Part shown: in pieces, positions 1 through 64,000 of the stretch | Numbering within the stretch: position 1 is the stretch's first letter | Layout: the number at the start of each line of letters is the position of its first letter | NCBI GenBank assembly: GCA_026770705.1 | Contig: JANJGN010000013.1 | Location: 138,880,001-138,944,000 of the forward strand | Direction of reading: 5' to 3' | DNA from: Isurus oxyrinchus | Taxonomy: Eukaryota | Length of the DNA stretch: 64,000 nt | Position numbers and translations under genes: made by a program | The notes under the pieces: generated by a model | Told to the model about the DNA's origin: nothing | Database searches by the model: none | The model's input: the letters and a program-made list of their open reading frames with translations, nothing else

Positions 1-193
1 TATGCTTCTGCTTTACTTTATCACGTTACAATCTCACCTGCTTTTACTCTGACTTTCTCGTTAACTGGTATTGACTGTTTAAAATGACCAGGGGCATGTA
101 AAAGTTACGACCAATCGTAACTTTACATGTTCATTTAGGCCTCTCTTCAGAATAAAGTCCCGTTACATTCTGTGCACTGGTAAGGTTTTTCCC

Positions 194-680
194 ATGACCT
201 GTTTCCCCTTGCTGAGGGGTCAATTACCAGGGGGCAGACATTTAAGGTGATTGGTCGAAGGGTTAGAGGAGACGTGAGGAAAAATGTTTTCACCCAGAGG
301 GTGGTGGGCGTCTGGAATTCATTGCCTAAGTTGGTGGTTGAGGCTGAAATGCTCAACTCATTTAAAAGATACCTGGATCTGCACCTGAAGTGCTGGAACC
401 TGCAAGACTACAGACCAGGTGCTGGAAAGTGGGATTAAAATGTCTTATGGTCTTATAGGTTACGGGGAGAAGGCGGGAGAATGGGGTTGAGAAACTTATC
501 AGCCATGATTGAATGGTGGAGCAGACTTGATGGGCCGATTGGCCTCATTTCTGCTCCTATGTCTTCTGGTCTTATGGTCTTAAAATGAGTGGCTTGTTTC
601 CTTTCTCTCTTGTTTGACTGGCGCAGACATGATGAGCTGAATAGACTCTTTCTGTGCTGTAACTTTTCTATGGTTCTATG
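194..680 (+). mobile_element. CR1 LINE 3' fragment (end of ORF2 plus 3' UTR)
   Basis: ORF 247-438 RGDVRKNVFTQRVVGVWNSLP...FKRYLD is the typical CR1 ORF2 C-terminus. Ends in a TTCTATGGTTCTATG tail. Confidence 0.85.
443..579 (+). mobile_element. CR1 3' UTR/tail insertion nested in the older CR1
   Basis: Matches the reverse complement of the CR1 tail at 38508-38625. Flanked by TTAAAATG at 435-442 and 580-587 (TSD). Confidence 0.8.
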
Positions 681-1129
681 TGTGTGTTCTAATATGCATC
701 TTTAATCCGTCATTCTTGCTGAAAGCTTTGTCATAGTAAGGACACTGATAAGGCATTCACCAAATATGCATGCTTAATGTTCCATTGTAGGCGAATTTCT
801 GGCCACAATATGGACAAATCTTCTTCCCTCCAATCTTTTTATGGCTGAAAGTCCATTCACTGTTGTGTATTGGCACATCTCTCTGCCAGTGAGAAGGGAG
901 TCCGAAATAGAGCCTTCCGTACCTCACACTGGAATGGTTTCTCTTCCAAGTGTCTCTTTTTGTGGTTCATGTACATATTTCTGTGAACCCATCCTTAAAA
1001 GGATCTGGTGCTTTGCCCTTTCTGTTGGTATACACATGTTGTAACCCACTCTCAGAAAAGAAAACTCTTCTACGTGTCAAGAAGTTTTCTCCTTCAATGA
1101 CCTACAAAATGATTCCACTTTAAGCATGA

Positions 1130-1845
1130 GTTGCACATTTTTGCTTGAGTTGGACATGATGTTGTGACACAATGAGATTTTTCACAACTCGGGCACAGTT
1201 TGGAAGGTATCTGCCCATGATGGGACACATGTTGTTGAGATTGCTGAAGTCTCCTTGCCCACAACCCTTACACTTGAGCAGGTTAGGCAAGCTGTGTCTG
1301 CAGCCCTGAGTCTCAGGGTGCAGTCCTGTGTTACATCTTGGAATATAGCATGGCAGATTCAGTTTGGACTGCCAAGGTCATGGCTTTTTCCAAAGTTAAA
1401 TCATCATCCTCCATGAGGAGGCGTCCCCTAATTCGTGGAATTGAAATCTTTTCAATTAATTGGTCACAAATTAGTTCATTGGTTATTGTAGAAGATTTAC
1501 ATGTAGGTCAATTTCTGCAGCACTGCAGCATATTGTTTAATGGGCTCATCATTTCCCTGGGATCTCTGATGGAATGTACATCATTCGATTATCATATTTT
1601 TCTTTTGTCCTGAAGTATTTTCTGCAAGCACTTACTGCCATATCAAACGTAGACATATCTTCTCTGACGTACTTGAATATTCTCTGGCCTTCTGCTACAT
1701 CCAGACTGTCCATCCTGTAGTGAGCAAGTAGGTCCTGAGCCCTGAAGTCCATGCTGCCACAATATGGGAGGGTCTCCCGGCGATGAAAGAAATGGTTCTG
1801 GAGCTAATAAAGTTAAACTTTTCTCAATGATACTTGTTGTCACTC
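1130..1845 (-). pseudogene. Decayed Gypsy-type gag
   Basis: Minus strand reads ICDQLIEKISIPRIRGRLLMEDDDLTLEKAMTLAVQTE (gag D-Q-L...L-T-L-E-K-A motif). N-terminal PEPFLSSPGDPPILW. Frameshifted. Confidence 0.7.
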
Positions 1846-2421
1846 TTGTTATGTATTTGCTGGGTTGTTCTATATCTTAGATGACTAAATTATCTCAGAA
1901 CAATGCAGTGATAACTCTAGTTTGAAATCTCTATTCACAATACTTTTAAACATCTCAGAACTTATGGGATTTCCATCAAATACAGTCATTACTAGATCCC
2001 AGATCCTCTTTGGACCATTCCCAGAATGGTGTCAGTACCCAACTCTCTAGCTTCACCCACAGGCATAAGCAATCAAGCAAGTAATCAAGGATCAGTTACC
2101 TGACTTGCATAATCAAAAACAGATGAAACAAACCATTGAACAATATAGCCACACTTTTGGTCACCTATCCTAATAACTCCTTATTAGGCTCAGTGTTATA
2201 TTTTGTTTTATAATTCCCCTGTGAAGCACAGGGGGGTGTTTTATTATGCTAAAGGTGCTATATAAATACAAGTTCCTGTTAAATCCAACTAAACTGTTTT
2301 GATCAATGTTTTATCCTTTGCAATTTATTCCATAAGTCAAACAACTCCTGAATAAAAAAAATCTAATTTCTTATTTTTTGTTTTATATTTCCTTATTTTT
2401 AATGGACAGCAGTTGAATGCA

Positions 2422-2592
2422 ATGGCTCAGTAGGTGGTGCTCTTGCCTCTAAAGCAGAAGGTTGTAAGTTTGAGCCCCTTTATTTATTACTTCAGAGAAG
2501 TTAAATATATGCAAAATGTTTTGGGATGGCCTGAGAGTTAAGGCTTGATATAAATTCAAGGTGATAAAAGGCACTATATAAATGCAAGCCTA
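2422..2592 (+). mobile_element. Degenerate tRNA-derived SINE with L2-like tail
   Basis: A-box-like TGGCTCAGTAGG and B-box-like GTTTGAGCCCC. Tail AAAGGCACTATATAAATGCAAG, similar to 2220-2275. Confidence 0.55.
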
Positions 2593-5029
2593 TCTTCATC
2601 ACTGTGAACACATTAACCACTTCATTCATTCCCTTTCATATGCACATTGCCTGCAAAATCTGACAAAACTTTAGTAATTCAGTGCACGTGTCAGAAGTCA
2701 AGCAAAGAAACATCCTATTTTCAGGGCAGGTGAAACATTTCACAGTGAACTAGATTCAGGGGGAAGGCCGTGCCCTTTACTTCCTAATGCTGTACGCAGG
2801 GGCAGCGAGACATTGCCGGAACTCTGGGATGTTGACCCAGCTGATCATTTATGTGTTTCGACACCAAAGCAAATCCCAAATATCAAACAACTAACTAACA
2901 CATTGGCTCCATGGGTACAACACCTCACCCGTTCAGGCTGTGAGTCCAGGATTAATGAGATAAAGTCTGCCACAGATTCTTTCTCCGGTACTACAATTGC
3001 GAATGAATCAAATTTCATTTTCACAATGCAGAAGAGAGATTGATGTTACTAGATTAACCCATTGGCCATTATTAATATCTATTAGGCTCTTCCTACAGGA
3101 GGAAACTCAGACACAGTTGTATTTGTTTGTTTGTCTAAAAACTACAATAACAACAAAGAAAGTGTTAGCAGAACATTAATCCTGTAGTTCTGGTTAAATC
3201 ATACCTACATCAAACCTTAAACTTTGTCTAGCAGCAGGGCTGAAACCATCAAAGATGACGATATCTTCATACCTAATCCTCCTATTCACATACCACTTCC
3301 CCTCATGTCAAAACCGCTTCTGATTTACAAGCTGCAGATAGCTTAAGCACATACCACTTACCCCCTCTCCCCATACCTCATGCTTACTCAAATGACTCAT
3401 CCATTCAAATAGCTGAGAGATGTACCTTGGACAGCAATGGAGGAACACCTAGCGAATGACCATGAAGACATAGCAACGTCATGAGATTTCACACACAAGC
3501 AGCAGTTTAGATGCAGACACTGCACTTGGGTGGTAGGTTAGAGGCGAAATCTACATGAGACATGAGTGCGCTACAGTCAGGGCTGGCGGCAATGGATAGA
3601 TCAGGTTCTGGCACAGGTTCTGCTGCAGAGGTCTCAGCTAAGAACTTCAATGAGACAGCCTCCAGGAGAAAGCTAATGGGGTTGTGCAGAAAAATGCTTG
3701 GTGCTTTAGGAATCCTGCCAAATAACCTCCATTCAATGTTAAGAAGCATGAAGGAGTCCAGTTCCATCTTGGCACAGGGCTTTGTGCAGACTTTCAGTCC
3801 ACCCTTTCTGACATGGAAGTGATGGCCAACTACATTAGCACACTTGGGGACCCAACCATGATACGGTGTCTGACAGTCAATACAGAGCCCGAGTGCTGCA
3901 GTGGAATGTCGGACTGGTGCCATGCAAAGCCAGCTTGCTGCTAAGCAAGCTCGGGCTGCTGACACCATGACTGTGGTTATCAGTGTCTAAATGGGCCTGC
4001 AATGTACCACGCCAGCCCAGTAATCTGTCCTCCAGCAGATTGGTGGATGGATGAAGTGCCACCCCAGGGGATGGCAGCATTCTTCCTCACACCCCTGCCA
4101 TACCACCAGTGCCCTTGCTGTTCCCTGTCAGCCAACCAGCCCTGACTCCTGCCGTTCATGCCTAGGTGGCGCAGTCTAGAACTGGGCCTTCTAGGCCCGG
4201 AGCTGCTCGAGGACATCCATGAAGGCTATCTGCAGTCTCCTTCCCTTAAAGTCAGCAGTCTATCATCAGCCATGTTGGACTCACTGGGGTAACAATTCAT
4301 GGAGAATGCTGGCTGGAGCGTTGAGCTCCAAAATGGCATCACTGGCATCAAATCAGCCTTGAATGCTTCATATTTCTAGCGGCCATTAGCAGCTCGCGTG
4401 CCAATGCCCTCAAAAGATGGCACTCAGCACAATTCATGGTAGAAGTGGACACGCGTGTATCTGACACCATTTTGCTCCCTGAACAGCACCCCTAGTGCCC
4501 ACACTTTGCGCCAAAGTCGTCTTCTGTCTTTCCGACTTTGACTGACCTATTCCCAAATTCCATCATCATTAGCTTTAGTTATAAAAAACTGTCTCATGTA
4601 TCGCTTGGTATGAAAAACACTTGCGAGGTCTTTTAAATGTTAATATTGAACAGTTCAGTTCAAGAGCACCTTTTGCCTGCGTTGTTGTGTGACGGACAGA
4701 ACCTCAACCTTGGTTGATAAGGTCCAAGCAGCATTTCTTAAGCTGCAGTTTACCGATCATGGACGCGGAGCAATCCTATATTTTCATTGTCTCAACTTTT
4801 GTGCTTGTCGTTAATCACCTTGCAACCGGAAAGGGAAAGAACGTAATGCCCCATGCCCAGTCCTCCCCTCCCCCACCGTCAATATTCAGGGCAAATAACA
4901 CAACAATCCTTTAACTATTTATGAAATCATTAGTGATTAGGCGAGACAGCACTAACTTTGATTCAGGCTTAGTTAAAATTGGATTGAAGCCTGATTTACA
5001 AGAAGCAGTGAAATTGTTATGACAAAGCA

Positions 5030-6023
5030 GCCTGAATTATATTTGGTTTGAGGATCGAGCACTCTTGAGGTATTCCCGATAATGGAAGGAATGTGAGCAA
5101 ATGGCAGCTGGATGAGGACCTCTACAGGCCATTCAGGGAATGCCGACAGAGAGCCGGCACCATCACCCGAAGGCTCGCAAATGAGGCCGCTTACCTTCAA
5201 CTTCAGCAGTTTTAACAGCTAATATCGCAAGCAGCCGAAGAAATGGAGGCTTCTATCCACCTCCAATCATTTTGCAACGGTTTATGGGCCTGAACCTTGC
5301 GGTGGGAGGACGGTGGCTGCCTAAGGATAGGGAGGGTGTGGACAGGCGCTCTCTGAAGGCTGACCGCTGCTGCGGAGCTGCCTCGGGGAGCTCCAATCCT
5401 GCAGGAGTGAAATGAGGTTGATAAACCGCTGTAAACCGTGTCAATACTGCAACTGCAGGCACCTGACAGCAGGCCCATATAGCACCTCATCCCTCGAGCA
5501 TCTTCTTCTGTCTGGAAAAACTCAGCAGGTCTGGCAGCATCGGCGGAGAGTCCTCGAGGACTCGAAACGTCAGCTTTGTTCTTCTCCGCCGATGCTGCCA
5601 GACCTGCTGAGTTTGACCAGGTATTTCTGCTTTTGTTTTGGATTTCCAGCATCCGCAGTTTTCTGTTTTTGTTTCTATCTTCTTCTGTCCTCCTTAACCC
5701 CGGACACGTTATCCCGCCCCGGCTGGAGTTTCGTAGTGAAAATGTGAAGGCTGCCTGGCCGATTGACCCGTCCACCAACGGTAAAGGTGAATAAAATCAC
5801 TGACAATGGGGCTCCTTAACGGGCTTAATTGCCCGCTTAATTGTCGGCACGCTCGCTTCAGACTCCTGCACCGCCTGCCAACCATAACGTGGGCCTGCGG
5901 GTGCAATGACATCGGTGGGGGGGTGGGGGGTGGAGGGGCGGGGTTGCCTGACACCTTCGCGCACAGTTTCACGGGATTCCGAGTAGGGCACATGCCCGCG
6001 TGTTCAGCGTAAAATCCTGACCC
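5030..6023. mobile_element. PIF/Harbinger-type non-autonomous element (MITE)
   Basis: Right end GCGTAAAATCCTGACCCC resembles the GGGC..RATTTT terminal repeats of other copies. Internal blocks (GATTGACCCGTCCACCAA, CCTTAACGGGCTTAATTG) are shared in inverted orientation with 31370-31986. Left boundary uncertain. Confidence 0.55.
5513..5676 (+). mobile_element. Penelope-like element (PLE) terminal repeat with inverted 5' piece
   Basis: CTGGAAAAACTCAGCAGGTCTGGCAGCATCGGCGGAGA inverted against ...CCGATGCTGCCAGACCTGCTGAG. 13-bp TSD ATCTTCTTCTGTC at 5500-5512 and 5677-5689. Confidence 0.8.
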
Positions 6024-6277
6024 CGGTTTTACACCGAGCGATTAAACATTTCTCTTCCCACTGAAGATTAGCCCTTGCACTTAGCAGGTCCCCCGTGGCA
6101 GTGCTCATAGGTGGTCTGGGATCTGCAGCACGGTTGTGAATGTTTGGTTGTGCTTTGCAGGCCACCGTACAAGTATTCTCCCGGGAGGTGGGGGTGGGGG
6201 CAAAAGCAGAAAGATCCAGGGCATTGAAGCTGCTTGCATCAATGTAACACACTGCAAACAACCCTTTATATACGGAA

Positions 6278-6497
6278 TAAAAACAAACAATGCTGGAAAT
6301 ACGTAGCAGTTCAGACAGAGAGAGGCAAGCGTTTCAGGTCTTACATCAGAACTGGGAAAAGTTAGAAATGCAATAGGTTTTAAGCAAGTGAAAGAGGAGC
6401 TGGTGGGAGAAAGAACAAAATGGAAAGAGCTCCGAAGAAGAGTCATACGGGACCGGAAACGTTAACTCTGTTTTTCTCTCCACAGAGTCGATGCTGC
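6278..6497. mobile_element. PLE terminal fragments, head-to-head
   Basis: AATGCTGGAAATA..CAGCAG on the left. Degenerate hammerhead CCGAAGA-AGAGTC..GACC-GGAAACGTTAACT at about 6432-6468. Confidence 0.6.
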
Positions 6498-6811
6498 AGG
6501 GTCGAAGGGAGTGGTAATGGGACAAGTGAAGAAACCATAGCTGTGTCCAGAGAAGGTGTGAATGACAGAATGGACGGAATATTTTTTCAGGAAAATGACA
6601 TAATATGTTGAAGATTATTTTACTCTGAGGGGAGTGAACGGAAGATAAGCAAAGCCACAAATCAGCATGTGGCTACTTGAATAAGTACAAATGGCATCAG
6701 CAGAAGACCTCTTACACACGTCAGATAAATTGGAGCTGCTCACAACTCTTCTGGAGTTTTTATACTTTGAGAAAGGTCAGTACCTCACAAGCAACTAGAC
6801 CTTTCCACAAT

Positions 6812-6910
6812 AAAAACTGAAAATACTGGAAATGCTCAGCGGGTCTGACAGTATTCGTGGAGAGGGAAACGGTGCTTAATGTTTCAGGTCAACGATCTTT
6901 CATCAAAACC
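6812..6910 (-). mobile_element. PLE terminal fragment
   Basis: Minus strand TTTGATGAAAGATCGTTGACCTGAAACATTAA followed by the CAGACCCGCTGAGCATTTCCAG tail. Confidence 0.6.
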
Positions 6911-7219
6911 AGACTTTTCCATCATTGGACTGACAGGAACGGGGTGGCTTTTATGTTCGCAGACCCAGTGAATGTTCATGAGGCTCAGAAGGAAAGGATA
7001 TTTTAACGGTATTTTGTTGAGAAAGTAAGGAGGGGAGGGGTTTGTCCTGATTGACAGGGACAGCAGCCAATCCAGGGAAGCCAAGCCACTTACTGGAAAC
7101 AAATAGTTGATATTTCAGTCAGTATTCCTGGCACAGGGCTCAACCTCTCTGAGAAAACCATTTGCCTCACCTACAGGAAGTCCTATGAGTAACAAAAAAG
7201 TCACAACAAAAAAGTTACA

Positions 7220-7413
7220 AGCAAAGTGCTGCGGATGCTGGAAATCTGACGGAACAACAGAAAATGCTGGAAAATCTCAGCAGGTCTGACAGCACCTGCG
7301 GAGAGAGGAACAGAGTTGACGTTTCCAGTCCGCATGACCCTTCTCTCTTTCTCTCTCTGCGCAGATGTGGTCAGACCTGCTGAGTTTTTCCAGCATATTC
7401 AGTTTCTCTTTCA
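7220..7413. mobile_element. PLE terminal fragments forming a hairpin
   Basis: GCGGATGCTGGAAATCTG...CTCAGCAGGTCTGAC inverted against GTCAGACCTGCTGAGTTTTTCCAGCA. Confidence 0.7.
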
Positions 7414-7429
7414 GTGAGAAAGTTACGTT

Positions 7430-9080
7430 GGGTGGAATTTAATGCCCCTCCCCCACCGCCCCTGAGGTGAGTTCGGAGACAGAAGGCTCTTTGATCGGGG
7501 AGGAGGGTGCAGCATGGGGACCCCACCCACCTACCCGACTCCCCCGATGAAGGTGGAAAGGGCCGTTTTCCACCCAGAGGCCCTTAAGTTAAAAGCAAAA
7601 TACTGCAGATGCTGGAAATCTGAAACAAAAACAAAAAATAAAAATAGCTGGAAAGACTGAGCAGGTCTGGCAGCATCTGCGGAGACGAATACAGTTAACT
7701 TTTCGAGTCCATATGACTCTTCAACAGAACTGAAGAAAAATAGAAATGAGGTGAAATATAAGCTGGTTGAGGGGAGGTGGGACAGGTGGAGCTGGATAGA
7801 GGGCCAGTGATAGGTAGAGGCAAAGGAGAGATTGCCAAAGATGTCATAAACAAAAGGACAAAGGGGTGTTGATGGTGGTGATATTACCTAAAGGATGTGC
7901 TAACGGTGACATTAAGGGTAGAAAGCAGGACGAGCAAGGTACAGATGGCCCTAGTGGTGGTGGGGTGGGGGGAAGGGATGGAAATAGGCTAAAAGGTGGA
8001 GATAAAACAATGGACGGAAATAAATTTAAAAATAATAATGGAAATAGGTGGGAAAAGAAAAATATATTTAAAAGATATATAAATTATTAGAAAAAAGGGG
8101 GGTCGGAAAGGGAGTGGGGATGGAGGAGAGAGTTCATGATCTAAAATTGTTGAACTCAATATTCAGTCCGGAAGGCTGTAAAGTGCCTAGTCGGAAGATG
8201 AGGTGCTGTTCCTCCAGTTTGCGTTGGGCTTCACTGGAACATTGCAGCAGGCCAAGGACGGACATGTGGGCATGAGAGCAGGGTGGGGTGTTGAAATGGC
8301 AAGCGACAGGGAGGTCTGGGTCATGCTTGCGGACAGACTGAGATGTCCCGCAAAGCGGTCACCCAGTCTGCGTTTGGTCTCCAATGTAGAGGAGGCCGCA
8401 TTGGGAGCAGTGAATGCAGTAGACTAAGTTGAGGGAAGTGCAAGTGAAATGCTGCTTCACTTGAAAGGAGTGTTTAGGTCCTTGGATGGTGAGGAGGGGT
8501 CCCACTTAAGGGTCACTTAAGAGCTTCCTCTCACCGACGCTGGTATTCAACCAGCATCGAGCAGGCGACTCGCAATCCCGCGGGGTCACCCAGCAAGCTC
8601 TGTCAGATTTGCCTATAGCCTTTAAGGTGGGGTTTGGGGGTGGGGGGGGGTGTCCCTCTTTCAAAGGCATTCAGTGCCCAGTAGAGGGACCTGGCATCAG
8701 GAAGGGGTCCTGCTGAAAGCCAGCCCTGCCCTTATTTCTGAACACCCTGGCCTGAGACTCCCTCCCTGTGACACCCATTCTATCCACACTCGTCTCTGTC
8801 TGAGGATCCATCGCCAATCCCTGCTCCAGTCTTGAGTGTAGTACCAGCAGTGACCACCACTCCCAGTGGCACTGCCGATACTGCAGAACAGCCAGCCTGT
8901 GATTGGTCAGCACCTCTCAGGGCAGGATTTCCACCTATTGGGCCCAAGTTGAGTGGGAGGCCTGACACTGTCCGGGGGAATTGTCTGATGACCTCATAAA
9001 TGTGTCAGGCCCAGAGAGCAGTGTCATAGGGTCTCCACCAGTCCTTCAACAAATGAGCAAGACATTCATTAAATTGCAGT
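7430..9080. mobile_element. Harbinger-type MITE interrupted by a PLE
   Basis: Starts GGTGGAATTTAATG, with CATTAAATTG near 9068. Internal CCACTTAAGGG and CCCAGTGGC motifs are shared with 10178-10916 and 59515-60224. Confidence 0.45.
7591..8500 (-). mobile_element. 5'-truncated Penelope-like element with GIY-YIG endonuclease remnant and terminal repeat
   Basis: Minus strand VYCIHCSQCGLL..ETKRRLGDRFAGHL (GIY-YIG, ORF 8187-8384) followed by the hammerhead-bearing terminal repeat at 7693-7731. Confidence 0.9.
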
Positions 9081-9438
9081 TATTTCAAGTGTCATCAATG
9101 TTCTCTTTATTGGTAAATTCCAACTGGTGAAAAACCCATGCTGATGGCTCAAATCAACATCATATTTCATGCAAACTATCATGTACTACACTTTCACCTT
9201 TCTTGCTTTATAGAAGTCCTCAGTTTCTAATTTGTCATTTTATAACATTTTGATTCATGTGTCCCTGCCATGTCAGTTTTACTTTGTTTGTATCTCAAAA
9301 GTAAAATATTGAAGCCAACTTAAACCAAGGAATCTGAGTAACGTCCTGTCATTCGCAACCTCCTCTTGTGAGAATTTACTTATCCGCGCAATATTCTTTG
9401 TACACCAGTTCACCCATTGCGGGCCCAAATTCACTCAC

Positions 9439-9620
9439 CCCCCCCGTCTTAAAAATGAAAAGTAGAAGCCATCTTTAGAAAATGGCAAAACAAATGAAAA
9501 TAAATAAAGTTTAAGAAGTCTCCATGATGTTCTGCCAGCCTCTTCCCCCAGCCCCCACACCAGTGACCCCGGCAACAAGAACTTCCTGTGACCCTGGTTG
9601 CAGTCCGCCTCCGCTCTAAA
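9439..9620 (-). promoter_or_regulatory. Candidate promoter / non-coding first exon
   Basis: ETS site ACAGGAAGT (9581-9589), RFX-like GTTGCCGGGGTCAC (9563-9576), donor GG|GTGAGT at 9439/9438. Local CpGs in non-repeat DNA. Confidence 0.4.
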
Positions 9621-9899
9621 GTAAAGTGTTGTGACATATTTTACATTTTTCTTGTTTCCTTGCTTTATTAAGCAATTTGTCCGGTAAATTTCGCTTTTAA
9701 GTTCATTCAAAGCATAGTTTTTCATTGCCTTTGATCCTTTATAGATATAAAATTTTAGGATGGCTGGAAGCTATCTTATTGACTCCTGTTGTAAAGTATG
9801 ATCATCGTTCGCAATTCCGCCATTTGCGAGGTTTTGTGGGAATGTAACCACCCCCCCCTCCCCCACCCCGCCCCCGTGGATGGTGGGACTTTACTGTAC

Positions 9900-11030
9900 A
9901 GGTGTTTAAAATCATCAAGGGTCCAGGTAGAGTAAATAAAGAGACAATATTCCCAGTTGATGAAGGGTCAATATGTAAAGATTTGTATTACAGATTTATA
10001 ACACAAACATGTACAGATTTAACTGGCAAAAGAACCAGAGGTGACATGAGCAATAACCTTTTTACACAACGACTGGCTGTGTTTTGTAAAGTACTGCCTG
10101 ATAGGGTTTTGGATACAGATTTAATAGTGTTCTTCAGAAGAAAGTTGGATAAATATTTGAGGGAGCAATATTTGCAGGGGTTTGAATTTTACAAAGCACC
10201 ATATTCCCTGCTCCTTCACACCACCCACCCCCCCCCAGCAACCGAAAAGTCATTCATCAGTCCCCCCAGCTGCTCCGGAGCGATATTATGCTGAGAGCAG
10301 CCTTAATCATTTCAGACTGGGACTTCCACTCCCATCTGGGAGAAAGTGCTGCCCTAGAGCATTGCCGGTCAATCCAATGGGCCTAGCAGTGCCAGGATTG
10401 ATTGGTAGCCACTGCTGGGACTACAGGCAGTCCCTGAGGAAGAAGAAGTCACGGAGCCCAGACAGAAAGGCAAGTTTGGGATTTTCGATGAATCAGACTA
10501 GCAGACCCCAGCAAGTGGGGGATGGCGGGGGGCAGAGTTTGAGAGGCCAGAGGGTTAGGGTTAAAGAGGGGGGTTCGCTCTTGAGTTTGCCTCGGATAGG
10601 CACAGCAGTCCCCCCAAAGGAGATACGCACCCCTGCTTCCCACCCAACAACAGCCCATGCAGTGAAAGGTTCCAGGCTGCCTGCCTTGCCTCTGCCTCCC
10701 CTGTAACATAGCAGTGGAGGTGGAATGAGACCCTGAAGTGGCCATTAATTGGCCACTTAAGGCTTCAATAGGCCTAAGGGCAGGCCTGTCACCTTCCCCG
10801 CCCATTGCAACGTGGGGATGGGTGGGAAGACAGTGGGAAGGCCACATGCTTTATTTGACGAGACCCCCACCTGCAAATATGCTGGCAGCAAGGGGGGGCA
10901 CCATAAAATCCAGCCCAGGGATATTGGGAAGGAGCAGAGAGCGGAACTATTTGAGTTGCTCTTCAAAAGAACCAGTGCAGAATCAATGGACTGAATAGCC
11001 TCCTTCTGTAGTAATATCCTATGGCTCTAC
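9900..11030 (+). mobile_element. CR1 3' fragment split by a MITE
   Basis: FKIIKG..RVNKETIFP...FTQRLA...LP...FRRKLDKYL (ORF 9902). 3' UTR resumes at about 10917. Confidence 0.75.
10178..10916. mobile_element. PIF/Harbinger-type MITE
   Basis: Imperfect TIRs GGGTTTGAATTTTA / TAAAATCCAGCCC. Precisely interrupts the CR1. Possible 3-bp CAG TSD. Confidence 0.7.
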
Positions 11031-12324
11031 AAGACTTGCAAGGTGCAAAGTGTGACATAGGAAGTATGACAAAAACATGCACCATACATGCCATCTTCTT
11101 TGCTAGCAACTCCTCCATGGTGCTGCTTACAGCATGTCAGAGGATTAATAAGACCTGGCACATTAGTCGCTGAAAAATGAAGGTGGGAAAATCTAATATT
11201 ACAATGTCCAATTGCTGTTAAATAACACTGGGTTCATCCAGAGGTCAATGAAATAGGCACTCGGTAATCTTATACAGATGACAGTTAAGAAACTCTAGAC
11301 AACTCATTTTATGTTCCTGTGGAACTGTTTTATTAAATTCACTGAGAGGTGAAAGTGAGATAGGAATTGTGGCAAAAAAAGTGTAATAGGCTGGAAATGG
11401 ACAGTGGATGTACTGTTTTGTAATATTTTGGGGGATCGCCCATGTCTCTGGTCAGACTGAGTAAGAGGACACGCTTCTTTTCCCATATATTATTAGAGCC
11501 ACTCGCAGTGGGTTGCATCCCTGCCTTTGAGTTAGAAGGTCTGGGTTCCAGCCCCACTCTGACACTTGATGGCTACAGAAGCTTGGAACCAGGTGTGCTA
11601 TGTCTGCCTGTCTCATTGGACACAGGAATGCTTCATATAAGGTGGGTGAATCATTGAAATTGAATCTGTATTACAAAGAGGAGTGTTCAGGCTCAAACTA
11701 TGGGGTATAATTTATGCTTTGACACTCCAGGTTTGGTAGCCAAAAAATCATGTCAGAATTCATGTATGAGCCCAATTTATGGTCTACCTAACTTTCCACC
11801 TACTAATTATAATCTATATGTATTTATTACTCCAGGGAGAAAAATCCTTCTTGTCTCAAATACTTCTCTACTCCCGTGTAAATTGTCAAAAAAAGGGTGA
11901 ATTACTAACTTGCAGGACATGTATTTGGAGGGAATCATTCTCATGTACCTGTTCAAACAACTCGATTTTTTAGCTCTTTCTTTCCACGGAAATAAATTAC
12001 AGAGACCAACGTGGACCATTTTACTTTCTGTTTATTGTACTGGTGAAGGCACAGTGAGGATATGAGATCGCTGATGTATCAGTTTCAAGTGTTGGTTTTC
12101 AGTCCCCTCAAATCTCATGCAACGAAACCAGAATTTAATGTAGCCATCATCATAAATGCAGTGACCCTGATTACAGGGGATCATAGGCAAAAACACTGCT
12201 TTTCCAATCTCACTGAAAATCTAACAGGGCTATGACACAATTTCCAAATACTGGTATAAAATAAAATCCCAGAATCCTGTATAACCAGCACTTGATTTCC
12301 AAACAAAAATTGTTAGAAACGTTT

Positions 12325-12968
12325 GTAATGGTAATGCCACCACACTAGTAATCCAGAGACATAAGTCCAAATCACATAATGGCAGCTGGGGAATTTAATT
12401 CAATTAAATGAATCTGGAATTTAAAAAAAGCCAGTCTCAGTATGGTAGTGTAGTGATAATGCCACTGGACTCGTAATCCAGAGGTCCAGGCTAATGCTCT
12501 GGGGGAAAAAAAGGGTTCAGATCCTACCATGGTGGAATTTAAATACAGCTAACAATTTGGAATTGGAAGCTAGTCTCAGTAATGGTGACCATAAAAACCT
12601 GTCTGATCAAGCCTGCATATGAATGTGGTTGATTCTGAAATGGTGTGGCAAGCCAATTAGGGATGGGCAACAAAGGCTGGCCTCACTAGTGCTGGCCATG
12701 TCCCATGAAAAACATAAAGGAAAACAAAAAGGTAATGATGACCATGAAACTAACAGATCGGTGAAAAAAACCCATCTGATTCACTAATGTCCTTTAGGGA
12801 AGGAAATCTGCTGTCCTTCCTGGGTCTGGCCTACAGGTGACGCCAGCCCCTTAACAAGCCATTCAAGAAAACAAGAACATGACTCACCACCACCTTCTCA
12901 AGGGCAGTTAGGAATAGGCAATAAATGCTGGGCAAGAAATACCCACCTCCTATGAACGGATTAAAAAA
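12325..12968 (+). mobile_element. Two nested tRNA-derived SINEs (MetaSINE-like core)
   Basis: Heads with ACTAGTAATCCAGAG...GGTTCAGATCC. Core AAAACCCATCTGATTCACTAATGTCCTTTAGGGAAGGAAATCTG. Tail GGCAATAAATGCTGG shared with the LINE at 27306-29170. Inner copy about 12441-12725. Confidence 0.75.
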
Positions 12969-13045
12969 AACTCAGCAGGTCGCGTAGCAACTGTGGAGAA
13001 GGAAACAGAGTTGATGTTTTGGGTCAATGACCTTTTATCAGAACG
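12969..13045 (-). mobile_element. PLE terminal fragment
   Basis: Minus strand GTTCTGATAAAAGGTCATTGACCCAAAACATCAACT (decayed hammerhead). Confidence 0.6.
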
Positions 13046-13168
13046 GAATATGATTTGTTCAATCGATGTAGGACTGAATTGGCAAGAGGAAAAGTTTAAC
13101 AAATGAATCTAACTGATGTCAATTAATTCTAAAAAATCCTAAGCGAGAATAAACATGTTTTTAAAAGT

Positions 13169-13238
13169 TAAAACGTCAACTCTTTTCTTCTCCGCCGATG
13201 CTGCCAGACCTGCTGAGTTTTTCCAGGTAATTCTGTTT
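13169..13238 (+). mobile_element. Very short PLE insertion
   Basis: AAACGTCAACTC...CCAGGTAATTCTG flanked by 14-bp TSD ATGTTTTTAAAAGT. Confidence 0.75.
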
Positions 13239-13270
13239 ATGTTTTTAAAAGTGTTTGTTCTTTGTTGCCA

Positions 13271-14143
13271 TGGGTCAGATCTCCCGAGGAGTGACAATCA
13301 TGGTCAGGTTGCCATTCTGCTCCTTTTTATTGACACTGGAATGCAGTTGCACCTTTCTTGCCTGATCTTCCGATTGGGGCCGGGTGAGAACAGTGCAGTG
13401 CAGCGGGTTCTCGAAGTCTCGTATCGAGTGCAGCAGAGTGGAAGGAAAGGAAGCCACGCCTCCCCCCCCCCCCCTTTCTTATGGCACTAGCTGCGGTAAA
13501 GCCGGTAAGTTTAAGGGCCCAGCCACTTTGAGGAGCCAGGGAGAAGGTAAGTGTGTAAGGTCAATGGGTAGGGTGCGGGTCGGGATGTCAGTTGGGTAGT
13601 ACGGGGGTCAGGAGGGTGGTTGAGAGGATGGGGGTTAGTCAGGGGGTGGGGTGGGGAGTAGTCAGGTGTTCAGGAGGGTAGTCAAGGGGGTGGGGTTAGT
13701 CAGGGAGGGTGGGGAATAGTCAGGGGTTCAGGAGGGTAGTCGGGGGGGATAATCAGGGGAGTGTATTCAGGGGGTGTGGATGTGGTAGGGAGTGGTGGGT
13801 AATTGGGGGTTGGAGGAGTAGTCGGGGGGGTAGTCGGGAGGTCAGGGGCTCCAGTGGTGGGGGGTTCAGGGGTTTCAGTACCATAGTTACCCAGAAGTTT
13901 GATGTGGTTTTAATTCTTCTAACTTTTCCGTGGTAACTATTCTGCTAAAACAGTTGGAAGCGTCCAATTTAATTCAGGGTTTCGGATGGCTCGCAGTGCA
14001 GGGTAATTACCCATCAAAAGTTTGAACTTCCCATGCAGTCCTTGTGTGGGGACTTCCAGGGGTTTCCCCCAGTGCATCTTCTGGGCTACCTCCAGGTTCA
14101 ATGCCCCAGAGATCGGAAGGGGCCTATGTTCAAAATTACCCAT
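13271..14143. mobile_element. Harbinger-type MITE with G-rich internal repeat (copy 1)
   Basis: Colinear with 15115-16098. Ends CAAAATTACCC. Internal hairpin ATAGTTACC...GGTAACTAT. Confidence 0.6.
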
Positions 14144-14712
14144 TCGTGTCTATCCACTGCAGTTGAACAGAACAATAAAGCACATTAAAGTTATCACATT
14201 TATCTATTGTGCAAATGAAATTGCTGTGCTTTTGTATTAGTAAGTATTAGGAATGACTCTCATTATCCCATTACTTTTTGGCATAAGGGAGCCGGAGGAT
14301 TCAACTCAACACGGTCTCACGTGGTTACAGGGCAAGGGGGCCATATGAGGGGGATACTTGACCACAGCATCTTTAACTGGGGAGGGAAATTTTACGCAGG
14401 CTCTCCTGACTGTTTACGGCTCCCAACTGAAGTGCTCTTAATTTGGACATTGACAAAAGGCAGGATCAAACTTGGCTGTGATGCACCCCATCATTAAACA
14501 TCCTCCTGACTTTAACAATCTACTCCACACACAGCTGAGGAATGGATAAATGGATAAAGTGCAGCGACGTGGAACCAAATCCCAACTTGATTCAACACCT
14601 CCAGTGCTGGGCTGCAATAACTTGGAAGGGAAACAGTCTTTAACTTTCGTTGCAGCCTTTAGCATTGTATTCTGTAAAAGCTCCCATCGAAGTCAATTCA
14701 ATTAATTGACTT

Positions 14713-14936
14713 AAAAACAAAAAACTGCGGATGCTGGAACTCCAAAACAAAAACAGAATTACCTGGAAAAACTCAGCAGGTCTGACAACATCGGCGGAGG
14801 AGAAAAGAGTTGACGTTTCAAGTCCTCATGACCCTTCAACAGAACCTACTGTTGAAGGGTCATGAGGACTCGAAACATCAACTCTTTTCTCCTCCGCCGA
14901 TGCTGCCAGACCTGCTGAGTTTTTCCAGGTAATTCA
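14713..14936. mobile_element. PLE inverted terminal-repeat pair (hairpin insertion)
   Basis: About 90-bp inverted arms around 14845. Flanking duplication AATTAATTGACTT on both sides. Confidence 0.85.
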
Positions 14937-15114
14937 ATTAATTGACTTCCCTTCTTCAAAGTTTCCACATGGTTAAAGGTCAGATTGTTAATCATCACAA
15001 CAATTGTTTTCCCCAAATAGTTTACTCTCCTCCAGATTTGCTGGGCCCAATCTTTTCAAATCACCGTGGGGCGAAATTTGGCATGTAGCCTTGAACATAA
15101 AGATACTTTATAAT

Positions 15115-16098
15115 GGGCCTGAAGTTCTATGGATTGGCAATCAGAGTCAGATTGCCACTTCGTTCCTCGTTTCTTATCTGGAAATCCAGCCGCACCTCTC
15201 TCGCCCGACCTTCCAACTTAGGCCAGGCGAGAGCTGTCTAGTGCAGGGTGTTCCTGAGGCCTTGCATCAAGGGCTGGAGAGTCAGGCTTAAGGAAGCCAG
15301 GCCTCCTTTTTTACAGCAATAGCTGCCGTAAAGCAAGTAAGATTAAAGATCCAGCCGCTTTGAGAAGCCTGGGAGAAAGGTAAGTTTGTAAGGCCAGTAG
15401 GTAGGATTGGGGTGTGGTCAGTCAGGAGGGAGGGGGATTGGTTGTTCTGGGGGGATGGGTGTGGGGGTCGGGTGGTCTGTGGGAGTTGGGTTGGCTGGTC
15501 AGTGGGGTAAGACAGGGGTGTCAGTTGGTTGGGGGGGGGGTGGGGGCTGACTGGTCAAAGATGTGGGTGGTCAGTGGAGAGATAATCCATTGGGGGGGGG
15601 GTTGGGTGGTCAGTGGGGGTGGGTCACATGTTCAGGGAAGATGGGTAGTCTGTGGGGAGGTTGGGTGCTTGGGGGAGATTGGAAGGCCAGTAGGATTGTG
15701 GGGGGGGGGTGGATCAGGTGGTCAGGTGGGGGGGTGGTGGGTGTTGTTGGCTGGTTGGGGGGCTTGAGTGGTCAGTGGAGAGGCGGGGGTTGGGGTGGGT
15801 GGTATGCGGGGGTGGGTGGTCAGTGCGTGGGTCAGGTGGTCAGGAGCGGGTCCCATGGGATGTTCATGGGGGTGGGGATAGTCCCGTGGGGGGAGGGTCA
15901 TGATGGGAGCAGTACTATAGTTACCCAGGAGTTAGAAGTGGTTTTAATTCTTCTAACTTTCCCTGGGTAACTATTCTACAAAGACAGTCAGAACCATCCA
16001 AAGTTTGCGATTTATGTCGTGGTTTCAGATGGTTCCCCAGCATCTCTTTGGCTTACTCCCCTGTTACTAGGCCCCGGGGAACTGAAGTTATCGGCCAT
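15115..16098. mobile_element. Harbinger-type MITE with G-rich internal repeat (copy 2)
   Basis: Shares AGCTGC.GTAAAGC..GTAAG, GGGAGAA.GGTAAGT and AGTACTATAGTTACCCAG blocks with copy 1. Confidence 0.6.
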
Positions 16099-17039
16099 TG
16101 TTTCACACCATTTTGAGAAAATAGATGATGTTAAATTTATTAACATGTTTTCCTGAAGCTTCAATCAGTTTTATACACTGCAGTTTGAACGCTGGCTCTG
16201 CTATGTTTGTGTTTTCATGTTAGTCCTTCACCAATGCTAAAAGTTCATGACAACTAAGATGATTTTGTATCAATGACTCACTGGTTTGATTAAACCTCAA
16301 CAGTTCCAGGAAGTTACAAAAGCAAGAGAGGCAAACTGGGTCTCAAATACTTCTCTTTTCTCTTTTTAGATGGGAACGTATGTAATGGGATAGCGAGAAT
16401 GCATGATTAATACGTTCATCAGTAACTTATGTCTCTGAGAATTTCAGCATGGTATGAATGCTTTACAAATAAGTAGGTTAATCTTTGTTAAAATAGGAGA
16501 AGAAGAAACTTCATGTGATCATGTCAACTATTTCATCCCATAGTTTTCAACCCCTTCTTTGCCGTATTTCTTTACCCAGTGATTAAGCAGTTTGGCTTTC
16601 TAATTAAATAAATAATGTGAGTTACCATAACTACTGGAATATAAGGACTGAAGCTGTGATATACATCAGCATTTTTATAATAACTTGATAACATGGTGCC
16701 CGTCTCAACAAGGTAATTTATCACAACCTTTCAAAATGTTGCCATTTGACCTTGTGGTACTTTTTTAGGTTGCTCCACTCTTTGTGATCTTTTTAGTTAA
16801 GTTTTTAGTTTAAGGTCTGACTGCTTATCCAACATCCAGCCGTGGTTGAATTTTAACTTCCACCACTGGAAAGAGCAAAGTCACTAGGCGAGATTTTCCA
16901 GCCCACCCGCTGCCAGGATCATCCAGTCCTGCTAAAAGTTAATGGACTTTTGGCCGGGCCACCAAACCTCCCACGGCGGGTTCCGCCATGATGGGACCGG
17001 AAAATCCCAGGTCATTGTCTTCAGCAGTCATCCCAGCCA

Positions 17040-17815
17040 CCCACCCAGCCACCCACCACCCCACTGCCCCCAAAACACCTCCACAAACTCTGCTCCCCTC
17101 GCCAGTGAGTCTTTCTTCTTCTCTGGGCCACATCCTCAAGCTGAACTAGACGGTTCACTGCGCAGCACCCTGTTGGATCACAAGCTAAGTTTCCAACATC
17201 ATATCCTCTCCACCAGAAGGACCACCCACGCTATATCATCACCTCTGCCCCTACCTCAGCCCATCTGGCATTAAAACCTCAAACCCAGCCTTGTCCCTGC
17301 AGAATCTTACTTTAAAGCTCTGCTCACTAGTTTTCCATCGTATACCTTCTGCAAACATCAACTCATCCAGAAGTCTGTCACCCAACTCCTAACCTGCACC
17401 AAGTCCTGTCCACCAATCACCCTCGCCCTCACTGACGCACATTGGCCTACAAGCCAGCAATGCCTCAGAATTAAAATTCTCATTCTTGTCTTCTAATCTT
17501 TCTATGGTTTTGCCTCTTGCTCTATAATCTCCTCTAGCTCTGCAACCTTCCCAAACTCTCCGTTTGACTAACTGTGAGGCATGGCCTTTCCTTTGCCTCA
17601 CAATTCAAGATCGTTCCCTCAGCAGCCTCAGACCCACTGTTCGGAATTCCCTCCCTAAACCCTTCCAACTCTCCACCTCTCCAAATCTAAAATCCTGCTT
17701 CAAACCTGTTTTTTTATGACAGTCTCATTTCTTCTTCTTTAGCTGAACAGCTGTTTTCTTCATGCCTGTATAAAGTGCCCATGAGACATTTCTCAAAGTG
17801 TTCTATAAATACATA
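17040..17815 (+). mobile_element. L2 LINE 3' fragment
   Basis: CTAACCTGCACCAAGTCC..ATCACCC..CATTGGC..TTAAAATTCTCATTCTTG (ITP.L..LHWL...I.FKIL-like). Tail TGTATAAAGTGCC...CTATAAATA. Confidence 0.65.
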
Positions 17816-19080
17816 CGATCATAGGGTGGACTTTTTAACCCTTAGATTACTAACAGCTGTCAAGAACGCTGTGCCAACTTTCATGTTTCCAACTCACACT
17901 GAGGCTGGAGCAGTGGATTAAACTTATCTTTCTAAAGGCAGTTTGGTGTTACACAGAAACATCAATAAATTTTGTTCTCTCTTACAAATGTTGATCAACC
18001 GGTTAAACGGTTTAATTTCCTAATTAAGATAATTAATATGGGTTGCCATAGCTGCTGAAAGATAAGGATTGACGTTGTCATGCATATCAGCATGTTTATA
18101 ATAGGTTCACAAGATAGTGGTCTTCCTAAGGAGATCATTCAATGTTTTTATTTCCGGGTTCCAGCCTTTGCAGATTTCCTTTTCATTTTTCTTTTCATCA
18201 AGTATTTAACCTAAGTGATAACATTTTTAAAAAAATAATGAAAATGCAAACATTTCTCAGCTCACCCTTCTGATCATTCCTGTTCCATTTTTAAACTTTA
18301 TTTCTATAAAATACCGCCACTCACTTTCGCTCAAAGCTTACTTTTAGAAATAAATACCTTTTGCCTTTGCCTTCCAAGCTCCGTTCTTTATTTTTGGAGG
18401 AGAAAAAAATATCGCCACTAAAAGCAAAATACTGCAGATACTGGATATTGGAGATAAAACTTGTACTCCATTTTTCCAGGGGTTACCTTTACGCAGCTGC
18501 CCACCCATTTAAAATAAATAATCCTTAGCAGCAGACGTTTCTCAAGCTCATATGGGCTGTGTCACATGCACTGTGACAGGATGGATCTGTATTGCCGACC
18601 ACAGAGCTGTTGAGCAAAGAACAACACAAGAACATGACCATAATCTGCACTTATCGATGCAAGTGGCATGTAATGAAGGATTGATGTTCAACAGTCTGAA
18701 ATGTGACATCAATGTGAAGCAGATCAATTTCTTCTGTGCCGTCTATTCCATTGCTGGCATATCCATGTCAAATTGAGGATATTGAAGCCATACCAACTCC
18801 TCAACATAAGGGCAATCTTCGAAGATGTCAGTGTGCCTTTAATTTGCTGTCTCCACATATTCTCTTTCGCTTAAAACTCGCCATCGCTAAGGGAATTGTT
18901 GAGAACAGATATGCCTTTCCTGTGGCTCGAAGACAAGCAATACCTCATCAAAGCACTGAAACAGTCATTATCCTTGCAATTTTACAATCCTAGGGAGACA
19001 ACTCCCCTGGAGATAGATGTCTCACAGAGAGGCCTAGAAGCACGTATACTACAAAAAGGCAAATTGGTTGCATTTGTTAT

Positions 19081-19222
19081 AAAGACAAAACAAAACTGCG
19101 GATGCTGGAAATCCAAAACAAAAACAGAATTACCTGGAAAAACTCAGCAGGTCTGACAGCATCGGCGGAGAAGAAAAGAGTTGACGTTTCGAGTCCTCAT
19201 GACCCTTCGACAGAACTTGAGG
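19081..19222 (-). mobile_element. PLE terminal repeat inserted at the edge of solo LTR B
   Basis: 11-bp TSD GCATTTGTTAT (19070-19080 and 19231-19241). Hammerhead motif CTGTCGA-AGGGTC-ATGAG-GACTC-GAAACGTC on the minus strand. Confidence 0.85.
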
Positions 19223-20001
19223 TTTGTTATGCATTTGTTATGGCTGGGTGAGGAGGAGTCAGCTGACTTCCCTTCTATTCAGCCCCCTCGGTTGTCAGGA
19301 CAAAGGTTTTAGAATTTCTTTTCCCCTTAAATGCCTCTCCCAATCAAAATGCATTTATTTGTTAATAAGGAGCCAATCAAACCAAGTTTCCTTGAGTCAA
19401 AGAAAGAGTAAGTTTATTAGTTACTAAACTTGAGAAAAATAATAAAGACATGACGGCACACACACAGGTATCAGAAGTAAGAAAGTTAGAGCCCAATAAA
19501 AAGTTAAAAGAAAATATGATTAAGTTGTTTGCTTGTCTTTGAGGTGCAGATGGTTGAATATTGTGACCATTTGAAGTTATTTGGCTTCCTGTAGAATTCT
19601 AAAGCTGACTTGGTTGAGGTTTGCACTTTGTTGAGGTCTCTCTTATAGCTTCAGAGAGACAGAGGGAGAGAGAGAGATCTTTAGTGCTCTCTTCCAGCAG
19701 TGTTTTTGGTGACTGTGATGTTTCTTCCAGTTTTTAAAGCTCCTATCTGTATATTCCCAAAAATGAATTTGATTAGCATGTCTTGCAGTCGTTGTTGCAG
19801 ACCAGGTAATCCCATTTTTTGATCTTTTCATCCCTGAACATTTTGACACATTTCAAGATAGAGATCAACAGGAGATGGGGATTATTTTGTCCTCCAAAGG
19901 GGATTTGAATATCCAATGAGTATCTGGCTGGTTAGCACTTCCCATTATCTTAATAGAACGACAGCTGATCAAAGTCCAGCACTTTGTATTTTTAATGCCT
20001 C

Positions 20002-23000
20002 TACCACAGAATTGATTTCCCAGGCAACTTTTCTTGGGGGAAGAATTGAACTTTATTTATGAGACACCAGCAGCAGCTACACTGCATCTAATTCTCTAAA
20101 CAAAGAACTCACTCCTAGAGGTTCCCTGCACTGCTAACTCATTGGTTTACACAGATCATGTGATCTTGTAACACAGGATTATTCTTAAGCCACAGTCCTA
20201 TGTTTATCAGAACTATAATTACTACATTCCTCCCCCTTTAACTTTTCTGTACGTGTCGTATTTACAAGGATATTTATCTCATGACTCTACAATATTTACA
20301 CAGGGCCATGAAATTACAAGTTCAGTCTTTCAGGTGGTTTCCTGATCTGTGTGGAACGTCGTAGCTCCACAGTTTCCGATTCTTTGTCAGGAACCACGTT
20401 CTCTTGAACCATATTAGTATCAGGTACCTCATTAGGTACCACATTAGGCACAAGCAGTTCGGTGTCTTCCACTCCGACAGAGACATCAGGCATGCCAGTC
20501 CTTGGTTGATCAGCTTCAATAGGAACCACAAGTCCAGCCATGGCTACAGGTGGAACATCATTTTGTTGGGGTATCTCCCTCCTTCTTAAATGATCCACGT
20601 GCTCACGGGTGATCCGGCCCTCTCCCCTTCCACTGTGCTTACTTTACCAGGTAACCATTTCCGTCCTCCACTGAAAATCCTTACGTACACTGCATCTCCA
20701 ACAGTAAATTGTCGCTCACGACAATGCAAATCATGAGTTGCTTTTTGGCTCCCTTGACCTTTCTCGACCTTCCCCTCCAAATTGGGAAGTATCAGGCTCA
20801 GTCTTGTTTGAATACGGCATCTCATCAGTAATTCTGCAGATGTTGCAGCTGTTGTAGTGTGGGGGGGGGGTTGTTCTGCAGTGAACTATGAAACGAGCAA
20901 GTTTAATTTCCAACGATTCAGCTGTTAACTTTATCACTCCCACCTTTTATTGTCTTTTCAAAACATTCTTCCTTTCCGTCTTCTTTCTACCACAGAGTTT
21001 AATCTTGGCCTTCTTTTTGACTTCAGTGTTGGCCAGACTTCTCTCAGGTGAAATCTCAACATGTCTTAGTTCCGCAGTTGAGCTACGCATGATTTCATTA
21101 TCTGCTCGCATCTTGGAAAGTTCTACAACTTCTGTTTTCAAAGCCTCTGTAGCTTCGTTCAGCTGATTTTTCAGCTCTTCTGTCTCCTTCTTGTATCTGT
21201 TGGCTTCCTCCCGGAACCTTAAATATTGCTGCGTCTTCTCTGCCAACTGGTTCTTCAGTTTGTTCGTGGTGTCGTAAAATTCTTCCTGTTTCTCTTGTAA
21301 TTTTCCAGAGGTACAAACATTGACCTGAGGGATCCTTGCTGTGTGTGAAGGTCTTTCAACAGGTTTTCCTTTTCTTTGAGAAACTCCCTTGCTTCATCTT
21401 GAATTCTGTCATTTAGCAGAGTCTCCCTGAGTTTATTCTGCTGTTCTTCCATGCTGCTGTTTAAGGCAGTCTTCAATTCTTCAGGTTGCTGAATGGTTAC
21501 ACACTCCTCTTTCATCCTGTTGCGGCCCTTGGACTCTCCAGGCTCTTTCTGAATTACCTTGCCTTGTTCCTTTTCCAACTCAGGAACTCTTCCAGCTTCC
21601 TTTTGAAATCTCACTGGCCAATCAAGGTTAATTTCCCTCAACCAATTTCAACCTAGAAGTCTTGACCTTCTGCCTTATAGTAGCATCACTGGTAGATGTG
21701 TTGTTTGGCGTCTATAATAAATAGGTACTCTGGCAATGCTTTTTACCTGGATTTCTTCGCCTGTGTACGTTTTCAGCTTGGCAGAAGTTTGTTCCAAATT
21801 TAATTGTTGATCACTTTTATTTAAATATCTGAAAGTGTGTTCCCCTATTACAGGGACAGAAGCACTAGTGTCCACTTCCATTTTTAAGGGTTTACCAATC
21901 ACTTGCAATGTGACAGTATTTGGCTCTGTCTTCCCAACTTTCATATTGACTAAGGAATAAATGTCAGAATTGGTTGTTTCTGGCTCCTCCACACTATACA
22001 CTTCATTGGAATTTGTTTGTTGCTGGAAGCCTGTTTTAATCTCGCTTTGCAAAGTTTCAGTATGTTCCCACTTTTGTGACAAAAATAACACTCCACCTTT
22101 TTAAACTGCCAGTCATTAGGAGTGTGTTTGCTTCCACATTGATAAAAATTTGTTTTTGAATTTGTTGCTAAGCTGTTTCCCACTTCACAGCGGAGTCCCG
22201 GTTTTACACGCACTTTCGGCTGACCATTCCCACCCAACCAGGAAAACGGCGCCATTGAGCACACATTGAATTGCTTGTGAATATCATCCTCTCGCATGCA
22301 CAGACCAAATGTTCCCTGAGCATATCATTCAGGGTTTCACCGAAATCATATTATTCCATTAGTTGCTTTAATTTCACCACGTAGATAGCAATGGTCTTTT
22401 CTGTGCCTCCATTCCGTGAATTGAACCTGAACCTCTGCATTGTGATGGAGGGCTTGGGTTGGAAATGTCGCTTAATGACATCTACTAATTCACTGAAGGT
22501 TTTCGAATTGGGGCACTGGGGGCCGTCAAGCTTTGAATTAAACTGTAGGTCTTGCTCCCACAAATACTCAGGGGAATTGCTCTCCTCTTTTCCTCCCCCG
22601 TGATTTCATTGGTTTGAAAGTAGAATGCAAGACATTCTGTATATTGAGACCAGTCATCTGCGGCTGGCTCAAAGAAATCGATTCTGCGGCATCTCGGATG
22701 AGTATATCTTCCTTTCTATTTGACTGTCTTAGATACTCACAATTGCTGGGCAAGGGACAGCACCAGATCTGATTTGTCCATTCATGTCTACAGTTTGTTA
22801 TAGAGTTGATTTTACAGGCAACTATTCTTGGTGGAAATATTGAACTTTATTTACAAGACAGCAGCAGCAGCTACATGTGTGCATCTAACCCTTTAACAAA
22901 AGAAAATCTCTCTCCTAGAGGTTCCCTGTGTTGCTAACTGATTAGTTTACACAAATCATGTGATGTTACAACACAGGATTATTCTTAAAGGTACAGTCCT

Positions 23001-23027
23001 ACGTTTATCAGAACTATAATTAGTACT
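20002..23027 (-). mobile_element. Non-autonomous Gypsy element C (LTR-gag-PR-[coiled coil]-IN C-terminus-LTR)
   Basis: LTRs 22796-23027 and 20002-20226, TSD GCCTC, PPT AAAGGGGGAGGAA. Gag HFQPKPSITMQRFRFNSR, knuckle CYFCHKSGNILKLC, protease MEVDTSAS, integrase tail LARF..CRTTP and LRRSTQIRKPPERL. Confidence 0.9.
20947..21620 (-). pseudogene. Coiled-coil insert resembling UACA/RAI14/ANKRD24-family host sequence, inside element C
   Basis: ORFs 21255-21641 and 20947-21246 are joined by one frameshift: SMEEQQNKLRETLL..QDE..KDLHTQQGSLRSMFVPLENY/EKQEEFYDTTNKLKNQLAEKTQQY..EEANRYKKETEELK. Similarity to UACA is from memory, not from a search. Confidence 0.6.
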
Positions 23028-25062
23028 GCCTCTCTTTCGAGAGGGTCCCTGCTTGAAGTGAGCCTTGACATACCCCAGGTGTGTAATTCCATGCAACAGA
23101 CCTGCAGTGTAATCCATACAGAAACTTTCTAGAGATGTGGTCAATTTACAGCATCAGACATCAGGTGACTCATGGCAGCCATTTTTGGCCAGTGCCTTTT
23201 CTTGTTTTTTTTTTAAAAACAGGTCTTCATTAAACAATTCAATATGCGTGTGGATAGCTGGTGAAGTTGTAGATAGACCTCCCTCGGTTATGATTTTCCA
23301 TCAAAGTGACACATTTACTTTCAAAATCTCTGCCTGTAATGCAATCCAACATTGAGTGAGAAACATTAGCTTTAGTGTTTGGAATCATGCATTTTCATAC
23401 CTGTCTATTTGGCAAAGGATTTTTAGTAAACACTGACCACAAGCCACCAGAGATGATTTGGCAAAAACCATTGGCCAGAGCATCACCAAGATTGTACATG
23501 TCTTGATAAAGATTCAAGGTTACGTCTGTGAGATCAGGTCCAGGCCAGGTAACTTGATGGTCACATTGGATACACTCCACAGAATGACTAGCCCAACTAA
23601 AACAGAAGATGCATCCTTAGATTTACAAGTTTACTTCATTGACACTGAGCTTGGAGATGTTCTCCAAATTGATCTGATACATTTTGCTTAACACAAATGC
23701 CAGAAACTACAAGAAGAAACAACAAAAGATTCTTCACTATGGAAACTGTGGAAAACCATCATCTAAGGATGACCTGATTCAATCCAGCATGTCCACAAAC
23801 ACGTGAGACCATTTTGACCTTGCTACAATGAGCTAGACATCCCCCAGGGTATCATTTTTACAGGTAGGCAGGTCATTATACCGGAATATTTGGAACCTGA
23901 TACTGTTCGCCAACTTCATCACTCACACATGGGCATAGATTGTACAAGAAGACTAGCGAGCGAGGTAGTCTATTGGCCAAATGTGAACAATGACATTGAA
24001 GTCATCCTCAACAAGTGCGAGGTATGCCAAGAACATATGACAAATCAGCACAAAGCACCATTGATTCCATATGAAGTTCCTAGCAATCCTTGGTGCAAAA
24101 TCACATCTGACCTCTTTCATGATTATGGTACTGACTTCACTGTGATCATCAGCTACTTTACCAAGTACCCTATTATTTGACAATTGCACAGTCAAGCACA
24201 ACTGTCATGCACACTCCAAGTGCTATTTTCAGTTTATTTCAGAGAGGTAAGATAGACAGATAACAATCCGCAATTTATTGGTAAGCCATTTCAGGACATG
24301 TGTGAGAAGTGGATTATCAATCACATTACCTCTTCTCCTCATTACCCTAGATCTAACGGCCTAGCTGAACGAATGATTTGCACAGGGAAATCCCTACTTC
24401 TCAAATGTAGACAAACCAAGCAGGACATACACATTGCAATGTTACATCTGAGACTGGCACCTTTAAGTGCAACTATTCCATCACTGGCAGAGCTCATATT
24501 TGTCAGACCAGTACATCCCAATTTACTCACTCTTAACCATTCTACTCTCTCAGAAATTAGACAGCAACTTTTAAAACTGCAAGAGAAGATGACAATGGGC
24601 ATGATAAAGATGCAGGTACAGAATTGTTAGGTTTACAGGTGGGACATGTTCACATCCAGGATCCCACAGTAGGTACATGGCAACCAGCCGAGGTACAAGG
24701 ATCTGTTCGGAACCACGGTCCTGTGAAGTCATTACACACAAAGATGCAATAATGAGGCGTAACTGAGGACAAATCAGATCCATTCCAGCTCCTCAACCAC
24801 CATGCAGTCCTATTGCATTAAGGACTAGATCCCAAATGCAACCAGAGAAACATCTAAGAATGACAACTCCACAGATCACTCTAAGCAATTAAAGAAGCCA
24901 ACAGACAAGGTCACCACTACAAGATCTGGGCATCCAGGCAGATTACCTCTATACTTTAGAGACTCATAGATTCACCAGTCCTACACATTTATGTAATGGT
25001 ATCTAAACATGAACATTTACTTCTTTGGAAGAGGAGAAAGCATCTTTAAAAAGGAAGGGGGA

Positions 25063-25312
25063 TGTTGTAATATGCCTTTAAGAGATAAGCGGCATGACAC
25101 CACTAGAAAGGAAGTGTGTCATGTGATCCTGTATTGGTTTCACTTTTGATTTTGAACTGCACATGCCCACACAGCTCTACTGCTGAAGTCTTCAACGTTT
25201 ATATCCATGTATATCTGTTCTTATGTGCCTAGTTGAAATAAGTGAACCCGCAATGTGTTTACCAATCCCTTAAGAGTGATTGGTGCCTTTATATCATTAT
25301 GATAACACAACA
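25063..25312 (+). repeat. 3' LTR of Gypsy element A
   Basis: Polypurine tract AAAAAGGAAGGGGGA directly upstream. Inverted termini TGTTG...CAACA. Confidence 0.8.
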
Positions 25313-25639
25313 CTTGTGCAAAAAATTGCTTCATGATTTCACTCTGGCTTGGCCTTACTTTTTAAGACCATGCTCTGCTGTTCTGGATTCCACCCCCAGA
25401 GCAAATAATTTATTTGATTCAATCCTAGTGAATCCCTTCGTCATTGGAAGTATCTCACTTGGAATTCCCTCAACCTTCTAAAATTAAGGGAGTATAAGCC
25501 AAGTTTATACAAGCCACATTAATTGAGATGTGATTTATCATCAGCTGTAGAGAATCTCATTATTCTAATCAAAGGAAACTGTAGAAGAGTTCTAAATAAA
25601 TTTAGGACAAGATTACCTAGTGAACAGAAGTGTGGGACT

Positions 25640-25770
25640 ACATTCACCACATGAACTGCAGCGGTTAAAGAGGACAGCTCACCATCACTTTCTCGAGGAC
25701 AATTAGGAATGGGCAATAAATGCTGACCTTGCAAACAACCCTCACATCCCGTGAATGAATAAATATAAAA
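25640..25770 (+). mobile_element. 3' tail of CR1-clade LINE (same family as 27306-29170)
   Basis: ACTGCAGCGGTT..CAGCTCACCA..GGGCAATAAATGCTG..CACATCCCGTGAATGAATAAA. Confidence 0.75.
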
Positions 25771-27099
25771 GATCCTCTTGTGCACTCGGGCAACAAGGTC
25801 CTCAATATGTTTCTGAAAAATGGGTTTACCATTTCACATCACGTAGCGTACAGAAGAAAACTTCCCTCTGGTTATGAGCAATTTGCTTGTAATTCTCACA
25901 CTATTGTATTGAACAAGACCTCCCATTTGCATGCACCTGATAGCAGTAATTGGTTTAACTAGATAAGGAAATTGGACAAATCACTAACAAAAGGAGCTCC
26001 TCACAAAGCATGATAAAGGAGCAGTAAGTGACAGGAAGGGACAGATTGAGATTCAGCAGATATTTGAATTATTATGGGTTATACGTTCTGGCCAAGGTAC
26101 GCATCAAGAGAACAATTCAGATGTTTGAAAACTGACAACTTATTGAGAAAATTATTCACTATTGTCATACTTCTTGATGGGGGTGGAGTTGCGACATCAT
26201 TTGGGTGATAGGATCTCTGTGTTAAATGTCACAACACCAATAAATTAGAGAAAATGATAGATTCATTGCTTCTCACGTGTCTGTTCATATTAGGGTCTCA
26301 CAGATGGTTTGAGTCTCAGAAAGAGCCCGTCTTTCATTCAGTATGTTATCTAAGCATTTGATGAGACACACAAAAAAATGTTTTATTCATTGATTTTCTG
26401 ATGTGATAATACAATAGGTTAATTTTACCCAGGAATCATAATGTGAAAAATGCATTGAAATCTTTAGAAATGCACTTAATTCAGAACCAGATTTAATAAG
26501 ATTGTGAGGTCATTCAACTGAGGAAGCAATCTACATCAGGCTTGCATTCAGATTTTCCACACCGCAACCTACTCTATCTCATTCTCACTAAGGCTTACAA
26601 GAGTTTGGAACCACTCCCAGTTTTCCCCTTATCAACAACAACTTAGCAAAATCTCTCAAATTGACGTATTGGGGAGGTGATTGGGTACCAGCAGATACTC
26701 AGTGACAAACAATAATGTGCATTAATTATTTTTTATTCTTCCACGGGATGTGGGTGAGATAAACTGAGCCAGCTTCAAAGTCGGGCGAGGTTATGGAAAT
26801 AGAAATAGACGGTTTTAGTAATTGCAGATATGTGGTAAGAAGCTCATCTGGCTTCGTCAATATTTGAAATAGCAATTGCCATTAAATAGATAAAACTTGC
26901 CATTATTTGCCATGCAAGTCTGAGTTTGGCTTACAGGAAAGATGTCACAATTCGGCCTTGAGCTCATGAGTTATGAATCTCCTCAGTTTCCATTGCTACT
27001 GACCACACCTAAAAGGAAAAAAAAACATTATGGTTACTTAATTCAACTCTGACTGGGAAACAGTCCTAAAGATTAATATCATTACATGAGAAAGATGAC

Positions 27100-29378
27100 A
27101 CAGAAACAGGCCATTCAGCCCAACCTGTCCACACTGGTGTTTATGCTCCACTCGAGCCCCCTTTCATCTTTTCTCATCTAAATCTACCATTATAACCCGT
27201 TATTTCCTTCTCCCTCATATGGTTGTGTCGCTTCCTCTTAAATGCATTTATACTATTTGCTTATACTATTCGCTTTAACCAGTCCCAGTGTTGGCAAGTT
27301 CCCCACAGGACTACTTATGAGCCAAATAGCATAAGCAGCAAGTGATAGACAGAGCTAAGCAATCCCACAACCAACAGATCTAAGCTCTGCAGTCCTGCCA
27401 CATCCTGCCACTGTGGACAATTAAATAACTCACTAGAGGAGGACGCTCCACAAATATCACCAACCTTAAAGATAGGGGAGCCCAGCACATCAGTGCAAAA
27501 GATAACGCTGAAGTATTTGCTACAATCTTCAGCCAGAAGTGCTGAGTAGATGATCCATCTCAGCCTCCTCCAGAGGTCCCCAGCATCACAGATGTCAGTC
27601 TTCAATGAATTCAATTCACTCCACATGATATCAAGAAACAGCTGAAGGCAATAATACTGAAGACTTGTGCTCCAGAACTTGCTGTGCCCCTAGCCAAGCT
27701 GTTCCAGTACAGCTACAACACAGGCATCTACCAGGCTCTGTGGAAAACTGCCCAGGTATGTCCTGTACACAAAAAGCAGGACAAATCCAAGCCAGCAAAT
27801 TACTGCCCCATCAGTCTATTCTCCATCATCAGTAAAGTAATGGAAGGGGTCATCAACAGTGTTATCAAGCGGCACTTGATTAGCAATAACCTGCTCACTG
27901 ACCTCCAGTTTGGGTTCTGACAGGGCCACTCAGCTCCTGACCTCACTACAACCCTGGTTCAAACATGGACAAAAGTGCTGAACTCCCGAGGTGAGGTGAG
28001 AGTGACTGTCCATGATATCAAGGCCGAATTTGACCAAATGTGGCATCAAGGAGCCCTAGCAAAACTGGAGTCAGTGGGAATCAGGGGGAAAACTCTCTAT
28101 TGGTTGGAGTCATACTTAGCACAAAGGAAGATGGTTGTGGTTGTTGGAGGTCAGTCATCTCAGTTCCAGGACATCACTGCAGGAGTTCCTCAGGGTAGTG
28201 TCCTCAGCCTAACCATCTTCAGCTGCTTCATCAATGACCATCCTTCTAACATAACATCAGAAGTGGGGATGTTCGCTGATGATTGCACAATGTTCAGCAC
28301 CATTCACGACTCCTCAGATACTGAAATGGTCCATGTCCAAATGCAGCAAAACCTGGACAATATCCAGGCTTGGGTGACAATCAGCAAGTAACATTCATGC
28401 CACACAAGTGTCAGGCAATGACCATCTCCAATAAGAGAGAATCTAACCATTGCCCTTTGACATTCAATGACATTACCCTCACTGAAATACCCCACTATCA
28501 ACACCCTGGGGGTTACCATTGACCAGAAACTGAACTGGACTCATCATATAACTACTGTGGCTTCAAGAGCAGGTTAGAGGCTAGGAATCCTGTGATGAGT
28601 AACTCACCCCCGGACTCCCCAAAGCCTGCCCACCATCTTCAAGGCACAAATCACGGGTGTGATGGAACACTCCCCACTTACCTGAATGAGTGTAGCTCTC
28701 ACAATACTCAAGAAGCTTGACACCATCCAGGACAAAGCAGTCCACTTGATCAGCGCCACATCCACAAACATTCACCCCCTCCAACACCAACACACAGTCG
28801 CAGCAGTGTGTACCATCTACAAGATGCGCTGCAGGAATTGACTAAGGCTCCTTAGACAGCACCTTCCAAACCCACAACCACTACCACATGGAAGGAGAAC
28901 AGCAGCAAATAGATGGGAACACCACTACCTGGAAGTTCTCCTCCAGGTCACGCACCATCCTGGCTTGGAAAGATATTGCTCTTCCTTCACTGTCGCTGGG
29001 TAAAAGTCCTGGAACTCCCTCCCTAACAGCATGGTGGGTATATCTACACCACATGGACTGCAGCGGTTCAAGAAGGCAGCTCACCACCACCTTCTCAAGG
29101 ACAACTAGGGATGGGCAATAAATGCTGACCCAGCCAGCGAAGCCCACATCCCGTGAATGAATAAAATAAACACACTCACCACGCTTTGAGTAAAGAAGTT
29201 TCTTCTGAATTCCCTATTGGATTTATTGGTGACTATCTTATATTGATGGCCTCTAGTTAAGCTTTTCCCCAAAAGAGGAAACATTCTCCCTGTTTGCACT
29301 CTTTCAAAACCATACATTATTTTAAAGGCCTCGATTAGGTCACCCCTCAGCCATCTTTTTTCAAGAGAAAAGAGATTC
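27100..29378 (-). mobile_element. CR1 3' fragment split by a second LINE (pieces 27100-27305 and 29172-29378)
   Basis: ORF 29105-29317 MFPLLGKSLTRGHQYKI..RRNFFTQSVV. 3' UTR with CAGGCCATTCAGCCC at about 27107. Confidence 0.75.
27306..29170 (+). mobile_element. CR1-clade LINE, 5'-truncated, decayed RT
   Basis: WKTAQVCPVHKK..NYCPISL..ISKVME..QFGF; DIKAEFD; GVPQGSVL; FADD. Tail GGGCAATAAATGCTG...GTGAATGAATAAA. Confidence 0.92.
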
Positions 29379-29759
29379 TCACATCATTTATCTCCCTATT
29401 ATTTATGGGACTTTGCTATACACAAACCGGCTGCTGTATTTCTGCCCATAGTTCAAAAATGCTCTCTTGCTTGTAAAGAGCTTTCGGGACATTCTGAGTT
29501 CATGATAGACGCTGTATAAATACAATTCTCTCTGTTTATTCCCTACCCCTTGGTGCAGAGACAACTAGGCTCACCTGCCAGTTACATTTTAATATTGACA
29601 GAGAGCCTACAGGTCCGTGTAAATTTAAGTTTAAAATGCCCCTGAATGGATCAAAGGACAGGCTGGGTTACTTGTTTTAAATTTGGCTTTGCTCCAGACT
29701 GCAGTTATACTACCTGTCGTATGGAACATTAGCAAAAAGGTGAAAATACCTTCAGGTTT

Positions 29760-30362
29760 TCTTTTGCAGTCATGACTCAGGGTTAGATTACAATGTTAAT
29801 GCACACCTGAAATTACTTTGAATTCAAAAAGATTTGGTACATTGGCCTATTAATAATCCCAGTGATTATTACAAAGCTGGTTAGTGGAATTTCAATTGAT
29901 GTTTCTTAATTAGGAAGCCGTGGAAGAAGTTGTCCCATTTAACAAATCATTCATTACATAAAAGCCATGAGTTGGGATCTGAATGAGAAAACAATCAACA
30001 GTAAAGTAATGACTCAATTAACTGCATCTCTGATTAGTAGGAACCAGCACTGAACCAACTGGAATATCAAGGTTTTTTGGAACTCATTTTTTTTTAGGCA
30101 TAGTTGAGACCATTTGCCATTTGTTGCTTTACAAAAACAAGCATTGCTGCGCCTGTATAAAAAGGGCACGTGCTGCCTGGTACTTGTGAAGTATTTGTTC
30201 TCGCCTCACTCCGGTAGCAGGTTGACAATTAAGCTAGTGTCCAAGCTGGAGTGTTGGTGGAGCGAATGCATTTAGCTACATTCTTAAAGAGGCCTTTTCG
30301 CTCTCTTTCTCGACAGCCGATGTTTTTGCGACAGGACTGATCTATGCAGCCTGGTGGTCTAG
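29760..30362 (+). promoter_or_regulatory. Candidate TATA promoter and non-coding first exon
   Basis: AP-1 TGACTCA at 29773 and 30010, TATAAAAA at 30156, E-box CACGTG at 30167, weak donor AG|GTAATC at 30362/30363. Lies in about 1.4 kb of repeat-free DNA. Confidence 0.45.
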
Positions 30363-30954
30363 GTAATCCAGAGGTGGTTAGCTGGGTGGGTCAGTCCAAT
30401 GGAGAGGAAATGCATTTACACTCTTCAAAGTTCCATAGTGGCTTGGAGACGATGACTGGATTAAGATTTCTGAACCAAAAACCAAATAAAAAGCCCAAAT
30501 AATAATCATACCAAGAAATCTAAATTATTGCTCATTAATAAAGAATCTTTTACTTTCATTATTTTTGGCAACACTGAACAGCTATGATCTTTGTGGTCTC
30601 ATTCCATAATCACTCAGACTTTGATACAGCCCTTTAAAGGTCATTCAGCACGTGACTGCTTACTTGAAATTCCCTCTGATTAATGCAAACGGAAAGTCAA
30701 AGCTGATAAGGAAATGTTAGTGGGCTGACCAATCAATGCCCAGCAATAAACCAAGTTATAAGCTGCAGTGTCAATGTTCTACCATTCATTATCACTATTG
30801 CTCTTTGTAATATTTCACTGGAGACCAGTGGATTCATTATTTTTAAAAACACATCTGTAGTATATTGCAAGATCTGAGTTTTTTGATACTTCGCTCTCTC
30901 TGCTGCTGCTGTCTGGTGTAAATGAAGTTAAATCTTAAAATGTGATCTCTTTCC

Positions 30955-31050
30955 CTTCCCTCCCCCCACTACCCCCCACAACCCCACCCCCCCAACCACC
31001 CACCCCCCCCCCCCCCCCCACCCCCACCCCCACCCCCCCTCTCCCCCCTC
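30955..31050. repeat. C-rich low-complexity tract (G4-prone on the minus strand)
   Basis: Runs of C4 up to about 16 separated by single A. Confidence 0.9.
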
Positions 31051-31081
31051 ATAGGTTAAAATGAGATATGCTTTCCGTCTT

Positions 31082-31330
31082 AAAAACAAAAAAACTGCGG
31101 ATGCTGGAAATCCAAAACAAAAAGAGAATTACCTGGAAAAACCCAGCAGGTCTGGCAGCATCGGCGGAGAAGAAAAGAGTCGACGTTTCGAGTCGTCATG
31201 ACCCTTCGACAGAACTTGAGTTCGAACTCAAGTTCTGTCGAAGGGTCATGAGGACTCGAAACGTCGACTCTTTTCTTCTCCGCCGATGCTGCCAGACCTG
31301 CTGAGTTTTTCCAGGTAATTCTGTTTTAGT
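31082..31330. mobile_element. Young PLE insertion forming an about 208-bp spacer-less palindrome
   Basis: Arms 31120-31223 and 31224-31327 centred on GAGTTCGAACTC. 15-bp TSD TATGCTTTC(C/T)GTCTT. Confidence 0.9.
31231..31269 (+). ncRNA. Minimal type I hammerhead ribozyme motif (A6U variant)
   Basis: AGTT-CTGTCGA-A-GGGTC-ATGAG-GACTC-GAAAC-GTC-GACT: stem I, core, stem II, GAAA, palindromic ACGU stem III, GUC cleavage triplet. Confidence 0.65.
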
Positions 31331-31369
31331 TATGCTTTCTGTCTTTCAGTCCAGGACATCTCTTTCACT

Positions 31370-31986
31370 AGGGCCAGAATTTTACATCCCGCAGGCAGGC
31401 ATGTACCTGAAGCCGTCCGGCCTTGAAGCAGCAGGTCCCAGCGTCCCTGCGCGATATCTTGCTCAGCAGGCAGCGCAGCAATTAAGCCCGTTAAGGAGGC
31501 CTTTGAAAGCACCTTTCTCGCAGCCGGTCCATTTTTCCGTTTGGTGGACGGGTCAATCGACCAGGCGACCTTTAAATTTTTGCTCAAACCTCGATCCAGG
31601 GTGGGATGAAATCTCCGTGGGGGAATAAAACAAAACGAGATAGCAAGGGGACTGTTATTTTGAGGTCATGCTTTCAGGTGCTTGATGGTGCTGCACGGAC
31701 ATATTTTGCGGCATTTTTGTTGCTCTGTTTATTCCGTGGAAGTCTGGAGCTCCAGGAGGCAGCTGTCTACCTTCGGGGAGCTCACTGGAACCGCTCACTT
31801 GCGCCCGGGGTGTCGTCAGCACCCACCCTCGCCCCGTCCCCACTGGCAGTGCCGAGCCTCTCTCAGCGCGGGTTTCATGCCGGCCGTTAATTGGCCCGCC
31901 AGCGTGAAATCGCGGTCAGGGGCCTGTTTCCCATCCACTCCCAGGCCTGCCGATGGCATGGGCTCAATGAGTGAAAAGTTCAGGCC
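31370..31986. mobile_element. PIF/Harbinger-type MITE
   Basis: Termini GGGCCAGAATTTT / AAAAGTTCAGGCC. CpG-rich interior shared with 5030-6023 and 33161-33530. Confidence 0.7.
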
Positions 31987-32284
31987 TGTAGTATTCTGCC
32001 TTTGACTTTCTCATGTAGCGACAGGCAGTTTCTAACTACTGTTAACATGGTGACTCAGCAAATTAGCCTCATAAACCAGGAGAGGTATTTAGGAAGAGTA
32101 ATAGACCATTCGGCCCCTCAAGCCTGTTCCACCATTTAACTGGAGCATGGCTGATCAGTACTCAAATGGTTTAATACCAGTCTTGGTAACATGTACGTTC
32201 TGTAACCATGGAAATATTTGTCAGTGAAGATAACAAAATGAAGAACAGAAGTAATTATTATCAAGTGCTGTGTTCAAATAACTA

Positions 32285-35008
32285 GGGCTGTAGAAAGGGC
32301 TTTAAACTAAATAGGTGGGGGCTAGGGTTCTGTAGAGGGGATACACAGGCTTAAAAAGCAAAAGGATATAGCAGCATTGCAGGGCAGCTATTTAGGCAGG
32401 GACGCCCCGAGTGCGACAGGAAGGGGCAGAGCATACATACAAAAACAAAGCAGCAAATAGGGTCAAAGGGGGAAAAAATGGTAAAAAGGCAGAAGTAATG
32501 GCTCTTTACTTAAACGCATGCGGTATTCAGAACAAAATAAATGAATTAATGGCACAAATAGAGGTTAATGAGTATGATCTTATAATTATTATGGAAACGT
32601 GGCTACAAGGAGATCAAAGCTGGGAACTAAATATTCAGGGGTATGTAACCTTTCAAAAGGACAGACAGGAAGGAAAGGGTGGTGGGGTAGCTTTGTTAGT
32701 ATGAGATGGAATAAGTACAATAGCAAGAAATGATCTTGGATCAGAAGTTGTAGAATCCATATGGGTGGAGGTAAGAAATAACAAGGGGAAGAAGACACTG
32801 GTGGGAGTGGTCTATAGGCCCCCTAACAGTAGCTATAGGACAGAGGATAGGACAGAGAATAAATCAGAAGGTAATGGGGGCATGTAAAAAAGGCAGTACA
32901 TTAAACATGGATGACTTTAATCTTTCTGTAGATTAGGAAAATCAAATTTCCAGAAGACATGAGCAAGAATTCATAAGAGTGTATTCAGGACAGTTCCCTA
33001 CAACAATATGTTGTGGATCCAACCAGGGATCAGGCTATTTTGGATCTAGTAATGTGTAATGAGGCAGGTTTAATAAATGATCTCAGAGTAAAAGATCCCC
33101 AAGGAAACAGTGACCATAACATGGTAGAATTTAACATTCAGTTTGAGAGTGAGAAACTTGGGGCAGAATTTTTCCCTTGGTGGGCAGGCTCGGTGGGGAC
33201 AGGCAGGGATGAGCAAGAGGGTGACCGCCGCCTGCAATCGGCACCACACCGCGATTTCACACTGGCCCGCCAATTGAGGCCGCCCAGCATGAAACGCAAA
33301 CGGCAGCGCTGAGTGTTGCCAGCGCAGGGGGAGCAGGGCTGGGGCCGGGGGGTGGGGTCGGGGAGGGGGGGGGGGGGGGGTGGTGTGCCAGCCGAGTGTG
33401 AGTTTGGTGCATGCATGCGAGTGAGCACTGCACAATCTCTCGGAGGCACGGTGCTGCCTCAGGGAGACAATGAGATTTTTTTTTAATTTAAAAAGTAAAA
33501 TTGTAATAAAACATCCCCCCTCATGTGACTCTGTCTATATTCTGGAAAAGTCCCAGGGGATTGGAAGACTGCCAATGTAACACCCTTATTCACAAAGGGA
33601 GGGAGATAACAAAACAGGTAACATCCATCATTGGGAAAATGTTAGAGTCTATTATAAAGGATGTAATAGCAGAGCATTTAGAAATAAATAATATAATCAA
33701 GCAGAGTCAGCATGGCTTCATGAAGGAGAAATCATGCCTGACAAATTTATTAGAATTCTTTGAGGAGGTAACAAGCAGAATAGAGAAAGGGGAACCAGTA
33801 GATGTAATATATTTGGATTTCTAAAAGGTGTTCAATAAGGTACCACACATAAGGCTACTTAATAAGATAAGAGCCTGTGGTGTTGGGGTAGTATTTTAGC
33901 ATGGATCAAGGATTGGCTAATTAATAGAAGACAGAGAGTCAGAATAAGGGGAACATTTTCAGGATGACAACCTGTAACTAGTGGAGTGCCACAGGGATCA
34001 GTGCTGGGGCCACAATTATTTACAATGTATATTAATCACTTGGATGAGGGAAGTGACTATACTATCGTCAAGTTTGCTGATGACACAAAAATAGGTAGGA
34101 AGGCAAGTAGTGAGGATGACACAAAGAATCTACAGAGGGATATAAACAGGTTAAGTTAGTGGGCAAAAATTTGGCAAATGGAATATAATGTGGGAAAATG
34201 TGAGGTTGTGCATTTTGGCAGGAAGAATTGAGGAACTGAATATTATTTAAATGGAGAAAGACTGCAGAAAGCTGCAGCACTAAAGGATTTGGGGGTCCTC
34301 ATGCATGAATCACAAAAAGCTAACATACAAGTTCCGCAGGTAATAGGGAAGGCAAATGGAATGTTGGCCTTTATTTCAAAGGGAATGGAATATAAAAATA
34401 GGGAAATCTTGCTAAAACTATGCAAGGCACTAGTTAGACCACACCTAAAATACTGTGAACAGTTTTGGTCCCCTTATCTAAGGAAAGATATACTGGCATT
34501 GGAGGCAGCCTAGAGGAGATTCACTAGGTTGATCCTGGGTATGGAGGGGTTTTCTTATGAGGAGAGGTTGAATAGGTTGGGCCTGTACTCATTGGAGTTT
34601 AGAAGAATAAGAGGCGACCTTATTGAAACATGTAAGTTCCTTAGGGGGCTTGACAGGGTAGATGCTAAGAGGTTGTTTCCCCTTCTGGGAGAGTCTAGAA
34701 CCAGGGGGCTTAATCTCAGAGTACGGGGTCACCCATTTAAGTCAGAGATGAGGAGGAATTTCTTCTCTCAGAGGCAGTCAGTCTGTGGAATTCTTTACCA
34801 TAGAGGGCTGGAGAGGCTGGGTGGTTAAGTATATATTCAAGGCTGAGATAGACAGATTTTTAACCAGTAAGGGAATGAAGGTTTATGGGGAAAAGGCAGG
34901 AAAGTGGAGTTGAGGGTTATCAGATCAGCCATGATCTCATTGGATGCAGAGCAGACTTGGTTGGCCAAATGGTCTATTTCTGCTCCTACATCTTACGGTG
35001 TTATGGTG
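32285..35008 (+). mobile_element. CR1 LINE with decayed ORF2 (APE endonuclease + RT) and 3' tail
   Basis: YLNACGIQNK..IIIMETWL..GGGVALLV; PTRDQAILDLV..GNSDH; QHGF..KSCLTNLLEFFE..DVIYLDF; KFADD; LVRPHL.YC. Multiple stops and an internal deletion. Confidence 0.93.
33161..33530. mobile_element. Partial Harbinger-type MITE within the CR1
   Basis: Begins GGGCAGAATTTT. Contains CCGCGATTTCAC.CTGG inverted relative to 31895-31916. Confidence 0.65.
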
Positions 35009-36354
35009 TTCAACTCTTTAGAGATCAGTAGGCTGATTAAGAAAAATACTAGCGACACCAGTATTCTTCTACTCATTGGCCAAATTGAACTCCAGAGACT
35101 AAAATCAAATAAATTGCCTTAAAACCTAAGAATATAAGAAATTGGAGCAAGAGTAGGCCGTAACTGCTCTTGAGCTTGCTCTATCTTTCAATAAGATTGT
35201 GGCTGATCTTTGCCTCAATTCCACTTTCCCATCCCTTTGCGATATCCCTTCATTCCCCAGATGACAGACCAGGTTTGTTATAGATTGTACACCTCAACCT
35301 TTATCTCAGATGCTGAGCCTACTGTGTATTTCCAGAATTTTCTGTCTTAGTTTTACATTGGCAGGATTTACAGTTTTTTAAATCAATTCTTGACAAAATT
35401 ATTGTCACTGCCTCCAGCTTCCTTCCTCTTGACCTGAATAGTCCGATGCTGATTCTTACTGATGTGTGTGTTGGGTGATGGTGAACAGACTTAAACTACT
35501 TCAGTATCAATCTCATGATGATATTTCTCTTCATTTTAGCCTAAATGGCCATCTCTTGCCCTGAGACTCTGAGCACACATTCTAGATTCCCAGATTAGGG
35601 GAAACATTTTCTCAGCCTCTACCCTGTCAGACTCCTTAAGAATTTTACATATTTAAATTAGATCACTTCTCATTCTCCAGCGAATATGAAACTAGCCTAC
35701 TCAATAGGCAATCTCCTCATCCCAGGAACCAGTCTAGTGAACCTTTGTTGCACTCCATCTAGGCCAAGCATGTCCTACCCTCGGTAAGGAAGCCAAAACT
35801 GCACACAGTACTCCCAGATACGCCCTGTATAATTGTAATATAATTGCTCCCTCCCTTTGTTTCTCCCTCACCCTCTTTTACAGTTTATTTCTCTCCTAGT
35901 TTGTTTCCTGTTCCCTCTCTTTTACCAGTTTGTTTCACGTTCTCGCTTGTTTACAGTTCGTTTCTTGTTCCCTCTTGTTTACAGTTTCTTGTCCCCAGTT
36001 TGCCCTTCTCTCTCCCTCCATTTCCTTGTTTGTCTCAGGAGTTTCCGAGACGATTTTCATCAGCCCTGAAGCTGTCATTCTCACAGCCAGCAATGAGCGG
36101 GTGCAGTCCAGCAAGGGCCAGACAACACGGATTGACTGTAAGCTATGGTACTGTACCCTGTGTAAACTGTGCATAAGGACTGTTTCTGCCAAGTCACCAG
36201 CAGCAGTGCTCAGGAAACCAATTTCCCATTCCAGTAAACTCCCGCCCAAAGTGGGAAACTTGGAAACTCTGGAAAACAGCCATAGACTGTCTGGGTACAA
36301 TTTCTATGACCAACTGACAACCAAATAATTACCCAATTTATCAAGTGACCTGCA

Positions 36355-36720
36355 TCCTCCTCTAGAACCTGAGTACATAGCCCAGACAGTGCTGAGTAAG
36401 TGCTGAATTGTCAAAGGTGCCATCCTTTGGATAAAACATTAAACTAACTCCTCAACTGCCTTTGTTAATGTGGGTGTAAAAATGCATTGAAAAGCAAAAG
36501 ATTTTCTCAGTGTCCTGGTCAATATTCTACTCTCACCAATGCAAGCAAAAAGAGCATTATAAAACAAAATTGTTGTTTGTGGGATCTTGTTTGTCAAATG
36601 CCTGTAATGTTTGTCTATGTAGCAGCAGTCAATGCTCATCAAAGAAACCATTGCATGAAAAGCATTTTGAGATGTTTCTGGGAAATGTGATAAGGTATTT
36701 TGTAAAGTCAAGGCTTTCCA
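36355..36720 (+). mobile_element. Old SINE with Deu-like core and L2-like tail
   Basis: GGTGCCATCCTTTGGATAAAACATTAAAC, GTGTCCTGGTCAATATT, TTGTGGGATCTTG, AAAGCATTTTGAGATGT. Confidence 0.55.
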
Positions 36721-36789
36721 CTTTTGTTGAAGATGAATAATAATATTCCTGAAGTTTGAGCAACATTAATACAGAATGAGTCATATTAG

Positions 36790-37190
36790 TTCCAAAATAT
36801 AACAATGCCTTTAATATAATAAAACCTCCCAAGATTCTTCACAGAGCATTATAAAACAAAATTAGACACCAAGGGTCATCAGGAGATTTTAGGGCACATA
36901 ACTAAAAGCTTGGTTAAAGTGCTAGGTTTTAATAAGCATTTTAAAGAGAGGGGGGGAGGTGGAGATGTTTAGGGAGGGAATTCTAGAGCTTAGGGCGTCG
37001 GCAAGTGAACACACGGCCACCGATTGTGGAGCGATTAAAATTGAGAATGCTCAAAAGGCCAGAATTAGAGGAGCACAGATATCTCGGAAGGTTAGGGAGT
37101 TGGTGGATATTACAGAGATAAGGAGGGGCAAGACCATAGAGAGATTTGAAAACAAGGATGAGAATTTTAAAATGATAAAGATGTTGCTTA
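36790..37190 (-). mobile_element. L2 LINE 3' fragment
   Basis: ORF 36983-37216 HFKILILVFKSLYGLAPPYL...IGGRVF (L2 C-terminal motif). Confidence 0.8.
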
Positions 37191-37295
37191 ACAATCCAGA
37201 CGAACTTAATTGGCATAAAGAGAGAAAAAGTATTCTGGAGTTGTCGCAGTTAACAGCTCAGGTAGCTGAACGGAGAATAATTTCTCAATACTCAC

Positions 37296-37466
37296 ATGTA
37301 CAACTTAATGGATTTCGATTTAAAAAGTAGCTTTAATCGCCCGAAGTTTCTTAAGAATTGTAGAAGAGAGGAATTCAGAACATGTGTAATCTCAGCAAAG
37401 TGCAAATACAAGCAAAAAGATTCCATTACGCCAGAGACAATTGATATAATAAATTCAAAGAGTTGC
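37296..37466 (-). other. Candidate internal exon (171 nt)
   Basis: Acceptor TTTTTCCTTTCTTACCAAACGTTCTACAG and donor AT|GTGAGT. Open in one frame (phase 2-2). No recognisable protein. Confidence 0.35.
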
Positions 37467-37910
37467 CTGTAGAACGTTTGGTAAGAAAGGAAAAACTTGC
37501 ATTTTCGCAGCACCTTTCACAGTCTCCCACAGCTTGAAGAAGTTTTTGAAGCATAGTTACAGTTATAATGTAGGGAATTGCAATAGCCAATTTGTACACA
37601 GAAAAATCTCACAAGCCACAATGAACTAAGGGACCAGATAATCTGTTTTGCTGCAATTGTTTAAAGGGAAAATGATAGAAACTCTTGAGAACTCCCCTGT
37701 TCTATCACATCTGAGCTCTCCTCAAACCATAGACAGTTATTTGATTCCGAAACTTCCCTGATTGTTACTTAAGAAATGAGCAGTAAGTGGCAGCAGCTGT
37801 TGAACTTATGGAAAGCTTCAACCCAAGCCCACGCCCAGACTCATCTGATGTCCATCCACGTTCTGTCCAGCAGAGACCACTGGTGTGTCAATTGAAACTG
37901 ACCTGAATTA

Positions 37911-49126: not shown

Positions 49127-50690
49127 ACCCCTCAGGTTCAATGAAGCATCCATCGAGCACCTTTTGGATGCAGTGGAGGCTCGCTGAGATGTCTTCTACC
49201 CCAGCTTTGGCTGCAGGATGGGCAGCGACATCACCACTCCAGCTTGGGAGGCGGGTGTCAGCGGTGGTCAGCACCAATGCCCTGCAAAATAGGTCAGCCA
49301 CCAGTGCCACAAGAGGATGAACGATCTCCTCCATTCCACCAGGGGAAGTCACTCTTCTCATCACTCCCAACTCACACACTCACAAAGCCATCACACACCC
49401 ACAGGGCCCTCACTCACTGCCAGTTCAAGGGACATCACCATTCACTCTCTCACACTCACCTTCATTGTCCTCATCCCATCCATGGGACCACTTATCAACA
49501 TCACATGCCAGGCATACTTATCATCTGGCCTGGCAGGCACCCTGCTTCCGCCAATCCCTTGAACTGGCAGTGAGTGAGGGCCCTGTGAGTGTGTGATGGG
49601 TTTGTGAGTGTGTGAGTTGAGAGTGATGAGAAGAGTGACTCACCCTGGCGGAATGGAGGAGATCATTCATCCTCTTGTGGAGCTACAAAGAGTCAGCCAA
49701 GGGCCTTGGGGCACCCATAGGGAGGATCATCAGCAGATGCACCTCCCTGGGGCCATCCATCCAGGTGACTCGAGGCGTGTCTGGCCCATCTGAATCCCCT
49801 CTTCCAGCTCCACAGGCTGAGGAGAGTGCCACTGCCTCACAGCAGGACCCTCCAAGTCTCGGCCCTCCAGAGGACGGCATCTAAGGTCATCACAGACAGT
49901 CAGCAGGGTGCCTCTACCTCCACTGTAGATGTCGGGGGAACATCAAGACAAAGCAGCAGGGTTAGGAAAGTTAAGAAGAGGTAACTCTTTTGGAGTTAAA
50001 CAATTAAACTAAATTAACAAAATAAGGGATAAATCAAGCACAGCCCCTAAATCAGGTCAGCTGTAAAACTAAGGACAAAGTTGTAGTTGCACAGTCTGGA
50101 TGCGAGTGTTAATCACTTGTACGTGCTGTTCTCTATTGTCCATAAACTCCCAAGAATGTCTCCCTGCCTATGGCTCCTTGTTCTGATGAGCAGTGTTTAT
50201 GTCACTCAGATGTGAAACCTTTCTACACAAGATAAAGGCAGGTGTCTCAGTCTAGGGCCTCTTCCCTGTGCTCTGTGCAGCCTTCAAACCAAAGGTGATG
50301 TTCCGGCCTCACACTCCCTGGACACATTACTGATGCCTGCTCCTCGATGGTGCTGGTCATTGCTGCCAGAATGTCGTGGGCAGGCGTCACAGACTTCCGT
50401 CATTCTCTCTGTATGCTCTCAGCACCTTTAAGGTGGGGCTGGCCCCCACCTCTTCAGCATCTGTGACCAGTGACCTGTGCTCCTGAAGGGGTCAGGTGCT
50501 GAAGGTGGATAAAGGATCTGATCCTTTTAAAGTTTCATGGCTGCATCTCTATGATATGATGCTGATCACAGAGCGAAAGTGAGCTGCCCTCGTCCAGACA
50601 GGAGTCAGACATTCTCAGAGGCTTGTGGAGATCTATGGAGTGTCCTCCCTGCATGTCAGCACCATCCTCCTGGAATTGAGCAACTATTAG
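48801..50690 (+). mobile_element. Decayed PIF/Harbinger element with Myb/SANT-like accessory gene remnant
   Basis: 49070-49330 reads PPKGKKTAAP..RFNEASIEHLLDAVEAR*DVFY..PAWEA..VVSTNA..RSAT.CHKRMNDL (Myb/SANT-like). Right boundary uncertain. Confidence 0.7.
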
Positions 50691-50695
50691 GGCCT

Positions 50696-51583
50696 ATAAG
50701 ACTGTAAGACCATAAGACATAGGAGCAGAAGTAGGCCATTCGGCCCACCGAGTCTGCTCCGTCATTCAATGAGATCATGGCAGATCTGATGATCCTCAAC
50801 TCTACTTTCCTGCATTTTCCCATAACCCTTGATTCCCTTCCTGATTAAAAATCTGTCTATCTCAGCCTTGAATATACCTAATGACCCAGCCTCTATTGCC
50901 CTCTGTGGTAAAGAATTCCACAGATTCACTACTCTCCGAGAGAAGACATTCCTCCTCATCGCTGTCTTAAATGGGGGCCTTCTTACTCTGAGGTTATGCC
51001 CTCTGGTCCAAGGCTCTCCCACAAGGGGAAACAATCTCTCAGCATCTACCCTGTCAAGCCCCCTAAGAATCTTACATGTTTCAAGGTTGCCTCTCATTCT
51101 TCTAAACTCCAATGAGCACAGGCTCAACCTACTCAACCTCTCCTCATAAGAAAACCCCTCCATACCCGGGATTAACCTAGTGAATCTCCTCTAGGCTGCC
51201 TCCAATGCCAGTATATCTTTCCTTAGATAAGGGGACCAAAACTGTTCTCCATGTTCTAGGTGTGGTCTAACTAGTGCCTTGTATGGTTTTAGCAAGACTT
51301 CCCTATTTTCATACTCCATTCCCTTTGAAATAAAGGCCAACATTCCATTTGCCTTCCATATTACCTACTGAACTTGTATGTTAGCTTCATGCACAAGGAC
51401 TCCCAAACCCCTCTGTGCTGCAGCATTCTGCCGTTTTTCTCCATTTAAATAATATTCATCTCCTTTATTCTTCCAAAGTGCATAACCTCACATTTTCCCA
51501 CATTATATTCCCTCTGCCAAATTTTTGCCCACTCACTTAACCTGTCTGTATCCCTCTGTAGACTCCTTGTGTCATCTTCACCA
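50696..51583 (-). mobile_element. CR1 LINE 3' fragment
   Basis: ORF 50762-51163 SYEERL..LEFRRMRG..RRVVNLWNSLP; (TAAGAC)n tail at 50696-50720. Confidence 0.92.
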
Positions 51584-51990
51584 CAAAATCCTGGAACCCT
51601 CTCCCTAACAGCACTGTGGGTGTACCTACACTGCATGGACCGCAATGGTTCAAGAAGATGGCTCACCACCATCTTCTCAAAAGCAATTAGGGAAGGGAAA
51701 TAAATGCTGGCCTAGGCAGCGATGCTGATATAACATGAATTAATTATAAATAAAACCTGCATGTAGGGTTATATAATCAGTTTCAGGACATTAGACTGCT
51801 GAAGGTTTAAACCACCAGGCTCAGCATGGGCAATGAACCAGGGCAGAGAGATGGAGGCAGGGGTTAAGCTGCAGACACCTGTGACCACAAAGGTTTCAGT
51901 CTTGCAACATTATGCATCCAGTACTAGATTATGACTATACAGTTCGGAGAGCACAGAGGTGGTTGAGGATTCAAGGGTGCAGCCAGAGGG

Positions 51991-53101
51991 TGTAACAACT
52001 TGTCCCCAGGCCCGGTCCCCAATTTGTTAACTTCCCGAATGGACCCCAATTTTGTTTTGCTCCTGGGTCAGGAGGACTGATCTGTCTCCCCTTCTTTATT
52101 CAATCCCCTTCGGTTGGTCGCAACAAGGTTAATTTAAAGGTGATCCCTTCCCCCGCGGATACCTTTTTCCAGTCCAACTGTAATTTTTAGAAGGAGCTAA
52201 TTTAACCAGGCTTCCTTGAGTCAAAGAAACAGTAAGTTTATTAATTACTAAAATCTCAAGAAAAATAATAAAAGTGCAACACACATGCACACAGGTCAGA
52301 AATGAGAAGTTAAGAGTCCAAATAAAAGTTTAAAAAGATATATGAATCAATCTTTGGCTTGTCTGTGAGGCATAGATGGCAAAACATTGTGGCCATTAAG
52401 TTGGCTGATTCCAGTAGAGTGTGGCAGTTTCACAGTGGGTTTGGAGACACTTGGTTCTGCAGGTTAACTGAAGAAGCTGCCCTATTTTCTTTTTGATTGT
52501 GTCTTCTGCTGACTTGCCTCCTGCAATGGAGAGACAGAGAGAGAGAGAGACTTTGCCTGCAACTGCAGGGGTGACTAGTTGGTTTTCTTGTGCTGTCACA
52601 TTCACAGGCACACTAGCACTGCCCTGCGGCTAGCTTTTTAGCCCATTTTCCCTTGCATATTCCTGTAAGGGGAAAAAAACCATGTCTTGTGTCCAGAGTC
52701 TGTTTTCTTTGATCTCCAACCACTTTGCACATTCTGAGATATGAATCAACAGGAGTTGGATTTTAGATGACTGTTGAGACATGTAATCAGTCTTTTGTCT
52801 CTGCAACCACAGGCAATTAAAGTTCAGTCTTTTGCATCTTTCCTATTTCCCTTTTAAATGTCTCTGCTTGAAGAAGGCCATGACACCTTTTCAGATGCAA
52901 CATTCCATGTTCTCTCAGGACAGCTCTGTCAGTATAATCCACATAGGAATTTTCTAAAAAGTGGTCACTTTACATTATCAGCCATCTTTTGCTCAGTGTT
53001 CTTGCTTGTTTTTCTTTAAAAACGCACATGTCTTCCTTAAAGAGTTTAATATAACTGTATGACCGTAAGTAATTTGTAGCTATAATCAACTTTTCATGAC
53101 A
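51991..53101 (-). repeat. 3' LTR of the Gmr1-like element
   Basis: TGTAACA...CATGACA, colinear with 58028-59090. Confidence 0.9.
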
Positions 53102-56100
53102 TACACACTATCTCCAAGTGTTTGAAAGCAGTAATAAACTGATAGTTTCCATCTCCACTGTAGAGTATTGTTTCTGATGCATGTTTTGCTTTTGGAGAAG
53201 TACCCGATTGGTCTGTATATCTCTGATTTTTCTTCCTGGAGGAGGACAGCCCCTGTCCTGATGTCACTCGCATCAATGGTTTACTTTAAATGCTTTGTTA
53301 AAGTCCGGAGCTGCAAGCACAGGCTCGCCTGTTAAAATGGCTTCCAGCTTTTTGAAAGCTGTCTGACATTTCTCCAGTCCGTACTACCTTGCTTTTTTCT
53401 GTAGTAGGTCTGTCAGCGGGGCAATAGAACTTGCGGTAGAACCCATACATCCCCAAGAACCTCATGATTTCCCATTTTGTGGTGGGAATGGGGAACTGAG
53501 CTACTACTTATACCTTTGTGGCTCTGGGCAGTACTTTTCCTTGACCCACTATGTGTCCTAGGTGAGTCGCCTGAGCCTTAGTGAGCTCACTGTTTGCAAT
53601 CTTGATCACTAGGCCAGCTGACTGTACTTTCTGGCAAGGGGGCTTCCACTTGCTCTAAGTGAGTTTCCAAGGTGTCGCTGTACACTAGGTGGACATCTAG
53701 GTGCTATGCAATCGGAAAAGCCCACCACTACCTGGTTCATCAGCCTCTGAGAGGTGGCTGGGGCATTTCGGAGTCCAAATGGCATGACTTGACACTGGCA
53801 TAAACCATTCGGAGTCACGAAGGTGGAGATTTCCTTCATGTGGGCTGTCAAGGGAACCTGCTAATATCCCTTGAGTAAATCTATCTTCATAATGTAGGCT
53901 GCTTTATTTACCCTATCTATGCAGTCTTCCAGGCAGGGTATAGGGTAGGAGTCGGCTCTGGTCACTGCATGAGCTTTGCGGTTGTCAATGCAGAACCTTG
54001 TGGAGCCGTTCGGCTTGGGCACGAGCACAACTCGGGATCTCCAGCTGCTGCAGCAAGTAGTCAATCTCCTCCCAGACCAGGGCCAGCTTTTCTGGGCTGA
54101 GACGATAGGGATGTTGTCTTATGGAAGGGGCCTTTCCCATTTCCACATCACGTAGAGCCAGTGTGGCGCAGCCTGGCTTGTCTCTGCACGAGCTCTTAAA
54201 TGCAGTGAGCAGCCGCGTCCAGACTGCTCGCTGTTCTCCACTTTGGGTGTGAATAAGGAGTCTAAGTTCGCTAGTACCTCTGTGCTGGTTAGAAGGGTAG
54301 TAGGCATTTCAATGTAAGCCTCACCCAGATCTCCCTCCTATTCATCCTCACTGCTATCCTTATTCTCCAGGTCAGTGACAATGGGACCTCATGATACGTT
54401 GATGCGGTTGATACGTTGAAGATTTCAGTTGGGTCACACCCAGGTTACCCATGACTTCCTGGAATACTTTGGACCGTCTCTTGGCTGCGATATTGCTTTA
54501 TCATGTTGGCATGACGCAGCCTTTGCTTTTGCCCACAATCTGGGGTCTCAATTAGATAGTTTACTGCCCGAGCTTCTTTGCTACTCTGTATGGACCACTT
54601 AACCGAGCTTGGTATTGGTAGGAGCACTAACACATGGGCCAGGATTTCACAGTGCCTCCTGCGCGGTGGGATATTACGGTCCCGCCAAACTGAATAGAAA
54701 TGTAAATGGGAGAAACACTGCGGCAGGGCCATGAAATCCTGGTCCTAGTCTCCTGGCTGAAAGGTCTGGGCCCTGGCATGTTTGTCTGCCCATTTTTTTA
54801 TAGCTGTCTGGGAGATTTTTAAGTGTTCTTGGGCCACATCACAGGCTCTCTATGAGTCACTCCCAGAACATTGTTACATCGTCAAACATGGTGATTTCCT
54901 CCTTCTGTTCTAAAAAACCCTCTCCTTGATTAGTTCCAGAGGCCCTCGCACTTGGTGCCCGTAAACTAATTCAAATGCAGTAAAGCCTGTGGACTCATTG
55001 GGTGGGTCCCTGGTAGCGAACAGCAGAAAACCTAGTCCTCTATCCCAGGCATGGGGGCACTCCTGGCAGTATGCCCTGTTCATTGATTTTAGGGTCTGGT
55101 GGGACCGTTCTTGTGCCCCCTCTGACTGCGGTTGATACGTTGAAGATTTCAGTTGGGTCACACCCAGGTTACCGATGACTTCCTGGAATACTTTGGACAT
55201 GACATTTGAGCCCTGATCCGTCTGGATCTCGGTGGGCAGACCATACCTGGTAAAGAATTGGGTTCATTCTCTCACCATTGTTTTGGCAGGTATTCTTCTT
55301 AGGTGAACAGTCTCTGGGAAGCGGGTAGCCACATCCATGATAGTAAGGAAAAACCGGCCACGCAGTCCACTAACTGAATGGTTCCCTGAAGGCTGACATG
55401 GGAACCGTAGGTGCAAGTTCTATTGCAGGTTGGGGTTTTCCCATAACCTGGCAGGCGTGGCAGGTTCTGTAAAACCTCACTACATCCCTGTGGAGGTGCG
55501 GCCAGTAAAAATGCTGGCTGATGCAGGCTTCAGTTTTGCATATACCAAGATGCCCAGCCATTAGAATTTCACAAGCTACCAGTAATAATTCCCTATGGCA
55601 CCACTGCCTGGTGGATCACTGTCCGCTTCTTGTTTGCAGGCCTGTGAGAGGGTCTCCATTTCCTCATTAGCGCCTCATCTTTAATGTAGTAGCATTCAGG
55701 GACTGCTTCTGCCCCAGCTTCATTGTGTGCAGAATGAACTAATGTTTTTAACAGTGGGCCAACTTGCGTGGCTGCTACCAAGGAAGATCTATTGATTAGC
55801 TCCTTAGGGCCTTCTAGATTCCTGGGAAAGGTTTCAGATAACCAAACCCTGGGGCCTTCTGTCAGCAGTGCCACTTCAGCCTCCACTTGCTTGGCCAAAG
55901 ACCATGTTACCACACACTCAGGGAAAATGCCAGGCACTTTCTCCTGTAGCTGTTCTGTCTCCCTGACCTCAGTGGGCTTCTCTAAGACCACTGGGGATGC
56001 TATTACCTTTGATCCTGCCTGGTTATTGCCAAGGAGCAGGTCAACCCCATCCACAGGCAAACTAGGGACAACTCCCATGGTCACTGGCCCTGGCACAAGG

Positions 56101-57229
56101 TCACACGCCAGATGCACCTGGTATAAAGGGATGGACACGTACCCTCCTTCAATCCCCTTTACCAACAACTTGGCACTTACTGCACTCTCTGGTGGAAAGA
56201 TCATGCCTTTTTCCAGCAGTAGAGTTTGGCTGGTCCTTGTATCCCTCTGTATCATGATCGGCTTACTCACCTCACCCTAGGGAAATGTGGCCACCACTCC
56301 ATCAGAGACAAAATCCTTGTAACCCTCGGGGATTTGTTTAATCTCACCCGCACTCTCAGGAGTGCATCTACAGGGATTCACAGCCGCAGTAAGAGTCATA
56401 GCCTAGCCTGCCACACTTTCTGAATGACTCCCATTCTCTGCACAGGGTGCATGTACCCCAAAAGGTCCCACTGGTTTTTCCAGTAACCTCCAGCAGTTGG
56501 CCTGGAGGTGCCCTACCTTTCGGCAGTTAAAGCACACAAGGCTTCTTGGCCTCACTTCTCATCTCAGCACCACCCTTTCTGTCCAGCATTTCCCTCTCTC
56601 CCATGGGTGCTCAGTTTCCTATCAATCTCCCCACCTCCATCCTTTCCAGTTGGTTAGGGTGACGAGGGGAGGGTCTCCTCTGGGACAAGAATCTGTGGAT
56701 CAATTCATAAACATCAGCCAGTGTGGCTGCCTGCGTGACCCCTGTTACCCTTTGTTCCTCCAGGTGTGTTCTTATTGTATGAAGCTTTTAAAACTCCTCA
56801 AGGAGAATTATTTCACAGAGGCTTTTGCGTGTGGCTTCTGTTTTAAGTGCCCGGACCCACTGGTCAAAAGCAAGTTGCTTAAGCCTTTCAAATTCCAGGT
56901 ACACCTGGTCAGGCCATTTCCTGAGGGTCTGGAATTTCTGACTGTATGCCTCTGGCACTAACTGGTACGCACTTAAAATAGGCTTTTTTGCTGCCTCATA
57001 GTCAGGCAAACACAAGAGTGAGGCAAGAGGGAGTAAACTTCCTGACCTTTTCCAGAAAGCTTACCCTGCAGTGGTAAGGACCAATGTTGACCTGGCCACA
57101 TTGACAGCTGAGCTAACCGCTCAAAAGAGATAAGGAAGCTTCCATCTCTGCTTCATCAAATTTAGGGATTAAATGAGCGAACCGGATTGCTTCAGCCCTT
57201 AAGTCTGAGCTAGTGGTGTCTTCAAGGGT

Positions 57230-57521
57230 AATACCACCACCATCAACACTCCTCTGTCCTTTTGTCTATGACATCTTTGGCAGTCTCTTCTGGGCCTCCA
57301 CCTATCATTGGCTCTCTGTTGAGCTCTCCTGTCCCACCCCCTTCTTCCAACTTATATTTCATCTCATTTCTATATGTCTTAGTTCTGATGAAGGGTCATC
57401 CAGACTCGAAACATCAACTGTGTCCCTCTCCACAGATGCTGTCAGGCCTGCTGAGCTTTTCTGGGTATTTTTTGCTTTTGTTCTAGATTTCCAGCGTCCG
57501 CAGTATTTTGCTTTTATCTTT
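57230..57521 (+). mobile_element. PLE terminal repeat inserted in the Gmr1 gag
   Basis: 13-bp TSD GTGTCTTCAAGGG (57217-57229 and 57522-57534). Confidence 0.85.
57381..57419 (+). ncRNA. Minimal hammerhead ribozyme motif, canonical core
   Basis: AGTT-CTGATGA-A-GGGTC-ATCCA-GACTC-GAAAC-ATC-AACT. Confidence 0.7.
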
Positions 57522-58004
57522 GTGTCTTCAAGGGATGCAGTAGGTTTCCTGCCCCTCAGCTCGAACTGTTTTAGCTTAAACTCCCTTTCCCTCGCTCTGT
57601 CCTGAAATTCCCTCTCTTCTCTCCGTGCCCTCTCCTGTCTTTCCTCTTTCTCTCTTTCCCTGTCATTTCTAATTTCCTCTGCTCCAACCACTGCTCTATC
57701 CCTTTCCTCGCCCTCGATTTCCGCCTGCAGACTGTCAGCCGCCCCTTTTTGAAATTTCAGGTTTTCTGGCTTTCAGGTGAAATTCTAATCCTAAATGCCT
57801 CACTCACTCCTTTAACTCTTCGAGGCCAGCTGTTAAGTTTTCATAACTAAAGTCCCTTCCATCTGTAAAAACACTGGCATCAAATGTGGACATTTTTACA
57901 CTTTAGTAGGCAGATATGAGAAAACCTTTTGCGGTTTTTAAAAATTGGTTTCAAAGAAACAATTTACTTTCCCCATTCTAATTTTTGTTTTGTCTGTGTC
58001 AACT

Positions 58005-58024
58005 ATTCCGGCACCGAGCCCCCA
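58005..58024 (-). promoter_or_regulatory. Primer-binding site, tRNA-Pro type
   Basis: TGGGGGCTCGGTGCCGGAAT versus the canonical Pro PBS TGGGGGCTCGTCCGGGAT, 3 nt after the LTR end. Confidence 0.75.
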
Positions 58025-58027
58025 ATT

Positions 58028-59090
58028 TATTACAACTGGTCCCCCGGACGAGTTCCTTTAATTTTTTAACTTCCTGAATGGGACCCCAATTTTGTTACAT
58101 TCCTGGGTGAGGATAGATGATCTAGCTTCCCTTCTTTTATTCAACCCCACCAGCCCCCCTCCCCACCCTCAGTTGGTTGCAGCAAAGTTAATTTAAAGGG
58201 ATCCCTTTCCCTGTGAGTACCTTTTCCAGTCCAAATGTTTTGTAAGTTTGTTAGTTACTAAAAACCCAAGAAAAATAATAAAAAAAAAGCAGCACACATA
58301 TGCACAGGTTAGAAATGAGAAGTTAAGAGTCCAAATAAAAGTTGAAAAAGATATACAAATCAGTCTTTGGCTTGTCTGTGAGGCGTCAATGGCAATACAT
58401 TGCACCTGTTAAGTTGAATGATTCCAGTAGAGCTGACATTGGCAGTTTCGCAGTGTGTTTGGAGACACTTGGTTCTGCAGGATAGCTGAAGAAGCTGCCT
58501 TATTTCCTTTTCAGTTGTGTCTTCTGCTGACTTGCCTCCAGCAACACAGAGAGAGAGAGAGAGAGAGAGACTTTGCCTGCAACTGCAGGGGTGGGGGTGC
58601 CTAGTTGGTCTTCTTGAGCTGTCACTTTCACAGCACGCCAGCAAAACAGCACTGTTCTGCAGCTAGCTTTTTAACCCATTTTCCCCTGCATATTCCTATA
58701 AGGGAAAAAAACCATGCCTTGTGCCCAGAGTCTGTTTTCTTTGAACTCCAACCATTCTACACATTCTGAGATCTGCATTAACAGGAATTGGGTTTTAGAT
58801 GACTGCTGAGACATGGTAATCAATCTTTTGTCTCTACAGCCGCGGGAGATTAAAGTTCAGTCTTTTGCATCTTTCCTATCTCCCTTTTAAGTGTCTGCTG
58901 TCCATGTTCTCTCAGGACAGGTCTGTCAGTATAATCCACAAAGGGATTTTCCAGAAAGTGGTCCCTTTACATTATCAGCCATCTTTTGCTCAGTACCCTT
59001 GCTTGTATTTCTTTAAAAACACACGTGCCTTCCTTAAAAAGCTCAATATGTCTTTAAGTAATTCGTGGCTGTAATCAGCTTTTCATGACA
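58028..59090 (-). repeat. 5' LTR of the Gmr1-like element
   Basis: Colinear with 51991-53101, followed on the minus strand by the PBS. Confidence 0.9.
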
Positions 59091-59424
59091 AGAGGAGGCC
59101 TACATCACAACGTCTACTAAGGTTGATCTAATTATGCCCGCAGCGAGATACAATAAAGATCCAGAAAAGTGCGGAACCAAGACTGGAACCTAGGCACATA
59201 CGTGAGATAACTGTGCAGAGCTGATAGGTGTACCAACCTGCAAATGAATTTAGAAAATAATTAAGACTTGCATCGTTTGTCATATTTCTTTATTAAGCGT
59301 GTTGTATGTGTGTGATGTGTCCGCACTTGGAAATAACATTGGCAGATTAAGAAGTTGTCACGAAAAGCAGATCAGAGATTTTATTATGCAGCTTGAATTT
59401 GAAATAGAGCCACGGAATTGTAAA

Positions 59425-60860
59425 CAGAAAGAGGTTATTCAGTCCATCATGCCCCCTGCTGGCTCTTTGAAAGAGCTACCAATTAGCCCCACTTCCCTGC
59501 TATTTTCCCCATAGCCCAGTGAATTTTTTCCATAGCCCCAAGTGAAAAATCTGTTGGCACGGCACCAACCAGAAACCCGGCTGCTCCACAGTGATAATAC
59601 ACTAGGGGCAGCTTTAATAGATTTAAAGTAGGACTTCTGCCTCTACAGGATAGGAGGACCCCTACCTTCCCACCAGGTTCGAGTACTAGCCCTGCTGGGA
59701 GTACAAGCTGTCCCTGGGTAAGTGTCATGGATGCTGGACGTCAGTCTGGGGATTTTGGACAGGCCTATCTGACAGACCCTAGTGAGGACGGGGTGAGAGC
59801 TATGGGCCATGTTTTAGAAGCCCTGGATGGAGGCTTAAAGGGGAGGGTACAATTTTAGTGGGAGGTGCCTCCTTCACTTGGCTATGGGGAAAGAGCAGGG
59901 AAGTGGGGCTAATTGGATAGGTCTTTCAAAGATCCAATGGACTCCCCAAAGAAAGTGCACCCTCTTCCTGCCCACCATCAGCCCGCGTTGTTTCTGCCTT
60001 CCCCTGCCACATGTATTATAACGTGGGAGATAGAATGAGACCCTTAAATGGCCAGTTGTCACTTAAGGGCCTCAATAAGTCCAAGGACAGGAGCTAAGTC
60101 AGGGGTGGACAGAAGGCTGGTAGGCAGAATACCTGTTTTATTTTATGGCCCCCCCACCACCCCCAACCCCCCCCTGCCTTCAAATACTCCGGTGGCAAGG
60201 GAGGGGGTGGGGTAAAGTTTACCCCTATGAACCTGCTTCCACTGCCCTTTTAAGTTTATTCCAGATCACAGTAACTTGCTTGTTCTTCCCATCTCACCTC
60301 TGTTTCTTTTACAAGTGACCTCAGGTCTCTGTCCTCTAGTTACTGACCCTTCTGCCACTGGAAAGTTTCTCTTTATTTACTCTATCAAAACCAGTCATGA
60401 CTTTGAACATCTCTATCAAATCTCCTCTTCACCTTGTCAGCTTCTTCAGTCTCCACACAACTGAAGTCACTCATCTCTGGTACCATCACCTCTGCTCCTT
60501 GTGACATCCTTCCTAAAGAACGATGCTTAAAACACTTCAGCTGGGGCTCAACAAACATTTTGCTCAGGTTTAATATGATTTCCTTGGTTTTGTACTCTAT
60601 GCCTCCATTTATAAAGCCAAAAATCCTGTTTTTTTTTTACAGACTTCCCAACCTGTCCTGTCACCTTCAAAGGCTTGTGTACATACACCCCCAACCCCCA
60701 GGTCTCTCTGTTCTTTCTCTCTCTTTAAGACCAAACCATTAACTTTTTATTACCTCACCTCATTCTTCCCAGCAAAAGCTAACATTTTACACTTCCCTGT
60801 GTTAACTTCCTTCTTTCGTATGTCTGCCCATTTCACCAGTCTGTCAGTGACTATCCTCAC
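59425..60860 (-). mobile_element. Old CR1 fragment split by a Harbinger-type MITE (about 59515-60224)
   Basis: CR1 3' UTR-like ATTCAGTCCATCATGCC and CTGCTTCCACTGCCCTTT. MITE end GTAAAGTTTACCCC with GCCAGTT.TCACTTAAGGGCC motif. Confidence 0.55.
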
Positions 60861-61196
60861 TGGTTATGACATACACCCTACTGCACTGCTATTACACTTA
60901 GTTCCATTGCCAATGCAGCCATTCTGTGACTTCTTTCCATGAGATTGGCCGATATAAAGTCAAACTGATAAGCGACAGTATGGAGCTGGTGGCACTATTA
61001 AAAGAATACAGATCACTACCAGTTAATTCATGTGAAATAAAGAGTGCATCCATGGCTGACACTGCTGACTCTTGCTCTCAATGTTTGTGAATTACGTAGC
61101 CATCACCACTCTGTTTTACTTTTGCACAAACACATGTTCCCATATTTTCATTATAGTAGTGAACAACTTCAAAAGTACAGTACTTTATTATTGTAT

Positions 61197-61640
61197 GAGC
61201 ATAAGAAATAGAAACAGGAGGTCGTACCGCTGCTCAAGTCAGCTCCAACATTCAATAAGATCATGGCTGATCTTTGACCTCAGTTCCACCTTCCCACACC
61301 ATCCCCAGGTCCCTTACTTTCCTTAGTATCCAAAAATCTATTGATGTGAGTCTTTGAATTTGCTTAATGGCTGAGCATCCACAGTCCTCTGGGGTAATTA
61401 CAAATATCCACAATCCTCAGAGCAAAGAAATTTGTCCTCACCTTAGTCCTGAATGATCAAACCTTTATTCCGAAACTGTGGTCTCATGTTCGAGGCTAGG
61501 CCCAGGGAGGGGTCAAATCATCCCAGCATCTACCCTGCCAAGCCCCTTAAGAATTTGATATATTTCAGTTAGACCACTCTCATTCTCCTAAACTCCAAGG
61601 AATATAGGCCTAGTCTACTCAATCTCCCCTCATAGGCAAA
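61197..61640 (-). mobile_element. Old CR1 3' fragment
   Basis: CATTCAATAAGATCATGGCTGATC, CATCTACCCTGCCAAGCCCC, TCTACTCAATCTCCCCTCATAG. Confidence 0.7.
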
Positions 61641-62209
61641 TCCCTGCATTGTAAAGCACTTTGCAATAGTCTGAGGCCTCGACAGGTGCCATATGAATTC
61701 AAATCTTTCTTTTCTCCTATTGTCAATTCTTTATTGACCATATCACAGCCTTTGGAAGTATTTGTTTTAACTATAAAGTAATAAAGACATGAATATATCA
61801 ATCAGAAATGAAGTGCTTTAATGTGCTTTGATGGTTTTGGAGTACCCGTGCGCTTTAATATTCCAGCGACAGCCCTTTAGAGATCATGTTTGTTTATTTT
61901 TTTTAAGAGATTATTTTTATTGCTGTCTAGTCTGTGGTTTGTTCAAGTTGACAGCAGGCAATCAGAAAAAGAGTGAGGCTGAAGGTTTTGCGAAAATTGC
62001 ATTTTAACACCATGATAATATCTGTGTGTTAAACATCAGGGTAGGGTGTGGGATTGGGACTGAGCAACAATAACTCTGACCTTCATTTAAGGATAAGACA
62101 TAATTCTCCATTGCAGGTCCTTATGTTGGTCACTAGGGAGAATTGCTAGAGCACATGCGGTTTTTAAACATTTAAACAATAACAGCAAAACCTTAAAGAT
62201 TACACTGGT

Positions 62210-62490
62210 AATAGTCACACGGACTCAAGACGTTAACTCTGGTTTCTCTCTCCACAGAGGCTGTCAGACCTGCTGAGCTTTTCCAGCATTTTCTGTTTTT
62301 ATTTCATATTAGAGATTCCCACCATTGGCTCGATGGGCCAGCTGGCCTCCTTCTATGGCTAATGACTCTGATGACTCCGTGACATACTATATAAAGCCAG
62401 AAAATCCTGACAACACTCAGCCGGCCAGGCAGTGTATGTGTTTTCTTCTTTAATTCCATATTTCCAGTATTTGCAGTATTTTGTTTTGGT
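62210..62490 (+). mobile_element. Decayed PLE terminal fragments
   Basis: GGACTCAAGACGTTAACTCTG..GTCAGACCTGCTGAGCTTTTCCAGCA; TTTCCAGTATTTGCAGTATTTT. Confidence 0.6.
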
Positions 62491-64000
62491 GGATTCGCCT
62501 ACATGCCCAGTACATGTTCAAGGTTCTCATTACCTTTCATCATGGTGACTGATTTTGCCTCGCTACACAAAACGGGAAGGCAGAACCCAAGCAACTTAGT
62601 GAAACGCTGCTGCATATTTTGCTATCCACACATTCTGATTACCAGCAGAAAGTTTGCCAAGGGAGATGTCAACGGGATCCTGCTGTGTTATATTTGCAGC
62701 TGACCACAGACTACTTGAAATGCTTTTTATCCATGATGGTTGATATACATCCATACTGACCGTGGCAAATGCCATGAAACCTTTAACAATAATTTATTGT
62801 AGGCCCACCAGTTTCTGTGGCTGCACAGACCCATCAACTGCTGGTTACAGATCGACTCACCTGAGTCTCAAAATTGTTAACTGTAATTACTGCTAATGAA
62901 CCTTCCAACGTTAGCAGCAGAAGCATCCACGTGCTTCCATATATGTAATCCTGTTTGTGCAAACATTCTTCATGGAACAAAAATGGCAGGACCACCTTAA
63001 CGTCTTCTGAATCACATTTTATCTGAATCTATGGCCCAGTGGAAGATAATGAAACTGTGTGGGATCTCTTCTACCAAATGGGACATGAGCCAACTCTAGC
63101 TAGAAGACGTCTGTTATGACATAACAGAGGCCAATGTAATCATTTTTTTTTCTTTATTCATTTATGGGATGTGGATGTCACTGGTTAGGCCAGCATTTAA
63201 TGTCCATCCCTAATCGCCCTTGTTCAGAGGGCATTTAAGAGGACATTGCAGTGAGTTGAAGCAGTATTTGCTACTATACAATGATGGACAAAGGAAAATT
63301 TTGAGTGATGGACCATTTAAATTGTATTCAGAGGAATTAAGGTATCCTCGTCTGTCATTCATTCTCAATGGGCCTCAACAGAACCATTTTGTTTAGGCTC
63401 CTGGCAGGCTTGTTAGATGAAGCACTTCATAATATCAGAGGACATCATGTCCAACGTTTATGTGGGGAGCAATTAGGATGATTAGTTCTATTTGACAGGC
63501 GTGCATCTCCTTTAGATCCATTATCAATGGCAATGCTAAAGAATTCACAGCTGAGCCTGCCCAGAAGGAAAGGGAAGATTGTATCTGACTGGGATAATGT
63601 TAAACATTCCATGTTCTTTACCAACCCCAAAAGAGTTTACAGAGAAAATTCAGTGGTTAAACCTCACATGTTTTGTCCCTTATAATGAACCCTAGCCCTT
63701 CCATGCAGAATTGGAATGCAGTGTTTGCAGAAATGGGATTGCTGGGAGCATGTCGTTTACTTCTGGAATCATGTGACTCTCCATTCTACCCCAGAAGCTG
63801 GTGCAAGTTTCTAAGTCTTTTCTCCTAGCAACTGCTTTGGTCAAAATTTGCACACATTTACCCATGTTAATGTTGTCTCTGGCTGCACCCAGAATGCTTG
63901 TTTCTGTCTGTACTTGGTAAGGTAAAGCAGGACAGCAAAGAATGGGCATCGATAGTTGAGTATATGCAGAGGGCTTTGTTGCAAAAAGTCCTCTTTCTTG

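Follow-up and report, generated by a model that had tools for sequence, protein, structure and literature searches.

A UACA-derived coiled-coil cassette in a decayed Gypsy element of Isurus oxyrinchus and its probable origin in an older chimeric LTR family

The 64,000-nucleotide stretch of Isurus oxyrinchus DNA analysed here (hereafter the window) carries on its minus strand, at 20002-23027, a Ty3/Gypsy element with two LTRs, a 5-bp target site duplication (TSD), gag, protease and an integrase tail, in which coiled-coil coding sequence stands in the place of the pol core. The locus raises the question of where this sequence came from, by which route it reached a position behind gag and protease, and whether it mattered to the elements that carried it.

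The window element and the identity of its insert

The first-pass annotation described a two-LTR element with TSD, gag, protease and integrase C-terminus that lacks reverse transcriptase (RT), RNase H and the integrase core, and this description stands, since both LTRs, the GCCTC duplication and readable gag, protease and integrase-tail sequences were recovered (Table 1) and no RT, RNase H or integrase core was found between the protease and the integrase tail. No env was detected in the window element or in the parent copies described below, nor do they have space for one, and no tRNA gene was found within the 64-kb window. The two LTRs share 188 identities against 30 mismatches and a polypurine tract precedes the 3' LTR. 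The TG..CA termini, decayed in the window copy, are intact in sister copies, as is the primer-binding site, which we take to be of the tRNA-Ser type. Sister copies also supplied the domain matches, with the protease recognized in L005 (PF13975, E 2.6e-6) and a weak match of gag to PF03732 (E 0.004). The window copy itself is broken, its gag by stops, frameshifts and a deletion of about 80 bp at 22278-22282, and its first UACA piece by a frameshift near 21294. At the family level a single frame is seen, with zinc-knuckle motifs that are decayed in the window copy; as far as the description in PMC5408684 extends, a single gag-pol frame and two zinc knuckles characterize the Mag lineage of Ty3/Gypsy. 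The linker between protease and RT (21516-21617) is colinear with that of the parent, far more diverged than the adjoining protease and richer in E, K and Q. Elsewhere the window resembles ordinary repeat-rich DNA, and the minus-strand frames 39243-39884 and 55596-56276 resemble retroelement proteins, one of them the reverse transcriptase of a LINE.

Table 1. Features of the element, listed in the order of its minus strand (positions refer to the window).
Feature	Position	Strand	Basis
TSD GCCTC, 5' side of element	23028..23032	.	sequence
5' LTR	22796..23027	-	LTR comparison, sister copies
Primer-binding site region, decayed in window copy	22777..22795	-	sister copies
gag, zinc-knuckle-like motifs; family-level start codon at 22692	21930..22692	-	sequence, sister copies
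Aspartyl protease, bounds approximate; stops near its end in window copy	21618..21929	-	PF13975 in sister copy L005
Diverged PR-RT linker of parent element	21516..21617	-	parent comparison
UACA piece 1, host exon nt 1498-1850, 76% nt identity	21167..21515	-	host exon alignment
UACA piece 2, host exon nt 2292-2399, 75% nt identity	21068..21175	-	host exon alignment
Tail from donor family A (piece X)	20950..21067	-	comparison of families A and B
Family-wide stop codon closing the ~625-codon Gag-PR-UACA frame	20947..20949	-	family-B copies
Integrase C-terminal remnant, colinear with full-pol parent	20311..20946	-	parent comparison
Polypurine tract	20227..20239	-	sister copies, sequence
3' LTR	20002..20226	-	LTR comparison, sister copies
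TSD GCCTC, 3' side of element	19997..20001	.	sequence

The suggestion that the insert derives from UACA was confirmed. When the open-frame sister copy L003 was compared with 2,467 candidate proteins of 393-2000 aa, all eight matches were UACA, with sharks ranked first (best E 2.4e-32, 57% identity), and the window pieces align with the host's own exon (Table 1). One supporting UACA search returned 10 matches, including one unrelated plant protein and three unnamed proteins. A generic coiled-coil bias was rejected as the identity of the insert, since Pfam gave only sub-threshold coiled-coil matches but the sequence searches were specific to UACA. The host gene lies on G000:C25, where the relevant part is a single AG..GT-bounded exon of 2.72 kb with an open frame, and its protein is 98.8% identical to white shark UACA, as fits a lamnid-type shark. 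A copy of the same element family (L017, G000:C25:4963783-4967443) is located about 80 kb downstream of this exon.

The extent of the captured sequence had to be revised. The insert had been placed at 20947-21620, and UACA is indeed present there, but it starts only at 21515: homology to the parent continues until about 21516 and resumes from 20946, so that 21617-21516 is parental linker, and 21067-20947 is non-UACA sequence inherited from another LTR family. Likewise, the idea of a captured host exon holds for the sequence but not for its limits, as the two pieces are internal to one exon whose borders are not reached, and are joined in frame at GCTGAAGAA, with a 9-nt microhomology, after 450 nt of the host exon were skipped.

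Two families sharing one cassette

The window element belongs to a family, here called B, in which the two UACA pieces with identical junctions were found in all 30 loci fetched. A 33-nt motif spanning the UACA-UACA join was matched at 1,730 genomic places with at most three mismatches (control, 0); the motif fits 27 of the 31 family-B copies collected and none of the 51 family-A copies collected, which makes 1,730 a lower bound for family B. The expected in-frame fusion of Gag, protease and UACA was borne out at the family level as one frame of about 625 codons in B copies, in which a frameshift shared by the aligned copies over the last ~20 codons gives a K/R-rich end. Besides, a parent family with full pol was found that has the same LTR as B and copies of about 4.6-4.9 kb, in which RT (PF00078, E 2e-21) followed by an integrase core (PF00665, E 1.8e-6, under the curated cut-off) occupies the place of the window element's insert; RNase H gave no Pfam match in the single parent ORF scanned. 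Family B is a non-autonomous Gypsy family, probably spread in trans by this parent. The proposal of amplification in trans is supported by the copy number and the shared LTR, the complementation itself being our interpretation. No intact copy was found among the family copies collected.

No run on record as RNA was listed for the family; contigs assembled from presumed RNA runs do cover it, but convey neither strand nor level. The sole deeply covered contig that was traced corresponds to another locus than the window copy, L150 (G000:C16:33677316-33680345), a B copy in antisense orientation within a host transcript that is spliced and polyadenylated, probably in its 3' UTR; a 693-nt GT-AG intron of this transcript is joined in four of four runs from two organisms.

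Searching with the parts of UACA that are absent from B returned many more broken copies and revealed family A, which has a different LTR and a different gag. Its cassette stands behind a truncated gag and comprises UACA, about 90 nt of a piece X, about 270 nt of a ninein exon, and TPR, with the UACA, ninein and TPR pieces all in sense orientation and mostly in one frame. The UACA part begins at exon nt 853, ends at 2403 and shows a series of internal deletions. For the ninein piece, 12 of 12 matches were ninein (best E 1.4e-10) and nucleotide identity to the host exon on C19 is 75-84%; TPR was recognized by PF25481 (E 1e-9), and the ninein-TPR piece gave 0 matches in the PDB. The TPR part consists of consecutive AG..GT-bounded host exons on C16 joined without introns, and single alignments span six exon-exon borders in 34, 9, 30, 25, 21, and 21 copies, which indicates that TPR was taken from spliced mRNA; the UACA and ninein pieces each lie within single exons, and the evidence of intron loss comes from the TPR part. 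The joined segments overlap by 7-8 nt at the ninein-TPR join, compared with 9 nt at the UACA-UACA join; microhomology was established for neither of B's two outer junctions. First-look searches with family-A pieces returned 2,202, 1,217 and 1,939 candidates, which are not copy numbers, and a full-pol parent of family A was not found among the 12 loci inspected.

Several further arrangements were observed among these copies. A permuted family-A subtype (L040, L053, L054, L090, L095, L096, L099, L102, L104) carries UACA 2325-2403 and X before UACA 890/919-2266, which suggests that a tandem duplication took place early or that the template was switched a second time. L111 and L112 (G000:C2:94.99-95.00 Mb) are one family-A copy present twice, inverted, 6 kb apart and with identical scores, representing either a recent inverted duplication or an assembly artefact. 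L148 (G000:C20:6986369-6989695), whose gag is related to that of family A and is accompanied by a protease, and L149 (C3:199723129-199726449) form a small separate Gypsy gag-protease group with a different ninein piece (about 320 nt, 76% nt identity, from the upstream part of the same exon, with three matches besides the host) that looks like an independent ninein capture. Before UACA, family A also has a piece Y of about 156 nt (L118:1886-2041), coiled-coil-like as is X, and the two pieces are possibly further captured genes. Their explanation as UACA or ninein mosaics was unsupported (z at most 2.3), an Atlas search for the host source of either gave generic leads only, and no long host frame for Y was found among the 150 of 861 candidates scored in its own genome.

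Families A and B have in common the 450-nt deletion, the 3' end of UACA and the start of the non-UACA piece X. In a DNA tree of 81 of the 82 copies together with the host exon (one copy was dropped for low cover; support as SH-aLRT), B is monophyletic (100) and sister to an A subfamily with a 102-nt deletion, del-102 (92.8), and both are nested in an older star-like radiation of A. Mean terminal branches are 0.063 in B, 0.101 in the del-102 subfamily and 0.126 in the other A copies. The shared deletion, the shared tail and the nesting within A all point to a second-hand cassette in B, and these comparisons of sequence indicate that B most likely took UACA from family A and not from host mRNA. 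The earlier claim of transduction of a host gene by an LTR element thus holds for the capture, but B most likely received UACA from the older chimeric family. The transfer from A to B would most simply be read as template switching from one element RNA to another packaged in the same particle.

Related cassettes occur in other sharks. Among basking shark gene models, P0009 shares the deletion and the tail of B and P0010 is A-type, and the cloudy catshark gene model P0017 contains UACA, X and ninein in succession. In a protein tree, eight old A copies form one clade (UFBoot 98) that groups with Lamniformes and Carcharhiniformes (90), and A copies and both orders lie together on one side of the split that sets off carpet and bullhead sharks. 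The captured UACA thus branches near the base of Lamniformes and Carcharhiniformes, which places the capture near their common ancestor. This ancestor, shared by mackerel and ground sharks, is of Jurassic age.

Selection on the fusion frame and competing explanations

The first-pass annotation had proposed ORF continuity and dN/dS as measures of constraint; the family frame proved open, but amino-acid constraint was not significant. From the ATG at 22692 to the stop at 20949, no majority stop was present in 18 colinear B copies apart from one CpG site (TGA in 11, CGA in 4, CAA in 3, and others in 2) that represents a decaying CpG codon. All 14 direct host-host junction classes seen in at least three copies are in frame, a count from which the X-spanning class is excluded, private indels confounding its figure of 12 of 25 in frame, as is one gapped class (1 of 3); classes seen in two copies, 11 in number, have mixed frames. 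Both clearly shared indels are of 3 nt, compared with 82 of 398 private indels, and the lineage to B accumulated 45 changed sites with 0 stops or frameshifts versus 3.1 expected (P 0.04). Between 52 and 95% of the microhomologies among such coiled-coil sequences are in frame regardless, so that the 14 of 14 has P about 0.007 if the chance rate is 0.7 and 0.23 if it is 0.9, and some of the A copies were retrieved with protein queries, which biases the sample toward open frames. Also speaking against frame selection are the frameshift that B copies share in the last ~20 codons and B's loss of ninein and TPR. The omega of the B stem is 0.52 (0.22-1.07) versus a private baseline of 0.53, that of the del-102 stem is 0.21 (0.08-0.75), and three internal stems jointly reach 0.78 of the terminal omega baseline (5-95% range 0.51-1.18); neither the B stem nor the three internal stems show significant constraint. 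Altogether, these sequence comparisons provide moderate evidence that frames remained open along active lineages, and we lean slightly towards selection that kept the rod behind Gag open while constraining it only loosely.

It is possible, if on balance rather unlikely, that the captures are real but the host pieces were of no consequence: purine-rich coiled-coil mRNAs would provide many microhomologies, most of them in frame, and such chimeras would accumulate by chance and be carried along. The high in-frame expectation just given, the agreement of the B stem with its baseline and the overlap of the stem ratios with 1 would all be accommodated by such neutral passengers, and in the data of Tan et al. 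(2016, PMC5131818) that bear on this point, 14 of 17 young fly retrocopies had an in-frame longest ORF, possibly owing to their youth. Against this stand the lack of any stop or frameshift common to copies inside the host pieces along long stems, the low omega of the del-102 stem, and the fact that all three identified donors and the separate ninein capture are sense coiled coils. The same uniformity of donors, long coiled coils fused behind gag in three of three cases, could instead reflect a specific function in which the rods steered or oligomerized Gag particles and gave them an edge in nuclear entry or in capturing helper enzymes. TPR belongs to the nuclear basket, ninein to the centrosome and UACA to the perinuclear region; the cassette was retained across two element backbones and two bursts, and the K/R-rich tail of family B resembles a nuclear signal as judged from its composition. 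We nevertheless consider such a function improbable, given that pieces were deleted repeatedly and in differing ways, that B amplified despite losing ninein and TPR entirely, and that residues show no significant constraint.

Two other explanations concern the locus itself. Direct capture of UACA by B from host mRNA or DNA, which was implicit in the first-pass annotation, fits with a cassette that continues in frame after B's own protease linker, but it is contradicted by the presence in B of A's exact deletion, 3' UACA end and non-UACA tail and by the nesting of B in A, and we regard it as very improbable. Domestication of the window copy as a host gene, which the family-like contigs might have suggested, has a negligible probability: the window locus has no intact ORF and is interrupted by the stops, frameshifts and deletion listed above, and the one strongly covered copy is another locus, antisense in a spliced host transcript.

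Overall, the window holds a decayed copy of the non-autonomous family B, whose UACA cassette was probably acquired by template switch onto a family-A RNA and which its parent probably spread in trans. In this history, family A took at least TPR as processed RNA, and UACA, ninein and TPR came to stand behind a truncated gag. Host pieces would have been added by successive microhomology-guided template switches in particles and then modified by in-frame deletions, and one further switch would have carried the cassette into a different Gypsy lineage, family B, a step to which the deletion, tail and tree position described above relate. B, with its 5-bp TSDs and a parent encoding RT and integrase, would have been complemented in trans. 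Active copies may have made a Gag(-PR)-coiled-coil fusion selected for an open frame with little residue constraint, a step that we favour by a narrow measure, and a stop-free rod behind Gag would benefit translation and the stability of the RNA as well as joint assembly with the Gag of the helper. A broader proposal, which we put forward tentatively and consider unlikely as a whole, is that shark Gypsy elements repeatedly collected coiled-coil rods as Gag extensions (UACA, TPR, two separate ninein pieces, and probably X and Y as well) because rods aided the assembly or nuclear arrival of defective elements, and that the cassette could move from one LTR family to another and, from the mackerel/ground shark ancestor onwards, drove two bursts that each gave thousands of copies.

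Comparison with known systems

The window element belongs neither to the autonomous Gypsy elements nor to the retroviruses or domesticated genes, and the mechanism is of a known kind, LTR-mediated retroposition. In acutely transforming retroviruses, host sequence takes the place of pol as an in-frame extension of Gag (gag-onc) and spread depends on a helper. The analogy with retroviral oncogene capture drawn earlier is apt for the mechanism of capture, but the shark element has no env and no infection, its donors are structural rods and no sign of a growth signal was seen, and the function of the fusion lies beyond the analogy.

What the shark families offer is serial capture of host genes by a non-viral LTR element of a vertebrate, amplified to thousands of copies, with nested deletions in a datable succession and an inter-family transfer. 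The thousands of copies, nested deletions and transfer make it testable at scale whether a defective retroelement benefits from the host sequence that it has captured or carries it as a passenger. Besides, the captures explain the spurious 'uncharacterized' shark gene models P0009, P0010, and P0017, and thousands of look-alikes of UACA, ninein and TPR may disturb annotation and read mapping in sharks. No description of the three coiled-coil captures, the inter-family transfer, the age or the scale was found in the open-access literature searched, and a repeat-library entry, e.g., in Repbase or Dfam, may exist.

The closest precedents differ in host, donor and scale. As related in the relevant part of PMC4299795, crocodilian endogenous retroviruses (ERVs) captured KIT-ligand and nectin3 mRNA anciently and amplified later, to 9 and 6 copies; these are retroviruses with one gene each, in separate ORFs under purifying selection, whereas the shark case involves Gypsy elements without env, a Gag fusion, thousands of copies and no significant amino-acid constraint. 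Maize Bs1, in the account given by a review (PMC13317346), combines parts of three host genes within a single LTR element, where they form a chimeric ORF; in contrast to this plant element, which carries enzyme fragments and is reported there as a transcribed and translated new gene, the shark copies are vertebrate fossils with structural coiled coils. For animals, the portion of Tan et al. (2016, PMC5131818) on which we draw describes LTR-mediated retroposition in which partial mRNAs replace internal ORFs, with short similarity at the switch points, multi-gene chimeras and further non-autonomous rounds. Like those retrocopies, the window element has its internal ORF replaced by partial host sequence, keeps both LTRs and underwent further rounds of retroposition; compared with the cases set out there, the shark families are ancient, number more than 1,700 copies, unite three coiled-coil donors in one frame, and include a cassette that moved between two LTR families.
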